Source: a virus. Taken from it: 64,000 nucleotides of DNA. The DNA lies in IMG/VR virus record IMGVR_UViG_3300023213_000527. One strand, written 5' to 3'. Under the pieces are notes generated by a model. It ran no database searches, was not told the origin of the DNA, and worked only from the letters and a program-made list of their open reading frames with translations. Positions within the stretch are counted from its first letter, which is position 1; each line of letters starts with the position of its first letter. Positions 1 through 64,000 of the stretch are shown one piece after another. A program made the position numbers and the translations under genes.

Positions 1-427
1 TGGTAGTGCTGCTGCTATCGCAAGCGCAATCATTACAACTGATTGGAGGCGGAAGATTTTGAGGCAGAATAGCTACGAAAGGAGATCCATTAAACCGAAG
101 AAGATCGAAGAGATTGAAACGCAAAATGGGCAAAGATAAAACCGGAGGCCCAAAATTATTTTGCAGAACAGTTGCCATTCCTTGTTTAACAAAAATAACA
201 ACGTCAGCTAAAGTGCGATTGGTTAAGTTATGAAAATCTTGCCGAATTACCAAGATTCTTAATCCTTGCAAATGAACGTTGGTTGGGTAATTAGGATCTA
301 CCGCCACTCGGGCATCAAACTCAATATCAGTCATGGTATCGTTGATATAGAGCTGGCGTTGAAGCGTGAGAGTATTGATCGCATCAATATCAGAATTTAC
401 GAATATGATGGCGGGAGGCGGCTGCAT
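1..427 (-). CDS. Hypothetical protein, runs off the left window edge
   Basis: Manually translated open frame from ATG at 427 (MQPPPAIIFVNSDIDAINTL...) with no stop before base 1; divergent from the dUTPase operon. Confidence 0.65.
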   Translation of the reverse strand, partial: MQPPPAIIFVNSDIDAINTLTLQRQLYINDTMTDIEFDARVAVDPNYPTNVHLQGLRILVIRQDFHNLTNRTLADVVIFVKQGMATVLQNNFGPPVLSLPILRFNLFDLLRFNGSPFVAILPQNLPPPISCNDCACDSSSTT

Positions 428-502
428 AATTAAATGCAATAATATGGACTTGACAAAATTTTAGATATGATTATTTTCAGATGAAATCTATTTTGGAATA
501 AC

Positions 503-997
503 ATGGAAGAATTACCAACCTTTCGTTTTGCTTTGCGAGAAGATCTTAAGGGAGAGAAAAGATTTTTACCAACTCGAGCTGAGCCTTTGGCTACTGGTTG
601 GGATTGTCGAGCTGCCATGAGAGATAGAAAACCTCTTATTATCAGAGCTGGACAATATGTGAGAATTCCTCTTGGGTTTCGTTGCATGTGTCCGAGTAAT
701 TGGTGGTTTAAATTGGCGCCCCGTTCTTCATCTTTCGTTAAAAAGTCAATGCATGCGTTATATGGAGTGGTAGATGAAGCTTACAATCTGGAAATGTTAT
801 TTTGTTTTCAATACTTACCTGATTTAGGATCTTTAGGGCATGATCTTCGGATAGAATTTGGCGATGCTATTGCTCAAATTATTCCCGTTCGAAGGCAGGA
901 GATGAATGTTGAGGAAATTAGTAATGCTGATTTGGAAGAAATGTATCGAAAAAGAAATGCCGTTCGAAACGGTGGTTTCGGTAGCACGAGTAGGTAA
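503..997 (+). CDS. dut: dUTPase (trimeric family)
   Basis: Motifs PTRAEPLATGWD, LAPRSS, GVVDEAY, AQII and C-terminal RNGGFGST. Confidence 0.92.
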   Translation: MEELPTFRFALREDLKGEKRFLPTRAEPLATGWDCRAAMRDRKPLIIRAGQYVRIPLGFRCMCPSNWWFKLAPRSSSFVKKSMHALYGVVDEAYNLEMLFCFQYLPDLGSLGHDLRIEFGDAIAQIIPVRRQEMNVEEISNADLEEMYRKRNAVRNGGFGSTSR

Positions 998-1000
998 TTT

Positions 1001-1807
1001 ATGATAGACGTTTTTGACACACCCAAAGATCCCGAGAAAGATGTTGGGATTAAAATGGAGGAAAATTCAGATTTTGAACATTGGGAAAGTGATGTGGAAG
1101 ACGCAACGATTCCAATCGCTTCTCCAGAAGAGGAAGTTGTCATTGAAAAATTCTTTTCAAAAAACCCAAAATTAAAATCCCCCTGGCCTGCTGGCCGGGA
1201 TGTTTCTTCCTTTGAGATTGGTTCCTATGAATTTCATCCTGAGGAACCATGGATCCAAACTTATTCGGGAAGACGTTTTAATCCTACTAACCCAATATCT
1301 GATGCTATTGTTATTCAAGACATTGCTCATTCACTTTCGATGCTATGTAGATTCACGGGGCACTGTCGTCAATTTTATTCAGTTGCTCAGCATTGCGTTT
1401 TAGTTAGTTATATTTGTGACGAAGCCGATGCATTATGGGGCTTGATTCATGATTCATCGGAGGCGTTTCTTCAGGATTTACCTAAGCCATTAAAACGATC
1501 CGGCAAATTCGAGAGCTACATTGAATTCGAGAAGCAAATGCAATTAGCCATTTGTAAACGGTTTGAGCTTCCAGAAACGGAGCCCGCCTCTGTTAAGAAA
1601 GCCGATACCTTATTGCTCACCACAGAGGCACGAGATTTAATGTCTCCACTACATCCAGATTGGAAACAGCCAGTTGAACCTCTTCCATTCAAAATTGATC
1701 CGTGGGATCACGACAAGGCAGAAGATATGTTTATGAAACGTTTTTTCGAATTGGTCGGACATCCGAAATCTTTCGGGCGTTATATGGCATCTAAGTATGA
1801 TCGATAA
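1001..1807 (+). CDS. HD-domain phosphohydrolase (YfbR/5'-deoxynucleotidase-like) with acidic N-terminal extension
   Basis: WIQTYSG..F, DIAHSLSMLCRFTGH, YSVAQHC, LIHDSSEAFLQDLPKPLK. Confidence 0.85.
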   Translation: MIDVFDTPKDPEKDVGIKMEENSDFEHWESDVEDATIPIASPEEEVVIEKFFSKNPKLKSPWPAGRDVSSFEIGSYEFHPEEPWIQTYSGRRFNPTNPISDAIVIQDIAHSLSMLCRFTGHCRQFYSVAQHCVLVSYICDEADALWGLIHDSSEAFLQDLPKPLKRSGKFESYIEFEKQMQLAICKRFELPETEPASVKKADTLLLTTEARDLMSPLHPDWKQPVEPLPFKIDPWDHDKAEDMFMKRFFELVGHPKSFGRYMASKYDR

Positions 1808-2039
1808 AAATCAATCTGTTCCCAAACGTTATTATGACGTTCGTGTAGAAGCTATGCTTCCTGCTACTATCACTTATCGAGTGTTGGCAGAAGATCCTGA
1901 ACAAGCCTTTACTTTAATTAAAACCGTGCCACCCACTTCCGTTAAGCCTAAACTTATAGGAAGAAAAGAAATCAAAGCGATGGTGTATGATAGCGGAACC
2001 ACCATGCTCCGATTAATCAAAAACATATTGGGACGTTGA
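1797..2039 (+). CDS. Hypothetical protein
   Basis: 80-aa ORF translationally coupled on both sides within the operon. Confidence 0.7.
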   Translation: MIDKNQSVPKRYYDVRVEAMLPATITYRVLAEDPEQAFTLIKTVPPTSVKPKLIGRKEIKAMVYDSGTTMLRLIKNILGR

Positions 2040-2524
2040 TGTATGACACATTTTTAGTTAGAGCTAAATCCAAGACTGGTTTGGGAATTTTTACCACGGT
2101 CTTCATTCCTCCCAACGTTCCCGTCTTGGAATTCACTGGAGAAATTTTTCCTGAAGAAAAACTTCGCCATGAAGATTCTAAACTTCTTCAAGTTGGACTT
2201 CATACGTGGTTGGGCCCATCTGGCAGATCGGACGATTACGTTAATCACAGTTGTGCCCCTAATTGTGGACTTCATATTGTTGGCAATCGAGCCTTTCTTT
2301 ATTCGCTTTACGTGATTCCAGCTAACAACGAAATCACTTTTGATTATTCAACCAGCTCCACCGATACCATTGGAGATTGGAAGATGGAATGTTTATGCGG
2401 CGCTCCCAATTGCCGTCAGATAATTAGCGGTTTTCAATATCTTAATCCTGAGCTTCAAGCTGATTACCAAAAAAAAGGATTAGTTCCACTATTTATGACT
2501 AATCAAATGTTCTCGGGAAGATGA
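2036..2524 (+). CDS. SET-domain protein-lysine methyltransferase with post-SET Zn site
   Basis: GLGIFT, YVNHSCAPNC, EITFDY and post-SET CLCGAPNC. Confidence 0.88.
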   Translation: MMYDTFLVRAKSKTGLGIFTTVFIPPNVPVLEFTGEIFPEEKLRHEDSKLLQVGLHTWLGPSGRSDDYVNHSCAPNCGLHIVGNRAFLYSLYVIPANNEITFDYSTSSTDTIGDWKMECLCGAPNCRQIISGFQYLNPELQADYQKKGLVPLFMTNQMFSGR

Positions 2525-2531
2525 GAATTTC

Positions 2532-3170
2532 ATGTCAGGATTAGCCTACTATTGTGTTGATTTAGAAACCAGCGGATTGCGTTCTAAATATCATGAGGTT
2601 TTCGAAATCAGTATTATTAGAGCAACAGATCGAATGCAACTCTGTAAAAATATTAGGTGTGAATTTCCTGAGCGCAGTTCTTATGATGCTTTGCAAGTAA
2701 CAGGTAAAACCTTAGTTGATTTGGAACAAGGGCTCACTAGAGAAAAAGTGGTAGATGAATGCGAAAAATTCTTTGCTGAAGATGGATTAACGCCGGCCCA
2801 TCGTTGCATTGTTGGACACAACATTTATACTTTTGATAGAAAATTTCTTCATGCTTTATGGGAAAGTGTCGGAAAAGAATTTCCAGCGCATCTTTGGATG
2901 GATACCATTCCTATGATTAAATGTTATGCGAAACAGATTGGACTGGTGAAACCGAGAGTAAATTTACATGCTGCTTGTGATATTGCGGGCATCAAAAAAT
3001 TTGCCCAAGCTCATTCCGCTAAAATTGATTCTCGTAACAGTTATCTTTTGTGGAAAAATTTGGTAGAAGATAAAAAAATGGATCACCTAAATTTTATTAA
3101 AACAGCCGCTCATACTATCGCACCAAACGGTGATGAACCATTAAATATCGATTCATTGGACGTTGAATGA
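2532..3170 (+). CDS. DEDDh 3'-5' exonuclease (DnaQ/Pol III epsilon-like)
   Basis: VDLETSG (ExoI), GHNIYTFD (ExoII), AHSAKID (ExoIII). Confidence 0.85.
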   Translation: MSGLAYYCVDLETSGLRSKYHEVFEISIIRATDRMQLCKNIRCEFPERSSYDALQVTGKTLVDLEQGLTREKVVDECEKFFAEDGLTPAHRCIVGHNIYTFDRKFLHALWESVGKEFPAHLWMDTIPMIKCYAKQIGLVKPRVNLHAACDIAGIKKFAQAHSAKIDSRNSYLLWKNLVEDKKMDHLNFIKTAAHTIAPNGDEPLNIDSLDVE

Positions 3171-3541
3171 TCTTCTTTGTTCTTGTTCTTCATGCTATAG
3201 CTCTTTTATTGTTAATGCGCACTATTTGGTGGATGTCTAAACAACATCAAATTTTGCCTACCATTCATAATTTACTTATCCTTGGACTTTGGGCATTTGG
3301 ATTGCTCTTTGCGATCTATCTCTCTGTTTCGCACCCTTGGATTTATCTTGGGGTTGGTGCTGTTCTCGGATTGTTTCAATTCGTAATCGATTCTATTGAA
3401 CTTCCAGGAAGACCCAATTATAGTGTTTCAACCAAAATAGCTTTAGCTATCCCAGTAGTTCTAGCCTGGCCGGAATGGATTAGTTTTACCATCTTTTGCA
3501 TTTGGCACGCTGACAAAATTAACCTTGATGAAGAATTCTAG
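3167..3541 (+). CDS. Small integral membrane protein
   Basis: About four hydrophobic segments; ATGA coupling to the upstream gene. Confidence 0.7.
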   Translation: MIFFVLVLHAIALLLLMRTIWWMSKQHQILPTIHNLLILGLWAFGLLFAIYLSVSHPWIYLGVGAVLGLFQFVIDSIELPGRPNYSVSTKIALAIPVVLAWPEWISFTIFCIWHADKINLDEEF

Positions 3542-4184
3542 TCTTGACACCTTTTACGCAGAATTGAGCAAGCATATCCTAATAGTTCAATCTTTTATGG
3601 AGATAAAGAACTTTAGTTTTCTTATTCGAGCTTGCCGCCTTAAGCCTTATTCTTGTATTTTCAAGAAACAAGAACCGAGATTACTACTTTACAGATGGTG
3701 GTTTGACGAATTTGGCAATTCTCTCAAAATTGACAACTATAAAAAAGTTACTATTGTTCAAAATGATCTTGCTTTAGATAGAGATAAAATTGCTTGCACT
3801 GACTTATATTTTGGATTGTCATTAGCAAACGTTGCTAAAATTAGCAAATTATTACATGTGTGCAGCGGAAAAGAGAGTAACTATTTGCATCAGGATTATG
3901 TTTTTTTATCCTTTCTTGGCATCGATAATTATCTTAGAACATATTTGCATTTGGGAGAATGGCAACAAGTTTCTCCATTGCTGCTCGGACTAGAAAATTT
4001 GCGCTTTTTAGCCAATAACAAAGAAATTAACCACATTTTGCACATGGAAGATGAAACACATACGCCTATTCCCAGCACACGCTCGCACCAGTGGTTGGCC
4101 GCTTCTTCTCAAAGCAAGATGTTGATGGACTTGATCAGAAAGCAACATGAAACTGCCAGCAAACTTTTAGAAGGGATATTTTGA
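3525..4184 (+). CDS. Hypothetical protein
   Basis: 219-aa ORF within the operon; no motif recognised. Confidence 0.7.
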   Translation: MMKNSSLDTFYAELSKHILIVQSFMEIKNFSFLIRACRLKPYSCIFKKQEPRLLLYRWWFDEFGNSLKIDNYKKVTIVQNDLALDRDKIACTDLYFGLSLANVAKISKLLHVCSGKESNYLHQDYVFLSFLGIDNYLRTYLHLGEWQQVSPLLLGLENLRFLANNKEINHILHMEDETHTPIPSTRSHQWLAASSQSKMLMDLIRKQHETASKLLEGIF

Positions 4185-4409
4185 ATGGAAAACAAAAGAC
4201 AACGGTTAGAACTTGACGGTGTAGTAATTGAAGCTAATAAAGGAAAGTTTAAAGTGAAAGTAAATGATGCTTTGACCGTGCTATGCACTTTAAGCGGAAA
4301 AATTCGACAAAATTCCGTCAAAATTTTGATTGGAGATATTGTTACCGTTGAAGTATCCGAATATGACACTTCCATGGGACGTATTGTTTATCGTCACAAA
4401 ATTAATTAA
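4185..4409 (+). CDS. infA: Translation initiation factor IF-1
   Basis: OB-fold IF-1 pattern: LELDGVVIEA..KFKV, CTLSGKIRQNSVKILIGDIVTVEVSEYDTSMGRIVYRHK. Confidence 0.9.
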   Translation: MENKRQRLELDGVVIEANKGKFKVKVNDALTVLCTLSGKIRQNSVKILIGDIVTVEVSEYDTSMGRIVYRHKIN

Positions 4410-5166
4410 TATCGTTGAGAAATAGAAAATGTTCGACAGAGTCGCGATGAATAAAGAAAGTTGTGCTAGGCAAACCCCTAATCAAAAAAGAACAAATACC
4501 AATTAAATGTCCATCAGAATCAAATACTCCGCCCCCAGAATTTCCGTAGTAAGCGGCAGTAGTTATTTGAAAAACTTTCACTTTAACATCAGTATGAATT
4601 TTAATTTCTCGTGCTTGAGACACAACGCCCGGCATGTAGGAAAACCAAAAACCCTTTGGATGTCCGACAATCTGAACATGTATTCCATCCGCCAATTCTT
4701 TGGTAGAAAGGGTAACATGAGAATGTTCCGGAATTTTAATTTTAGATAGTGAGCCCTTCAAATCGATAATCAAAGCTAAATCATGATTTCTGTCTGTAGC
4801 CGCAACAATGGCTGTATGCGGATCATGCAACATATCTCCGGGGTTTTTATCTTTCATTTCTTCCCAAGTCTTGAATTGAATTTTATCTCCAATAGGATTT
4901 TCGCTTTCATCTTCGACATCTTGGGCTACACAATGATAAGCAGTAAGTATTGTGGTATCATTCATCCAGACACCACCACAATAAGTGGAGTAATCTTTAG
5001 CCTCACCTTCAACAGGACTATAAACCAAAGCTACTGTGGATTGACGTAAATGTTCAATCATAACCGCGTCAGGATCTGGCACGTTGGATTTAGGAATACA
5101 ACCAGTGGATACAAGAATGAGAAAACTAAGAATAAAAGCCCAAGAACAACGGACTAGTTTTGACAT
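4402..5166 (-). CDS. Trypsin-like (S1) serine protease, predicted lipoprotein
   Basis: Triad motifs TAYHCV, DLALI, GNSGGG; hydrophobic N-terminus ending in a lipobox-like VSTGC. Confidence 0.85.
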   Translation of the reverse strand: MSKLVRCSWAFILSFLILVSTGCIPKSNVPDPDAVMIEHLRQSTVALVYSPVEGEAKDYSTYCGGVWMNDTTILTAYHCVAQDVEDESENPIGDKIQFKTWEEMKDKNPGDMLHDPHTAIVAATDRNHDLALIIDLKGSLSKIKIPEHSHVTLSTKELADGIHVQIVGHPKGFWFSYMPGVVSQAREIKIHTDVKVKVFQITTAAYYGNSGGGVFDSDGHLIGICSFLIRGLPSTTFFIHRDSVEHFLFLNDIN

Positions 5167-5263
5167 AACTATATTATGTGGAATTAGTCATAGACAAAAA
5201 GATTTTGCATTGAATTAAGAGGTGGTTATATTGGGCTTTGGCATTTATCACGGGAGAAGTTTG

Positions 5264-6280
5264 ATGATTCGTGAAAGTTTCTGTTTTGATGATCTGTTGC
5301 TTGTTCCTAAATTTTCCACTGTTTCCAGTCGTTCCAAAGTGGATTTATCTGTAAAAATCCGAGACTTTACCTATCGGCATCCTTTCATTCCTGCTAACAT
5401 GAAAACTATTATGGGCAAAGATATGGCGGGGGTAGTCGCTAAAAGTGGTGGGCTGGCTATTCTGCATCGCTTTAGTCCAATCGAAGAGCAAATAAGCATT
5501 GCTTCTGATTTGATTAAAGCATTTGGCGCGGCTTATGTTAGTGTTTCTGTTGGTGTCAAAGAAAATGATAAGGAATATATAGATCGTTTTGTGAACGCTG
5601 GTGTTAGGGTGATTTGTATTGATATCGCTCATGGACATTCAGTTCATGGAATTGGAATGACAAAATGGATTCGAGAGCGTTATCCTGATGTTCTGTTAAT
5701 ATCTGGAAATGTGGCAACGGGGAGGGGAGCGGAAGATTTATGGAAAGCGGGAGCAGATATAGTAAAGATTGGATGCGGAAACGGTTCTTTGTGCACCACA
5801 CGAGTTATGACGGGTAATGGCGTCCCGCAGATGTCTGCTCTAATGGATGTTGCCGAAAATCGAGAGAAATTGCAACGTGAGATTGGTAGACCTATTTATT
5901 TCATCTCCGATGGTGGTGCAACAGTTCCGGGAGATTTTACCAAGGCACTATGTTTCGCAGACATGGTCATGAGCGGGCACAGCTTTGCTGGATGTTTGGA
6001 GACGGCAAGTTTGAGCAAAATGATTGATGGAATTCTTCATAAGGAATACACCGGTAGCTCAACTTATAAGAGCAATCATATCGAAGGTGTCTTGGCTTGG
6101 GTTCCAGCCAAAGGCTCATTTGAGGAAGTTTTAGCAACTCTTCGAGAAAATCTTCAATCTGGTTGTTCTTATCAAGGTGCCCACAATCTAAATCAACTTA
6201 AAGAAAAGCCTGAATTCGTTAAGATTAGCAGTGCGAGTTGGAAAGAAAGTAATGCTCATAATGTCGTGGTAACAGAATGA
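5264..6280 (+). CDS. guaC: GMP reductase / IMP dehydrogenase family protein, no CBS domains, GuaC-like
   Basis: FDDLLLVP, PANM, DIAHGHS, GNVAT, catalytic KIGCGNGSLCTTR, DGG; flap KEYTGSS resembles GuaC more than IMPDH YRGMGS; start moved to ATG 5264 after GGAG. Confidence 0.8.
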   Translation: MIRESFCFDDLLLVPKFSTVSSRSKVDLSVKIRDFTYRHPFIPANMKTIMGKDMAGVVAKSGGLAILHRFSPIEEQISIASDLIKAFGAAYVSVSVGVKENDKEYIDRFVNAGVRVICIDIAHGHSVHGIGMTKWIRERYPDVLLISGNVATGRGAEDLWKAGADIVKIGCGNGSLCTTRVMTGNGVPQMSALMDVAENREKLQREIGRPIYFISDGGATVPGDFTKALCFADMVMSGHSFAGCLETASLSKMIDGILHKEYTGSSTYKSNHIEGVLAWVPAKGSFEEVLATLRENLQSGCSYQGAHNLNQLKEKPEFVKISSASWKESNAHNVVVTE

Positions 6281-6909
6281 AAGAATATGTTAACAAAGTT
6301 GAATTGATTGGAACGTACGGCAGTGATGAAACGCATGCACTAAGTGCTTGGACTTCTACTTCTCGAGAATTAACAGAAGAGAAACGTGGAAGAATGAACA
6401 AACTTCTCAATATGTTAGCTAAAGAAGGGCATCACACCGTTTTTGAAAAAAGTTCGTTACATTTCCTGATCACAACCGAGATAGCAACGCATATTCAGCT
6501 GCTCAAACATCGCATTGGAATTTCAACGAATGCAGAAAGCGCACGCTACAAAGAACTAAAAGATGATAAATTTTACATCCCACATGATTGGTGCGAAGAT
6601 GAGCAAATAAAATTAATCCAGCATTGTCAGGAAAGTTTTCTTAAATATCACGAGACATTAGCGCGATTAATAGCAGGTGGCATGCCTAAAAAACGAGCTA
6701 AAGAAAGTGCTCGTTTTTATTTACCCTATGCAAATCAAATCACTGCAGATGTAATGTTTAATTTTCGGTCTTTCATGCATTTTATGGGATTACGAAACAA
6801 CGAATATGCTCAAATGGAAATTAAAGAAATTGCAAATCAGATGTTAAAACTGGTGGCAAAAACAGGTCAATTCACCATGTCACTTAATGCTTTTGGATGG
6901 AATAATTAA
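6277..6909 (+). CDS. thyX: Flavin-dependent thymidylate synthase
   Basis: HHTVFEKS, KHRIGISTNAESARY, KESARFYLP, NFRSFMHF..LR...AQMEI. Confidence 0.92.
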   Translation: MKEYVNKVELIGTYGSDETHALSAWTSTSRELTEEKRGRMNKLLNMLAKEGHHTVFEKSSLHFLITTEIATHIQLLKHRIGISTNAESARYKELKDDKFYIPHDWCEDEQIKLIQHCQESFLKYHETLARLIAGGMPKKRAKESARFYLPYANQITADVMFNFRSFMHFMGLRNNEYAQMEIKEIANQMLKLVAKTGQFTMSLNAFGWNN

Positions 6910-6931
6910 AAAAACAATAAAAGCAAGATAC

Positions 6932-7318
6932 TCATCGGAATCTATCTTTCCTGCACTGCCAGCACATAAAAGTTCCGTCTTCTTGATTAACTTCTGCATA
7001 TTGACAGAATTCTTGACAATGAGCGCATGTCACTCCATCCAGTAGGGAACGCACTTTATAAATGGCACCATCAGAAATATACAAAACATTTTCCCCAATG
7101 TATCTCGAATCGATTTTGAGAACTGCACACTGGGCAGCATTGATTTCGATAGCATTTTTAATCGTCAAATATACTGGGACGTATAAATAATATCCAAAAT
7201 TGTCTAGTCCGACAATTTCCAGCGTGAGAATTTTATCGTAGTCATTGCTGTATGGACTGACCGTTGCATTGGACTGGCACTTGACTTCCACCCGGTCGCC
7301 AGGTTTAAGCCGAGCCAT
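6932..7318 (-). CDS. Hypothetical protein with C-terminal Zn finger
   Basis: CAHC...CWQC. Confidence 0.7.
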   Translation of the reverse strand: MARLKPGDRVEVKCQSNATVSPYSNDYDKILTLEIVGLDNFGYYLYVPVYLTIKNAIEINAAQCAVLKIDSRYIGENVLYISDGAIYKVRSLLDGVTCAHCQEFCQYAEVNQEDGTFMCWQCRKDRFR

Positions 7319-7366
7319 GCATAGAATACTTAATTATGTAGAATTAGAAAATTATTTCGTTGGTGT

Positions 7367-7705
7367 TCAACTAAACGCTAGATAACCCATTACCTGATCA
7401 TGGTATTTCTGATATTCAGGAATATATTTTTGATACCATTCAATTTGCCATTTAATATCTGACCAAACCCATTTATGTTCTATATATTGCATTAACAATG
7501 CTAGATTGCCAGCCACATTGAGATTTCTTCGAGAATAAATATCAATCAGGGCGGCGCCGGCGGCGCCGTGATGTGCGGCGGTGGAGTAGGAAGTAGTGGC
7601 AGCAGCGACCTCGATAAAATCATCATCCACGATAGTGACTTCGTATCGAAACTGATCTGTTTTTGGATCAGAATCCAGATATTTCCATTCACAAGATTGA
7701 AACAT
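7367..7705 (-). CDS. Hypothetical protein, paralogue A of 37827..38165
   Basis: From ATG 7705 it has 112 aa, the same length as and collinear with 37827..38165 (MF.SCEWKYLD.DPKTDQ..., IYSRRNLNVAGNL, KYHDQVM). Confidence 0.75.
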   Translation of the reverse strand: MFQSCEWKYLDSDPKTDQFRYEVTIVDDDFIEVAAATTSYSTAAHHGAAGAALIDIYSRRNLNVAGNLALLMQYIEHKWVWSDIKWQIEWYQKYIPEYQKYHDQVMGYLAFS

Positions 7706-7754
7706 TTTTACATTTATAAATAGCAGAAGACTCTCGCTTTCAAGCAAGAATAAT

Positions 7755-8246
7755 TCACTTTTCTTCGCTTTTTGAAGGCTCTTCGTAATAAAAAACAGAT
7801 ACACCCTTCTCTACGCAAAACTTATCTACCAACTCAGGAAGTTCAGGAATAGCCTTAATCAAAACAGACGAAACATGAATGCTAGCCTTTTCATAAAGGG
7901 CTCGCCCCGTTACTTTTTTTAAGCATTCTTCCAACGCCTTTATGTCTGTTTTAAGATCTTCATTTTGGCACAAACAATGAATAATCCAAACGTCGCTTTG
8001 AACCGCTAATTCCGAAATAAAACCAAATTTATAAGCGCCTGTCTTCTGAGCAAAAACGCCTCGAGCGTCAGCTCTTACTTTGCTCCACTTTTTGTCGAAA
8101 ACAGGAAGCAATGGATTTCCTTCGGGTTTTCCCGCTAAATTAATAGGGGATAGAATGAATTTTAATCCGCCCATTTCGGGTGTAGTAATGCTTCCTTTGA
8201 TGATTTTAACAGCGCCTTTGAGTTGAAATGTTTTAGTTGCTTTCAT
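7755..8246 (-). CDS. Macro-domain-like protein (Poa1p/TARG1/DarG-like, degenerate)
   Basis: IIKGSIT.P, ILSPINLAG, FDKKW, IIHCLCQ, KALEECLKKV...ASIHV, VSVFY follow the Poa1p-like macro pattern; the PRIGCG loop is missing. Confidence 0.55.
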   Translation of the reverse strand: MKATKTFQLKGAVKIIKGSITTPEMGGLKFILSPINLAGKPEGNPLLPVFDKKWSKVRADARGVFAQKTGAYKFGFISELAVQSDVWIIHCLCQNEDLKTDIKALEECLKKVTGRALYEKASIHVSSVLIKAIPELPELVDKFCVEKGVSVFYYEEPSKSEEK

Positions 8247-8298
8247 GTTTTCCTTTTCAAATTGATTAATCTGCCACACTCCATATATCATCGTCGAG

Positions 8299-9282
8299 TT
8301 AAACTTCCATTAACTTTTCATGAAGGTATCGAATATGATTATCTTTAAAGTTTGCAGCCGATTTATTTAGTAACGGACTTAAATCTTCGGAAGTTTCATA
8401 AATAGTAGTGCTCACTCCTGAATGTGCGGAATACATAGTATTAATAATACATTCTAAATCCTTAAAATTAGGCATTATGGCAGAATGTTTGTTGTTGTAG
8501 AAAGCGTCTGCTAAAAAGCTGGTTTGTCCTTCGCACACAAACAGTTTTGAGTTGGCCAAATTGCAAAAGTATTCTTCCTGATTTTCAATGTTTTTGAGAG
8601 CTAAATTTTGATATTGTTCTTGATAGAATTCAGTAAATGCTATGGAATCGGGATACTGGCGCAATAAACTGAAAATACGTTTGTTGTTATTAATCATGCC
8701 AGCAATAATATTGTGTTGGCACGGAATAGATTTTTTGCCTAATTGATAATATGGACGAATCCACTCAAATCCGACTTTTAATTCAGGAACATTTTTTGTA
8801 TCTCCCAAATGCGAATAAACAAAGTTGCGATCTGAGTTGATCACCATATTCATTTGGCGCCGGTGATGAACCTCATCTTTTTTCCAAAGATAACAGTATT
8901 GGCTGTATAACCCAACGCCATATTTGGCACCCGGTAATGTGGCGAAATTAATCAAAGATGAACTGCATTGCCATAATGGAATCCCTAATAAGTTAGCAAT
9001 ATTAGAAGTAAAATGTTCCATATCGCTAATAATTAGATCCGGTTTGAAACTTTTAACTTGATCATAGTAAATAGAAAGATTGTGATTATCAGCGTGCAGC
9101 TCATCCGGATGATAAATATCAAGTAGGCAATCTAATGTCCAATCTACTTGAAAATACTTAGGGGAGGACTTCCTAAAGGCAGCTACTTTGATTAAATAAT
9201 CACTGCCTACTTCTTTCAAAAATCGGGATAATTGAATTCGAGCATTGGAATTACGACCCGCTGCGTAGAGAATTTTCAACAT
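8299..9282 (-). CDS. GT-B glycosyltransferase-like protein (MJ1255/Glyco_trans_1_3-like, divergent)
   Basis: MLKILYAA, FKPDLIISDMEH, FVCEGQTSFLADAFYNNK. Confidence 0.6.
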   Translation of the reverse strand: MLKILYAAGRNSNARIQLSRFLKEVGSDYLIKVAAFRKSSPKYFQVDWTLDCLLDIYHPDELHADNHNLSIYYDQVKSFKPDLIISDMEHFTSNIANLLGIPLWQCSSSLINFATLPGAKYGVGLYSQYCYLWKKDEVHHRRQMNMVINSDRNFVYSHLGDTKNVPELKVGFEWIRPYYQLGKKSIPCQHNIIAGMINNNKRIFSLLRQYPDSIAFTEFYQEQYQNLALKNIENQEEYFCNLANSKLFVCEGQTSFLADAFYNNKHSAIMPNFKDLECIINTMYSAHSGVSTTIYETSEDLSPLLNKSAANFKDNHIRYLHEKLMEV

Positions 9283-9296
9283 ACACTATTTCTGAT

Positions 9297-9890
9297 TTAT
9301 CCGTTAATCGACATTTTTTGGCGCAAATTAGCAATTTGTTTTTCAAATAGTTCTTTGGTTGCTCGAACGTCGGCAGCGGCAGCATGCGCTTTCTCGTTCT
9401 TTATTCCATATTTTTTGAGCAAATTATGCAAGCTATATCCTTCCGCTAAGGAACGATTGGCATAATCTACTGTAAACTCTAACATCATGGTATCCATCAT
9501 TCTTCGTCCGAATGGGAAGGTATCTTCAGAGCCACATTTGACCCATAATTGACGCAACATTGAATAATCGAACGCAACATTCTGTCCAACAATAACTCTG
9601 TTTTCAGCTGGCATACAGTCCTCAGCAATCCAATTTTCGACCTCGATGATAACTTCGTTTGGATTACGATATGTCTCTCGTCCATGTTTTGTTTCATGGC
9701 GAAGATCTTCGATTTTGTATCCATTTATTCGCAATGCTGCTTGTTCAATATTCTCCGGATTCGTAGGTCTTATAAACCATGTTTTTTGGATACCATCACT
9801 CATCCGGAGAATGGAGAGTTCTACAACATCATTTTTGTAAGGATCTAATCCTGTAGTTTCTGTATCACATACATAAATTGCATAATCCAT
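9297..9890 (-). CDS. DEDDh 3'-5' exonuclease (second DnaQ-like paralogue)
   Basis: CDTETTGLD, VGQNVAFD, AHAAAAD; start ATG 9890 after AAGGA. Confidence 0.87.
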   Translation of the reverse strand: MDYAIYVCDTETTGLDPYKNDVVELSILRMSDGIQKTWFIRPTNPENIEQAALRINGYKIEDLRHETKHGRETYRNPNEVIIEVENWIAEDCMPAENRVIVGQNVAFDYSMLRQLWVKCGSEDTFPFGRRMMDTMMLEFTVDYANRSLAEGYSLHNLLKKYGIKNEKAHAAAADVRATKELFEKQIANLRQKMSING

Positions 9891-9912
9891 TAAATAATCC
9901 TTATTTAGGAAG

Positions 9913-9941
9913 AATATAGTCATCCCAAAAACAAGTGTCAA
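9913..9941 (-). promoter_or_regulatory. Sigma70-type promoter
   Basis: TTGACA-17 nt-TATATT on the minus strand, upstream of the exonuclease RBS. Confidence 0.7.
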
Positions 9942-9951
9942 GCCGCCGCGA

Positions 9952-10326
9952 TTATTTTAATTTGGAAAGTTTAACTGCTAAAATCTTTTTAAGTTCTGTG
10001 CGTAAATTATTAAAGGATTTGATGCCGATTTTAGCTTGAGCAATAATGAAACTAACCCCATCTATCGTTCGTAAAAACTCTTTTTCCTTTTTAGAAATTT
10101 TTACACCTTCAATGGTAAAAATGGCTTTATTATTCTCGAACACTCGCCATTTTTCACCTTTATTTGGCATACCTATTCTTTTAACTCGAATAACTTTTTC
10201 AATAATATTATCTTCCTCACAATAAAGATCATGTTCGAACTTGCTGAGATTTTGTTTAAAAGTTCGTTCTCTTATCTCATCGGTCGGCATAGTAATAGCT
10301 GAATCAGGATATAGTTTATTGGACAT
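9952..10326 (-). CDS. Hypothetical protein
   Basis: 124-aa ORF in the minus-strand run. Confidence 0.7.
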   Translation of the reverse strand: MSNKLYPDSAITMPTDEIRERTFKQNLSKFEHDLYCEEDNIIEKVIRVKRIGMPNKGEKWRVFENNKAIFTIEGVKISKKEKEFLRTIDGVSFIIAQAKIGIKSFNNLRTELKKILAVKLSKLK

Positions 10327-10332
10327 ATAGTT

Positions 10333-11544
10333 TCACCTACAAACATTATCCGCTGCAATTTTGCCCATGCATGCTGCGCCTAAAATACCTTGAACACTAG
10401 CGCTCTCGCCCGCAACAAACATATTGTCAATTTCGGTGGAGAGGTTTGTTCCAACATTGATTGCAGGCGCCATTGGTATGATTGTTGGCACATGAAAATA
10501 AGCACGAGTAGCGATTTCCGGAACTACCGCAGATAGATCTTGAATAGTTTCTTTTAACCAATCGTATTCTTGAATCAAGGATATTTTGCTTTTTTCAGTC
10601 AAAATATAGGATACCCGTTCTTTGATGACACGATCATTGGATAAAACGAAAGCTAATTTTCCAACACGATCTGTTTGTTCAAATCCTTCGTTGGGAAAAG
10701 TTCTGCTGCCAATTAGAGAAAAGGATACTTTATCTGACTTCCACCGAGCTTCATTGGAACGAAACGCCGAAATGGCTAAATCAACATGATCTTCGGGTAT
10801 AACTGTTCCGAACCAAGAAAAAGGCCCTAGTTCTACATTATCTTTAATAATGGTGCAGTTGGATCGGTTAAAATCTTTCATTGCAGATGCATTCATTTCG
10901 ATGCGAATTCCGAATCTGGCAATGTCATTATTTTCAATAATCCCAAAATTATGGTAAAGATTACGAGCCCATCGCCAGCCGCTTCGTCCCACTGCGATTA
11001 CCAACTTTTTGGCTTTATACTCTTGCTCACTAGTACTAATAATAAATATTCCACGCTGTTTGTATATATGTTTTACTTCGTTATCAAAACTAAAGGAAAT
11101 ATTACTATTTTTCTCGATGGTATCCGCAATGTATTTGGAAAGAGAATGAATATCTTTAGGATAAGTTTGAATATAATTATTTAAGGAAATCTGATAGCCA
11201 GCTTTGGTAAATTTTTTTTCTAAGGGCGTGGAAAGCGGACGGTCTTTGGTAATTTCAAAATTTCTAATATTAGAAAATACATCTTTTACCCAGCTGTAGG
11301 CAGTTTTAGCTCTTTTGGTTCCTACCAAATTAGCTACTTTTTGAATGTCTGGAAGATACAGTTTCCCATCCCCATTAGGAGCTAGCCCAAACCAACCATT
11401 CATTTGATGCCGGCGTTTTCCTTGTGGTCGGCCAGCTTCAATGCCTATCACTTTGATGTTTTTATGTTTTTCAGATAACCGCAAACAACAAATTGTTCCT
11501 GCTACTCCCAATCCAACCACAGCCACATCAAAAGTATTACTCAT
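10333..11544 (-). CDS. FAD-dependent oxidoreductase (COG2509-like)
   Basis: N-terminal FDVAVVGLGVAG...IEAG, GDGKL, IAVGRSG, C-terminal MFVAGESASVQGILGAACMG. Confidence 0.8.
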   Translation of the reverse strand: MSNTFDVAVVGLGVAGTICCLRLSEKHKNIKVIGIEAGRPQGKRRHQMNGWFGLAPNGDGKLYLPDIQKVANLVGTKRAKTAYSWVKDVFSNIRNFEITKDRPLSTPLEKKFTKAGYQISLNNYIQTYPKDIHSLSKYIADTIEKNSNISFSFDNEVKHIYKQRGIFIISTSEQEYKAKKLVIAVGRSGWRWARNLYHNFGIIENNDIARFGIRIEMNASAMKDFNRSNCTIIKDNVELGPFSWFGTVIPEDHVDLAISAFRSNEARWKSDKVSFSLIGSRTFPNEGFEQTDRVGKLAFVLSNDRVIKERVSYILTEKSKISLIQEYDWLKETIQDLSAVVPEIATRAYFHVPTIIPMAPAINVGTNLSTEIDNMFVAGESASVQGILGAACMGKIAADNVCR

Positions 11545-11567
11545 TGCTGCAGATATATCACGCTAAT

Positions 11568-12221
11568 TCAAATTTGTGCTATCAATTCGTCAAGAATGTT
11601 AAAAACATCGTCTTCGAATGGTCTTTGCCCGGTATTGATTTTATCGATAGCTTGGTCAAAATCTTTCTTTAATCCACCATAAAATGGCCACATATAATAA
11701 TAAGCGCTACTGGTAAATTGATCAATAAAAAACGATTCTTGTGTTTTGAGCATTGGAAAGAAATCCAAGCGCCCCGATAAAGATTTAATAGCATACAAAG
11801 ACGTTAAATAAGCTCTTTTCTCAAAAACCATTCTAAAGTAAGCTGGCAATGGAGCACCCAATAGTAAAAATAGAAGCGCCAATTTCCAACTGATCAAAAG
11901 AGCTGGAAAAAATAATAGAACAAGAATTTGGGGAAATAAATATAGACAAGAAAATAAAGGTCGAGTCAAATGTCGAGCGTCTTTGATATGAACCAGCTCG
12001 TGCAATAAAATGATGATTGACGAATTAGAATGAGATTGAACGAAATCTTGACTGGGATAATAAACTGTTGAACCAATAGTAGTAATATAGTTGGTCATAA
12101 AGTCTTTATTAAAAAATAACACCTTTCCAACTAGCTTCATTAACCAAGAATCAGTTTTATATTTAACGCGCAAATTGGGGAAATATTTTTGAGCAGATTG
12201 AACTAACTGATCGAGTGACAT
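11568..12221 (-). CDS. Membrane protein with HExxH metallopeptidase motif
   Basis: TTIGSTVY, LLHELVH, hydrophobic hairpin, FEKRAY; start ATG 12221 after AAGGA. Confidence 0.65.
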   Translation of the reverse strand: MSLDQLVQSAQKYFPNLRVKYKTDSWLMKLVGKVLFFNKDFMTNYITTIGSTVYYPSQDFVQSHSNSSIIILLHELVHIKDARHLTRPLFSCLYLFPQILVLLFFPALLISWKLALLFLLLGAPLPAYFRMVFEKRAYLTSLYAIKSLSGRLDFFPMLKTQESFFIDQFTSSAYYYMWPFYGGLKKDFDQAIDKINTGQRPFEDDVFNILDELIAQI

Positions 12222-12241
12222 AACTTCCTTTATATGTAGGG

Positions 12242-12622
12242 TTAAAATTTGAGCCAATTAGCAGTTACCGTATCAGCAACTGTTAATTTAGCAGTTTGTA
12301 AAGCCGCTTTCATTTTAGAAGAAAAAGCATTTTTAAGAAGTTGAGATAGTTTAGCCGCTGAGGGATGTGATGGCAGGGTAGAAACAAGATATTGAACATT
12401 CAAAACTTTATCCACCAAAATGTCAATGGTAACGCTTGCATCGGATGGAACACCGGCTTGATTTAGCATCGTAGCAACTGTATCTGAAAGTTCCCACAAC
12501 TGAGCCGCCTTTAATGCTCTCTCGATATCTTCTTTTTGGGCACTCGCCGCTATTTGAGAAAATTTTTCTAATTTTTGTTCGAAAATATCTGCTAACTGCG
12601 CCATTTTTTTAAGCGAATCCAT
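12242..12622 (-). CDS. Hypothetical protein
   Basis: 126-aa ORF with GGGAG RBS. Confidence 0.7.
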   Translation of the reverse strand: MDSLKKMAQLADIFEQKLEKFSQIAASAQKEDIERALKAAQLWELSDTVATMLNQAGVPSDASVTIDILVDKVLNVQYLVSTLPSHPSAAKLSQLLKNAFSSKMKAALQTAKLTVADTVTANWLKF

Positions 12623-12689
12623 ATTGTCTCCCGTTTTTTATATCACGCTACATGCATATGCTAAATTTTTGGCATGATTTTGAGGAATT

Positions 12690-13496
12690 ATGGTTTCTTT
12701 TCCGGCACAAATTGATACCGGCGGGACTGGTGGCAGTCTTCCAACCGTAGCTGATAATCTTACTAGATTGCAAGGTATTCTTTGGAATCGTCTCCGTGAT
12801 GCTATCATCGCCATTGAATCTGAACTTGGAGTTAAACCTAGCGGATCTTCTGGAACGGTTAGGGCGCGATTAGATACCATGGATAACACTTTGATCAAAA
12901 TTGCAGGCGATATTGGAGGAACTTCCGCTGTTCCTTTAGTTATTGGTATTCAGGGCAATCCAGTTGTCGCGAGTATTCCTAATCCGGGTGATGTGTTAAC
13001 TTGGAGTGGGTCTTTTTGGTTTTCGCATGCACCTCCGAGTGGCACTGGTGGTAGCGTTACATTTTCTAATGATTTATCTGGAACTAGTGCGGTTCAGACA
13101 GTTGTAGGAATTAGTGGGCGCCCTATAGCTAACACTGCACCGGCGGCTGGTCAAGCTTTAGTTTGGTCAGGAAGCCAATGGGTTCCAGGTAGTGTGATAG
13201 ACGCCGTTTTTAATGTAGTTAATAATGATTTTACTGTTTCAGCCACTAGTTTTGGCGCAGTTGTAGCGGTTTCATCTTTAACAGCTAATCATATTGTCTC
13301 TTTACCAGCCACACCAACGTTAGGACAAAGAATAACCGTCAAAGATGCTGATGGTTCGCTAGCAAGTTTCAACATCACCGTTAATGGCAATGGACATAAT
13401 ATCGACAATGCGGCTACATTTGTTATGAGTAGTATTCAAGGAGCATTCTCTTCAATAGAAGTTCAATTTAATGGAACTATCTGGCTAACGATTTGA
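12690..13496 (+). CDS. Virion fibre-related structural protein
   Basis: Two V.GI.G.P......G..L.WSG..W repeats shared with 17307..20660; C-terminal LPATP..G.RITVKD..G....NITV module of tail-fibre type. Confidence 0.65.
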   Translation: MVSFPAQIDTGGTGGSLPTVADNLTRLQGILWNRLRDAIIAIESELGVKPSGSSGTVRARLDTMDNTLIKIAGDIGGTSAVPLVIGIQGNPVVASIPNPGDVLTWSGSFWFSHAPPSGTGGSVTFSNDLSGTSAVQTVVGISGRPIANTAPAAGQALVWSGSQWVPGSVIDAVFNVVNNDFTVSATSFGAVVAVSSLTANHIVSLPATPTLGQRITVKDADGSLASFNITVNGNGHNIDNAATFVMSSIQGAFSSIEVQFNGTIWLTI

Positions 13497-13502
13497 TTTG
13501 CC

Positions 13503-16478
13503 TTAAGTTACACGCACCGCGTTGATTCCATCTGAGAAAATGTGATAGGCGTTATTATTAGGGATTGCCACTCCAGTATCATTGCTCGTTGCTTTGATGG
13601 TAGCGGTTTGACCTGATACGTTGTAAATAACTCTATTCCAAGAATCCGCTGCCCCTACTCCTATAATTACACTAAATGATGTTCCCGGACTGCCTGTCAA
13701 TTTGTAGCGATCATGCGATATTTCGCTAAATGATAGAGTAATAGTTCCACCAACCGAGCAATCTTTAATTAGAATATTATGGCTGGCAACTATAACAGGC
13801 TCAAAAGTATTAGCATTAGAACCAAAACCATCATGTGTTCCTACATTTTCCCAAGTTATGCTTCCATCTGCAACTGTATTACCAATAACTAAAGGCCAGC
13901 TTGGTTCTGTGGTTCCTGTAGTTCCTACTGCGCTAGCTCTAAATATAAATCCATTGTCCGTACTAGCATAAACAGTATCGCCAACTCTTATTGATAAATT
14001 AGATGCCCAATTTTTGTTAAATCCATAACCGGCAGCAAGAGACCATCCGCCTTTTTGTTTTGCTCTAACAGCAACTGGATAATTAGTGGTTCCACTTCTA
14101 TTAATAAGAATATCTCCAGTAGAATACCATTCTGTTCCTGCATTCGTGCCAGCCAACCACGACAAAGATCCATAAGATTGGCTTGCATCGTACCATCCAA
14201 TTCGACGAAACCCAACAAGATCATTACCTCCCCAAATTCCAGAAATTTGGACTTCTGCTCCGGGGAAAGGAAAACTTCGGCTTCCTGCGTATTCCTTGGC
14301 GGATACGGAATTAGCCCAAAGCTGTTGCCAACGCCCACTAGTCAAATTATAAGTTACGCTCCATTGCCCACCATCCGCTCTAGAATCAAGCTGCGATGTT
14401 CCAGCTTCGTGTCCCCACCCAAATGCAGAATAGGTTCCATTATTGCTGCCTGCAAAAAATTGGGACGCCAATCCACCATAAGTTATTCCAGTCCAAACAT
14501 TGTCGGTGTAATAAAAATATGGAGTAAAGAAAATAAAGGTTCCACTTCCGCCTTGATAAACATTTCCTCCAGTGGATAAAGTTCCCGAACAAGTAACTCC
14601 AGAAATTACGGTGCAAGTACATCCAGTAAAAGATGTTGAAGTAATTCCAGTATAATTAACTGATTGTAAACCAGTGCTAGATTGCACCAGAATAATACCA
14701 GAAGTTTTGAAACCAGTTGTTGAAGTCACATTAATGGTAGATGGTGTCATAAGAATACCATTAGAACTTGCAGCAATTGTAGTGTTGGTCTCAGAATGTC
14801 CTAATTGATGTTGGGATAATCCAAAATTTTGAGGATAATCGGCACGAGTAGGAGTAAAATTAATATAATGTGCTCCACTATCGGTAGTGTAACGAATGTT
14901 CAATATTTGTGAATGGACAGATGAAGTCGGATAAAATGAATCTTGTCCGGCAGGGTATCCTGCTTGGGTTATCTGAATAGTAAAGGAAAGCTGATCTGGA
15001 GTTAGACTGCTATAAGAAGTAATTCTTGGTTCTACCCCAACATTTTGCCAAATAATTCCATTATCATTGACGGTGTTTCCAGCAACGGTTGGCCAGATAG
15101 GCTCTATTGTTCCAGTAGTTCCATTATTAGTGGCTTGATAAATAAAATCATTTATTATCGTAGGTCGAATAGTTTTATTGATAGCAATACCGGTATTGGT
15201 AGACCAAGCAGTGACGCCGGACAGAGAAAAATTTATATTTGGCTTGCCATAGAAGAAAGCAGGATGCATACGAGCATAAGTGCCGCCCCCAAAATAAGAA
15301 CTGTCTTGTGTAAATCCATTAGCTAAAAGCCCATTAATAACAAAAACGTTTCCATTGGCAATATAATTGGGAGGCTGATCTGCTTCTGCATAACAATTAA
15401 TAAGAGAACTTTCTCCTACAGTGTTAACGTAGTAACCTCCTAAACCATTTTCTGCAGTATGAATCGATACCCAATTACATCCCAAGAAGGAACGATCATA
15501 TACTCCCCATCCTCTATTCCCTTGAAAATCACCTGAATAGCAACATCCGTTATTAGTATCACCTCCTCGGATATGAATTCCATCTTGGCATCCAAAGCAA
15601 CGAGTCCATTCTATTTTCCAATTATCTGGAAACCCACTGTTTTCAGAAGCGATATAAATGCCGTGTCCTCCAAATCCACTAAATTGACAATTAATAATGC
15701 CAGTTGGAGTACCTAGAGAGCAACCATGAGCAGATAAACTAGAATTTCCTTCTGCTTGGAACATAAGTCCTTCAATAATTGCTCCTTGTGCGGAAGCTAA
15801 ATTATCATCTGGAAATCCAGTTTGACCACTTCCTTGCCAAATTTTAATACCAACAAAAGTGTCGGGAACAAATATTCGAGCCGCTGGAACATATCTGCTT
15901 CCTGCACCCATTAATTTAACTGGTCGAGTAATATCGATGGTTTTAGAAATATACCAATCACCAGTAGGAAACCAGATAATTATGCCGCTTTCATGCTGGT
16001 AGGGATATGTAGATCTAACAACAGCGCGCGAAGCGGCAATAATAGCAGCATCATTTTGTTGTCTAGCAAGTGTTGAGCTGTCTCCTTCAATGGCTCCAAA
16101 ATCTATAATATTGATGTTGTCTGATCTTCTTGGTGCAATAGTTATGTTACCATCAGTATCGCAATGACCAATCCAATTAGGAGGCGAAACACAGGTAGAA
16201 TCTGTAGCGCGTACTGGAAATCCAGAAGCATTTATGCCAACGGCACAAGCAATACCAGTTCCAAGACTAATAATTTTCGGATTGATATGCCCTGAAGCCT
16301 GAAGATGGATTGTGTTACCAATATTTCCTGAAGATAGTGCAATGCCACTGAAAGGCATTATTCGCAAAGCAGTAGTAGGAACGGTTACATGTCCATTGCC
16401 AACAGTTCTTATAACTTGAGACGCCGTGATACCAGCATCGGCAATCCCCTTGATTGTTGTATTTGGTTGAAAAGTCAT
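13503..16478 (-). CDS. Tailspike/receptor-binding protein with pectate-lyase-like beta-helix
   Basis: NINIIDFGAIEGD...NDAAI...WFPTGDWYISKTI opens the beta-helix; two copies of W.....GTTGT.EP.WP...G.TV.D..I.W.NVG. Confidence 0.7.
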   Translation of the reverse strand: MTFQPNTTIKGIADAGITASQVIRTVGNGHVTVPTTALRIMPFSGIALSSGNIGNTIHLQASGHINPKIISLGTGIACAVGINASGFPVRATDSTCVSPPNWIGHCDTDGNITIAPRRSDNINIIDFGAIEGDSSTLARQQNDAAIIAASRAVVRSTYPYQHESGIIIWFPTGDWYISKTIDITRPVKLMGAGSRYVPAARIFVPDTFVGIKIWQGSGQTGFPDDNLASAQGAIIEGLMFQAEGNSSLSAHGCSLGTPTGIINCQFSGFGGHGIYIASENSGFPDNWKIEWTRCFGCQDGIHIRGGDTNNGCCYSGDFQGNRGWGVYDRSFLGCNWVSIHTAENGLGGYYVNTVGESSLINCYAEADQPPNYIANGNVFVINGLLANGFTQDSSYFGGGTYARMHPAFFYGKPNINFSLSGVTAWSTNTGIAINKTIRPTIINDFIYQATNNGTTGTIEPIWPTVAGNTVNDNGIIWQNVGVEPRITSYSSLTPDQLSFTIQITQAGYPAGQDSFYPTSSVHSQILNIRYTTDSGAHYINFTPTRADYPQNFGLSQHQLGHSETNTTIAASSNGILMTPSTINVTSTTGFKTSGIILVQSSTGLQSVNYTGITSTSFTGCTCTVISGVTCSGTLSTGGNVYQGGSGTFIFFTPYFYYTDNVWTGITYGGLASQFFAGSNNGTYSAFGWGHEAGTSQLDSRADGGQWSVTYNLTSGRWQQLWANSVSAKEYAGSRSFPFPGAEVQISGIWGGNDLVGFRRIGWYDASQSYGSLSWLAGTNAGTEWYSTGDILINRSGTTNYPVAVRAKQKGGWSLAAGYGFNKNWASNLSIRVGDTVYASTDNGFIFRASAVGTTGTTEPSWPLVIGNTVADGSITWENVGTHDGFGSNANTFEPVIVASHNILIKDCSVGGTITLSFSEISHDRYKLTGSPGTSFSVIIGVGAADSWNRVIYNVSGQTATIKATSNDTGVAIPNNNAYHIFSDGINAVRVT

Positions 16479-16487
16479 ATTTATTGA

Positions 16488-17306
16488 CTAATACATAATT
16501 TCCAAGAACCCAGAACCACCATTGCCACCAGCACCACCATTTCCTGTAGTAGTATTAGCTCCAGAACCACCGCCTCCGCCACCACCAGCTCCAGTGTTGG
16601 CAGTTCCATTAGTTCCAGCAGTTCCAGCATTTGTCGTAGCGCCTGCACTTCCTCCACCACCGCTCACGCCTTCAAGTTCATCGTTACCGGCTGATGCGCC
16701 ACCGCCACCGCCTCCGGGGAATCCGCCAGAACCTGCACCACCAGTTCCTCCTGTAGGAGCTGTGCCAGTCCCTGCATAATAACCAACACCTAAGTCACCA
16801 TTAACGCCATTATTAGTTCCGGGTGCTCCTCCAGTACCTCCAGATCCGCTCTCAAGAGCGCCAACTACTTGACCAGCAGCAAAACCTGTGCGACCAACAC
16901 CAGCTGGAGTTGTACTTCCTCCACCAGCTCCCGCAGCAGAAGAAGTCCCATCAAAGCCGCCATTTCCTCTACCCGCACCATATGCTGTTAATAAGCTTCC
17001 AAATGTTGTATTGTTGCCAACAACTCCGTTGGAACCGTTGGTTCCTGTAGAACCGGCACCACCTGCTCCGCCAGAGCCAATTGTAATAGTATATGATGTT
17101 CCCGGCGTCAAAACTACACGTGTCAAGGTAATTATTGAAGAGCCTCCAGCCATGCCGCCGCCCGCTCCGCCACCTGGCGATGCATTGGCAAATCCTTTAC
17201 CACCGCCGCCGCCACCTCCTCCTCCGCCGGTTGCACGTATCCAAGCAGCTTGAACGCCGGGAGGCGCAACCCACGAACCATTTGCATTGAATCTAATAAT
17301 AGACAT
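16488..17306 (-). CDS. Glycine-rich tail-associated protein
   Basis: W.APPGV....I.ATGGGGGGG, V.LTPGTSYTITIG.GG, C-terminal GG.GGSGFLEI. Confidence 0.75.
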   Translation of the reverse strand: MSIIRFNANGSWVAPPGVQAAWIRATGGGGGGGGGGKGFANASPGGGAGGGMAGGSSIITLTRVVLTPGTSYTITIGSGGAGGAGSTGTNGSNGVVGNNTTFGSLLTAYGAGRGNGGFDGTSSAAGAGGGSTTPAGVGRTGFAAGQVVGALESGSGGTGGAPGTNNGVNGDLGVGYYAGTGTAPTGGTGGAGSGGFPGGGGGGASAGNDELEGVSGGGGSAGATTNAGTAGTNGTANTGAGGGGGGGSGANTTTGNGGAGGNGGSGFLEIMY

Positions 17307-20300
17307 TTATGGGCTCCATTTTACTGCCATCCAATCAACGCCATCTGGTGACATGATCATAAGCGCTCCGAAATTTTGTTCGATACGAGTGTTGCCAGCA
17401 AAAGCGTTAATTTTTTCTGCACCGTTAGGAGCAACCGTAATGTTGTTAGTTTCGGCACTGCCATTCTTATCCCAAACGAGAAGTAATCTTCCTGTTGTTG
17501 GAGGTGGAAGAGTGATGGTAAATGCTCCGCCACTAGAATTGCAATAAAGTAGGAGATCGGTAGTTGTTGTATCAACTGTTAACGCCGCACTAACTGATCT
17601 AGTTGTCCATCTGGTTGATCCTGTAAAAACGAGAACGCCGTTAGAAGTGCCAATCTGAACTTGACCATCTTTTGATGTTCCTGTTCCTTGTTTAAGAACG
17701 AGATTGCCGCCATTGGATGTAGTGCCGGTAGCATTTTGAGCTTGAACGGTTAATGCCTGTCCGTTAGTTGATGCTGCAGTTTGGTCAGCTTGCTTAATTG
17801 TCGGTGTAGATAATGCAGTTGGAAACTGAAGACCAGTTGAAATGGAACGCCAAATTTCAGTTCCGCCCTGCTGTGTAATGACAGTACCAGCCGCAGTCGT
17901 TCCAGTGCCAGATGTAAAGACTAAATTACCACCAGTTGAAGTAGTACCAGTAGCATTTTGAGACTGAATAGTAAATAGCTGTCCATTAGTGCTAACTGCA
18001 GTTTGATCCGCTTGTTTAATGGTCGGCGTCGAAAGACCAATTGGAAAAATATATCCGGTTGTAGTGGTTCTCCAAATTTCAGTGCCGCCTTGTTGCGTGA
18101 TAACAACACCTGCCGCTGTAGTTCCGGTGCCAGACGTAAAGACTAAATTGCCGCCAGTGGATGTAGTACCAGTTTCATTCTGGGCCTGGATGGTCGTGGT
18201 AGCACCGGTGCCGGAAGCAGTCGTCTTGTCATTTTGCTTAATCGTGATTGATGTTTTGCCCTGATCAAATGCGGCAGTTCCGGCACCAGAGTCATTGAAT
18301 GTGAAGGTTACAAGCGCTTGTACAGCACTCCCTATAGAAATGATGTCGGTGCCATTTCCAAGCGCAAATAGACCTACCTGTCCAGCGGTGGCAGTGACTC
18401 CAAGATTGGTCGCGTGTAAATATGTTGTGGTTGCGCCCCTGTATATGACGAAGCCACTTGTGCTAGTTATTGTACTATTTGCAGCAAGAGTCCATGTACT
18501 ATTCGCAGCGATTGTCCCTTGAAGAGTTGCTCCCGTCGAGAGCGTGATACTTCCATCCGTTCCTGCTCCATCCTTAGCACCTGCGCTTAACGCGAGTGTT
18601 CCACCATTACCTCCACCACCACTTTTAGCAGTTTGAGCAGTGATACTGAACGCAGCGCCGTTAGTCGCAGTAACAGCAGTATCTTGTTGGATGGTGGGAA
18701 CTATTGATTCCGCAAAACGTATTTTAGTATTATTGCCTGCAGTTCCAGTAATATCAAAAAGAATATTATCTCTACCGCTCGCAAATTCTGCATATCGGAA
18801 AGATCCGGCAGCAGCACCAGAAAATGCGGTGAAAGATCCGCCCGCACCAGAACGAGCGTTAATGGTAACAGTAAATCCATTATAGTTAGCTGACCATCCG
18901 GAAGTAGCGTTAGTATCACCAAAAGTTAGGACACCATTAGTTTGATTGATGATGATGGCATCACCCGATGCTTGATTACGACCAGTCCAAAGATTTTGAT
19001 TAGCGTAGGTTTTAGTGCGAATGATACCGGTCGCCGGAAAGGTGCCGCTACCTGAATCAAGACGGAAGCTAGGATCTGCGCCAACAAAGCGAAATGCTTC
19101 GTTGCCCAGCCGATCACGCATGAGCGTTGATTCGCCATCAATTTGCGTTTGTCCGCCAGCAGTATTTTGCGATATACGTGCGACACCAGCTGAACCCTGA
19201 GATGTAATGAAGATATTACCAGTGCTCGTGACAGCAAGATTGTTCTGCGCAAAAAGATTGACGTTGAGACCCGTAGTTGATGTGTTACCAAATGTTAATG
19301 TAGTAGCGGCGGTGGTGATAAAGTCCCCTACATTGTTAGTCCCAGTAGAGGTAAATTTATTGCCCACTGGAAATGTAACGTTATTGGATAAAGTAATAAC
19401 GCCTGCAGCAGTTGTCCCAGTTCCGGCAGTTAGAACAACATTACCTCCAGTTGAGGTAGTTCCAGTAGCATTTTGAGCTTGAATGGTTAAATTTTGTCCA
19501 TTCGTAGAAGCACCAGTTTGATCTGCTTGCTTGATCGTCGGGTTAGAAGTTGCAATAGTCCATTGAAAAGTTGCAGGAGTAATAACAATAGGAGAAGTGC
19601 CGGAAATTGCACTAACAATAGAGGCAGCAGTAGTTCCAGTAACGTCACCAGCTAGCGTTTGAGACGCTTGATTGCCAATAGGCAAAACTCCAGTAACAAA
19701 ATTAGCTCCACCCGCCAAATTCACAGGAGCATAAGTGAGAGAAGAAGCGCCATTAACTTGTAAAACATTGCCAGTAGTTAAACTTCCAGAAGCAGGAACC
19801 GAAGCGCCATTGATATTGACAACAGTAATTTTACCTGCCGTCACAGCGCTTCCAGTAGCATCGCCAGACAGAGCTGTTGCTGCCCAGTTAGAAGTGCTAG
19901 TAGCTATTAAAAATTTTCCGATGGTCAAGGCGCCAGCAGTTACTGTATTGCCTTGGATGGCAGCGACAGTAGGATTAGGATAAGTTCCAGAAAGATCTCC
20001 ACTTGCAGCGCCGCCGGCAGTAACATTGGTTCCTACCGTTAAGCTAGTTGGTTCCCAATCGACATTGCCAGCATTCCAAAGCAGAACTTGATTATTGGTT
20101 GGGGCTGCGGAAGAAACCGTTCGACTTTGGATTTTGACGACAGTGGCATTAGCAGTAGTTCCAGAAAGATCCCCACCTAGTAATTGTGAAGCTTGATTAC
20201 TTGCTGGTAGTGCTCCAGTAACAAAATTGGAGCCGCCTGCCAAATTAAGTGAGGCACCTTGCCATTGTATTCCTGTCCAAGATAAAGTGTTGCCAATGTT

Positions 20301-20660
20301 AGGAATTCCGACAGCCACTGGACGATTTTGGATTTTATTGACGGTATTACTATTGGCTGGTCCAGAAACATCGCCAATTAAAGTTGCGCTTCCACTAGTG
20401 ATGGGAAACGGCTCCCACATCTGATCGCCTAATCTCCAAGTCAAAACATAGCCGTCTGCACCTGGAAAGGCAGAAGATACTTTAAGTCCTTGAAGTCCGG
20501 AAACAGTAGGATTAGGGTAAAATCCAGAAAGGTCACCGCCCGCTGCAGTACCGCTAAAAGAAGGTCCAGGAGGTCCAGAAGGACCAACAATTTGAACGTC
20601 GGAATCGATGACATATTTGGTGCCATCCCAACGAATATATCCCTTCGGCAAAATACTCAT
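17307..20660 (-). CDS. Long repetitive tail fibre protein
   Basis: 1117 aa, Thr/Gly/Ala-rich; repeated GDLSG.YPNPTV and TIKQ.D.T...NGQ..T.Q.QNATGTTS.GGN modules; short GPSGPPGP. Confidence 0.75.
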   Translation of the reverse strand: MSILPKGYIRWDGTKYVIDSDVQIVGPSGPPGPSFSGTAAGGDLSGFYPNPTVSGLQGLKVSSAFPGADGYVLTWRLGDQMWEPFPITSGSATLIGDVSGPANSNTVNKIQNRPVAVGIPNIGNTLSWTGIQWQGASLNLAGGSNFVTGALPASNQASQLLGGDLSGTTANATVVKIQSRTVSSAAPTNNQVLLWNAGNVDWEPTSLTVGTNVTAGGAASGDLSGTYPNPTVAAIQGNTVTAGALTIGKFLIATSTSNWAATALSGDATGSAVTAGKITVVNINGASVPASGSLTTGNVLQVNGASSLTYAPVNLAGGANFVTGVLPIGNQASQTLAGDVTGTTAASIVSAISGTSPIVITPATFQWTIATSNPTIKQADQTGASTNGQNLTIQAQNATGTTSTGGNVVLTAGTGTTAAGVITLSNNVTFPVGNKFTSTGTNNVGDFITTAATTLTFGNTSTTGLNVNLFAQNNLAVTSTGNIFITSQGSAGVARISQNTAGGQTQIDGESTLMRDRLGNEAFRFVGADPSFRLDSGSGTFPATGIIRTKTYANQNLWTGRNQASGDAIIINQTNGVLTFGDTNATSGWSANYNGFTVTINARSGAGGSFTAFSGAAAGSFRYAEFASGRDNILFDITGTAGNNTKIRFAESIVPTIQQDTAVTATNGAAFSITAQTAKSGGGGNGGTLALSAGAKDGAGTDGSITLSTGATLQGTIAANSTWTLAANSTITSTSGFVIYRGATTTYLHATNLGVTATAGQVGLFALGNGTDIISIGSAVQALVTFTFNDSGAGTAAFDQGKTSITIKQNDKTTASGTGATTTIQAQNETGTTSTGGNLVFTSGTGTTAAGVVITQQGGTEIWRTTTTGYIFPIGLSTPTIKQADQTAVSTNGQLFTIQSQNATGTTSTGGNLVFTSGTGTTAAGTVITQQGGTEIWRSISTGLQFPTALSTPTIKQADQTAASTNGQALTVQAQNATGTTSNGGNLVLKQGTGTSKDGQVQIGTSNGVLVFTGSTRWTTRSVSAALTVDTTTTDLLLYCNSSGGAFTITLPPPTTGRLLLVWDKNGSAETNNITVAPNGAEKINAFAGNTRIEQNFGALMIMSPDGVDWMAVKWSP
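17680..19560 (-). repeat. Four imperfect copies of a fibre repeat module inside the tail fibre
   Basis: TIKQ(A/N)D..T...QAQN(A/E)TGTTS(T/N)GGN(L/V)V at about 17.7, 17.9, 18.2 and 19.45 kb; the 17.9 and 18.15 kb copies are also similar at DNA level. Confidence 0.75.
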
Positions 20661-20662
20661 AG

Positions 20663-20691
20663 ATTTCCTTGATTTTAGGCTTCAAGGAAAT
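20663..20691 (-). promoter_or_regulatory. 10-bp perfect hairpin overlapping the tail-fibre ribosome-binding site
   Basis: Minus strand: ATTTCCTTGA-agcctaaaa-TCAAGGAAAT-ct-ATG; the AAGGA lies in the 3' arm. Confidence 0.6.
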
Positions 20692-20692
20692 G

Positions 20693-21517
20693 TCAGATTT
20701 TTAGCAGGTGCTCAACTTTTAGGCGTTTTCTGGGAAGATAAATAGTTGCATTATTATATAGAAAATTAGCTATTCGACCAATTTGATTATTACCGCTCCA
20801 CCGTAATCTAAATGCTTTGCTGTGTTTGAATTGTTCAGGCATTTTGGTGGGATTAATATCACACTTTTGAACCAAGACTTTTTTCAAATCTTTGAGAAAC
20901 GAATAAGTGCCGATTACGCTGAATTCGTTGCTTTTATCACCAAAATAAAAACAACCATCGCCATCCACATATCCCCGGATGAAATGACGGACAAATTTGT
21001 GCTCGATTATTTTTTGAGGGAATTTATAGGTAAAAGTTTTGTTTGGTGTAATGTTGAAATTTTTAGAAGCGTCCGCAATTAATTTTTTGGAACAATAAAT
21101 GTTGATCGACGATGATTGAATAGATTTTCCTGAAACTGCATCATGAGTTTCGTAATCACCAATCGGGCCAGTAAATGCCATGGCGGTCTTCATTGTAATC
21201 AAATGTTCTCTGTCATTCCTACTAATTTGAAGACGTAAAGCGCTGGTATTGGATCTATCATCATGAATTATATTTCCATCTGCCGCTACAAAACCAGCGA
21301 GGTAAAATCCAATTTCACTATCTCTACTGAAAATATCTTCATTGACAGTGTAGATTGATTTGCCGCCAGAACTATCAACTACGATGCCTAACTGTTTAGA
21401 CCAATATTTTGTACGCGCTAAGCTTATGTCATATTTACTGGCAATTTTCGACAAACTGCCCAATTCATTATAATCACGTTGCAGCGACTCTTTGCTGGGA
21501 AATGGACATTTATTCAC
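20693..21517 (-). CDS. Free-standing double-motif LAGLIDADG homing endonuclease with N-terminal HTH
   Basis: FYLAGFVAADG and HFIRGYVDGDG, C-terminal YL.RK; own RBS AGGA before GTG. Confidence 0.88.
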   Translation of the reverse strand: MNKCPFPSKESLQRDYNELGSLSKIASKYDISLARTKYWSKQLGIVVDSSGGKSIYTVNEDIFSRDSEIGFYLAGFVAADGNIIHDDRSNTSALRLQISRNDREHLITMKTAMAFTGPIGDYETHDAVSGKSIQSSSINIYCSKKLIADASKNFNITPNKTFTYKFPQKIIEHKFVRHFIRGYVDGDGCFYFGDKSNEFSVIGTYSFLKDLKKVLVQKCDINPTKMPEQFKHSKAFRLRWSGNNQIGRIANFLYNNATIYLPRKRLKVEHLLKI

Positions 21518-21534
21518 ATTTTTGTCCTAATTAT

Positions 21535-21808
21535 AGCAGAAAACTCTCGTCTTTAAACGAGAGATGAATACGTCTGTTTGAAGAGATATTAGAAAAATAA
21601 TTCAAAACCATGCATATTGTGAGATATATTATACGTGATGTCAAAAGCCTGTGAAAGTGACGAAAACCAAGTCATTGTAGCGGGAATAAAAGCATTATTT
21701 GTCTGGTTACGGAATATAGTCGGACATTAAACAAAAACGCGGTGAGGCGCTAGTATTAACTAGGTCAATGAAACGCGAAGCTTTTGTTTTCGAGCAATAG
21801 CAATTCAC
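21535..21808 (+). mobile_element. Non-autonomous IS200/IS605 (tnpB-derived) miniature element 1
   Basis: TTAT target 5'; left-end hairpin CTCTCGT-cttta-AACGAGAG then ATGAAT; decayed TnpB C-terminus LSGYGI*SDIKQKRGEALVLTRSMKREAF; right-end hairpin then GCAATTCAC; removal restores the CAT codon of the kinase. Confidence 0.75.
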
Positions 21809-21841
21809 GTTTAGTTTCTTCTGATATTTGATGGTTAAACA

Positions 21842-21884
21842 CTTCGGTTTAATAAGAATTAATCAAATTCTTATTAAACCGAAG
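21842..21884. repeat. Perfect 19-bp inverted repeat with 5-nt loop
   Basis: CTTCGGTTTAATAAGAATT-aatca-AATTCTTATTAAACCGAAG. Confidence 0.9.
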
Positions 21885-22017
21885 AACGTCTTTTGTAGTT
21901 CTTTTTCGGAGAGAACTTGACGAGCCACTTCTGTAATCATTGGCAACTTATAATGTTCAGAAACGCAACGTGCGAGGGTCGATTTACCCGAACCGTGACA
22001 GCCCGAAAAATATACTC

Positions 22018-22194
22018 TCATTTTTGGATTTCTGTGATTAGGTTTTTGAATTCTTCCTCTGTTATTTCACAGGAATTACAAATCGTTTTCAAAGAATTTT
22101 CATGATCTCGAGCAGTAATAGCGATGATGATTTTACCGGGCGCATTAGATTTGTAACATTCAATGCTAGAATTATCTTCAAAAGTAATTTTCAT
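22018..22194 (-). CDS. Small hypothetical protein (58 aa, below the ORF-track cutoff)
   Basis: MKITFEDNSSIECYK...LITEIQK*; ATGA overlaps with both neighbours. Confidence 0.65.
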   Translation of the reverse strand: MKITFEDNSSIECYKSNAPGKIIIAITARDHENSLKTICNSCEITEEEFKNLITEIQK

Positions 22195-22400
22195 CTGATA
22201 GTTCTCAAACTAGCAACAATATCAAGTGTAGTTGATCTTGAATCTTCCAGAGGCGCGCCTTCTTTCAAGACGACAGCCTCTAGAACAGATTCGGTGGCAT
22301 TGGCAACCTGTTGATTAAGGAGATTTAAAGCTTCCTGAAAAGTTTCATGAACAATTGCTAACTCATCGGTTTTTGTTTTGAACAAACTAATGTAACTCAT
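22191..22400 (-). CDS. Hypothetical protein
   Basis: 69-aa ORF coupled to map. Confidence 0.65.
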   Translation of the reverse strand: MSYISLFKTKTDELAIVHETFQEALNLLNQQVANATESVLEAVVLKEGAPLEDSRSTTLDIVASLRTIR

Positions 22401-23200
22401 AAATTATTCCTATCAGTAATGATCTCAACATGATCTTCATGGACAAATATTGTATGTTCGAAATGTGCGCTGGCGGATGCCTCACACCATACAGTCCATC
22501 CATCTTGATCTACCCAAGTTTTTGTACTGCCATCTGTTAGCATAGGTTCAATCGCGATAGTTAATCCCGGCATAATTCTAATTCCTTCATCTACATCAGC
22601 TTTATTGGCGACAAATGGAAAAGCATGAGGAATTTCCCACTCAAGTCCGTGGCCGCCATAAGTTTGAATAATATTGAAACCTCGACCTTTAACGCACTGA
22701 GAAATCGCTTTTCCAATCACCCCCAATTGGTCTCCAACTTTGACAGCTTCGATTCCTTTCATCAAAGCTTCCTCAGTAGCAGCAATCAGTTTGAGATGTC
22801 GTGCATCTTTAGCTTTTCCATAGATACAAGTGATTGCGGTATCAGCAATAGCTCCTTCGTAAGTGGCTCCCAAATCAAAAGAAACCGTGTCACCATCCTG
22901 AAGAACATAATTTGAAGCAATGCCATGAACCAATTGTTGGTTGATAGAAATACAGGACGAATTGGGAAATCCCCGGTATCCCAAAAAGGTTGGCTTGCAA
23001 CCATTCGCAACAATAAATTCTTCAGCTATCTTGTCCAATTCTAGTAATGATTTGGTTGTTTTCTTTTGAACCAGTTCTTGTAGCAAAAGTAAAGTTTTAG
23101 CAGCTACTTTTCCAGCGATTCTTTGTTTATCTAACCAATCTTTTCCTTTTAATTTGATAAGATTGCTTGCTGCTAAAGATCCATCATTGTGCATTCGCAT
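22397..23200 (-). CDS. map: Methionine aminopeptidase type I
   Basis: CISINQQLVHGI, DTVSFDLG, IADTAIT, GGHGL, PH, AIEPML, SAHFEHTI: the metal ligands D, D, H, E, E are present. Confidence 0.93.
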   Translation of the reverse strand: MRMHNDGSLAASNLIKLKGKDWLDKQRIAGKVAAKTLLLLQELVQKKTTKSLLELDKIAEEFIVANGCKPTFLGYRGFPNSSCISINQQLVHGIASNYVLQDGDTVSFDLGATYEGAIADTAITCIYGKAKDARHLKLIAATEEALMKGIEAVKVGDQLGVIGKAISQCVKGRGFNIIQTYGGHGLEWEIPHAFPFVANKADVDEGIRIMPGLTIAIEPMLTDGSTKTWVDQDGWTVWCEASASAHFEHTIFVHEDHVEIITDRNNL

Positions 23201-23205
23201 AGTTT

Positions 23206-23451
23206 TTACTTTTTGAGATTTGATTTGATGTTAGTGATCCGTCTAATTTCTTGGACAGCTTCTTGAACATTCTGATATCCAACATATTTCTTAAATTCTG
23301 CTTCTTTTAGGATGGTAACAATTTTTTTATCGACTAGGATTAGGCTTTCATTCATGTAGCGAGTTGTTTCTTTATCCAAAGTAAAACTATTGGTAGCCAA
23401 GACAATATAATTCCTGACAGCAATCAAATCAACTACTTCTTTCAAATCCAT
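23206..23451 (-). CDS. Hypothetical protein
   Basis: Likely start MDLKEVV at 23451, right after the stop of the gene remnant. Confidence 0.65.
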   Translation of the reverse strand: MDLKEVVDLIAVRNYIVLATNSFTLDKETTRYMNESLILVDKKIVTILKEAEFKKYVGYQNVQEAVQEIRRITNIKSNLKK

Positions 23452-23453
23452 GA

Positions 23454-23898
23454 TCAATTTTCCTTTGTTTGAGTGTAGCACTCGATAATTTCACGATATC
23501 TTAGCAAGGAAGCCCATGATTTTAATCGTGGGATGAATTGCTTTTTTCTTTCTTTTTCTTAAAAACTTCAAGAACGGTGGTTATATATCTTTTGCTACCC
23601 AAATGTAACAGAAAGAGGTAAAAGATGAGTTGAAAAGTTATTATCCTACGTTTAGCGGATCGAGACCTTAAAGGCACTTCTTCGATTATTTATAATTGAA
23701 TAAGCAAACGGTTTTTTTTACAGGTCGCTATTAGAAACGCCAAACTTTATTAAGGGCTGCTGTCAATCAGCCTATTGTTGCCATTAAAAAATAACCTCTT
23801 GCTTATAGTAGGATGAGCGACAAGCCAAAGACTTTAGTCATTGGTAATTGACCAGTATCTTCTTTGATAGAATCACTAGTGGAAAGATTATATTTCAT
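23454..23898 (-). pseudogene. 3' remnant of a second allele of gene 24040..24294, split by a tnpB miniature element
   Basis: 23898..23853 encodes MKYNLSTSDSIKEDT-G and 23494..23454 continues GEIIECYTQTKEN*, against MKYNLSANDSIKEDTGEIVRGDTQIEK in the intact gene. Confidence 0.75.
23495..23852 (+). mobile_element. Non-autonomous IS200/IS605 (tnpB-derived) miniature element 3, a different family from elements 1 and 2
   Basis: TCAC target 5'; left-end hairpin GCCCATGAT-ttta-ATCGTGGG then ATGAAT; decayed LKSY-YPT; TnpB C-terminal RAAVNQPIVA and QAKDFSHW*; right end CAAGCC...GACTTTAGTC...GGTAATTGAC; excision restores the Gly codon. Confidence 0.75.
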
Positions 23899-24060
23899 GT
23901 GAATTACCATTGCCTTAAGGCAAAAGCTTCGCGTTTCATTGAACTAGTTAATACTAGCGCCTCACCGCGTTGACGAAATTTGAAGGCTTTTGCATCAGAT
24001 ATAATATATCTTACAATATGCATAGTTTTTGTAATGAGATTATTTTTCTGATATCTTTTC
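23899..24060 (-). mobile_element. Left-end-less tnpB miniature element 2 (same family as 21535..21808)
   Basis: Shares GAA.AGATAT.AGAAAAATAA...ATGCATATTGT.AGATATATTATA and ACGCGGTGAGGCGCTAGTATTAACTAG.TCAATGAAACGCGAAGCTTTTG with element 1; reads KAFKFR fused to QRGEALVLTSSMKREAFAL; ends TTGCC-ttaa-GGCAA-tgGTAATTCAC. Confidence 0.75.
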
Positions 24061-24294
24061 GATTTGAGTATCGCCCCTGACAATTTCGCCGGTATCTTCT
24101 TTGATGGAATCATTGGCGGAAAGATTATACTTCATGTAAAGCTGCAAAATTAAGTTTTTATGAGCGAGTTCTGCATTTTCATTTGCTACTATAGCTGCAA
24201 TCCTGCGTTGCTTGGCAAGCTCCAATGTTAAACGTTCTGTCTCTTCAATTTTTGTTACTAATTCTTTTTTTTCCTCAGTCATATTCGTCTCCAT
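24040..24294 (-). CDS. Hypothetical coiled-coil protein (intact allele targeted by the adjacent would-be guides)
   Basis: 84 aa; tandem paralogue of 24296..24565 (IEET.RL.LE..KQ.R...NE.AELA.K...LQLY.KY.L). Confidence 0.75.
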   Translation of the reverse strand: METNMTEEKKELVTKIEETERLTLELAKQRRIAAIVANENAELAHKNLILQLYMKYNLSANDSIKEDTGEIVRGDTQIEKISEK

Positions 24295-24295
24295 T

Positions 24296-24565
24296 TTATT
24301 TGTTTAGAGGCACTTTAGCGCCACCTTTAATAATACTTCCGTCTTCATTAAGAGCATCTTCACTTGTTAATGAATATTTAACATATAACTGCAATACAAC
24401 ATATTTGTAGGCTAATTCGGCAGCCTCATTTTGAGCTAATGCTTTTTCGGCATTTGCCAAAGCAGTTAATCTTTTTTGTTTGGATATTTCCAATAGTAAC
24501 CGATCTGTTTCTTCAATTTTTAATGAAAGCGCGCTCGATGTTATTTCTTTGGTTTCTTCGTTCAT
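24296..24565 (-). CDS. Hypothetical coiled-coil protein, tandem paralogue of 24040..24294
   Basis: Shared motifs as above; likely start MNEETK after AGGAG. Confidence 0.75.
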   Translation of the reverse strand: MNEETKEITSSALSLKIEETDRLLLEISKQKRLTALANAEKALAQNEAAELAYKYVVLQLYVKYSLTSEDALNEDGSIIKGGAKVPLNK

Positions 24566-24610
24566 AAAAATCTCCTGAATTGCCATATATCATGCCAAGC
24601 AGTTATTTAA

Positions 24611-24619
24611 ATTATATCA
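24611..24619 (-). promoter_or_regulatory. Extended -10 promoter (TGnTATAAT)
   Basis: TGATATAAT on the minus strand; a second TGATATAT at 24585-24592. Confidence 0.55.
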
Positions 24620-25927
24620 CAAAATATTTGAGGCTTCCGTTGCTAAACGGCTTCTTTCGCCGCGAACAAAGGTAATATGTCCGGCTAATTCTGAATGTTT
24701 AAACTTCTCAATCGCATAAACCAAACCATTAGAAGAAGCATCCAATGCATTGCGATCAATTTGATCGATGTCTCCATTAAGAATAATCTTGGTGCCCTCC
24801 CCAGCCCGAGTTAGCAGCGTTTTAATTTCTTCTCTTGTTAAATTTTGTGCTTCATCTATTAGAATAATAGCGTTGGAAATGCTGCGTCCTCGAACGTATG
24901 GCATGGCTGCCAATTCGATCCTTCCTTTACGTTGGAACATATCAAAATCCCTTTTCCAATCCGCTCCTGTTTTGTTGTTAAATAAAATTTCAAAGTTGTC
25001 CATAATGGCTTGGTAGTATGGTGAAAGCTTTTCTTCGATCGAGCCCGGAAGATAACCAATCTCATTTCCAACCGATTGAATAGGACGATAAATCACCAAT
25101 TTCTCATATTCTTTGCGACCGATTACCAACTCTAATGCTGCCGCCAAAACACAAATTGTTTTGCCGCCACCCGCACGCCCCACTACCGTCACAAGATCAA
25201 CATCTCTATCCATAATCAAATCAATAGCAAATGTTTGTTCTTTATTGCGACTAGCCAGTCCCCAAGGGTATGATTTTTTGATCAATCGTAATTTATTGTC
25301 AGCAATTCTTCTCCCCATGGCAATTCCATCACCATCATCGTTTTCGAACAGAACACATTCATTAGGAAACAAATCAAGTCCGTGAGTCTTAGGATCAATG
25401 AACCCATGTTGTTGTAATTCTAATCCAGTAGTTTCATTTCTGACTACCTGAATGCCGGAATACAATTCACTCAAAGAAGATCTTTTTTCCTCATGAGTGA
25501 TGGAAATTATTCCTCGAGCTTTAGCTTTAACTCGAAGATTAATGTCATTGCTTACTAAAGTAACATCGTGTTCTGGATGTTTCGCCCAGTGATTATGGGC
25601 GCAAATTAAAATTTGGGTATCTCCATAGTGTGAATTGCCAAATCCGGTATGAGCAATATTGTTTGGATCGTAATAAGTAGCATCCACTTTAACAACAATA
25701 TCATCTAATACTACACCAATACTAATATCGCCCAAATCACTGATTTCATCTAATAATCGAATACAAACTCGTGCGTTTCTTCCAACTTCGCCCGGTTCTT
25801 TTTTGAGATTATCAAGTTCGTTTAAAACGGCAACTGGAATAATTACTTCGCTGTTAGGAAATTGATGATAAGCGGTTGGGTCAAAAATTAGAGCGCTGGT
25901 ATCCAGAACGTATTTTTTGGGAGTCAT
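24617..25927 (-). CDS. phoH: PhoH-family protein with N-terminal PIN domain (PhoH2/YlaK-like)
   Basis: YVLDTS...PIN residues, VSNDINLRVKA, GRAGGGKT, YVRGRS, IDEAQNL, GDIDQID, RSRLA. Confidence 0.92.
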   Translation of the reverse strand: MTPKKYVLDTSALIFDPTAYHQFPNSEVIIPVAVLNELDNLKKEPGEVGRNARVCIRLLDEISDLGDISIGVVLDDIVVKVDATYYDPNNIAHTGFGNSHYGDTQILICAHNHWAKHPEHDVTLVSNDINLRVKAKARGIISITHEEKRSSLSELYSGIQVVRNETTGLELQQHGFIDPKTHGLDLFPNECVLFENDDGDGIAMGRRIADNKLRLIKKSYPWGLASRNKEQTFAIDLIMDRDVDLVTVVGRAGGGKTICVLAAALELVIGRKEYEKLVIYRPIQSVGNEIGYLPGSIEEKLSPYYQAIMDNFEILFNNKTGADWKRDFDMFQRKGRIELAAMPYVRGRSISNAIILIDEAQNLTREEIKTLLTRAGEGTKIILNGDIDQIDRNALDASSNGLVYAIEKFKHSELAGHITFVRGERSRLATEASNIL

Positions 25928-26298
25928 GGCTCGATCTTGTTTTCTGCTTCCTCAAATAATGACCATATTTCACAAGTCATCTCCAAAAATAATTGCTTTT
26001 TGGGATCGAGTTGAGATAAATCTTTTTTGAGAACGTAATATGGCTTATTCCAAGAGCCAACTTTTTGTCCATCTACATAGATGTCCATAGTCTCTTTGTC
26101 GTCGATTACTTGAATGCCATAAGCGGAAAAGATCTTTCGGAGTTGCATTCTCTGTTCGATGGTAAGTGAACCTCCCGTTTCCCAAAAATCAATGGGAACG
26201 CCCATCTGTTCCAACAGGGAGTGTAGGAATCTTTGTTTTTCCTCTTCCTCAACCTGCCGAGTGTTCTCGTTGTGGTTTAAAAGGATAATTCCTTTCAT
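25924..26298 (-). CDS. Hypothetical protein
   Basis: 124-aa ORF coupled to phoH. Confidence 0.7.
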   Translation of the reverse strand: MKGIILLNHNENTRQVEEEEKQRFLHSLLEQMGVPIDFWETGGSLTIEQRMQLRKIFSAYGIQVIDDKETMDIYVDGQKVGSWNKPYYVLKKDLSQLDPKKQLFLEMTCEIWSLFEEAENKIEP

Positions 26299-26335
26299 TT
26301 CTATCTTAATGTTTAATAATTGATAGAAAATCTAA

Positions 26336-29300
26336 CTAGGCACAACGAGACCAAGAACAGCTGGAACACATAACGCAGCCGTCTTGATATACGAGCGAAT
26401 TTTCTTTCTTGCAAGTCGGGCAAGTTTTATCTGATGAATGAGTTCCGTCCTGGATATAGGATTTGAGAACCCGAGCCATTACTTTGGAAAAAGATGTCAT
26501 GTCGCTGTGTTTGTCTTTTTGGAGTTGCTCCACTACGTATTGAATTGGAGTACCGTGACGCAGTGCTAGAGAAATGGTGCGAGTAAAAGTTCCAAAAGTA
26601 GCATTCTCAAAAACGTTGGCGATGTCTTTGATGATCATTTGATCATCTCCATCTCCAACGATCAGATTGTAAGTGGTGATTCCATCTACTTTTCCATTTT
26701 TAATGATCTTTCCAGTTTTGTATTTATTAGGAATATCGACATACTTGGATAATCCACCGAAGACTTCATATGGTTGATTGTTGAAGAGCCCAACAAAGAT
26801 AGTCCAGGCTTCTTCCTGAATCTTAGCTTTTTTGACGTGACAGTGAAGTTCGTCTAGTCGTTTAGGTGCCATGGAAATTGGCATATTGAGGGGGCGCCCT
26901 TCTTCATCTTTTTCTTTCTGAGATTTACTGAGCAAAACGCCATCTCTGGAGCCATCTCGATAAACCGTAAATCCTTTGCATCCAGATTCCCAAGCAGTCA
27001 TATAAACATCTTTAACGACTTCAACAGAAACATCAGATGGTAAATTACACGTTTTGGCAAGTGCGTGACACGTCCAATGTTGGCCTGCCCCTTGTAATTT
27101 GACACTTGCTTTCCAGTCAATCTCGTTAGACGTAGCTCCATAATACGGAGAATCTTCTATAGTAGTCTTGCCAGTGACATCCATCCATTTTTTAACACCA
27201 TGGTGATAAACGGTAAATTCTTGCCATTTATCACCAAGTTGATCCACAAAATCTACGCGGGCATTTTGATCACTCGGATTGATTTTCTTACGACGCACGT
27301 ATGATAACAAATAGGCAGGTTCAATACCGGAAGTTGTTTGTGTTAAGGTAGATGCAGAACCTGCTGGAGCGGTGGTAGTTAAAGCAATATTTCTTCTTCC
27401 GTGTTTTTTATAAAGCTTATATGTTTCTGGAAATGCTTCCCAAATTCTTTCGAGAAACGGATGATTTTTTTCTTTTTCGAAAGAGAATATTGGGAAAGTT
27501 CCGCGTTCGCTTGCTAGGATGCAAGTGGAAGCATAACATCCACCAGCTAATTCTTTGTAGATAGAGTCGGTAGCTTCTATCGATTTTTTGGATCCATATT
27601 TTATTCCTAATGCTGCTAAGCAATCGCCTAATCCAGTTATTCCAGTGCCGGTGCGTCGTCCATTAATACAAGCTTCTCGAATATCTTCCCATAAAGCCAT
27701 TTCTGTAGCTTTGATGTGTTTGGGCTCGGGATCATTCTTAACTTTGTTGATAATACGATCAATGGCTTCAATCTCCAGATCAATCATATCATCCATTAAG
27801 CGTTGGGCTTTTTGGGCATGTGTTCTAAACAGCTTGTAATCAAAAAAAGAATTTTTCTCATATGGATTGACAACATAAGAAAAAAGATTGAGAAGAAGCA
27901 ATCTGCACGAATCATTTTTAGAAAGAATAAGTTCCGCACACGGATTGCAACAAATAGATCGGTAACCAACATCTGCATAGATGTCTGCAGGCGTGTATTT
28001 TAGAGCCGTATCCCAGAATAAAATTCCGGGTTCTGCTGTTCCGTGAGCTGCGGCGATAATCTCATTCCAAATTGATCTCGCATCAACATACTCTGAAATT
28101 TGTGGAGATTTAGAATCAACTGGCCAGCGCAATTGATATTTTTCACCTTTTTTGACGGCTTCCATGAATTCATCAGATAATTGAAGTGAAATATTGGCGC
28201 CTGTTACTTTTTTCAAATCCCTTTTGATATTAATAAAAGTTTTGACTTCTGGATGATGAACGCTACAGGCTATTAAGAGGGCTCCGCGCCGGCCGGAATT
28301 GTGCGGGTATAATCCATTAGCAAAAAATAAATGTTCTTTTGGAAGAACTAAATCATACACATCATGTTCTTGATCATTTATTTGTTGAATAGATTGCACA
28401 TTGTCTTGTAGTAAATATACATTATATGGCAAATCGAGATCTTTTTTAAGTCGTTCAAAAGTGCTATATGAAATTAATTGATTATTGCTCATAATATAAC
28501 GATGTCTGGACGAATTGCTTCCGAGCTGGGTCACATTATAAATTGTTTGTGTGCAATCACGCTTTTTTGACTCAAAATGGCGGCTACCAATTTTTACACT
28601 TTCATGCATCAAACGTCTAAAAATTGTTTGGCTTTTATTTCCATTAATAGTTAATTCATATAAATCTTGCCATCCCTTTTTTGATCGATATTCTGTATGC
28701 AATTTGGATGCTATACCAAATGAGGATAAAACAATTTGGACATCCAATAAAAACTTTTTACAAATTGAAGATAGTTTATATTGTTTTTTGCTTTTTGAAA
28801 CACATCCGTCAGAATCAAAATATCCAGATAAAAAGGCAAAAATTACTTTTGGACAAGCTGATTTTATTTTTTCCGGAAATTTAATGTTAGCAGATTTTTC
28901 TTTGAGTATTTGATTGAAAGATAAAAATTGCGCCATGAGTTTCGACGTTATGCAACCTACCGAACACTTTTCGTTGCTCTTTTTATAAATGGGAGGCTCG
29001 TAATTAAATTCAGATTTGCAATAAGTAACAAATTTATTAGTAATGTCTTTCCAATCTTCTGACAATGTTACTGATATTCCACATGGTTCATCATTTTTGT
29101 TTAACCTCACATATCCGTCGCCATACATAAGCCCTGTTAAATATGCTAATTGTGGTGTTAGAATGCGTGGTAATTTTATATCGGTTTGTAGTATGAATTT
29201 ATTTTTCTTTTTAATTATGTAAGCTACTGTTGATTTATTAAGATCATATTGCTTACTAAGTGAAGCATAGCTATAATTTCCTGTATTATACAGTTTTTGT

Positions 29301-30175
29301 ATTTTTCTTTTTATATCGATAGGTGTTCGCTTTGGAAACCGATAACTTGGACGATGCAGTTGAATATCTTTGCCGTTCCAACCCGCTCCAACAATTTGGG
29401 TTATTGGATCTCCAACTTTTAGATCTTTGACTGCTTTTTCACCATTGATAGTATGAAAAACATGATCCTCACTACACAATATTTCTTTACCTGATTTTGT
29501 CGTTAATTTGACTAATTTTTTCTTATTATGTAGAATTTTTTCAACTTGAACCCATCCACTATTCGTCCAAACTTTTGTTCCTGGAGTTATTTGCGAGATT
29601 GGCAATAGACCGGCTGATGTAAGGATTTGTGTATCTTTATGCAAACACTGGGCTACCTCTCGAATCGTATTTGAAAATCTTTCCATGAAGACACCAATAC
29701 CATCAGTAGTTTTAGCTGCATTAGCGGTAGGTAATCCTCTGGGACGTAAGCTAGAAATGTTAACACCTACTCCGCCTCGTCTTTTGGAAATTTGAGCAAG
29801 TTCCTGATCCGTTTTTAACACACCCGCGTAACTATCAAATGGATTTTCCACCACAAAACAATTGCTGAGCGATTGAATTTGATGTGGATTACCAATTGCA
29901 CTCATCGGGCTTCCTTGCGGAACAATGTATTTGAAACGATCTAACAACCCAAAAATTTCTTCTTCACTCATTGGATTAGGATATTTTTTTTCAATTCTTG
30001 CAAATTCCTTTGCTAGTCTCCAATGCATATCGGTCGGCGTTTGCTCAAAATATTCTCCTTTGGCATTTTGAAGAGCGTATTTATCAGTGAATACTTTCGC
30101 TGCTAATTCGTCTCCATGAAAATATTCTGTTGATGCTTCTAAAACTTGGTTATAAGTGTAGGTGATTCCCGGCAT
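26336..30175 (-). CDS. nrdJ: Class II (B12-dependent) ribonucleotide reductase containing an intein; C-terminal TSCPD/Zn-ribbon
   Basis: PQGSP, SLSNCF, GGVG, RRGA, NPCAE, RRTGTG, PAGSAS, TVYRDGSR, terminal CPTC...CVMCSSC; start ATG 30175 after AAGGA. Confidence 0.9.
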   Translation of the reverse strand: MPGITYTYNQVLEASTEYFHGDELAAKVFTDKYALQNAKGEYFEQTPTDMHWRLAKEFARIEKKYPNPMSEEEIFGLLDRFKYIVPQGSPMSAIGNPHQIQSLSNCFVVENPFDSYAGVLKTDQELAQISKRRGGVGVNISSLRPRGLPTANAAKTTDGIGVFMERFSNTIREVAQCLHKDTQILTSAGLLPISQITPGTKVWTNSGWVQVEKILHNKKKLVKLTTKSGKEILCSEDHVFHTINGEKAVKDLKVGDPITQIVGAGWNGKDIQLHRPSYRFPKRTPIDIKRKIQKLYNTGNYSYASLSKQYDLNKSTVAYIIKKKNKFILQTDIKLPRILTPQLAYLTGLMYGDGYVRLNKNDEPCGISVTLSEDWKDITNKFVTYCKSEFNYEPPIYKKSNEKCSVGCITSKLMAQFLSFNQILKEKSANIKFPEKIKSACPKVIFAFLSGYFDSDGCVSKSKKQYKLSSICKKFLLDVQIVLSSFGIASKLHTEYRSKKGWQDLYELTINGNKSQTIFRRLMHESVKIGSRHFESKKRDCTQTIYNVTQLGSNSSRHRYIMSNNQLISYSTFERLKKDLDLPYNVYLLQDNVQSIQQINDQEHDVYDLVLPKEHLFFANGLYPHNSGRRGALLIACSVHHPEVKTFINIKRDLKKVTGANISLQLSDEFMEAVKKGEKYQLRWPVDSKSPQISEYVDARSIWNEIIAAAHGTAEPGILFWDTALKYTPADIYADVGYRSICCNPCAELILSKNDSCRLLLLNLFSYVVNPYEKNSFFDYKLFRTHAQKAQRLMDDMIDLEIEAIDRIINKVKNDPEPKHIKATEMALWEDIREACINGRRTGTGITGLGDCLAALGIKYGSKKSIEATDSIYKELAGGCYASTCILASERGTFPIFSFEKEKNHPFLERIWEAFPETYKLYKKHGRRNIALTTTAPAGSASTLTQTTSGIEPAYLLSYVRRKKINPSDQNARVDFVDQLGDKWQEFTVYHHGVKKWMDVTGKTTIEDSPYYGATSNEIDWKASVKLQGAGQHWTCHALAKTCNLPSDVSVEVVKDVYMTAWESGCKGFTVYRDGSRDGVLLSKSQKEKDEEGRPLNMPISMAPKRLDELHCHVKKAKIQEEAWTIFVGLFNNQPYEVFGGLSKYVDIPNKYKTGKIIKNGKVDGITTYNLIVGDGDDQMIIKDIANVFENATFGTFTRTISLALRHGTPIQYVVEQLQKDKHSDMTSFSKVMARVLKSYIQDGTHSSDKTCPTCKKENSLVYQDGCVMCSSCSWSRCA
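28298..29647 (-). mobile_element. Intein (450 aa) with LAGLIDADG endonuclease in nrdJ
   Basis: EVAQ|CLHKDTQI...DLVLPKEHLFFANGLYPHN|SGRRGA; internal YLTGLMYGDG and FLSGYFDSDG. Confidence 0.9.
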
Positions 30176-30228
30176 AATTCCTTTTCTCGTAAGAATTAAG
30201 TGTTTAACTTGCACGAACGTAATCGTGA

Positions 30229-30858
30229 TTATGTTTTGATGTGTTCCTTCAAAATAGAAAGAGCGGTGTCAATCGTTTTAACGCAAATTGATCGTGATAT
30301 ATCCAGCGTCCGACATATCTCATTAATGGAAGTAGGCTTCTTGCCATTTAAACCATAAACCAAACTTACAATTTCTTTTTGTTCCGCCGTCAAAAAAGAT
30401 AACGCTTTTTGGACAGATTGTTGTGCTTGCGAAATTTCTGCTTCTTTATCTGGACAATGTCGTTCCTCGATTAATAACGGCATAGTTGTTTCTTTGTGCG
30501 GCGGCATTAGTTTGGCAACTTTAAGTGGATAACGAATGGTCGTATGCAAATTAGCACATCTCGATATACGTGTGCCAATATATTTGTGTGCCCACCAGAA
30601 CCAATTACCTTTTTTAGGATCATAGTTTTTCATGGCTTTAAGTAAGGCTTCAAAACCTTCTTGATTTAAATCTTCATAATTGGAGAATTTTTTATACTTA
30701 GCTGTTTTCATAGTGATCAAATATCGAAATTTCTCGACACATGATTGCTCGTGCCGACGAAATGCTTGAATATCTTTAGGAGATTTAGTTTCGTTTGCTT
30801 TGGTTCGCAGTGTGATAAGTTTTTTCATCAACTCCTGCGCCTCGTCTATGCTTAACAT
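30229..30858 (-). CDS. Sigma70-family RNA polymerase sigma factor
   Basis: Region 2 YEDLNQEGFEALLKAMKNYDPKKGNWFWWA; region 4 LTAEQKEIVSLVYGL...SINEICRTLDISR. Confidence 0.88.
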   Translation of the reverse strand: MLSIDEAQELMKKLITLRTKANETKSPKDIQAFRRHEQSCVEKFRYLITMKTAKYKKFSNYEDLNQEGFEALLKAMKNYDPKKGNWFWWAHKYIGTRISRCANLHTTIRYPLKVAKLMPPHKETTMPLLIEERHCPDKEAEISQAQQSVQKALSFLTAEQKEIVSLVYGLNGKKPTSINEICRTLDISRSICVKTIDTALSILKEHIKT

Positions 30859-30903
30859 TCTGTCTGCTCTCCATTGATATGTTCGATTATTGACAAAACT
30901 AAA

Positions 30904-31059
30904 TTATAATTTCTCAATTTCTTCTTCAAGAATTTCTGCGGCACTTTCCATTGTTGATCGTATAATTTCTTCGTCTTGCAAAGTAAGAGCAAACTTCAAT
31001 AAATCGGTGACTTGCTGAAGTTTTTCCTTAATAGATTCTTTGTTGATCTTTTTTGACAT
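30904..31059 (-). CDS. Small hypothetical protein
   Basis: Likely start MSKKINKES just after the upstream stop. Confidence 0.6.
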   Translation of the reverse strand: MSKKINKESIKEKLQQVTDLLKFALTLQDEEIIRSTMESAAEILEEEIEKL

Positions 31060-31063
31060 GACA

Positions 31064-31255
31064 TCAACCATAATTATCTCGCCCCCACCCTGATCCAACA
31101 AGAACGAATGTTCCGTTAGTAATTAATCGCTCTGGTGGCTCTGATTGTTTTCCTTCTTCTCGGCATTTTGGACATTCATTCAATTCTTCTTTAATGGAAT
31201 GAAAAATTTCGAATTCTCTCTGGCATTGTTTGCAAAAATAAAGATATGTCGGCAT
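31064..31255 (-). CDS. FmdB-family Zn-ribbon protein
   Basis: MPTYLYFCKQC..EFE...CPKC...F.L.GSGW. Confidence 0.8.
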   Translation of the reverse strand: MPTYLYFCKQCQREFEIFHSIKEELNECPKCREEGKQSEPPERLITNGTFVLVGSGWGRDNYG

Positions 31256-31277
31256 TAATTCATCCTGCGCATTGAAT

Positions 31278-31305
31278 AATATAAGTCGTTCCTTTACGCT
31301 GTCAA
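31278..31305 (-). promoter_or_regulatory. Sigma70-type promoter
   Basis: TTGACA-16 nt-TATATT on the minus strand. Confidence 0.55.
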
Positions 31306-31320
31306 TCGTTGTTTTGAAAT

Positions 31321-31629
31321 TTACCGTCCTCGACGATCTAATTGAGTTTGGAGCTGCTCGTATTTATTTTCTCCCAATAGGTTGGCATACTTTTTTTCGT
31401 TATTAGCTGCGTCTTTCTGGATTTGAGTAGCATCGGATTTAATCTTATCAGCTAATTCTTGACCAGTAAGTTTAACAATACCTCCTGATGCATAATTTAT
31501 TAACTTTTGAAGCTTAACTTCTTGTCCTTCAGCTTCACACTTTGGGCAATTTTCCAGCACAAAAGATATTGAATGAAACTCTTCAAATTCTTTCTGGCAA
31601 TGGCTACAAAAATAAAGATATGTCGGCAT
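31321..31629 (-). CDS. FmdB-family Zn-ribbon protein (paralogue)
   Basis: MPTYLYFCSHC..EFE...CPKC; 26 nt identical to the 5' end of the previous gene (31607-31632 = 31233-31258). Confidence 0.8.
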   Translation of the reverse strand: MPTYLYFCSHCQKEFEEFHSISFVLENCPKCEAEGQEVKLQKLINYASGGIVKLTGQELADKIKSDATQIQKDAANNEKKYANLLGENKYEQLQTQLDRRGR

Positions 31630-31641
31630 TAACGTTTCCTA

Positions 31642-31818
31642 TTAAAGTTCTACTAACATTTTGTCAATCAATCTGAATTCTAGATCGTCTGTCCAAGCAG
31701 TGCGTATTTTTTGTTTGAATTTTTCTGATTTGACTTCGAAAACAATGAAAGTTCGTCCTGTTTTTTCTTCTATTTCAATTCTTACAGCTTCCGCTATTGT
31801 TTCTTGATCATTTTGCAT
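31642..31818 (-). CDS. Small hypothetical protein
   Basis: Likely start MQNDQE at 31818. Confidence 0.6.
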   Translation of the reverse strand: MQNDQETIAEAVRIEIEEKTGRTFIVFEVKSEKFKQKIRTAWTDDLEFRLIDKMLVEL

Positions 31819-31831
31819 GTTTGTTTGATTT

Positions 31832-33241
31832 TTATATATCCAGCAAGGATGCTGCCGATGAAATGTCGTCTGGATTATATGCCTCAAAAGTCACTTGTTC
31901 CTCATCAATTTTTTCATCGATAATAGCCCCACAGGATAGGTTTTTTATTGTTCGAAATTTACCCAATTGACCGTCACGATTTTTAATTACATGAACGTTG
32001 AGATCCGGAAAATTAGATTCATTAGGTCTTGTCTCAATTTGCAAGGCAATGTTGGCATTCTGCATAATTAATGCAGATCGACCAATTCTATGAAGTCCAA
32101 TTTTATCATCTGCATCTTTACCTTTGGAACGATTGAGTTGAACTGCGCTCAACACAATGCAATTATGAACACGTGCAAATTCATGAATTCGTTCTGAGAT
32201 CTTGCCCAATTTGAGCCAATCCTCCATATCTGTTCCCTCATAATTCATCAGACCCATGTAGTCGATGACAATGATTTTAGGATCATAATGAGCTTTGGCA
32301 TCTTCAAAAATCAATTCCATGCTTTCCATAGTAGCACCACGAGGAATATCCACGATTTCAAATTGATATGGATATTTAATAATGAAACGAAGTGCTTTTT
32401 TAAGTTTATCAGCTTCTGATTGATTAAGTTTGGCTCCCCTAATCGCTCGAGAAGGATTATTGGACATTCGCGCTAACACGCGATGGAGAGATGGTTTAAA
32501 TGGCATTTCCAACGAGAAATACAAAACGCTACGTCCATCTTTAAATTGTGATTCGTTCATGTCGATGTTGTTATCTTGTAGCCAAATTTGAATAGCCATG
32601 TTCATTAAGAGCATAGACTTTCCAGAGCCGGATTCGCCTCCAATCAGCAACAACTCTCCGGGGCGTAATCCATCGGTCACGTAATCTAAATAAGAATATC
32701 CTGTTAGGATACCACGGTCGAATTTAGGGTCGGCCAATTTTGCACTATATTCTTCTAAGAAAATAGGAACGGCGTCTTTGAGCGTTCTTCGTTCATAAGT
32801 CCGGACTTGGTTCAAAGCTTTAATTGTTTGTACCGCTTTTTGCATCTCACCAACAGCTTTGGAAATGTCTGTGCTACCAACTTCGCATCGCGATAAAACA
32901 TCCTTAACGGAGGCGATTTGTTTTTCTGCAAATCGTTTTTTGATTTTTTCTAAATCGTGCTTGTATTCTTTATCGTTATAATTAAGGGCTTCTAGTTGAG
33001 TCCAAACTTTGGTAATATGCTCAATTAATTTTTCATTGTTGCCTTTGGCTAATCTTTCAGTTAACACTCGGAGGGTGGGCAGATCTTTATAGGTGCGGAG
33101 ATAATTGAAAACAACATTGGCAAAATTCCAAGTATCAGCACAAAATAGTTTGGAATCGCCTTCATTAACAAAATCCAGTGCGTGCTTTTTGTTGGTAGTG
33201 ATGACTTTGAGAATATTAAGATCTAGTTCGTTGAAACTCAT
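31832..33241 (-). CDS. dnaB: Replicative SF4 helicase (DnaB-like)
   Basis: GGESGSGKS, FSLEMP, IDYMGLM, SAVQLNR, IKNRDG. Confidence 0.9.
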   Translation of the reverse strand: MSFNELDLNILKVITTNKKHALDFVNEGDSKLFCADTWNFANVVFNYLRTYKDLPTLRVLTERLAKGNNEKLIEHITKVWTQLEALNYNDKEYKHDLEKIKKRFAEKQIASVKDVLSRCEVGSTDISKAVGEMQKAVQTIKALNQVRTYERRTLKDAVPIFLEEYSAKLADPKFDRGILTGYSYLDYVTDGLRPGELLLIGGESGSGKSMLLMNMAIQIWLQDNNIDMNESQFKDGRSVLYFSLEMPFKPSLHRVLARMSNNPSRAIRGAKLNQSEADKLKKALRFIIKYPYQFEIVDIPRGATMESMELIFEDAKAHYDPKIIVIDYMGLMNYEGTDMEDWLKLGKISERIHEFARVHNCIVLSAVQLNRSKGKDADDKIGLHRIGRSALIMQNANIALQIETRPNESNFPDLNVHVIKNRDGQLGKFRTIKNLSCGAIIDEKIDEEQVTFEAYNPDDISSAASLLDI

Positions 33242-33939
33242 TTCTTTTTCCTGTAATCTTCGCCTACGATAACAAACATTTCCAAATATCCACTCATCAG
33301 ACTTTCAATGCTAGATTTAAGAGTTCCATGAAAACTTTCAATGATATTAGGGCTGTTGGTGCAAACTAATGTTGGAAGTTTGTTTTGACTGCGGGTGCGA
33401 AATACACTTTCTAAACTTCTAGCATAAAGATCAGCAGCATTTTCGGATCCAAAAAACCGAGGATCCATTTCGTCAATCACCAAAAAATCCACCAACATTA
33501 ATTCTCGTCGTGCAAGGAATTTGTCTTCACTTGTTCCTTGAATTAGAGCACTGACAATATCTGATAATGTAGTATAGAGGCAAGTATAGCCTTTTTGGCA
33601 AGCTTTCTTTAAAATACAAGTAGTGGTTAGTGTTTTCCCAATGCCATGTGGGCCTGCGTAGCAAATAGACGCACCACTGATGTAGGACATTTTCAAGTCC
33701 TTGACATATTCATTGAATTTCTCTAACAAACGGGGATCACCATGAAAGTCGCGCTCCATTTTAAGAGACCAATATCCGATAGGAATGTTTGCTTCTGCAT
33801 AGCGATTACAAGCCACAAGTTTGGTATTCTTAACTGTCAAATCATCTGACCCATTCTCAATGGTAGATAAAATTTCCTTCAATTTCTTGTAAGGAATGTT
33901 ATTTAGTGCTCTTGATCGAGTGAATTCCGGGGTATCCAT
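33238..33939 (-). CDS. DnaC/IstB-like AAA+ helicase loader
   Basis: Walker A GPHGIGKT, Walker B LVIDEM, TN.PN; coupled to dnaB. Confidence 0.8.
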   Translation of the reverse strand: MDTPEFTRSRALNNIPYKKLKEILSTIENGSDDLTVKNTKLVACNRYAEANIPIGYWSLKMERDFHGDPRLLEKFNEYVKDLKMSYISGASICYAGPHGIGKTLTTTCILKKACQKGYTCLYTTLSDIVSALIQGTSEDKFLARRELMLVDFLVIDEMDPRFFGSENAADLYARSLESVFRTRSQNKLPTLVCTNSPNIIESFHGTLKSSIESLMSGYLEMFVIVGEDYRKKK

Positions 33940-34324
33940 ATTTGCTTTCGTATTTAGGGACTTTACTTTTAACATCTACTAAGTGATGTTCTTTGATTTT
34001 ATCGGCAATAATTTTTCTATCTTGTTCCACAACCATTCGTCGAAGTTGCTTTAAATTAGTCGCATCAATTTCAGGCTCACCGGTTGGATGTTGAACCTCT
34101 TTCAATTTTTCTTGAATAGCTGATCGTATCTCGGGAAGCTCGCGTTCTGGCAGCATTACTTTAACTAATACGATGTCGTCAGCCGTTTTAGAAATAATCA
34201 TTAGACTTTTGTTATCCAATGATCTTAACACCGTTTTGTCATCTGACCAAATTTCCACTATTCCTTCTACCATTCCACCAACTCGTAGAAGGCATTGAAC
34301 ATGTTGTCCTTTTTGAGGGATCAT
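33899..34324 (-). CDS. Hypothetical protein
   Basis: 141-aa ORF in the replication operon. Confidence 0.7.
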   Translation of the reverse strand: MIPQKGQHVQCLLRVGGMVEGIVEIWSDDKTVLRSLDNKSLMIISKTADDIVLVKVMLPERELPEIRSAIQEKLKEVQHPTGEPEIDATNLKQLRRMVVEQDRKIIADKIKEHHLVDVKSKVPKYESKYGYPGIHSIKSTK

Positions 34325-34929
34325 GTGATTCTCCTAATAATACTACTATCAAGTCCCAAGCTTTCCAAAGCAATAATGGCGCTAGGCAAAGTTTCTGGCA
34401 CCGGATTCATTAAAGATGCAAATGCTAAATCACCATACGTTTTAATAAATCCAAGTCCTGCTTGAACCAAAACATCCTGATAATGGGATGGTAAAACAGT
34501 AGCCCTATTCACTTCTAAGTTTCGTTTGTCTGCCAACAACACTCCAAATTTATATTCCTTAAGAGTATTTTCGTTGGTAAGAAAAGAAATAGAAGTAAAA
34601 CGACGTTTGGATTTGCTAACCTTCTCCTGATAAATCCATTCAATGTAATCTCTTAACAATTTTGGTTGATTTGTTAGTAAATAAGCAAGCTTTTTGACTT
34701 GGAAAACCTCAAAACATTTGGATGGTGCAGGACTATTAAATTTGAATTTGTAAGGAACGCCGAACGTTTCTTGGTAGCGCCTAACAAAAAATCCAATCAA
34801 ATGTGCAACTTTCCATTCTTCAACATTAATTGTATCAATCTCTTTGAATTTCTCAAAAAACTTGCGGTATTTATCGTTAGGAATATCAGTTAGTTCGTCT
34901 TCAATTAGTTCTTTTTCTTTAGGTTCCAT
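34321..34929 (-). CDS. Hypothetical protein (replication cluster)
   Basis: 202-aa ORF upstream of the DnaC/DnaB pair. Confidence 0.7.
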   Translation of the reverse strand: MEPKEKELIEDELTDIPNDKYRKFFEKFKEIDTINVEEWKVAHLIGFFVRRYQETFGVPYKFKFNSPAPSKCFEVFQVKKLAYLLTNQPKLLRDYIEWIYQEKVSKSKRRFTSISFLTNENTLKEYKFGVLLADKRNLEVNRATVLPSHYQDVLVQAGLGFIKTYGDLAFASLMNPVPETLPSAIIALESLGLDSSIIRRIT

Positions 34930-34970
34930 AAATAATCTCTATTCAAAAATAACTACTATTATTATCGAAG

Positions 34971-36485
34971 TCAAGCCATATCTTTACACTTAATTACTTT
35001 GAATCCGTTTTCTGCGGAATATGTTTTCAACCGTAGCTGTGAATGTCGTTTTAGAAACTTAGCCTGATCGTAAAAATCGACAATGGCAGCAAATTTTTTT
35101 CCCGGAAATGCCCTGATGACTCGACCAACTCTCTGAAGAGTTCTGATGCTACTTTTCCCGCCGCCACACAGAACAAGACCGTTCAAAATTGGTAAATCCA
35201 CCCCCAAATCAAAAATGGTGCTTGCAAAAATTGCCTTTATTTTTTTACTGAATAATAATTCTTTAACTTGAGTACGGCGCTCGAGCGTGTCATTCCCGTT
35301 TAACAATTCACAATTGATACCAGATTTCAGAGCCATTTCGTATAGTTTGTTTCCGTGATTGATATGTTTAAACAAAATCAATGGAGTATAGCCCTTATCA
35401 ATTAATTCTTGAGTTTGCGTGATAATAAGTTCATTCCTTGTATCGTTGTCGGTGATATAGTTTTTATATACATTTGAATATACGGTGCCAGCCCTACTCA
35501 TAGTGGGAACACTAATAAATTTTATGATTGGTTGAGCTAATAGTCCCTTTTCTATTAGTTCTGATGCACTTACATCAATAATTTGTTCGCCTAAAATGCC
35601 ATTGATCAATAAATCGGTGTTATCATCTCTGAAAGGAGTGCCGCTAAACCCATAAATTTTCTCTGGTTCAATGCACTTATATATTTGTGAAATTGTAGTT
35701 GTTGTGACGACATGGCTCTCGTCAAAAATATGAACCTTGGCTTCTTGTAACATTTTAATGATCTTTTCTGAATTATGCTGATCTACAGGTTCATCCGTTT
35801 CGTTCTCTGCTTCTTCCAAATCTGTCAGTACTTCTTTACGATCCACCTTGAGAGCACTTCCAATAGTCCATATACTGGCAATATTGATTCTTTCTACTTG
35901 ACAAATACCATTCCCAATAAATCCGATTGGTTCGTCAAATAGAGCAGAAAAAAGATCGTGAAACTGCTTGAGAAGATCAATCCCTATAACATATATAATG
36001 GTTGGCTTATTGAATTTAGCAGTTGCTAGTGCAGCGCATAATGTCTTACCAGAGCCGGTGCATGCTCGTATAATACCTCTATCATGTTTTTCCATCTCAT
36101 TTATTATTCTAACTTGATGGTCTCGAGGGACAAGTGCCATAGACTGTAGTTTGTCGTGCAGGTCAATTGCAGTATTGATAATGGAAATCTGTCTCGTATC
36201 TTGTTCAAGAAAATGGACGCTCAAATTCGCCAGATAGATTTTAACTTTTGGCAAAAGTCCAGACAGAAAAAATCCTTTCTTATTAAGAAGGTGAGTGAAA
36301 CCATTCCATCCATTTTTATACGCGGTAGTGTATTCAACACCAACTGCTCTAAATGATAAAAATTTATCTAGCGAAGCAAATATGCCCGTTTCGTTCGTAA
36401 TGAATTGACAATATTTATTTCCGATGATAATTTTGGTTTGATGATGTGAAACATCCACAGGAATATCTGATTTGCGCATTGACAT
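34971..36485 (-). CDS. uvsW: SF2 DNA helicase (UvsW-like)
   Basis: CTGSGKT, FDESH, SGTP, FDLGVDLP, QRVGRVIR. Confidence 0.82.
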   Translation of the reverse strand: MSMRKSDIPVDVSHHQTKIIIGNKYCQFITNETGIFASLDKFLSFRAVGVEYTTAYKNGWNGFTHLLNKKGFFLSGLLPKVKIYLANLSVHFLEQDTRQISIINTAIDLHDKLQSMALVPRDHQVRIINEMEKHDRGIIRACTGSGKTLCAALATAKFNKPTIIYVIGIDLLKQFHDLFSALFDEPIGFIGNGICQVERINIASIWTIGSALKVDRKEVLTDLEEAENETDEPVDQHNSEKIIKMLQEAKVHIFDESHVVTTTTISQIYKCIEPEKIYGFSGTPFRDDNTDLLINGILGEQIIDVSASELIEKGLLAQPIIKFISVPTMSRAGTVYSNVYKNYITDNDTRNELIITQTQELIDKGYTPLILFKHINHGNKLYEMALKSGINCELLNGNDTLERRTQVKELLFSKKIKAIFASTIFDLGVDLPILNGLVLCGGGKSSIRTLQRVGRVIRAFPGKKFAAIVDFYDQAKFLKRHSQLRLKTYSAENGFKVIKCKDMA

Positions 36486-36654
36486 TATCTTATATCCGGT
36501 CTTTTCTAAGATTTCTGAATTATTGAGCGTTTGATTTGATAGGTATTGAATTATTAATTAAATGTTAGTGACTCGAAATATTAGACTCATAGCCTCCGAG
36601 TTTCTGTTAATGTTTTAACAAAATCCATGTCCAATTTTCGAGCCACTTACAAAT

Positions 36655-37485
36655 TTACTTCTTTAAAAATTCTTTTAGTAAATTTTGCAAAGCTTGAATC
36701 AAACCAGTCAAGAAATTAGCATTAGAGATGGGCAGCTCAGGTGATGGAGGCGGATTGTTAATTATTATGGGGTTTGTTACTGGATCCATAGAAATAGGAT
36801 CAAGAGGCGATGGTTTTATTGGTACTTCGGTATTTGTTGTGTCCCACAATGATAAATCTTTGGCAACGTCAGAATCTACTGGAATACCATTAGGAAGCGT
36901 AAGTTTGTGCCCACTAGTACCTCCACCGTCTTGCCAAAGAACGTAGTCTGTCCAAGGATGCGGAATGGTAGGAGGATTGGTATAGCTGGCTATCCATAGA
37001 GGATATTGAGCAAACTCTGGATTAGCAGAGAGCTGAAGTATTTGAGCAAAATTGGGATAAGTGTAAAGGATCATCCGCTTGCCAGAAAGACGTTCATATT
37101 CAGCGAGATAAGTTAAAGTCCATTGTTTGATGAAATTAGCATTGACATTCCATTTGGTAGCCCATTCTTGAGGAACGGGCCATTCGAGATCGCAAGCCAC
37201 TACAGAAACATCTCCTGCTGCGTCATAATGCAGTTTGGCTTGAACCTTAGGATCTCTGGTTGGATGAGCATCATCAGTAGGAAGAGGATAAATGAAATGA
37301 TAGGCAGCTACTTTTAAACCTGCCGCCCGAGCCTTGGCAACATTCTCATCGTATTTCGAGTCTTTGCCGTCATTCCCGGTAAAGCATTTAACAATAACAA
37401 ATTGGAATCCCTGTTGAACAAGCCAATGAAAATCGACTTCTCCTTGAACATCGCTCACATCACAGCCTTTTATAAAATTGTTCAT
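36655..37485 (-). CDS. GH25 muramidase (endolysin) with Pro-rich linker and amphipathic C-terminus
   Basis: GCDVSDVQG, AAYHF, CDLE, LYTY, LWIASY, VDSD. Confidence 0.88.
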   Translation of the reverse strand: MNNFIKGCDVSDVQGEVDFHWLVQQGFQFVIVKCFTGNDGKDSKYDENVAKARAAGLKVAAYHFIYPLPTDDAHPTRDPKVQAKLHYDAAGDVSVVACDLEWPVPQEWATKWNVNANFIKQWTLTYLAEYERLSGKRMILYTYPNFAQILQLSANPEFAQYPLWIASYTNPPTIPHPWTDYVLWQDGGGTSGHKLTLPNGIPVDSDVAKDLSLWDTTNTEVPIKPSPLDPISMDPVTNPIIINNPPPSPELPISNANFLTGLIQALQNLLKEFLKK

Positions 37486-37488
37486 ATT

Positions 37489-37827
37489 TTATCCTTCAGT
37501 CAAAAATGTCCGCATTGCCCAATCAAATAATACATCTAAATCTTTAATAGATCCTTTAGGTTCCTCACACCGCAAACTTACAAAAGGCGATTTACAGCTT
37601 TCCACAAAATCGGACAAATCTTTTCTAGTGGAAATTTTTTCTAGACCTTTAGCAATCTCTTCCGCAAGAACATCTGGCGCCCCCAAAATAGCTGTTATCT
37701 GATCCCAGTTGTCTAAAAATTTAGCTTTAACAATATCTTGTTCTTGATCATAGACAAATATTCCAATGGGCACACAATCGCCAGTGAAAAGATTGCAAAG
37801 ACGAGCAACTATGTAATAAGTTACCAT
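37489..37827 (-). CDS. Hypothetical protein (weak DUF3037-like pattern)
   Basis: YYIVARLCNLFTGDCVPIGIFV; resemblance judged by eye only. Confidence 0.5.
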   Translation of the reverse strand: MVTYYIVARLCNLFTGDCVPIGIFVYDQEQDIVKAKFLDNWDQITAILGAPDVLAEEIAKGLEKISTRKDLSDFVESCKSPFVSLRCEEPKGSIKDLDVLFDWAMRTFLTEG

Positions 37828-38165
37828 TATATAAACACCAGATAGTCCATTACTTGATCATGGTATTTTGGATACTCAGGAACATATTTTAAGTGTAGCT
37901 CAGTTTGCAATTTAATATCTGGAGATAACCATTTATTTTCTATATATTGCATCAGTAAAATTAGATTGCCAGCCACATTGAGGTTTCTTCGAGAATAAAT
38001 ACCGATCAGGACGATGGCGGCGGTGTCGGAGGCGGCGCCGGCATCCATGGATACGGCAGCGACGCCAGCTTCAGTAAAATCATCATCCATAATAGTAATT
38101 TCCCATCGATACTGATCTGTTTTTGGATCATGATCCAGATATTTCCATTCACAGGATCGAAACAT
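37827..38165 (-). CDS. Hypothetical protein, paralogue B of 7367..7705
   Basis: Collinear, gap-free DNA and protein similarity to 7367..7705. Confidence 0.75.
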   Translation of the reverse strand: MFRSCEWKYLDHDPKTDQYRWEITIMDDDFTEAGVAAVSMDAGAASDTAAIVLIGIYSRRNLNVAGNLILLMQYIENKWLSPDIKLQTELHLKYVPEYPKYHDQVMDYLVFI

Positions 38166-39279
38166 TTTTCAATTTTTCTTTTTCAACCTCTTGTTTTTTT
38201 GCTTCTTTGACTAATTTTTCGAATTGACCTTCCCATATTGTGATTAAGTTGTAACCTGCCGCTCTGATTAAATTTTCACGTTCAATAGTTCGTGCATAGA
38301 GTTCGCCAAAGGTTGCACCTGCAATTTCATTCATGTCATTAGGGTTAAACTTTAATGGGTTCCCATGCCAATAATCTCCGTGAAATTCATAAACAGTATT
38401 GGTTTTGGGATCGTAGCCATCTACTCGTTTCCTTCCCAGTCCTGGCAACGAAATATTACGCCTATTAAGAGCAATGCCTAAACTATCTAACCATTTAATT
38501 TCTGGCGAAGAGATGATATGGATACACTTGGGACACCCTTGTCCATTAAGGTGTGAAGCAGGGGTTTGTTGAAATTCGCCGTGGTCTGGACATATAATTG
38601 TTGTTTTAGTTTTGCCATTTACATAAATAGCAAGACTATAATCGTAGAAACCATCGTGAATCAAATCAGCCTGGGCAATGAAATGTTTTATTCCCCTGTT
38701 ATGATTGGGCGCACATGTCGGGCAACCTTGCCCAGCGAGATGGCTGTTTGGTGCTTGCTCGAATTGTCCATGTTCTGGGCATACAATAATCACCTTGGTG
38801 TAGTTATTTACGTAGCGAGCTAACAAATAATTATATTTGTTATTATGTATGATGGCGGCACGCTCACTAAAAAGCGAAATGGAACTCTTCTTTACATCTT
38901 TGCCACATTCATTACATCCATGTCCTTGCAGATGATGCTCGGGAGTTTGCCAAAACGAACCATGAAATGAACAAACGATCTCTACTTTTTGAACACTCGA
39001 AATATATTTTGTGCACGAGTAATTGTATTGATTACCATGAACACCTGTTGCTCGTTCGACGAACTCTTCTGTTGTTGATCTAACACTACCACCACACTTT
39101 GCACAACCTTTACCCATTAAATGACTGTTTGGGATTTGCTCAAAAATACCATGGATAGGACATATAATTTTCACCTTAATGTTATTTTTGATATAATGCA
39201 CCAAACGGTAATCATATCGATTTACATGAATGATTTTAGCCTTGGATGTAAATTCAGTTGTATTGGATGGGCGTGGCAC
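38149..39279 (-). CDS. Putative homing endonuclease: four C-P-x-HG...H..G.GC..C repeats plus C-terminal PD-(D/E)xK/Vsr-like domain
   Basis: ICPIHG..GCAKC repeated four times; RVDGYD..TNTVYEFHGDYWHG. Confidence 0.8.
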   Translation of the reverse strand: MPRPSNTTEFTSKAKIIHVNRYDYRLVHYIKNNIKVKIICPIHGIFEQIPNSHLMGKGCAKCGGSVRSTTEEFVERATGVHGNQYNYSCTKYISSVQKVEIVCSFHGSFWQTPEHHLQGHGCNECGKDVKKSSISLFSERAAIIHNNKYNYLLARYVNNYTKVIIVCPEHGQFEQAPNSHLAGQGCPTCAPNHNRGIKHFIAQADLIHDGFYDYSLAIYVNGKTKTTIICPDHGEFQQTPASHLNGQGCPKCIHIISSPEIKWLDSLGIALNRRNISLPGLGRKRVDGYDPKTNTVYEFHGDYWHGNPLKFNPNDMNEIAGATFGELYARTIERENLIRAAGYNLITIWEGQFEKLVKEAKKQEVEKEKLKNVSIL

Positions 39280-39283
39280 CTGA

Positions 39284-40648
39284 TTATTTTCTCCGATCTT
39301 GTGTTCCGCCCATTAATTTGCCGAAAGCACTATTCTTTTTTGCCACCAGCTCTTTAATTTTCTGAGCTTGGGAAACGGTTTCATTGGTTCCTGTATTCAA
39401 TTCAAGGGTCATTTTTCTGGTATCATCCTTGTTCTTGGTGTGGGCTTGCAATTCTGCCGCCTCTTTTCGGAGTTGTTCTGCTCTAGATACTGGCAAACCT
39501 AATCCGTTGAAGAAACTATATACCTTGACTACGTTCTCTGGCGTATCTATCACGTATAAACCTCTAAATACTTGAGATCTGCCACATAAATCTCCCACCA
39601 TCGAAGCCGCATATTCAATACTGGCACTAGTGATCTGCGACCAAACTTGTTTGTTGGCAACTACCATGAACCCTGCATGTTTGGTTTGTTTGAGATCAAA
39701 GCCTCCCGCCAAAAGGTTATCGGAAAGATTAGAAATAACACTCTCCGCAATGGCGGTATCTTCAGCGTAGTTCTCTATTGTTAATTCTCCGTAAATAGAA
39801 AACCCATCGGAGTCAATGAGAAGTTTAGTCATCTCTGCACTGTCAAGCGGTTTCATAGGGGATGGCGCACTTGATAATGTATTGAAAGTGTCAAGAACAT
39901 TGATGATTGCTTTGTTTGCAATTCCATAAAAATCTATTTGACTAACATTACGATAGATGGTCTCAATCTTAGCATTGTCGGCAACGATCAAGTTAGAAAT
40001 AACCTTCTTCTGCGCTAACTTTAATAGGTTGGACAATGTTTCGAGTGCGTTGGATTTTACTTTGGCATCTTCGCTATCCGCTGGTAGAATTGTAATGACA
40101 ACAATAGGCTTACCAATTGAAGCAAGTAACTCAATCAATACGCCGGCTGAACCCGCACCGCTACCGCCACCTAAACTGGTACATAAAACATTGACTTGTG
40201 ATGCGGCTAATTTTTCATTGATTAGTTGTAGAATGTCCCCACGATGAGCATTGGCAGCAGCCTCACCAATAGACAGTTCGCGGGCAGCCCCACCGATTGG
40301 AGCATGAGCATCGAGCAATAATTTGTTACTATCAGGAATATCAATAAACTTTAAATCCTGTAACGCGGTATTGATAGCGATAGCATCATAACCCAATTTG
40401 TAAAAGGATTCAGACAGGCGGCTGCCCCCATGCCCCGATCCAATAATTCCCAAATTTAAGCTTCTTTCCTTCTTTCCCACTATCTTCGCTGCCATTTTTT
40501 TCTCCTGTTGTCTAGCTTGGCTTTTGGCTTTCAAGGCTGCCAATTTTTCATCATCAACAATATCTTTTGGATTAATCTCTGTATCAGAAACATTATCAAT
40601 TACTTCCTCAGATTTAGTTTCGGTTTCAGTTTTAGATATTGCACCCAT
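39284..40648 (-). CDS. Tubulin/FtsZ-superfamily GTPase
   Basis: IIGSGHGGSR, AINTALQD, GGAA, SLGGGSGAGS signature, ILPA..E, ADN, ..N; acidic N-terminal extension and helical C-tail. Confidence 0.85.
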   Translation of the reverse strand: MGAISKTETETKSEEVIDNVSDTEINPKDIVDDEKLAALKAKSQARQQEKKMAAKIVGKKERSLNLGIIGSGHGGSRLSESFYKLGYDAIAINTALQDLKFIDIPDSNKLLLDAHAPIGGAARELSIGEAAANAHRGDILQLINEKLAASQVNVLCTSLGGGSGAGSAGVLIELLASIGKPIVVITILPADSEDAKVKSNALETLSNLLKLAQKKVISNLIVADNAKIETIYRNVSQIDFYGIANKAIINVLDTFNTLSSAPSPMKPLDSAEMTKLLIDSDGFSIYGELTIENYAEDTAIAESVISNLSDNLLAGGFDLKQTKHAGFMVVANKQVWSQITSASIEYAASMVGDLCGRSQVFRGLYVIDTPENVVKVYSFFNGLGLPVSRAEQLRKEAAELQAHTKNKDDTRKMTLELNTGTNETVSQAQKIKELVAKKNSAFGKLMGGTQDRRK

Positions 40649-40671
40649 TTGTATCCTCACATTTTAATATA

Positions 40672-41640
40672 TCACGTAGATTTGCCAACGCTCAACATCC
40701 ATTTATTTTTCAGATACCATTCGACACATTGAACAATACCATCCGGAAATTTAATTCTAGGATTCCATCCTAATTTTCTAATTTTGGAAGTATCAATAGA
40801 ATATCTGAAATCATGCCCCGGACGCTCCGCAACAAAGGACAGTAGTTCATATCCTTTACCAATAACATTACAAATTTTCTGAACTACTTCAATATTGGTC
40901 ATTTCCTGATTGGCTGAGATGTTGTAGATTTCATTAGGTTCTGCTTTTTCCAAGAGGGTAAGAATAGCATCACAATTATCATAGACATGTGTCCAATCCC
41001 GAATTTGAAGTCCTTGTCCATAAACGGGTATCTTTTTTTCTTCTATAATACATTTGATTACTTTAGGAATAAGTTTATCAGGAGTTTGCCGAGGGCCGTA
41101 ATTATTGGAACTTCGAGTAATATTATAAATAAGTCCATGAGACTGATGTGCAGCTTTAACCAATAATTCACCTGCTGCTTTACTAGCGCTATATGGATTA
41201 CGAGGATTAATAGAATCACTTTCTTTCCATGGAGGATCATTTTCGTTAGTGAGTTGTCCAAAAACCTCGTCACTCGAAATAAACATTAATTTTTCTACTT
41301 TATATTTTAAACAACAATTAATAATAACTTGTGTTCCCAAAACATTAGAAGTAATAAAACTATTTGGATCGTGCAATGAATTATCAACATGTGTTTCTGC
41401 AGCCCCATGAATAACAATATCGGGCATTTCAAATTGGAAAATTCTATCCATGATATGTTGATCCCGAATATCAGCAATATAAAAAGTATGTCCCTTGGTA
41501 TAATAGAGACTATTAGCATTACCACTCACTAGATCTACTCCAACAACGTCATAAGGAGCGTTTTTATAAGCTAAACTTCGGACAAAATTACTAAAAATAA
41601 AGCCGCAGTTCCCAGTTACAAGAAGTTTTTTTTTATTCAT
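40672..41640 (-). CDS. rmlB: dTDP-glucose 4,6-dehydratase-like NAD-dependent epimerase/dehydratase
   Basis: VTGNCGFI, HGAAETHVDNS, SSDEVFG, YSASK, SNNYGP, RPGHDFRY. Confidence 0.87.
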   Translation of the reverse strand: MNKKKLLVTGNCGFIFSNFVRSLAYKNAPYDVVGVDLVSGNANSLYYTKGHTFYIADIRDQHIMDRIFQFEMPDIVIHGAAETHVDNSLHDPNSFITSNVLGTQVIINCCLKYKVEKLMFISSDEVFGQLTNENDPPWKESDSINPRNPYSASKAAGELLVKAAHQSHGLIYNITRSSNNYGPRQTPDKLIPKVIKCIIEEKKIPVYGQGLQIRDWTHVYDNCDAILTLLEKAEPNEIYNISANQEMTNIEVVQKICNVIGKGYELLSFVAERPGHDFRYSIDTSKIRKLGWNPRIKFPDGIVQCVEWYLKNKWMLSVGKST

Positions 41641-41642
41641 GA

Positions 41643-42464
41643 CTAATAAAGGTTATATTTAGAATCTTCCAAATAAGAGTTACGATCCAATATATATCGC
41701 TTGCCCCATTTTTCTGTTAATCGAGACACGTTATGAGTTAAAAAGAGTTTATTAACTGGATTTTTCTTCAGAGTGGCACTTTCATCATGGAAAATATTGG
41801 TCTGCCCACAATAGACAATCTTTTTTTCCATGTTGTATTTAATAGAAAGACACAGATCCACATCATCGAAAGACCAACGAAAGCTTTCATCCATTCCTTT
41901 AATACCTGATTTGTTAGTGATGCAAGTATTTTTGAAATATTTTGCCTTAGTAAGAAGAACCGCACCGGTTACTACTTGAAACAATCGATTTTTTTCTGCA
42001 AAAGCATCAGTTTGTTCTCCACTTCGATAATGAATAGGCATTCGATGGGAATTGTTGAAAACCACTCCAGCATGTTGGATAATGTCAGTGCCAGTATAAA
42101 GTAGTCGAGCGCCCACCACTCCTATTGCTGAATTTGATTGTAATAAATTGAGCATATGCTTAATGGATTGGGTATCATTAAAGACAACGTCATTATTTAA
42201 AAAGACCACTAAATCATTATCTGCTGGAGATGCCTCACTGAAGAGTCGATTCATTCCTTCGGAGAAATTTTGGGTATTGTCTTTGTGAGGAACGACTTTT
42301 ACTTTATTGCCCCAATCAGATGCTATTTGGATAGTGTTGTCCTTGGAACCATTGTCTTTGATCAACCAAGTGTAATCCAGCCCTTCTAATGAGGGAATAA
42401 GAGATTGATGGAGACGGGATAATTTCTCCGCTCCTTCCCACGACAAAGTAAGGAGATAAATCAT
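41643..42464 (-). CDS. GT2 glycosyltransferase
   Basis: IKDNGSKD, NFSEGMN, FLNNDV, VVGARL, TGAVLL, FDDVDLCL. Confidence 0.85.
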   Translation of the reverse strand: MIYLLTLSWEGAEKLSRLHQSLIPSLEGLDYTWLIKDNGSKDNTIQIASDWGNKVKVVPHKDNTQNFSEGMNRLFSEASPADNDLVVFLNNDVVFNDTQSIKHMLNLLQSNSAIGVVGARLLYTGTDIIQHAGVVFNNSHRMPIHYRSGEQTDAFAEKNRLFQVVTGAVLLTKAKYFKNTCITNKSGIKGMDESFRWSFDDVDLCLSIKYNMEKKIVYCGQTNIFHDESATLKKNPVNKLFLTHNVSRLTEKWGKRYILDRNSYLEDSKYNLY

Positions 42465-42476
42465 TAATTCCCTTCG

Positions 42477-42510
42477 CACAAGCCCATGAGTTTAGTCATG
42501 GGTTATTTAC
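42477..42510 (+). mobile_element. Solo IS200/IS605-type right-end hairpin
   Basis: ACAAGCCCATGA-gttta-GTCATGGGTTATTTAC, matching the right end of element 3 (ACAAGCC...GACTTTAGTC...GGTAATTGAC). Confidence 0.6.
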
Positions 42511-43526
42511 AGTCCCACGCTTACGTTGGCTCCGACAAACACCGAACCCGAAGGGGCAATTTGCATAGATGGTCCTAAATAGATGTTATTGATTAATCCG
42601 CCAGTTGGGATGAGTTTGCCGATATTGAAATTAACGGGATTAACGATAACAGAGAATTCATTCTTGTTGGATTGATAGCCGGCACCTACTTGTAGAACGC
42701 TGATATCGGGATTTGGTTTTGATTTACCATAGCTCATTATTCCAATAGTTCCACCGACATTGAAGGATCCATTAACTGGTTCGAATTTGGAAAGATTAAT
42801 CCCGCCGCCAGTTGTAAAAAACAATCTTGGATTCCACCAACTCCATTTGGCTGATGGATATTCTTCTTTGGTTTCTGCAGAAGCAATTTTGACATCGTAA
42901 TTTTTATTATTGACTTTGATGCTAAATCGATTATAAACATAGGTTCGTTCATTTTCATCTTTGCCAAGAACATTAACTACATGATACTCGCGAGACGGAA
43001 TATCGAGACTCCAAGGATTTTGTTGCCAAGCACTAAATCCAACCTGTCCAATGGGCACCTTAGTTTGATCAAAATTTTCGGTCAATGTCAATACTTGTTC
43101 TTTTTTCTGAAAACCAAAGGGATCGGGACAAGGAACCTGTTTTCCGTTGCAATCCACTGTGCTTCCACCTGAATTAGGATTGCTAGATCCAGTTCCGGTG
43201 CTAGGAATGCCAGTTCCGTGTTGTCCGCTGCTAACTACAATGATGGCATTAACTGCATCTACTTGTGCATGCAATTTGTCCAAATCATCTTGCACTGCTT
43301 TGAGATTAACTCCATTGTCTTTGATAAATTTATCGATGTCGCCTTTGGTAGCATATTCATTTTGACTTCGGACAATATTATCAACTAGTTGTCTTTGCTG
43401 AATTACTTGTGTTTTGATTGAAGACTGACGACTTGAAATTTCGAATTGCTTATAGGCAATAAATCCGAGCAGCCCAATAACCAAGACAACTCCTATCCAA
43501 ATGAGAATTTTTGTAGATAATGACAT
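42507..43526 (-). CDS. Membrane-anchored protein: N-terminal TM, coiled region, beta-rich C-terminus
   Basis: KILIWIGVVLVIGLLGFIAY anchor; alternating Gly/hydrophobic strands ending VFVGANVSVGL. Confidence 0.65.
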   Translation of the reverse strand: MSLSTKILIWIGVVLVIGLLGFIAYKQFEISSRQSSIKTQVIQQRQLVDNIVRSQNEYATKGDIDKFIKDNGVNLKAVQDDLDKLHAQVDAVNAIIVVSSGQHGTGIPSTGTGSSNPNSGGSTVDCNGKQVPCPDPFGFQKKEQVLTLTENFDQTKVPIGQVGFSAWQQNPWSLDIPSREYHVVNVLGKDENERTYVYNRFSIKVNNKNYDVKIASAETKEEYPSAKWSWWNPRLFFTTGGGINLSKFEPVNGSFNVGGTIGIMSYGKSKPNPDISVLQVGAGYQSNKNEFSVIVNPVNFNIGKLIPTGGLINNIYLGPSMQIAPSGSVFVGANVSVGL

Positions 43527-43537
43527 GTGTTTCCTTT

Positions 43538-44377
43538 TTACTTTTGTAAATTTGGACACCAGTAAGTGCTTCGCTTATCTAGTGTTAGTTCTTTGATAAC
43601 TGGATTATTCTGCGGATCATATTCTCGACCATAAACTCTGAAATAATCGGCGAAGTCACCCCGCTTTCCATCAGGAGTTTGATATGTTGCGATGGTAGAG
43701 CCACCATAGCTATAACTCTCATGCATAACATTGTTAATATTCTGACACAAAAAAGATATTTCTGTCTCGGAAAGAGTATTACCAAGCCTCCATGGCGATA
43801 GACAGCTTCTGTGTAAAACTTCACATTTTAGGTAATTTCCCACACCTGAGAAATTCGATTGATCCATTAACAGCTGAGCTAGAGTTTTAGAGCTGTTCTT
43901 TATTGTTTTATAAATTTGTTTTTGATAGGTGTTTAATGGTTCGCTGAGCGGATCCCAACCCAAATTATTAAGTTTTTTCAATAACATTTGTTTATTCTTA
44001 ATAAATTTAACGGTGCCAAAATGTCGAGGATCATTAAAATATAAGGAACATTCAGCGGGATCAAACGGAAACTCACCAAAGCCCAATTCAATGCAAGTAT
44101 GCTTTTTTTCTTCAGGATACCATTGCCCGCTCATACCAAACGTAATAAACATATAATATTCGTTGCTGAATGTCCAATATTGAAATTTACCTTTACATTG
44201 GATATCGGTAACGCGAATGTTTTTGTGAGGCAATTTAGCAGCGAATTGAACGAACCCAAGAGGAAACTTGTGTTTGTATCGGCTGGTTTTACCGACAGAT
44301 GCGTTAATAACGCGCTCGTCTTTGGCAACGGAACGAACATATTCGGTTGCGACCAAAATTTCAGGCCCCTCTGGCAA
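43538..44377 (-). CDS. Fpg/Nei-family DNA glycosylase/AP lyase, zinc-less finger type
   Basis: MPEGPE, KGK, FGMSG, DPRHFG, H2TH MDQS..SGVGNYL; only one Cys in the terminal RSTYWCP. Confidence 0.88.
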   Translation of the reverse strand: MPEGPEILVATEYVRSVAKDERVINASVGKTSRYKHKFPLGFVQFAAKLPHKNIRVTDIQCKGKFQYWTFSNEYYMFITFGMSGQWYPEEKKHTCIELGFGEFPFDPAECSLYFNDPRHFGTVKFIKNKQMLLKKLNNLGWDPLSEPLNTYQKQIYKTIKNSSKTLAQLLMDQSNFSGVGNYLKCEVLHRSCLSPWRLGNTLSETEISFLCQNINNVMHESYSYGGSTIATYQTPDGKRGDFADYFRVYGREYDPQNNPVIKELTLDKRSTYWCPNLQK

Positions 44378-44380
44378 GAT

Positions 44381-44716
44381 TTACGTTCCTTTCTCGCTAT
44401 TGATTGATGTTAATTTAACAGTTTCAACACTCAAGGTCCATAATCTTGAACCACTATTGCAATCACAATTAGCTATCCAATATTCCATACCTAATTCCCC
44501 CGGATTATGGACTTCCCAATTCAGCCGACCAAAACAATCATCACAAGATGCATCCCGACACAAATTTGGTGATAACGAAGTGATCTTATTTTCTCTAACT
44601 GCCCTATTTTCATCTTTTGGTTTGGGAATATATTCAGTGGCTCTTCTGTTGGATTCTTCTCGCCATTTGAGCCATTTCTCTGCTTTTCTTCGTAATTCTT
44701 CCAACTTTTCTATCAT
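44381..44716 (-). CDS. Hypothetical Cys-containing protein
   Basis: CRDASCDDC...CDC. Confidence 0.6.
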   Translation of the reverse strand: MIEKLEELRRKAEKWLKWREESNRRATEYIPKPKDENRAVRENKITSLSPNLCRDASCDDCFGRLNWEVHNPGELGMEYWIANCDCNSGSRLWTLSVETVKLTSINSEKGT

Positions 44717-44738
44717 CGTTACAATCCTTTAAATAACA

Positions 44739-45416
44739 CTATTTGCTCAACCACTTTTTAACGAATATATCTCTCGCATGCTTATAAAGCAAATTGGTAT
44801 TCAATTGATTACTCGTAACATGTCCAAAATGGATAACCGGAATATTAACCACTTGCATCGGGATATCAAGGGCTCGTGCTCGAAAACTTAAGTCCGTATC
44901 TTCAAAAAAAGCAAGCCCGAATTCCTCTGAAAATGGACCAATATAGTCTTTGATTCTCAGCTTCTCCCAAATCTCCTTGGAAGAAGCTAAACACCACCCA
45001 GACATGTACGATTTGCCCGGAAGAATGCGATTAGCTTCTTGAATAAAGTTGAGTTGATTGTCTAACTGTCCCATGGTTGGACCCACTAATCCGTAAGGGC
45101 ACCACTTGATGAGTTCTGACGCCCAATTCTGATGATTGGTTTTGATCCGAATATCGTTATTTAAAAATAGAACGTTTGGTGCAGTAGATATAGAGTATGC
45201 TATGTTACAAGCCTTCGCGAATCCATAATTTTCAGGATTACGATGATAAACGATCTCTTTGGAACCTTCCAGTTGAGATTGTGTCTCATCGGAACTGGCA
45301 TTGTCAATCACAATGATCTCATGTGTGTCGGATAATTTAGACAGATCCGCAAGACACGAACGAGTGAAGTTGAACTTATTAAAAACTGGAATAACTATTG
45401 ATAAGAGTTTATTCAT
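44739..45416 (-). CDS. GT2 glycosyltransferase
   Basis: SIVIPVFN, IVIDNASSD, NYGFAKACN, FLNND, FEDTDL. Confidence 0.87.
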   Translation of the reverse strand: MNKLLSIVIPVFNKFNFTRSCLADLSKLSDTHEIIVIDNASSDETQSQLEGSKEIVYHRNPENYGFAKACNIAYSISTAPNVLFLNNDIRIKTNHQNWASELIKWCPYGLVGPTMGQLDNQLNFIQEANRILPGKSYMSGWCLASSKEIWEKLRIKDYIGPFSEEFGLAFFEDTDLSFRARALDIPMQVVNIPVIHFGHVTSNQLNTNLLYKHARDIFVKKWLSK

Positions 45417-46566
45417 TTCTTTTCTTCCTTTTCAAGGCTCTGGCTTTATTTGCACATACTGGACACCAACATCCTTTTTTAAGAACATATGGGAACTGAA
45501 GCCACTGATGCCCCTCTTTACACTGCCATAATAATTTTTCGTTGGAAACTCCCAAAAACACTGACGATAAACACTGACCGCCTCTGCTGATTGCCAATAA
45601 TTTGTAAAATTCGAAGGTAGTATTATTATAACAATTTGTCAAATCAATATCTGCATTTGGATACGGAACATCGATTTTTAATTCTTGACATTTGTTCAAA
45701 ATAAATTGTCGTAGATCTTTAAGGAAAACTTTTTTGAATAGCATTGGGATAATGATTAATTTAATTCCCAAATTTTGACATATTCGTAATTTTTCGGCAT
45801 CGTTAGATGCTGTTCCAGCATGGTCTTTCACTGTATTTTTATAATGAAAGGTGCCATTATGTTCAAATGCTAAATTAAAATTGCTTGAATATCCATCCAA
45901 TTCCATACCATTGTTTTTATTATTGATTAACCATGCGGGGCGCGTTTTAGGAAACGAAGAACCAAATAAGCCTTCAAAATAGGCACGACATATCATCTCA
46001 CTTACATAATTATTTTCACTACATTTGGCACACCAGCTACCAATATGAACGAGATTAGCATAACGAATACTAAATATGTGTTCGTTAAAACAACGACACG
46101 TCATTTTTGATTGGGAATGTGTATATACGCTTGTTAGACAAATACCACCTTTTAATTGTGCTGCTTGATGCGCTTTTTGGATCGCCTCAATATTTTTACA
46201 ATTGCGGCATCTTGTAAAGTCTTTATCCATACCATTTTTTGATTGACCAAAAATATGTTCACAAATCATACATTTCCATTCTAATTTTGATTTATTTCCT
46301 TTGTATTCAGTAGAAATGCATTTAATATTAAGTGGCATATATTGTTCATTGATGCTATCGATTGTTAATTTAATACTATCAACATGACATTTCTTGCACC
46401 AACAACCATTCAAAATTTTTGGAGATTTCATGGTAAATTGATGCCCAACCTTACACACAAAATTCATATCATTAACCGCATTAACATATTCAGTAGAAAT
46501 GCATTTGCCGCCATGACTTTTGACAATAGATTTAATCTTATTAAATTGAACTTCTTTTACAAACAT
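45409..46566 (-). CDS. Zn-ribbon repeat protein with PD-(D/E)xK nuclease (putative homing endonuclease)
   Basis: GG.C.S..Y....W.C..GH.W...C..C repeats; MELDGY...LAFEHNG.FH. Confidence 0.75.
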   Translation of the reverse strand: MFVKEVQFNKIKSIVKSHGGKCISTEYVNAVNDMNFVCKVGHQFTMKSPKILNGCWCKKCHVDSIKLTIDSINEQYMPLNIKCISTEYKGNKSKLEWKCMICEHIFGQSKNGMDKDFTRCRNCKNIEAIQKAHQAAQLKGGICLTSVYTHSQSKMTCRCFNEHIFSIRYANLVHIGSWCAKCSENNYVSEMICRAYFEGLFGSSFPKTRPAWLINNKNNGMELDGYSSNFNLAFEHNGTFHYKNTVKDHAGTASNDAEKLRICQNLGIKLIIIPMLFKKVFLKDLRQFILNKCQELKIDVPYPNADIDLTNCYNNTTFEFYKLLAISRGGQCLSSVFLGVSNEKLLWQCKEGHQWLQFPYVLKKGCWCPVCANKARALKRKKRNE

Positions 46567-47681
46567 AAATCAATGAATTTTTGAGCAATAACTGGCCAAT
46601 CGTATGCATGATAAACATTTTGACGACCTTTGTCAATTTGTTCATTTAACTTTTCATAATTTTGGTATGCGTATCTTAATTTTTCAACAGCATCATCTAT
46701 GGATGGCTGAAACCATATAGTATTATTTTTGTTTTCCCAATATAAACTACGGGAATCGGCTCGTGTTTCTTTTCCATCTATTAAAAGAGCATTAGAATCG
46801 TTGAGAAAGTCTAATTGCCCGCCCCAATTTGGGACAATATTAATCTTTCCAGCGGCTAACGCCTCAAGTCCTGGCATATAGAAACCCTCACAGTGACTTG
46901 CTGTATAAACAGCATCCACACTTCGATAGAGATCAGATATGTCATCCACGTATTCTGAAAATACTTTTATTTCAGCGTGATGAGAAAATTGCTGATAAAA
47001 ACGAGATAAGCAATCTTTAAGAGATACTTCAAACTGCATGGTAATTGGTTTATCTTTAGCTTTCAAAATAAGGCATACATCATCTTTGCTGGTGAAAGCT
47101 TTACCATAAGCTTCTAGAAGCCCTGGAATATTCTTTCTACGATGATTTTGGGCAATATTTGCTAACAGTTTGAATTTCTTCTGAGTTGGTAATTTAATTG
47201 TGGAAGTTTTTTGATAATCATCGGCATTAATGCCGTGAGGTATCACTTTAATGACTGTTTCTGGAATACCGTTATCCATAAAAATCTGCTTTCCGAATTG
47301 AGATGGAGAACACAAATAATCACAATATTTATAATATTTAGCAAATCCTGTCGGTAAAGAATTTTTACCAAACCACTCATATATCCACGTTCCCAATCTA
47401 TTTTTAGTTCCAGCATTCAAATATACTGGAAAATTTTTCATACCAGTATAGGAAATTTGAGCTTCGTATGTTTTATCGGGCAGTTTTCCAAAAATTTGCG
47501 GTTTATTTTCTTCGGTGTAACCGATAAGATAATGTTCAAGATCCTTGGGAAGATGTTTAATACCATCTGTTGAAAATAATTCAACAGTATGTCCCAGTTT
47601 CAACAGTCCCCTCGCGATACCCCAGCCAACACAAGACCAACTGTGATTTTTACCCAAAAATTGCCGAATGAGTATTTTCAT
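46557..47681 (-). CDS. GT4-like (GT-B) glycosyltransferase
   Basis: PSQF, IPHGIN, RKNIPGLL.AY, CEGFYMPGLEALAAG. Confidence 0.85.
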   Translation of the reverse strand: MKILIRQFLGKNHSWSCVGWGIARGLLKLGHTVELFSTDGIKHLPKDLEHYLIGYTEENKPQIFGKLPDKTYEAQISYTGMKNFPVYLNAGTKNRLGTWIYEWFGKNSLPTGFAKYYKYCDYLCSPSQFGKQIFMDNGIPETVIKVIPHGINADDYQKTSTIKLPTQKKFKLLANIAQNHRRKNIPGLLEAYGKAFTSKDDVCLILKAKDKPITMQFEVSLKDCLSRFYQQFSHHAEIKVFSEYVDDISDLYRSVDAVYTASHCEGFYMPGLEALAAGKINIVPNWGGQLDFLNDSNALLIDGKETRADSRSLYWENKNNTIWFQPSIDDAVEKLRYAYQNYEKLNEQIDKGRQNVYHAYDWPVIAQKFIDLCL

Positions 47682-49024
47682 TAGGCTCCTTCGTTTCTGT
47701 CAATCTGAACACATATATTACACCAAGATCCAGATTTAACCTTGTGCGATCGAGCCTTCCAAATATGTCCCTGTGCGCATTTCCATTCGAGCGGAGTCCG
47801 TCCATTCTCATAGTGATCAGATAAACATTGCCCGCCATAACTGGCCGCCAGTTCTCTCATTTCTTCTATGGTTAGACATCGACTGCGTCGATAACATTCT
47901 GGACACCATGATCCACGTTTTATACTATTGGGGATAGCTTCCCAGATATGGTTACACACATTACATTTCCAAGTCATATCGGTTTGACTATCAATATATT
48001 CGCTGGATAAACAGACACCATCCCTGGATTCAGCAATCTTTTTCATCTGCTGTAAATACATCTGTGCAGTGCTTTTAGAATGATCCTTTGAATAAATGCT
48101 GTTTTTATCAACGATGATAGATTTTGGAGATTTGGGTGGGATAATGTTTAACTTTGCAAATTGGATGACCAAAAATTTCCCCAATTCTTCAAACCGCAAT
48201 ACATGGAATAGTGGGGGAATAACAATCAATTTCACTCCATGCTCTGCACATAATTCTTTTTTGCGTGCATCGTCCTCAATTCTTTTGCCAAGATCTCTGC
48301 AAAAAAGATCTTCTCTATAGTGTTGTACACCATTATGCTCAAATGCCACCCCAGTAGATTCGCAATAACCATCAAGTTCCATCAAATAACCATTCAAATT
48401 TCGAAGCCACGTTGGCTTTATTTTTGGGAATGGCAATCCAAAAATTGCTTCAAAAAAAGCTCGGCAACAATTTTCAGAGAACCCAGAATTACATTGTGGA
48501 CACCACCTTCCATTATTAACAACCGAATAATACTTCGCTTCCCAAACATGACCGTTTGAACATTTCCAAATGAGTTTATTGTGCGAATTTTCATATGTTG
48601 TGCTCAGACATTCTCCTCCCCTTTGTTCTGCAACATGTTTTGCTTTCTCAATTGAGCATTTTTTAGTAGCTGCATGACATTTACGACACCACCTGCCATT
48701 TAATATGGGTCCCGCCACCGTAATCCACTCGTGACCAGCTACACATCGTATTTTAATTTTTGAAGGTAGACCTTTAAAATCTGTCCTTGAAGAAACAAGC
48801 GCACCATTGCGACCATGTATCATGTCTAAAACGGCACATATATCGATTCTTCTTTTCTCTGTGGTAATATTCAGAAAGATAGCGCTTACATCATTCTGTA
48901 TGTCAAGACGTTTTATTTTGCTTATAAGAGCGGATTTAGAATATCCGAGCGATTTAGCCGCTCTTTCGAGGTGCCCATGTTCTAAAATAGCCCGAATAAT
49001 TTCTTCTCTCCCACAATCCAACAT
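47681..49024 (-). CDS. Zn-ribbon repeat protein with PD-(D/E)xK nuclease (paralogue of 45409..46566)
   Basis: Five GG.CLS..Y...W.C..GH.W...WC..C-type units; MELDGY...VAFEHNG.QH. Confidence 0.75.
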   Translation of the reverse strand: MLDCGREEIIRAILEHGHLERAAKSLGYSKSALISKIKRLDIQNDVSAIFLNITTEKRRIDICAVLDMIHGRNGALVSSRTDFKGLPSKIKIRCVAGHEWITVAGPILNGRWCRKCHAATKKCSIEKAKHVAEQRGGECLSTTYENSHNKLIWKCSNGHVWEAKYYSVVNNGRWCPQCNSGFSENCCRAFFEAIFGLPFPKIKPTWLRNLNGYLMELDGYCESTGVAFEHNGVQHYREDLFCRDLGKRIEDDARKKELCAEHGVKLIVIPPLFHVLRFEELGKFLVIQFAKLNIIPPKSPKSIIVDKNSIYSKDHSKSTAQMYLQQMKKIAESRDGVCLSSEYIDSQTDMTWKCNVCNHIWEAIPNSIKRGSWCPECYRRSRCLTIEEMRELAASYGGQCLSDHYENGRTPLEWKCAQGHIWKARSHKVKSGSWCNICVQIDRNEGA

Positions 49025-49046
49025 TCATTCACACTATATCACTTGA

Positions 49047-52000
49047 TCAGGGAATTGCCCCAAAGTTGGCTGAAATCACCGCCGCCATACGATCTATTGC
49101 CTGTTGAACTGCCACAGGTTGAGTAATCCAATTGCTCGGATTAGCAGGAGTATACCCAGTAGTTTGAGCCGTAATAAATTGATAGGCTAATCCGCTCCCC
49201 GTGCTGACCAAAACTGTGCCCGAAGCTCCGACTCCGTTGATTCCAGTTCCGCCATGGAGAATCGGCAAAACATTGGTGACGTCATTACCCAAATCAACTA
49301 GTGCCGATGGCCCACCAGCTATTGGACCACTGAACACGGTAACTAATTTCAACATGTTCTGCACTTTGGTAGAATCCACGAACAACGGTGCGTTATTAAA
49401 GCCGCCCTTCTTCATGAACACATGAATTTGAACTTTTGTGGTTAGAGTTTTAAGAACAGCATCTTTAAATAAATTGGTAAAGTTAAGAGTTAGAAATCCA
49501 GTAGCAGGATCAATGGACACGCCCATTTTCCCATCCACGATAATACCACCGTATCCATCTGTACTCAATCCATTAGTATTAGGAGAGAAAGATTGCACTG
49601 CCACTGAAAATCGAATTTGTCCATTGGTAAGTGCATTAGCCGGAACGAGAGAGCAATCGGCAAAACGCATTGCTGGAAACCCAAGTCTAGTGATTCCGGC
49701 TCCGGTGTAATCAGAAACGAAATCAGTCATAAGATCAATAGTTTGTTCTGTACCAAATAATCCATTGGGCACTTCCAAGATAATAGTTCCTACCTCAAAA
49801 TCCACTTTATAGAAGTAACCATCAGGTCTTTGAAGTTCGCCACCTTTCCCGATAATGACGTTATTCGGGGCAAAGAAATCCACTCGTCCCGGATCAAATA
49901 CTGGAGGCGATGGAAAAGTGCTACAATTAACGCCCACAATAGAACAGCTATTTTGAAGGAAACCATTTAGGGTGGTAAAGACGGACGGCACTAATTTACC
50001 ATGACTGTTAGTAGCAACCAAAGATTCATCCCAAGTTAATTGTTTCTGAATATTAAAAGTAACCGGAGAAAAAACAAAACTATGGCTAGCAAAATAACCA
50101 TCGCCCCTAAAGATGTCAGGTAGTGGATGGACTATAGTAGATCTTCCAGTAGTAACAGCAGAATAATCATCATTACGATCCACAAACTGTTCTAGCCGAA
50201 GTCTAATAACGTTGAATGGAACGCCAATTTTGGTGAATGGATTGGTGGCGGGAGATGGAAAAGTAGTAGTTGGAGAGGAGGTTAAATTATTTCTATCAAT
50301 ATAGCTTTGGAGTAAGTAGCCATCAGTGGAAGTGATGGCAAAATCCCCATTGATATCAGCCCGCAACATCGATGCAATCACATCTCCAGTTAGGAAAATT
50401 TTTCGAATGGTGAGAGTATCGGAAATAAGATCCAAAGCGATAATGTCAAATCCACCATAATCAGCTTCAACACTGGGAGTGATGATAAGAATTTTAAAAC
50501 CGCTCAAGCCAACGATGTTTCTAAAATTGATGCTTGCACTGGTAAATTGAGCTAAACGAGGATCCGCTGGATTGGGAACTAATACACCATCATATCCATC
50601 TGCCACTACGTTATGAGTATTTGGATCTACCAATTGAAAATGAATGCTAAATAAACTGCTAAAGGGCACAGTGAGAGTGTTATAGCCATTGACAAAGGTT
50701 GCATGGTATCCATCGGTGGCTATACTGCTATGTAGAGGTAATCCAGTATTAAGGTCAAAACCAACAAAAGCATTTAAAGCATCAATATCGCTTTGATTAA
50801 TAACTCCGTCACCATTTACGTCTCCTAAAATCATAGAACATAATTTGGCACTAGCAATTCGATAGAAGGTGAATGGCATGCTAGCGTCTGGAATGAATTT
50901 AGCCCCCACTAAATCTCCATTGAGTAAGTTAGAAATTAATCCTATTACCGTTGTGTCATATCGGTATCCGTCAGTGGGATCATCTACTACCCGAATTAGT
51001 AATTCGTTATTGACCATAGTAGAGCTATACAACTTGGAAGTAATTAAAGATGAAATGGAATCAAAAAACTTTTTGTTCTGATCAGAAATGGCACCCAAAA
51101 GAAACGGATCAGCCGTCTTTTCTAAATTAGTAAGATCAATGGTATTTAATAAGGTAATTTGTGGAGTAACATGTTGTCTGGAAAATACTGGCGCTCCCGT
51201 TCTTTGATCTGGAACAGGGGTTGTTTGCTGAACAACGGCAGTTGTTACTGCCCGAAAAATATCGTTTCCAGTAAATTGAAGAGCGCCCTGAAAGAAATCA
51301 ATAGTGTTTAAAGTAACGGGATCCTGCGTAGTTTTAGGCAAGATCATTCCATGTCCAGATTCATATCCTTGCCCGTCAGAAACTTTGGCAGCATCCGTCC
51401 AAATTCGATACCATAAATTCTCAGTAGGAATATCGACCCAAAGAGTTCCAGTAAAAATGGTGATTCGAGAATTAGTTGATGAGTTACTTCCTACTGAAAT
51501 AAGAATGTCACATTTGTTGGCTGAACCGGCTCTCTTAACAGTTACTGCATAAAATTGTCCCGGAGTTAAAACATTACCACCTGCTAGGGAGCTGTTGCTG
51601 AAAACAAAATCAATAGGTTGAGGTATTGAATCGAGCACAAAACCAGAAGTTTGTAAAGTAGAATAATTTATGCTGGTTTGGGCAATTGGAATGTTAGAAG
51701 GAGAAAACTCAATTTGAAGATTAGGAGCAATATCAGTAGGACAAGTAATGGTAGATTGCAACGGAAACACGCTGATCACTAAATCGCCGTTCCAAACCAA
51801 ATCGGTTGATTGTCCAACTATGGTATTTCTAACAGAAAGCAAGAGCGTGATTTTTTGGATATTGTTGGTGGTTGCTTGAAATTTTTGTCCAATCTGAGTA
51901 GTGACGTCATTAACTAACAACACTTGAGTATCAAGTGGTGCAGTAAAAATATTGAGGGAATTAACATTGTAGAGCGGAAGGGCAGCAGTTAACAAGGAAT

Positions 52001-52595
52001 TTAGAGAAGTAAAACCACTAACAAAAAAATCACGGAAAAATAAATTGGGTTGAATATCCTGAGCTACCATAATGGGATCTCGTGATAAAGTCATTGGAAA
52101 AGGCTCTCGAATAATTATTTTGCCACCAAGATTGAAAGAAAGACTAGGATCGCCAATAAAGTCATTGAAGAGGAGAAGTAAGATTTTAGTGAAATGTTTT
52201 TTGCTGAGCTGAATTTCATTAGTTTTGAAAACAAAGGTTTCATATTGTAGATTGCTTTGGAAGTCAAGTCCGATAACAGCTACCTTAACATCTCTTTTGC
52301 CACCAGTGATAGATCCAGACAGTTCAATTTCTAGTTGATTACCAAAATTACTGTCAGATGGTTGATTTTGTGCTTGAACAATGACTCCATCCAAAAACCC
52401 AGTAGTTAAGGAAGAATCAAACAAAATATTCTGAACGAGAACATCGGGTAATAAACCGGTTCCGATGTGATTATTGATGATGTCCGCATTAACAATTGTG
52501 TTATGAGTCTGTTCAAGAGACAAATCTACATCATCCACTAATTGAGCGTTAGTGAATAAAGGCTGATCTGCGGCAACTGGAACACGTTTAGTCAT
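49047..52595 (-). CDS. Large virion structural protein with dockerin/EF-hand-like repeats
   Basis: 1182 aa, beta-rich, directly downstream of the baseplate genes; GDVNGDGVINQSD and ADINGDFAITSTD. Confidence 0.65.
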   Translation of the reverse strand: MTKRVPVAADQPLFTNAQLVDDVDLSLEQTHNTIVNADIINNHIGTGLLPDVLVQNILFDSSLTTGFLDGVIVQAQNQPSDSNFGNQLEIELSGSITGGKRDVKVAVIGLDFQSNLQYETFVFKTNEIQLSKKHFTKILLLLFNDFIGDPSLSFNLGGKIIIREPFPMTLSRDPIMVAQDIQPNLFFRDFFVSGFTSLNSLLTAALPLYNVNSLNIFTAPLDTQVLLVNDVTTQIGQKFQATTNNIQKITLLLSVRNTIVGQSTDLVWNGDLVISVFPLQSTITCPTDIAPNLQIEFSPSNIPIAQTSINYSTLQTSGFVLDSIPQPIDFVFSNSSLAGGNVLTPGQFYAVTVKRAGSANKCDILISVGSNSSTNSRITIFTGTLWVDIPTENLWYRIWTDAAKVSDGQGYESGHGMILPKTTQDPVTLNTIDFFQGALQFTGNDIFRAVTTAVVQQTTPVPDQRTGAPVFSRQHVTPQITLLNTIDLTNLEKTADPFLLGAISDQNKKFFDSISSLITSKLYSSTMVNNELLIRVVDDPTDGYRYDTTVIGLISNLLNGDLVGAKFIPDASMPFTFYRIASAKLCSMILGDVNGDGVINQSDIDALNAFVGFDLNTGLPLHSSIATDGYHATFVNGYNTLTVPFSSLFSIHFQLVDPNTHNVVADGYDGVLVPNPADPRLAQFTSASINFRNIVGLSGFKILIITPSVEADYGGFDIIALDLISDTLTIRKIFLTGDVIASMLRADINGDFAITSTDGYLLQSYIDRNNLTSSPTTTFPSPATNPFTKIGVPFNVIRLRLEQFVDRNDDYSAVTTGRSTIVHPLPDIFRGDGYFASHSFVFSPVTFNIQKQLTWDESLVATNSHGKLVPSVFTTLNGFLQNSCSIVGVNCSTFPSPPVFDPGRVDFFAPNNVIIGKGGELQRPDGYFYKVDFEVGTIILEVPNGLFGTEQTIDLMTDFVSDYTGAGITRLGFPAMRFADCSLVPANALTNGQIRFSVAVQSFSPNTNGLSTDGYGGIIVDGKMGVSIDPATGFLTLNFTNLFKDAVLKTLTTKVQIHVFMKKGGFNNAPLFVDSTKVQNMLKLVTVFSGPIAGGPSALVDLGNDVTNVLPILHGGTGINGVGASGTVLVSTGSGLAYQFITAQTTGYTPANPSNWITQPVAVQQAIDRMAAVISANFGAIP

Positions 52596-52653
52596 TGGGC
52601 GCTTTTACCTCAACTATGCAAAAAAATGCGGGTTTCTTCATTTGTATCATTTC

Positions 52654-55600
52654 TTATCGTGTGTATTGGATAAAAACTCTCGAATTTGCAGGTTTAAGAA
52701 CTTTGATAAGTTTTTCCAACGCATTCTTAGATTTTATGTTACTATTTACTATACCAAACGAATCTTTAACATTTACGGTAAAGTCGAATAATCCTGTTGT
52801 TTTATTTATCAAAGTAGTAAAATCTGTATTGAGTACCCTAATCACATCAAAATTAAGCAAAAGGGTAGTAAATAAATCTTGGGTAACTGGAAAAACGGCA
52901 TTCAAATTGGTGCTATAATTAACATCTAATGGTTCTCCAAAAGGAGCATAGATGGGCCTGAAAATATCGCTGATTCTGAAATTATCAATTAGGCTAAAGA
53001 GCGGACTTTCTCCAGTATATTTAGTACCAATAAACAAATCATTAATGGGATCTTTGAACCGAATGTTTGTAGGAATAAGATACCCATCGATGTTGTATCC
53101 ATCTCCTACGAAAGAAGAGCCAGAAACAAATGGAAAGTCTCCAATGATAACATCTGTTCCAACAAGAACGTTGGTATATTCGTAACCGTCTAAAAATAGC
53201 TTCATTTTGTCAAGACCAGCTCCGCTGTTCAATTTATAGCTAGCTTTAATGCGGTGCCAAGTATTTCTAACCCATCGGGTTGGCCCTCGGAGCACAAAAT
53301 CTTGCCCAGATGCGGTAATAACAAAATTGACGAAGCCAAAATTGTCCTTGAAAATAGCAATACGATCTCCTTGTAAGCCTTGGGGCAAGTAAGTAACCAA
53401 TACACGAGTTTTTTGGCTAGGTAACTCTCTGTTTAGTCTAATGACTTGAGTGTTAAGAGTGTCGTTACCATTGGTGGCACTTTGATAAGTAACTATCAAA
53501 GGTAAATGGCTTGATGGAAGCACTTTACCTAAGAAGATGGTTTTTTTATCTGATCCAACGGCGCCTCCCGCAAAATAATCAGTTCCTGTCAAATCTCCCG
53601 AAATCTTGACAGTAATTACTTGTAAAATGGGATTACCCGTCACTACCGAACTGCTAGACAAGCTAACCGTTTGCTCCTGTATGGCTCGCTGAGTATCAAT
53701 TTCTAATTGACCTCCTGCGAAATAATCAATAGTCGGATCTCCTCCTTTCAATCTGACATTTAAAATTTTAGAAGCGGGCGACAAAACTTTAACAGAAAAA
53801 TTATTAACACTGATTGCTTCTTCTACAATGGCACCAAAAGCATCAAAGAAGAACCGTTCATTTGGATCATTAGCAGTATCGAATAATGGACTAGTCCAAA
53901 ATTCGATAGTTCCTTCTTTTCGAGTATCTAAGATGCCATTGTTGGAAATTATCAAAGGTTGGTCTAAGATCACTCCACTACGCCCAAAATTATCATTAAT
54001 TACTACAGAAGATCGGAAAGGTTGTTTGCTGGTGGGAGTATCAATATAAAATAAAGCATCATTAGTAAATGGAAAATTGTTAAAGGTAATTAACACCAAA
54101 GTATTGATGTCCGGCTTCAATGGTTTTAGAGAGTTAAAATCTTTAGTAACAGAACGTTGAGTAGCTGGAATGCTTTCGCCAATTCTAGTATCAGTTAGTT
54201 TTACAGAATAAATAATACTCTGATTTAGGATGCCATTAAGTTGATTGTTGCCAGAAAGATCGCTTCCTAGGAAAACGAGCGTAGCCAGTGGATCTATCTT
54301 AATGCGTGCATAGGTAAAATAGTTAAGATCGTAAAATCCGCTGGTTAGCAAATAGCCTTGTCCGGGAGAATTGGATTGCTCAAAAGTAAAGTATCCATTT
54401 TGCAGCCCACTTCGAAATGAAGAAACGTTCAGCACTTGATAAATACCATTAGTAAATACGGGCAAGGGTATCGCACCAGAAGCGTTAGTTGGTTGAATAG
54501 TAATAGATCTACGATCTGTTGTAGCTATGCTAGTAATAAGATACCATCCAGCCACAGATGATGGCGAATTGATCAATAAATAATTACCAACATCTAAACT
54601 ACTAAATGTGTTGTGATCATCTCTAACAGTATTGGAGCCGGTGCTTCGTAAAGTAAATCCTCCGCCAATTTGATAGCTAAATCTAACAATTGGATTTTGG
54701 TTGCTCAATTCTGGGTAAGTAAGCGTAAATTTTTCTTTAACTTCTAAGTTGGCAGCGTTCTTACTAGAATTAAGTGGTTTAATAGAAGCATTAATATAAT
54801 TAACAGAGAAAAATCTATTAACAGTATCTAAAGAACCATAATTGCTAAAGGTAATAGTTTCTGTGATAGTGCCGGTGCCCACAAAACCATTAATTTGAAC
54901 TTGGGCGGGCGTTGAAAAATCCGCATTGGTGCCACCTAAAGTGATAGTTAAATGTCTTCCACTTTGAGAAGCGATAGGTTGCGAAACAGTTAAGTTACTG
55001 GACTGAAATATTCCAGATACTAGAGTTGAATTATTTGGTCCAATAGCAACTACCGGCAAGATGATTTTGGTAATTTTGGCTTCATCCAGAGAAATAGGCG
55101 GCGGTAACCTAGTCATCAAAACGTTTTCCTGCAGGTTGCTCCAAAGATAATAACGTTTTTTGCAACTGCTATGATTGTAGCCGAGCGTTCTGATTAAAAT
55201 TAAATCCTTAGCAAACACATTATTGGAAATCGTTAGAATGTTATTGAAGTAACCATCAGTTGATTTAGAAATAGAGTAAGATGGATGTAATGCTCGCACA
55301 CCCGGAATTTCAGTTTCCGAATTAGAATAAATGGAGAAGCTGGCTCCAGAAAGATTGGATGGAAGTGAGCTATCTAATATCAAAGAATTTCCTGCCACTT
55401 GCAAGACAACAAAAGTGACCGGGGACGAAATACTAGTAATACCTATCAAATATCCGGGTTGAACATTAGCAATAGTAAAATTGGTTCCTACGGATGTAAC
55501 CGTGGTGCTTCCTAAGGATCCAAAAAGATCATTGCCTGATACAAAAGCATGAATGGTAGTAACTGCGATATTCGGAGCAATATCAATATCCGAGATTACT

Positions 55601-58600
55601 GTAAATTGAGTTCTGTTGATGGAAAATCTAGCATTAGGTAATGCTACTGGCATAGGTGCATTAAGGATTAACGTTTGCCCGCTGACGTTAACGATGGTAT
55701 AACCGGTAGAGGCAAATCCAATTTCGTCAATAAAAATTGTATCACCCGGAAAGATGTTAAAACTGCTAAAATTTATGCTAGAAGTAACGGTGGCGCTTCC
55801 TAATATTGTGTTTAAATCAGTGGAAGCTACAATATCTCTGGCAGCCAAACCAACAATTTCTTCCGGATCCACTGTTCTAAATTTTTCATGTAAAAATGGT
55901 TTTAATCTTTGATTATACCTAATGATGTTAGGAACTTCTAACCCATCGATAAAGAGATGCATCTCATCTCTACTATTACGTGTATTCAATTTCCAAGAAG
56001 CCGCCACATGGTGTGATGACCCCGCGTTCCAAGAAGAAACGTCAGCGCTAACTGTAAATGCAGTGCCATTTTGATCAAACACCCGAAAAACCATGTATCC
56101 ACTGATGTCTTTGAAGATAGATAATCGGTTCTTTCCTTTACTTTGCCCAAAGTCCATCAAATAATGTTCTAGATCCGATAAGAAAGTTAATCCTTCATCA
56201 ATTTTAACAGTGGATGCTATGGAAAGTGTAACATTGTTGAGTCCAGTAGAAATGGACATATTGGAAGGCTTAGGAGGAATAATGCTTTTAACGTCATAGA
56301 ATAGTCCAGTGCTAGAAATTTTTGCCTGATATTGGTGAGCATATCCATCCACATATCCGTCAATGATCTCCAAAAACCATCTTTGAAATTTGCCAGAAGG
56401 ATCTTTGTCATAATAGACGAAAACACCGTCTTTATTAGTGTTTGGTTTTCCAGCAACATTGCCCAATTTAGTTACTGAAAAAGTGCCATTGGTTAAAGTA
56501 GGATGTGTTTCTCCTGCTCCAATAAAAATTCTGGAAGGATCAATGACGTAACCATCTCGTAAAATATTAAAGGTTAGAGCGGCATCGTTATCCAACCCAT
56601 TCCATTGAGGAACAACCCAAGTCTCAAAAGTTCCTTCCTCCAATCTAATATTGGCTCCTGTTGGAAAGCTAATGGTTTGGTTTGGTTGATTGATCAAAGC
56701 ACCATTGCCAAACTTGGCCGGGAGCAATTGAAATGAACCAGCAGTAGTGATGGGTTCTGGATTTAAAAGACTGCTACCTAGAGACCATCCTGCAAACACC
56801 GACTCGATTACATCTGGCTGGATATGAGAAATGGTTTTGCCGATATTTTTAATGGCGGTGACTGTGGGACCCTGTATAAAAGAAGAAAGAGCGGCGGTTA
56901 ATGCGTCCCGGTATCTCTCCCGATTAAAATCAACATCAAAGTTGGCTAACTCCGGAATATTTACTAAAGTGCCAAAATTTTTGAGCAAAGCATCCCGAAG
57001 TGCGCCGGCTTTGTAGGAAACGAAGTATTCAGTGTCTTTTGGAACAGTTTGGGTCGGAGTTCGAAAATCCAAAACATTGTCGCCAAACTCATAACTGACA
57101 ATGATTTCATCTGCAACATAAGTATAATCGATAAAGAAGTCTCCTTTGTTGTAATCCACGGCAATGCGCGCAGTATCTTGAATGGTAAAGGTGTAAGAAA
57201 TAGTTACTAAATCACCTGTCATCGGAGAATTGATTCCGGGCAGAATTAATTTGATGGGGTTCCCTGCAATCGCAGTGCCACTATTGCTCCAAAGTGAGGC
57301 GCCATCGCTTACTCTTACAACAAAAAAGGAATAATTAATGCCGGGAGATAGAAACGGCACATTTTCATTGACAGTTACAAACTTATTAATTCCATCGAAT
57401 TGAACGCTTCCAAAAAATTGTTTAGTGAATGGGGCAATATTAACATTGAATCCAGAAGCGGTGGTAGAGCCCACAAAATTGAATGGATGAGTGCTGTTTA
57501 TTAGATCGGAATATTCGTAAATGGCTCGAACAAATTTAACTTGGTTGGCGACGCCTGAGATGAAAGCGGTGCTGGAAAACACTCCTACCGAACCGCCCAA
57601 TATTTGATAAGGGGCTCCGCTAGTAAATAATAACTCAAGAGATTGATCTAGCCCAGTAGGAACAATATAGCCATCGGCGAATGAAGTATAAGAAAAGTTT
57701 TTGTTTTTGGGAGTCAAAGAGCTGATTCGGTAATAAATATCATCCACGCTGAGTACATGTGGAAACTTCGGAGTAATCTTATTGTCTTTGTAGATTATTG
57801 TTCCAATACTAACACTTTGGGTATTAGAAACTGCTACATACACAATTCCATTAATGTAGTCAATCATATAGTCGCCAACGTTTTTCAACCGATTAGTATT
57901 AAGCGTTTCAATTATTGTATTATCGAACCACCGTTCTGCGATGAATACATTATTGTTACTGAATGCAACGCTAGTATTGAAGGCTGCTCCCAACCCATCT
58001 TCAGTAGAAGAAATAATGGTGTTATTATTGAGTAAAATTTTGAATACTCTTAATCCGTTGGCATTTACCGATGTGGTATTAACAAATAACAATTCATTGG
58101 AAATTACTTGAAAAGAGGCTCGTTCGGCGTTTTGACTAATAACACGTGGCGGATTGTTGAACCTGAAATAAACTCTATTGTCATTCCAACGGTTAAGTGT
58201 ATATATTTCACCCGAAGTCTCATTAAAAATTCTGAACACATTTGTGATTGGTGAGTTTTTAGTTTTTAGTGCATTGGTCGCGAGTAAATTATTGCCAATT
58301 CTTTCAGTTAGTGCTTCGAGATGCACATTTGCATTGTAATCTATGCCAGGAGTCAAGACCTTTTCAAATTTGAAAGAAATGTTTCCGGCAGCATTAACTA
58401 AATTACCAAGAGGTAAAGCTACAATGTCTAAAGCATCTGGATCAAAACCATAATCTTGATCTAATTTATAGGTGAATTTATAATTGTAAGTAGCTAGGGG
58501 AGGAAATGGTCCAGTTCCATCATTAGTCAAATCACTTCCAAAAACATAAATCTGTCCCATGGTGTAATCAACGGAATATTGTCCAGGAGATGATGGCAAG

Positions 58601-59892
58601 GCATTAAATCTAAAAGGTATCTCAGTCAAAAAAGCTGGATGTTTGGCACCCGGTATGTTGCTATTAGGATCAGTAAATGTGATGCTGCCTAATGTTCCCG
58701 GACTTCCATCAGCATTAACTACGGGCGCATTTTGTAAGCTAAACACATTGATAATAGGTGGCAGTGGCTCTCTAACGGAACTCAAAGTCGAATACGTTGA
58801 AACCGATGTCGTATCTACCACAATGCCCAAATCTTTGTATTCATATTGTACATCCACTTTAAGAATATTATTTAAAGAAAAGTTAGGGTCATCTAAAATT
58901 CTTTCACTTAATCTAACTTGATTGTTAGCTAGTTGTAAATACCCAAATCCAAAATCTTGGTCATATCGAGCATTTTGAATTCTGTATCCTAAAGTTGGAA
59001 TGTTATAAACATACACGGGATTAGTAGTTGTTTGAGTAAAGACGACACTGGTAACTCTAGTTACTGGAGAATTCTTGAGATTGAGAGTAAGAGAATTGAT
59101 ATTAAATTGTCCGGCAACATCAGTTGATCCGATGGTTAATGTTTCTTGAACGATGGTTCTTTGGAGAGTAACGGGATAAGATGGGAAAACACTTAAAGAT
59201 ATAATGCTGTTAGTAATAGAATTGCTAGGAGTAAGTCCTACTCGTGAAATTTCAAAAGCACCTTCTTCATTCAATCTATCAAATGGTCCTCCGCCGCGGA
59301 CTTTACGTTCATCTATTACGGTAGTAGATAAATAATTCTCATTTTTAACTTGTCGAATATCATATAAAGCTCGAGAGAAATGAACAGCAAGTGATTTGAT
59401 ATACTTGCTGATAAGAGTAGCATCGTCCTCCAACCTATAAATGTTATCTTTGAAAAAACTAGTGAGAAAGTTTTTAACTGGATTGTCCGGATCTATGGGG
59501 CCTGTAATCAAAAATTTGTTAGTGATGCCATCTTCTGGCATCTTGGCATCTCCGTTCAAAGAAATAAAGGGAAATTGTGGTGTGGATTGAAACTGGAGAA
59601 AATATGCAGCTAGTGGAGTTAATGGCTGACACATAATAGCCAAAGTATTGCCTAAAACCGAAATTTGTAACACGCTAACTGGAGGAACTCCAGGCGTGTC
59701 AGGTATAATGGATACATTTGCCAAAACCAAATTAGGAGTTAATGGTTTGGTGAATGCAACATTGATATGAGCACTATCTATGATTTCAACGCTAAGTATT
59801 CGAAGGGGTGGTAAAGGTTTAGAGGTACCGGATATCGGAGGAATGCTTACTGGAACATTCATAGATGGATTAAGCAAAAAAAGGAATGGCAT
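52654..59892 (-). CDS. Giant baseplate wedge-like protein with LamG/ConA-like domains
   Basis: 2412 aa; GTFETW...HHVAASW...LFIDG and GTIEFW...WHRIKASY...LFLDG; repeated VDYT.G.IY; C-terminal LIK.LKPA. Confidence 0.65.
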   Translation of the reverse strand: MPFLFLLNPSMNVPVSIPPISGTSKPLPPLRILSVEIIDSAHINVAFTKPLTPNLVLANVSIIPDTPGVPPVSVLQISVLGNTLAIMCQPLTPLAAYFLQFQSTPQFPFISLNGDAKMPEDGITNKFLITGPIDPDNPVKNFLTSFFKDNIYRLEDDATLISKYIKSLAVHFSRALYDIRQVKNENYLSTTVIDERKVRGGGPFDRLNEEGAFEISRVGLTPSNSITNSIISLSVFPSYPVTLQRTIVQETLTIGSTDVAGQFNINSLTLNLKNSPVTRVTSVVFTQTTTNPVYVYNIPTLGYRIQNARYDQDFGFGYLQLANNQVRLSERILDDPNFSLNNILKVDVQYEYKDLGIVVDTTSVSTYSTLSSVREPLPPIINVFSLQNAPVVNADGSPGTLGSITFTDPNSNIPGAKHPAFLTEIPFRFNALPSSPGQYSVDYTMGQIYVFGSDLTNDGTGPFPPLATYNYKFTYKLDQDYGFDPDALDIVALPLGNLVNAAGNISFKFEKVLTPGIDYNANVHLEALTERIGNNLLATNALKTKNSPITNVFRIFNETSGEIYTLNRWNDNRVYFRFNNPPRVISQNAERASFQVISNELLFVNTTSVNANGLRVFKILLNNNTIISSTEDGLGAAFNTSVAFSNNNVFIAERWFDNTIIETLNTNRLKNVGDYMIDYINGIVYVAVSNTQSVSIGTIIYKDNKITPKFPHVLSVDDIYYRISSLTPKNKNFSYTSFADGYIVPTGLDQSLELLFTSGAPYQILGGSVGVFSSTAFISGVANQVKFVRAIYEYSDLINSTHPFNFVGSTTASGFNVNIAPFTKQFFGSVQFDGINKFVTVNENVPFLSPGINYSFFVVRVSDGASLWSNSGTAIAGNPIKLILPGINSPMTGDLVTISYTFTIQDTARIAVDYNKGDFFIDYTYVADEIIVSYEFGDNVLDFRTPTQTVPKDTEYFVSYKAGALRDALLKNFGTLVNIPELANFDVDFNRERYRDALTAALSSFIQGPTVTAIKNIGKTISHIQPDVIESVFAGWSLGSSLLNPEPITTAGSFQLLPAKFGNGALINQPNQTISFPTGANIRLEEGTFETWVVPQWNGLDNDAALTFNILRDGYVIDPSRIFIGAGETHPTLTNGTFSVTKLGNVAGKPNTNKDGVFVYYDKDPSGKFQRWFLEIIDGYVDGYAHQYQAKISSTGLFYDVKSIIPPKPSNMSISTGLNNVTLSIASTVKIDEGLTFLSDLEHYLMDFGQSKGKNRLSIFKDISGYMVFRVFDQNGTAFTVSADVSSWNAGSSHHVAASWKLNTRNSRDEMHLFIDGLEVPNIIRYNQRLKPFLHEKFRTVDPEEIVGLAARDIVASTDLNTILGSATVTSSINFSSFNIFPGDTIFIDEIGFASTGYTIVNVSGQTLILNAPMPVALPNARFSINRTQFTVISDIDIAPNIAVTTIHAFVSGNDLFGSLGSTTVTSVGTNFTIANVQPGYLIGITSISSPVTFVVLQVAGNSLILDSSLPSNLSGASFSIYSNSETEIPGVRALHPSYSISKSTDGYFNNILTISNNVFAKDLILIRTLGYNHSSCKKRYYLWSNLQENVLMTRLPPPISLDEAKITKIILPVVAIGPNNSTLVSGIFQSSNLTVSQPIASQSGRHLTITLGGTNADFSTPAQVQINGFVGTGTITETITFSNYGSLDTVNRFFSVNYINASIKPLNSSKNAANLEVKEKFTLTYPELSNQNPIVRFSYQIGGGFTLRSTGSNTVRDDHNTFSSLDVGNYLLINSPSSVAGWYLITSIATTDRRSITIQPTNASGAIPLPVFTNGIYQVLNVSSFRSGLQNGYFTFEQSNSPGQGYLLTSGFYDLNYFTYARIKIDPLATLVFLGSDLSGNNQLNGILNQSIIYSVKLTDTRIGESIPATQRSVTKDFNSLKPLKPDINTLVLITFNNFPFTNDALFYIDTPTSKQPFRSSVVINDNFGRSGVILDQPLIISNNGILDTRKEGTIEFWTSPLFDTANDPNERFFFDAFGAIVEEAISVNNFSVKVLSPASKILNVRLKGGDPTIDYFAGGQLEIDTQRAIQEQTVSLSSSSVVTGNPILQVITVKISGDLTGTDYFAGGAVGSDKKTIFLGKVLPSSHLPLIVTYQSATNGNDTLNTQVIRLNRELPSQKTRVLVTYLPQGLQGDRIAIFKDNFGFVNFVITASGQDFVLRGPTRWVRNTWHRIKASYKLNSGAGLDKMKLFLDGYEYTNVLVGTDVIIGDFPFVSGSSFVGDGYNIDGYLIPTNIRFKDPINDLFIGTKYTGESPLFSLIDNFRISDIFRPIYAPFGEPLDVNYSTNLNAVFPVTQDLFTTLLLNFDVIRVLNTDFTTLINKTTGLFDFTVNVKDSFGIVNSNIKSKNALEKLIKVLKPANSRVFIQYTR

Positions 59893-59893
59893 T

Positions 59894-62800
59894 TTATCGA
59901 GTTTCGGTGTTTATGATCAAATTATTAGCACCAAAAAATTCATCCCCTTGTGCTTGGACTTTTGACAATGATCCGGAAACTCCTGTCTTATTGAAGTATA
60001 TAATTCTGGCTCTCGTAATTCCTGAAACAGCTTGAGCAACGTTGATAAGTGTAATCGTATCTACGATTCCGCCTAATGTCGTGGTTGTCAGAGCAGTGGT
60101 TAGTTTGTCTCGAAGATTTTGTAACACCGTAGTGGTTGAAGAAATAAAATTAGGATCAATGACTACATTCATAGTGAGATCTAATAGGGTAAGTTTGGCA
60201 GCTCTTACTAGAACGTCAGCATTAATAGGTCTGGTATTCTCTATATTAAAAGTAACATCACTAATTAATTTATTAAAGTTATATTGAATAACTATTCTCT
60301 CATTCTGCTTAGGAGCAAGATAGTCATAGAAGATTTTGTATCTAGCTCCTAAATTTGGTTGGGTGAAAGAGGTAGCAGTAATTTTGGCCGATTGAGATGT
60401 ATTGAACCCGCTTGAAATGAAAATTTTATTGATTAGAGCGAATTTTTTATTTGTGTAAAGCAAACCATTCCGTGTATAGACTAAGTTTTCCTGATCTCCA
60501 TCGGTAGTGTAATAAAAGGTAACTCTTAATTTATCTCCTAATTTTGGTAAATTATGAACTTGAACATCGGAAAGGTTATTCTGGGTTGATGGTAATATGA
60601 ATTCTAAATTTTGTAACGTTGGATTCGATAGCATTTCTCCAGCAAATAGAAGATTATTTTGCACTGTAGTATTTGCAGTATCGTAAGTAGCAAGAACCTG
60701 AAGCACAATATCATTCGACGAACTCACAGTAACTACTTTTTCCAATTTAACAACTTTGGCAGCTTTAATATTATTGGGTATTGCCACAGTGCTTGCTAAA
60801 TTAAGAGATTTTCTAACGGCTTCTGATAAATTCTGTCTGAGACCGGTATTGATAGCGGTGAAGATAATATCTTGAGCAATAGTTAGCGATGTTCCTAAAA
60901 CATTAACAATACCAGAATTGGTTACCTGATCTGCTATAGTGCTGGCTAATCGAGTAGCTGATTTTTTGAGACGAGCAAATCTGAATAACATCACATACAC
61001 TTTATCATTGAGTAGCGCTGTCGAGGATGTGGGAATCAATATTTTATTGGCGGAAACATTGATGGTTCCAGAATAATTCCAGATTTCTTTACCATCTAAT
61101 ACTCTAATAACGGAGATTTGATCCGCGGTAATCTTACTTACTACGTTAGTGATGGTTAGAGTGTTAGTTGAAGTATTATAGGCAGTAATGTCATATCTAC
61201 CGCTATTACTAGGGTTGGTTGCTCCTGTGATTATAACTTTTTTATAGAGCAAATCTGGCAAGGTAGCAAAGTTAACGCTTGAACTAGTTAGTCCTGCAGT
61301 TCCATCTACATTGGAAGTTAAATAACCATCTGTCACCCTAAATAGGACAGTGTTATTGGTTGCTTCCACTATTGTGAAATTAAGACCGCTCGATTGTGAG
61401 GTGATGGTATTAAGCACGACTGTAAATTGTCCGGTGGGAGTGTCTAAAGTCAATGAATCCGCTCTACTTTTAATAATGGAATTACTAAAACTGAAGGGTT
61501 GAAATCTTTTGATGTCGGTGTCATAATAGATCACCAGAACACGATCCCCGGCAGCCGGAGAGTTGGATCCTGAAAATATCAATTGAAAGTTGCCAGAAGC
61601 ACCGATGACAATAGTTCCGGGATTATCTAAATTCCAAAGTTCTAATCCGTCCGATAGACGAATAACGGAAACAATTTGCGATACATTCAAAGAAAAGTCG
61701 GATGCTGGTAAAGTTATTTCTACAAAGAACTGGTTACTTAAATTCTTTTGAATAATTTGACTTTCTCTTCGAGAAATATTAACTGGACTAAAATTATTAA
61801 ATCCAGTGTTGTTAGACAATTGAAAACCATTACCAATACGACTCATCGGAAGAGTGGTGGTCGCAGTAGAAGCTAAATCAGTAATGCTAGTAATGTAAGA
61901 AACCCGAAGGGTAATTGCGGTGGCAGTGGTATTAACTAGTGACGATGGAATAGTAATTTGAGTGCCCGAGCTGCTGCCAGCGGTAGTGGAAGACGAAAAT
62001 ACATCAGCGCTATTAACAATTACCGTTATTTGATCTCCATTACTAGCAACCGTATCCGTCGGTAAAATTATGGTAGTAACATTCAACACCTGAATGCCAA
62101 CTACTGCGGTTGCATTTGAAAAACTCCCATCGCCTTGAGGAGTTACAAATAATTCTGTATTAGTATTTTTGAATACGATAGAATCTACAGTAGTAGTTGG
62201 GTTGGCTAGGTTCGGAAGAACAACTGATAATCTATTAGTAAATACCCCAGAAGTTACCTGTTGAACTGTTCCATCCAATTCTAAAAACTTTTTGGCAGAG
62301 ACAACGGTTCCAATTGGCAAAGTTGCTGTCCCCTGAAAAAAGTTACCAGTATTATCTATTACAAATGTTATTCGTTCGTTTTGAATGTTGGAGGCAAGTC
62401 CCCAATCCACGCTATCAGTTACAGATCTAGAATTGAAAGTGTGTTGCAATCCATCGTAATCAGAATATTGATCGAAATTGACTAACCAACTGTAATCTAC
62501 TTGTAAAGTATCGCTGGGTGCTGGAAGAGTATTTCCAGAAATTTGGATGCGCCCAGTTGTATTGAAGGTGCCGGTGTTGTCAAAATTCTGATTAGTAATG
62601 ACATATCTTTCTCCAGTATTAACGTTAAATACACGGGTAACGTTAGTAGTAGGAGTATGCAATAAAGTAATGAGAGAACGATCAAAACCTACAGTGCTGT
62701 TTTCATTGGTAATGGATACGTTTTGTTGTGCTTGTGGGATATTGATGGTGCCAGTGAAAGTTAAAGTGTCCTGTCCATTATATTGACCTTTGATTCTATC

Positions 62801-63994
62801 TTCATTAAATCCGGAAATCTTGTTACTAATCCAGTGAAAAGTATCAAAGCCGAATGGGCTTCCACCAAAAATTCCGGTATCCTTGATTAAAGTATAGTTG
62901 CCAGAAGTACGACCATATCCATCAATACTTTTGGATTGAAAATTGGAGCCACTGATAGATCCTGTTACTGAAAGAATAGCATTGGCTGGCTGAATAGGCA
63001 GCTGCCCATTTTTAATATCATCGATTCTGCGTCTATTAGTAGTTTTGTTAGCATCTGCAGCAATTTGTCCTAAAATAAAGTCATTCTTGGAATTGGTAGG
63101 ATCGTTATTATTACTTTTATCTATAAAGATGAAACTATCAGTATTTTGAACCAAATTAGATCCTAAAATGACTACATCCACTTTGCCGCCAGATCCCTCT
63201 GAGGTAATAGTTCTAGTTCCGTCAGTGGCGATACTAACTACAGTGCCATCTCGAGTCATTAATGGATTGCCGGGCTCGATAACAGCGGCATCGGTAACTC
63301 CGGTAGTTCCCAAGGCCACATTCAAATATCCCAAAGCAGTTCCCACACTGGATCCGCTAAAGGACGCTAATATTCTATTTCGGAAGGAGGCATCATTTTC
63401 TTGATCCGTACCGCCAGTAAATGGATTAATATTGGTGACATTAGATACTCCAGTGATGGTAGTGCGACTTAGTGAGAATTTACCGATATTTCCTGCTGCA
63501 CCAGCTGTTGTAGCAACCACAGTTGCTTCAGCAGCAAATTGGTCGCTAATGCCAGCGATAGTGAGTTGATCTTGAAATTTGCTGGCAACAGAACGAAAAA
63601 AATTGGCAGATGCAGGTGTTACTGATAATCCGGCAGTCACCGAAAAAGAAAATCCGTTAGAGGCAATAACTATATCCCCCCGATTAATGTTAATAGGAGA
63701 ATTGATAGCAGAAAAGGTTAATAGGGCAACTCCACTAGACGAAGTGGCTTGCCTTCTGATGATTCCGAAGTTCTTGGCAAGTTTATCGAGATCAGAACCA
63801 ACCACTAATCTCATGGATTGTTGAATAGAAACACCCGAAATTTCGTCGTAAAGAAGGGAAAGTTGGGCGGCTGGACCATCGATAAACAGATCACGAGCAA
63901 CTTGGCCTGGTTTAGTATCCAAGTCTGGCTGCACTAACCGATAAAAATCAATCAAGCTGAGAATTATCTCATTGCTACTGCGTATTGTGACCAT
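59894..63994 (-). CDS. Baseplate J-like (wedge) protein
   Basis: DTKPGQVARDL, GSDLDKLAKNFG..RR.A..S.G, A..AG..GNI, GGTDQENDA.FR.R, C-terminal LINVAQAVSGI. Confidence 0.8.
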   Translation of the reverse strand: MVTIRSSNEIILSLIDFYRLVQPDLDTKPGQVARDLFIDGPAAQLSLLYDEISGVSIQQSMRLVVGSDLDKLAKNFGIIRRQATSSSGVALLTFSAINSPININRGDIVIASNGFSFSVTAGLSVTPASANFFRSVASKFQDQLTIAGISDQFAAEATVVATTAGAAGNIGKFSLSRTTITGVSNVTNINPFTGGTDQENDASFRNRILASFSGSSVGTALGYLNVALGTTGVTDAAVIEPGNPLMTRDGTVVSIATDGTRTITSEGSGGKVDVVILGSNLVQNTDSFIFIDKSNNNDPTNSKNDFILGQIAADANKTTNRRRIDDIKNGQLPIQPANAILSVTGSISGSNFQSKSIDGYGRTSGNYTLIKDTGIFGGSPFGFDTFHWISNKISGFNEDRIKGQYNGQDTLTFTGTINIPQAQQNVSITNENSTVGFDRSLITLLHTPTTNVTRVFNVNTGERYVITNQNFDNTGTFNTTGRIQISGNTLPAPSDTLQVDYSWLVNFDQYSDYDGLQHTFNSRSVTDSVDWGLASNIQNERITFVIDNTGNFFQGTATLPIGTVVSAKKFLELDGTVQQVTSGVFTNRLSVVLPNLANPTTTVDSIVFKNTNTELFVTPQGDGSFSNATAVVGIQVLNVTTIILPTDTVASNGDQITVIVNSADVFSSSTTAGSSSGTQITIPSSLVNTTATAITLRVSYITSITDLASTATTTLPMSRIGNGFQLSNNTGFNNFSPVNISRRESQIIQKNLSNQFFVEITLPASDFSLNVSQIVSVIRLSDGLELWNLDNPGTIVIGASGNFQLIFSGSNSPAAGDRVLVIYYDTDIKRFQPFSFSNSIIKSRADSLTLDTPTGQFTVVLNTITSQSSGLNFTIVEATNNTVLFRVTDGYLTSNVDGTAGLTSSSVNFATLPDLLYKKVIITGATNPSNSGRYDITAYNTSTNTLTITNVVSKITADQISVIRVLDGKEIWNYSGTINVSANKILIPTSSTALLNDKVYVMLFRFARLKKSATRLASTIADQVTNSGIVNVLGTSLTIAQDIIFTAINTGLRQNLSEAVRKSLNLASTVAIPNNIKAAKVVKLEKVVTVSSSNDIVLQVLATYDTANTTVQNNLLFAGEMLSNPTLQNLEFILPSTQNNLSDVQVHNLPKLGDKLRVTFYYTTDGDQENLVYTRNGLLYTNKKFALINKIFISSGFNTSQSAKITATSFTQPNLGARYKIFYDYLAPKQNERIVIQYNFNKLISDVTFNIENTRPINADVLVRAAKLTLLDLTMNVVIDPNFISSTTTVLQNLRDKLTTALTTTTLGGIVDTITLINVAQAVSGITRARIIYFNKTGVSGSLSKVQAQGDEFFGANNLIINTETR

Positions 63995-64000
63995 TACTTG

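Follow-up and report, generated by a model that had tools for sequence, protein, structure and literature searches.

The 46-bp segment at 23853-23898, which lies between two transposon ends facing each other, is in all likelihood target DNA left over from a dead gene copy into which two transposons inserted independently of each other, and the locus around it a graveyard of selfish elements. It is located in a window of 64,000 nucleotides, the whole stretch of DNA analyzed here, which corresponds to bases 9797-73796 of a 118-kb IMG/VR virus record (G000; CheckV completeness, 28%). An earlier note on this DNA had favored a nuclease-less, bidirectional dual-guide cassette directed against the neighboring gene, here called X, and had offered the fossil of two RNA-guided transposons as a fallback; the fallback is essentially the reading that we support. 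The window contains very large ORFs and a PhoH/PIN gene, and its syntenic relatives are contigs of 240-360 kb; this gene content and these relatives point to a jumbo phage as the probable source. A blastn search of GenBank phages with 21000-26000 returned a weak PhoH match only, and no relative of the locus.

The spacer matches positions 24090-24135 of gene X at 40 of 46 nt, with mismatches at positions 6, 19, 21, 23, 30, and 45; this match had been described in the earlier note and was confirmed both by a repeat search and by blastn. It is part of a longer repeat, 23852-23903 versus 24089-24140 (87% identity over 52 nt), for which blastn against the whole record gave an E value of 9e-13 and no other match. 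The same 46 bp would be read as a guide on the plus strand for element 3 and on the minus strand for element 2. Because the genome is AT-rich and the segment short, one might suspect a chance match or low-complexity similarity, but this explanation is refuted, and we give it practically no weight, in view of the E value and identity of the longer repeat, the in-frame similarity that goes on past element 3 for another 9 codons, and the finding that, in 118 kb, neither 16-nt guide has a near match other than the X sites.

When element 3 is removed and the minus strand is read, positions 23898-23853 continue in frame into 23494-23454 and give MKYNLSTSDSIKEDTGEIIECYTQTKEN followed by a stop. The former segment supplies codons 54 to 69 (part) of a dead gene copy, here called Y, and the latter its 3' remnant, with the last 13 codons and a TGA stop. 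The joined remnant thus comprises the C-terminal 28 residues with their own stop at 23454, shortly before the start of the next gene (23451), and is homologous to residues 54-77 of X. Since the spacer is in frame across element 3 and the frame has its own stop, we conclude that the 46 bp are the surviving middle of Y, split by element 3 at the TAM. The spacer resembles X because Y is the sister copy of X. Gene X (24040-24294, minus strand) encodes an 84-aa, coiled-coil-like protein, and from codon 54 it reads MKYNLSANDSIKEDTGEIVRGDTQ... The segment of X that matches the spacer (24090-24135, minus strand) is preceded by TCGC on the plus strand (24086-24089) and by TTAC on the minus strand (24139-24136); these motifs, and the guide/target pairs, are as they had been quoted.

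The sequence that spans the last ~6 codons of X, its stop (24040-24060), and the bases as far as the tnpB start remnant finds its match in the interior of element 1 and in that of the full-length family-1 elements carried by a second phage contig (G001). Judging from this alignment, X is a chimera whose tail and stop codon are transposon-derived. In tblastn, the similarity of X also extended through residues 23-53 into element 2; this extension was driven by 16 shared codons, and the remainder was taken as chance. Gene Z (24296-24586, minus strand; 96 aa), 1 nt from X, is an older paralogue of X and Y. In seven related jumbo-phage contigs (L027-L033) the gene order is PhoH, one small gene, an 81-aa gene, and an M24 peptidase gene, and the single small gene is 50-68% identical to Z and 38-50% identical to X. 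Judging from position and similarity, Z is the orthologue of that gene. Because the relatives have one gene at this position and it is closest to Z, X and Y are regarded as younger, lineage-specific extra copies. PHROGs and Pfam searches with X, Z, and the 81-aa gene assigned no function, and a pattern search of viral contigs and metagenome contigs found neither an uninterrupted (empty-site) allele of Y or X nor any relative of the 46 bp. In three of the related contigs the PhoH gene is itself interrupted by a ~1.1-1.2 kb insertion (L028 489-2996; L032 and L033 9-1817); the PhoH halves overlap slightly in L028, and the insert may be an intron or intein, or else some other mobile element.

Element 3 (23495-23852, plus strand) is a 358-bp miniature without an ORF, related to a 1.2-kb tnpB element found elsewhere in the same virus record (L001 1395-2616, minus strand; G000:C1:99701-100922). 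Its first 52 nt and last 107 nt are 96% and 88% identical, respectively, to this parent. The miniature consists of a 52-nt left end with a hairpin, an interior of ~195 nt with a conserved TATATA box, and a 107-nt right end (23746-23852, plus strand), an omegaRNA-like scaffold homologous to the tnpB 3' end, which ends in TGA and then C, with the guide directly after it. The parent carries a single 379-aa ORF with OrfB_IS605 and Cas12f1-like TNB domains, the stop codon of which is 1 nt from the right end of the element. When compared with solved Cas12f/TnpB structures, this TnpB retains the RuvC motifs GVDLG, IAIED, and NADLNAA and the CxxC zinc ribbon. Three further full-length copies of the whole miniature, 89-92% identical, are present in G001, a phage contig of 327 kb; in total, family 3 comprises one miniature and one parent in G000, and three miniatures, a parent, and a fragment in G001. 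Six copies share their termini (GAT at the start, TTGAC at the right end), and their left flanks, otherwise unrelated, read TCAC in five copies and TTAC in one. Element 3 itself sits directly after TCAC (23491-23494), and no target-site duplication was left, as Y is in frame once the element is removed. TCAC is the published TAM of AmaTnpB (PMC10278001), so that the earlier statement that it is a reported TnpB TAM was borne out. RNAalifold predicted three helices with 30 pairs in the last 100 nt of family 3, and in the terminal hairpin two compensatory pairs distinguish the miniatures from the parent. The interior of element 3 (window 23547-23745, ~195 nt) is ~90% conserved in all four copies, shows no detectable similarity to the parent tnpB element, and holds a conserved GGTTATATATC box that resembles the box ahead of the tnpB start codon. 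Global alignment of this interior with the parent gave noise only.

Elements 1 and 2 belong to another family (family 1), of which five copies are found in G000 and four in G001. Element 1 (21526-21808, plus strand) is a complete miniature of 283 bp, with ends set where the homology between copies stops; its parts are a hairpin at the left end, a TATA-rich box with a tnpB start remnant, and an omegaRNA-like right end of ~165 nt. The family-1 parents are two full-length elements of G001 (L017, L013) with a 397-aa TnpB (HTH_OrfB, OrfB_IS605, and TNB domains), to which element 1 corresponds in its left end, tnpB start, and right end (85-91%). The copy alignments and the two distinct parents (379 aa and 397 aa) thus confirmed what had been proposed about elements 3 and 2, namely right ends at 23852 and 23899, convergent orientation, and origin from two tnpB families. 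A TATA-rich box stands ahead of the tnpB start in both parents and is retained in all miniatures of both families. A scan of 23300-24400 for sigma-70 promoters and terminators gave sites not above those in shuffled sequences, none of them oriented to drive either RNA. Public sequencing runs were sought for 22900-24700 and 23450-24300, and none was listed.

Element 2 (23899-24060, minus strand), which was aligned with eight other copies, is a decayed copy of 162 bp. Its left-end hairpin is gone, and an internal deletion has brought the start region of tnpB up against the right end, of which the last 77 nt, terminating at 23899, are left; all family-1 copies terminate in TTCAC or TTCAT. It is a shortened inverted copy of element 1, with inverted repeats of 73 nt (21736-21808 / 23899-23971) and 42 nt (21604-21645 / 23988-24029). 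A scaffold of about 73 nt had been ascribed to element 2; this is the length of the exact inverted-repeat arm, and 77 nt of right-end scaffold are actually kept. Across nine copies, the family-1 RNA has four predicted helices with 30 pairs, five of which show compensatory double changes. Element 2 keeps helices 2-4, three of the four, in its last 77 nt; it has lost helix 1 and ~90 nt of upstream sequence conserved in all other copies, and it carries one pair-breaking change. It is probably dead. An Rfam search gave no match at the gathering score in the window and none at E values up to 5 in 21400-24200; neither RNA matches a curated family. The left flank, readable in seven family-1 copies, is TTAT in five, TTGT in one, and CTAT in one. 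The copy with TTGT is element 1, to which TTAT had been attributed in the earlier note, and the left flank of element 2, which would have held the upstream TAM of Y, is deleted.

Both families therefore occur in G000 and in G001. When G001 was compared with this locus, only mobile elements matched; there was no backbone similarity and no PhoH homologue. The family-3 tnpB element, by contrast with the backbone, is 93% identical between G000 and G001 (L010) over exactly its own length. Because the elements are ~90% identical while G001 shares no backbone with G000, we conclude that they move between unrelated jumbo phages. No family-1 tnpB and no Y1 transposase gene were found in the 118-kb record (28% complete); both were found in G001 only. 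There, a complete tnpA (Y1 transposase, 139 aa) adjoins a 367-aa tnpB (G001:C1:44501-45786; L015, L034), and this tnpA may serve the G001 miniatures as an autonomous source of transposase.

The cassette reading holds that a selected, bidirectional pair of guides cuts or represses sensitive X alleles in co-infecting relatives, and that the resident X was synonymously recoded to immunity. Part of the description behind it stood: the two right ends are of TnpB type and face each other, their conserved structure is omegaRNA-like, with conserved RNA helices in both and a TATA-rich box upstream, and neither element carries a nuclease gene. For element 3, a cognate TnpB whose catalytic motifs are intact is encoded in the same genome; for element 2, no TnpB of its family was found in the 118-kb record, which is incomplete. 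What was not supported is the selection of a cassette, since the 46 bp are leftover coding sequence of Y and the guides are flanking DNA by construction. Transcription of the omegaRNA in IS200/IS605 elements runs out past the right end, so that the DNA flanking the insertion serves as the guide (PMC8612924; PMC10055086). Because of this, two insertions on opposite strands 46 bp apart share guide DNA automatically, and an in-frame gene remnant continuous across element 3 needs no special origin. Further, element 2 is short of about half of the conserved RNA, no convergent pair was seen among the other copies of either family in G000 or G001, and the sensitive allele was not found in viral or metagenome collections.

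The proposed recoding of X at both TAMs and seeds can be examined in the 77 alignable nucleotides of X and Y, of which 16 differ (positions 6, 19, 21, 23, 30, 45, 48, 55, 58, 59, 61, 64, 66, and 74-76). X is mismatched with guide 3 at guide position 2 and has TCGC for TCAC, and it is mismatched with guide 2 at position 6 and has TTAC for TTAT, so that both sites differ from the inferred TAMs, as they would in an immune allele. With these changed TAMs and seed mismatches, X would probably escape cutting by either guide. In the first 50 nt (the 46 bp and the TAM) four of the seven differences are synonymous, a proportion that also is as expected for any once-functional pair of paralogues. The earlier note had itself named divergence spread evenly between the alleles as speaking for chance, and no excess at TAMs or seeds was found (P 0.4-0.95): the 16 TAM or 6-nt-seed positions hold 3 differences against 2.2-2.9 expected (permutation P 0.40 and 0.60), and with 12-nt seeds the P values are 0.88-0.95. 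The chance of at least one TAM or seed difference in both systems is 0.62. A single TAM change, it may be argued in favor of recoding, needs no statistical clustering. Nevertheless, the differences between X and Y are not concentrated at TAM or seed, as far as 77 nt can show, and the changed sites of X are compatible with immunity but give no evidence of selection. Taken with the decay of element 2, this leaves the selected cassette highly improbable.

We infer the following order of events for the favored history, two insertions into a dead copy. Two non-autonomous elements of the IS200/IS605 type, from different TnpB families, would have inserted into the extra copy Y independently, on opposite strands and 46 bp apart: element 3 precisely 3' of TCAC, and element 2 upstream of Y codon 54, presumably 3' of a TTAT-like motif. 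Later, a single illegitimate join would have linked X, near codon 78, with internal sequence of element 2, through either a ~250-bp deletion in the X-Y tandem or recombination with a diverged allele. This join would have taken away the first 53 codons of Y together with the left end of element 2, and X would have gained its transposon-derived tail and stop. Deletion and recombination are equally economical, with one junction each.

The second source of the join leads to a different account, in which Y never existed as a separate copy. Both elements would have inserted into one gene, X0, which would then have been restored by illegitimate recombination into the left end of element 2, so that X codons 1-78 represent an incoming, diverged, and uncuttable allele and the 46 bp the old one; TnpB cutting would select such a resistant incomer. 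One illegitimate junction suffices here too, the junction does lie inside element 2, and the tail of X is transposon-derived. Co-infection and exchange do occur, to judge from IS families that have moved from one jumbo phage to another, unrelated one (93% identity of the tnpB element, although G001 is without PhoH). Against these points, the divergence of ~18% in nucleotides over codons 54-77 is high for alleles, tandem paralogy is already present, with Z and X 1 nt apart, which makes a third tandem copy unremarkable, and TAM and seed show no statistical sign of selection. We consider this account possible, though on balance doubtful, and retain the insertion of both elements into a separate copy Y as the preferred history.

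Two insertions within 46 bp call for comment. Under uniform placement of the record's seven elements, the chance of any pair within 46 bp is ~0.02, a rough and post hoc estimate. Because such a pair is improbable if placement is uniform, a local cause must be assumed, for example a hot region or the freedom of a dead gene to take up insertions. Within 2.5 kb lie three of the seven elements, alongside a truncated P-loop kinase gene and a gene for a LAGLIDADG endonuclease. Mobile DNA seems to have accumulated in this region, and this is the likeliest cause of the two insertions lying so close together. The P-loop (AAA_28) kinase gene (window 21863-22021, minus strand) is cut to 52 aa, versus 183 aa in the syntenic relative L027. 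Beyond the cut are a hairpin with a perfect 18-bp stem (21842-21884), element 1 (21526-21808), and the LAGLIDADG endonuclease gene (20693-21517), so that mobile elements are stacked in one spot around 20693-22021.

Repeats of other kinds are also present in the window. A 1117-aa ORF (17307-20660, minus strand) contains 222-nt tandem and dispersed repeats (window 17677-20546), and a 16-mer within them, at window 18677, is 2 mismatches from the guide of element 3. A pair of paralogues aligned without gaps (window 7372-7715 and 37832-38175), 30,460 nt apart, is 82-87% identical in three blocks (repeat families D4, D5, and D8).

Several features place the elements among known systems. Their ends are homologous to those of a tnpB element, they are inserted 3' of a conserved motif, and their dispersed copies have unrelated flanks, as found for non-autonomous IS200/IS605 elements; the scaffold overlaps the tnpB 3' end, ends at the right end, and has a conserved predicted secondary structure, as found for omegaRNAs. 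ORF-less PATE-like elements of the IS200/IS605 group encode omegaRNAs and need TnpB in trans (Meers et al., 2023; PMC10055086). The elements described here resemble them in having the left and right ends of a tnpB element, subterminal hairpins, no ORF, and several dispersed copies, in being inserted 3' of a fixed tetranucleotide without duplication, and in a right end that forms a guide-RNA scaffold predicted to need TnpB in trans. Unlike the PATE-like elements, they reside in jumbo-phage genomes and are common to unrelated phages, element 3 has an interior of ~195 nt unmatched in the parent, and two families stand head-to-head at one locus.

Both parents are single-gene tnpB elements in the manner of the IS1341-type TnpB-only elements such as those of ISDra2 TnpB and AmaTnpB (PMC8612924; PMC10278001), with a scaffold that overlaps the 3' end of the ORF and a guide that begins right after the right end, and family 3 shares the TAM TCAC with AmaTnpB (PMC10278001). 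In contrast to the IS1341-type elements, the copies at this locus are without a nuclease gene, their RNAs have no curated Rfam match, and they are known here from sequence alone. Transposon homing into co-infecting phages is a category of its own in a 2026 review (PMC13565253). The role that element 3 could plausibly play together with the resident TnpB is similar to such transposon (non-restorative) homing and to the marker exclusion by homing endonucleases, in that an uninterrupted allele in a co-infecting genome would be cut and the element copied in by recombination; unlike in those systems (PMC13565253), the target gene copy here is already dead and truncated, and no empty-site allele was found.

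If a co-infecting genome carried an uninterrupted allele of the Y type (TCAC plus guide), the element 3 RNA and the resident TnpB, supplied in trans, could plausibly still cut it and so drive the homing of the miniature. Homing is a known selfish function of TnpB. A stronger version, in which the element 3 RNA is expressed from its own TATA-rich box, is loaded by the resident TnpB, and serves as a phage-borne gene drive or competition weapon against Y-type alleles in co-infecting relatives, while the phage's own X escapes through TCGC and the seed mismatch, seems to us unlikely.

The locus as it stands is instructive but ordinary. Because the guide of a TnpB is the flank of the insertion, an insertion into any gene with a paralogue mimics a guide aimed at the neighbor, and scans for such guides should expect this artefact. 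Jumbo-phage genomes harbor active-looking TnpB elements together with RNA-only miniatures of them, the same element families are found at ~90% identity in phages without a common backbone, and a phage gene, X, appears to have taken its stop codon from a transposon. If the gene-drive reading were true, the presence of both IS families in unrelated jumbo phages would be the footprint of homing during co-infection; and if the resident TnpB does use the RNA of the miniature in trans during co-infection, this would be a natural case of RNA-guided homing between viruses.
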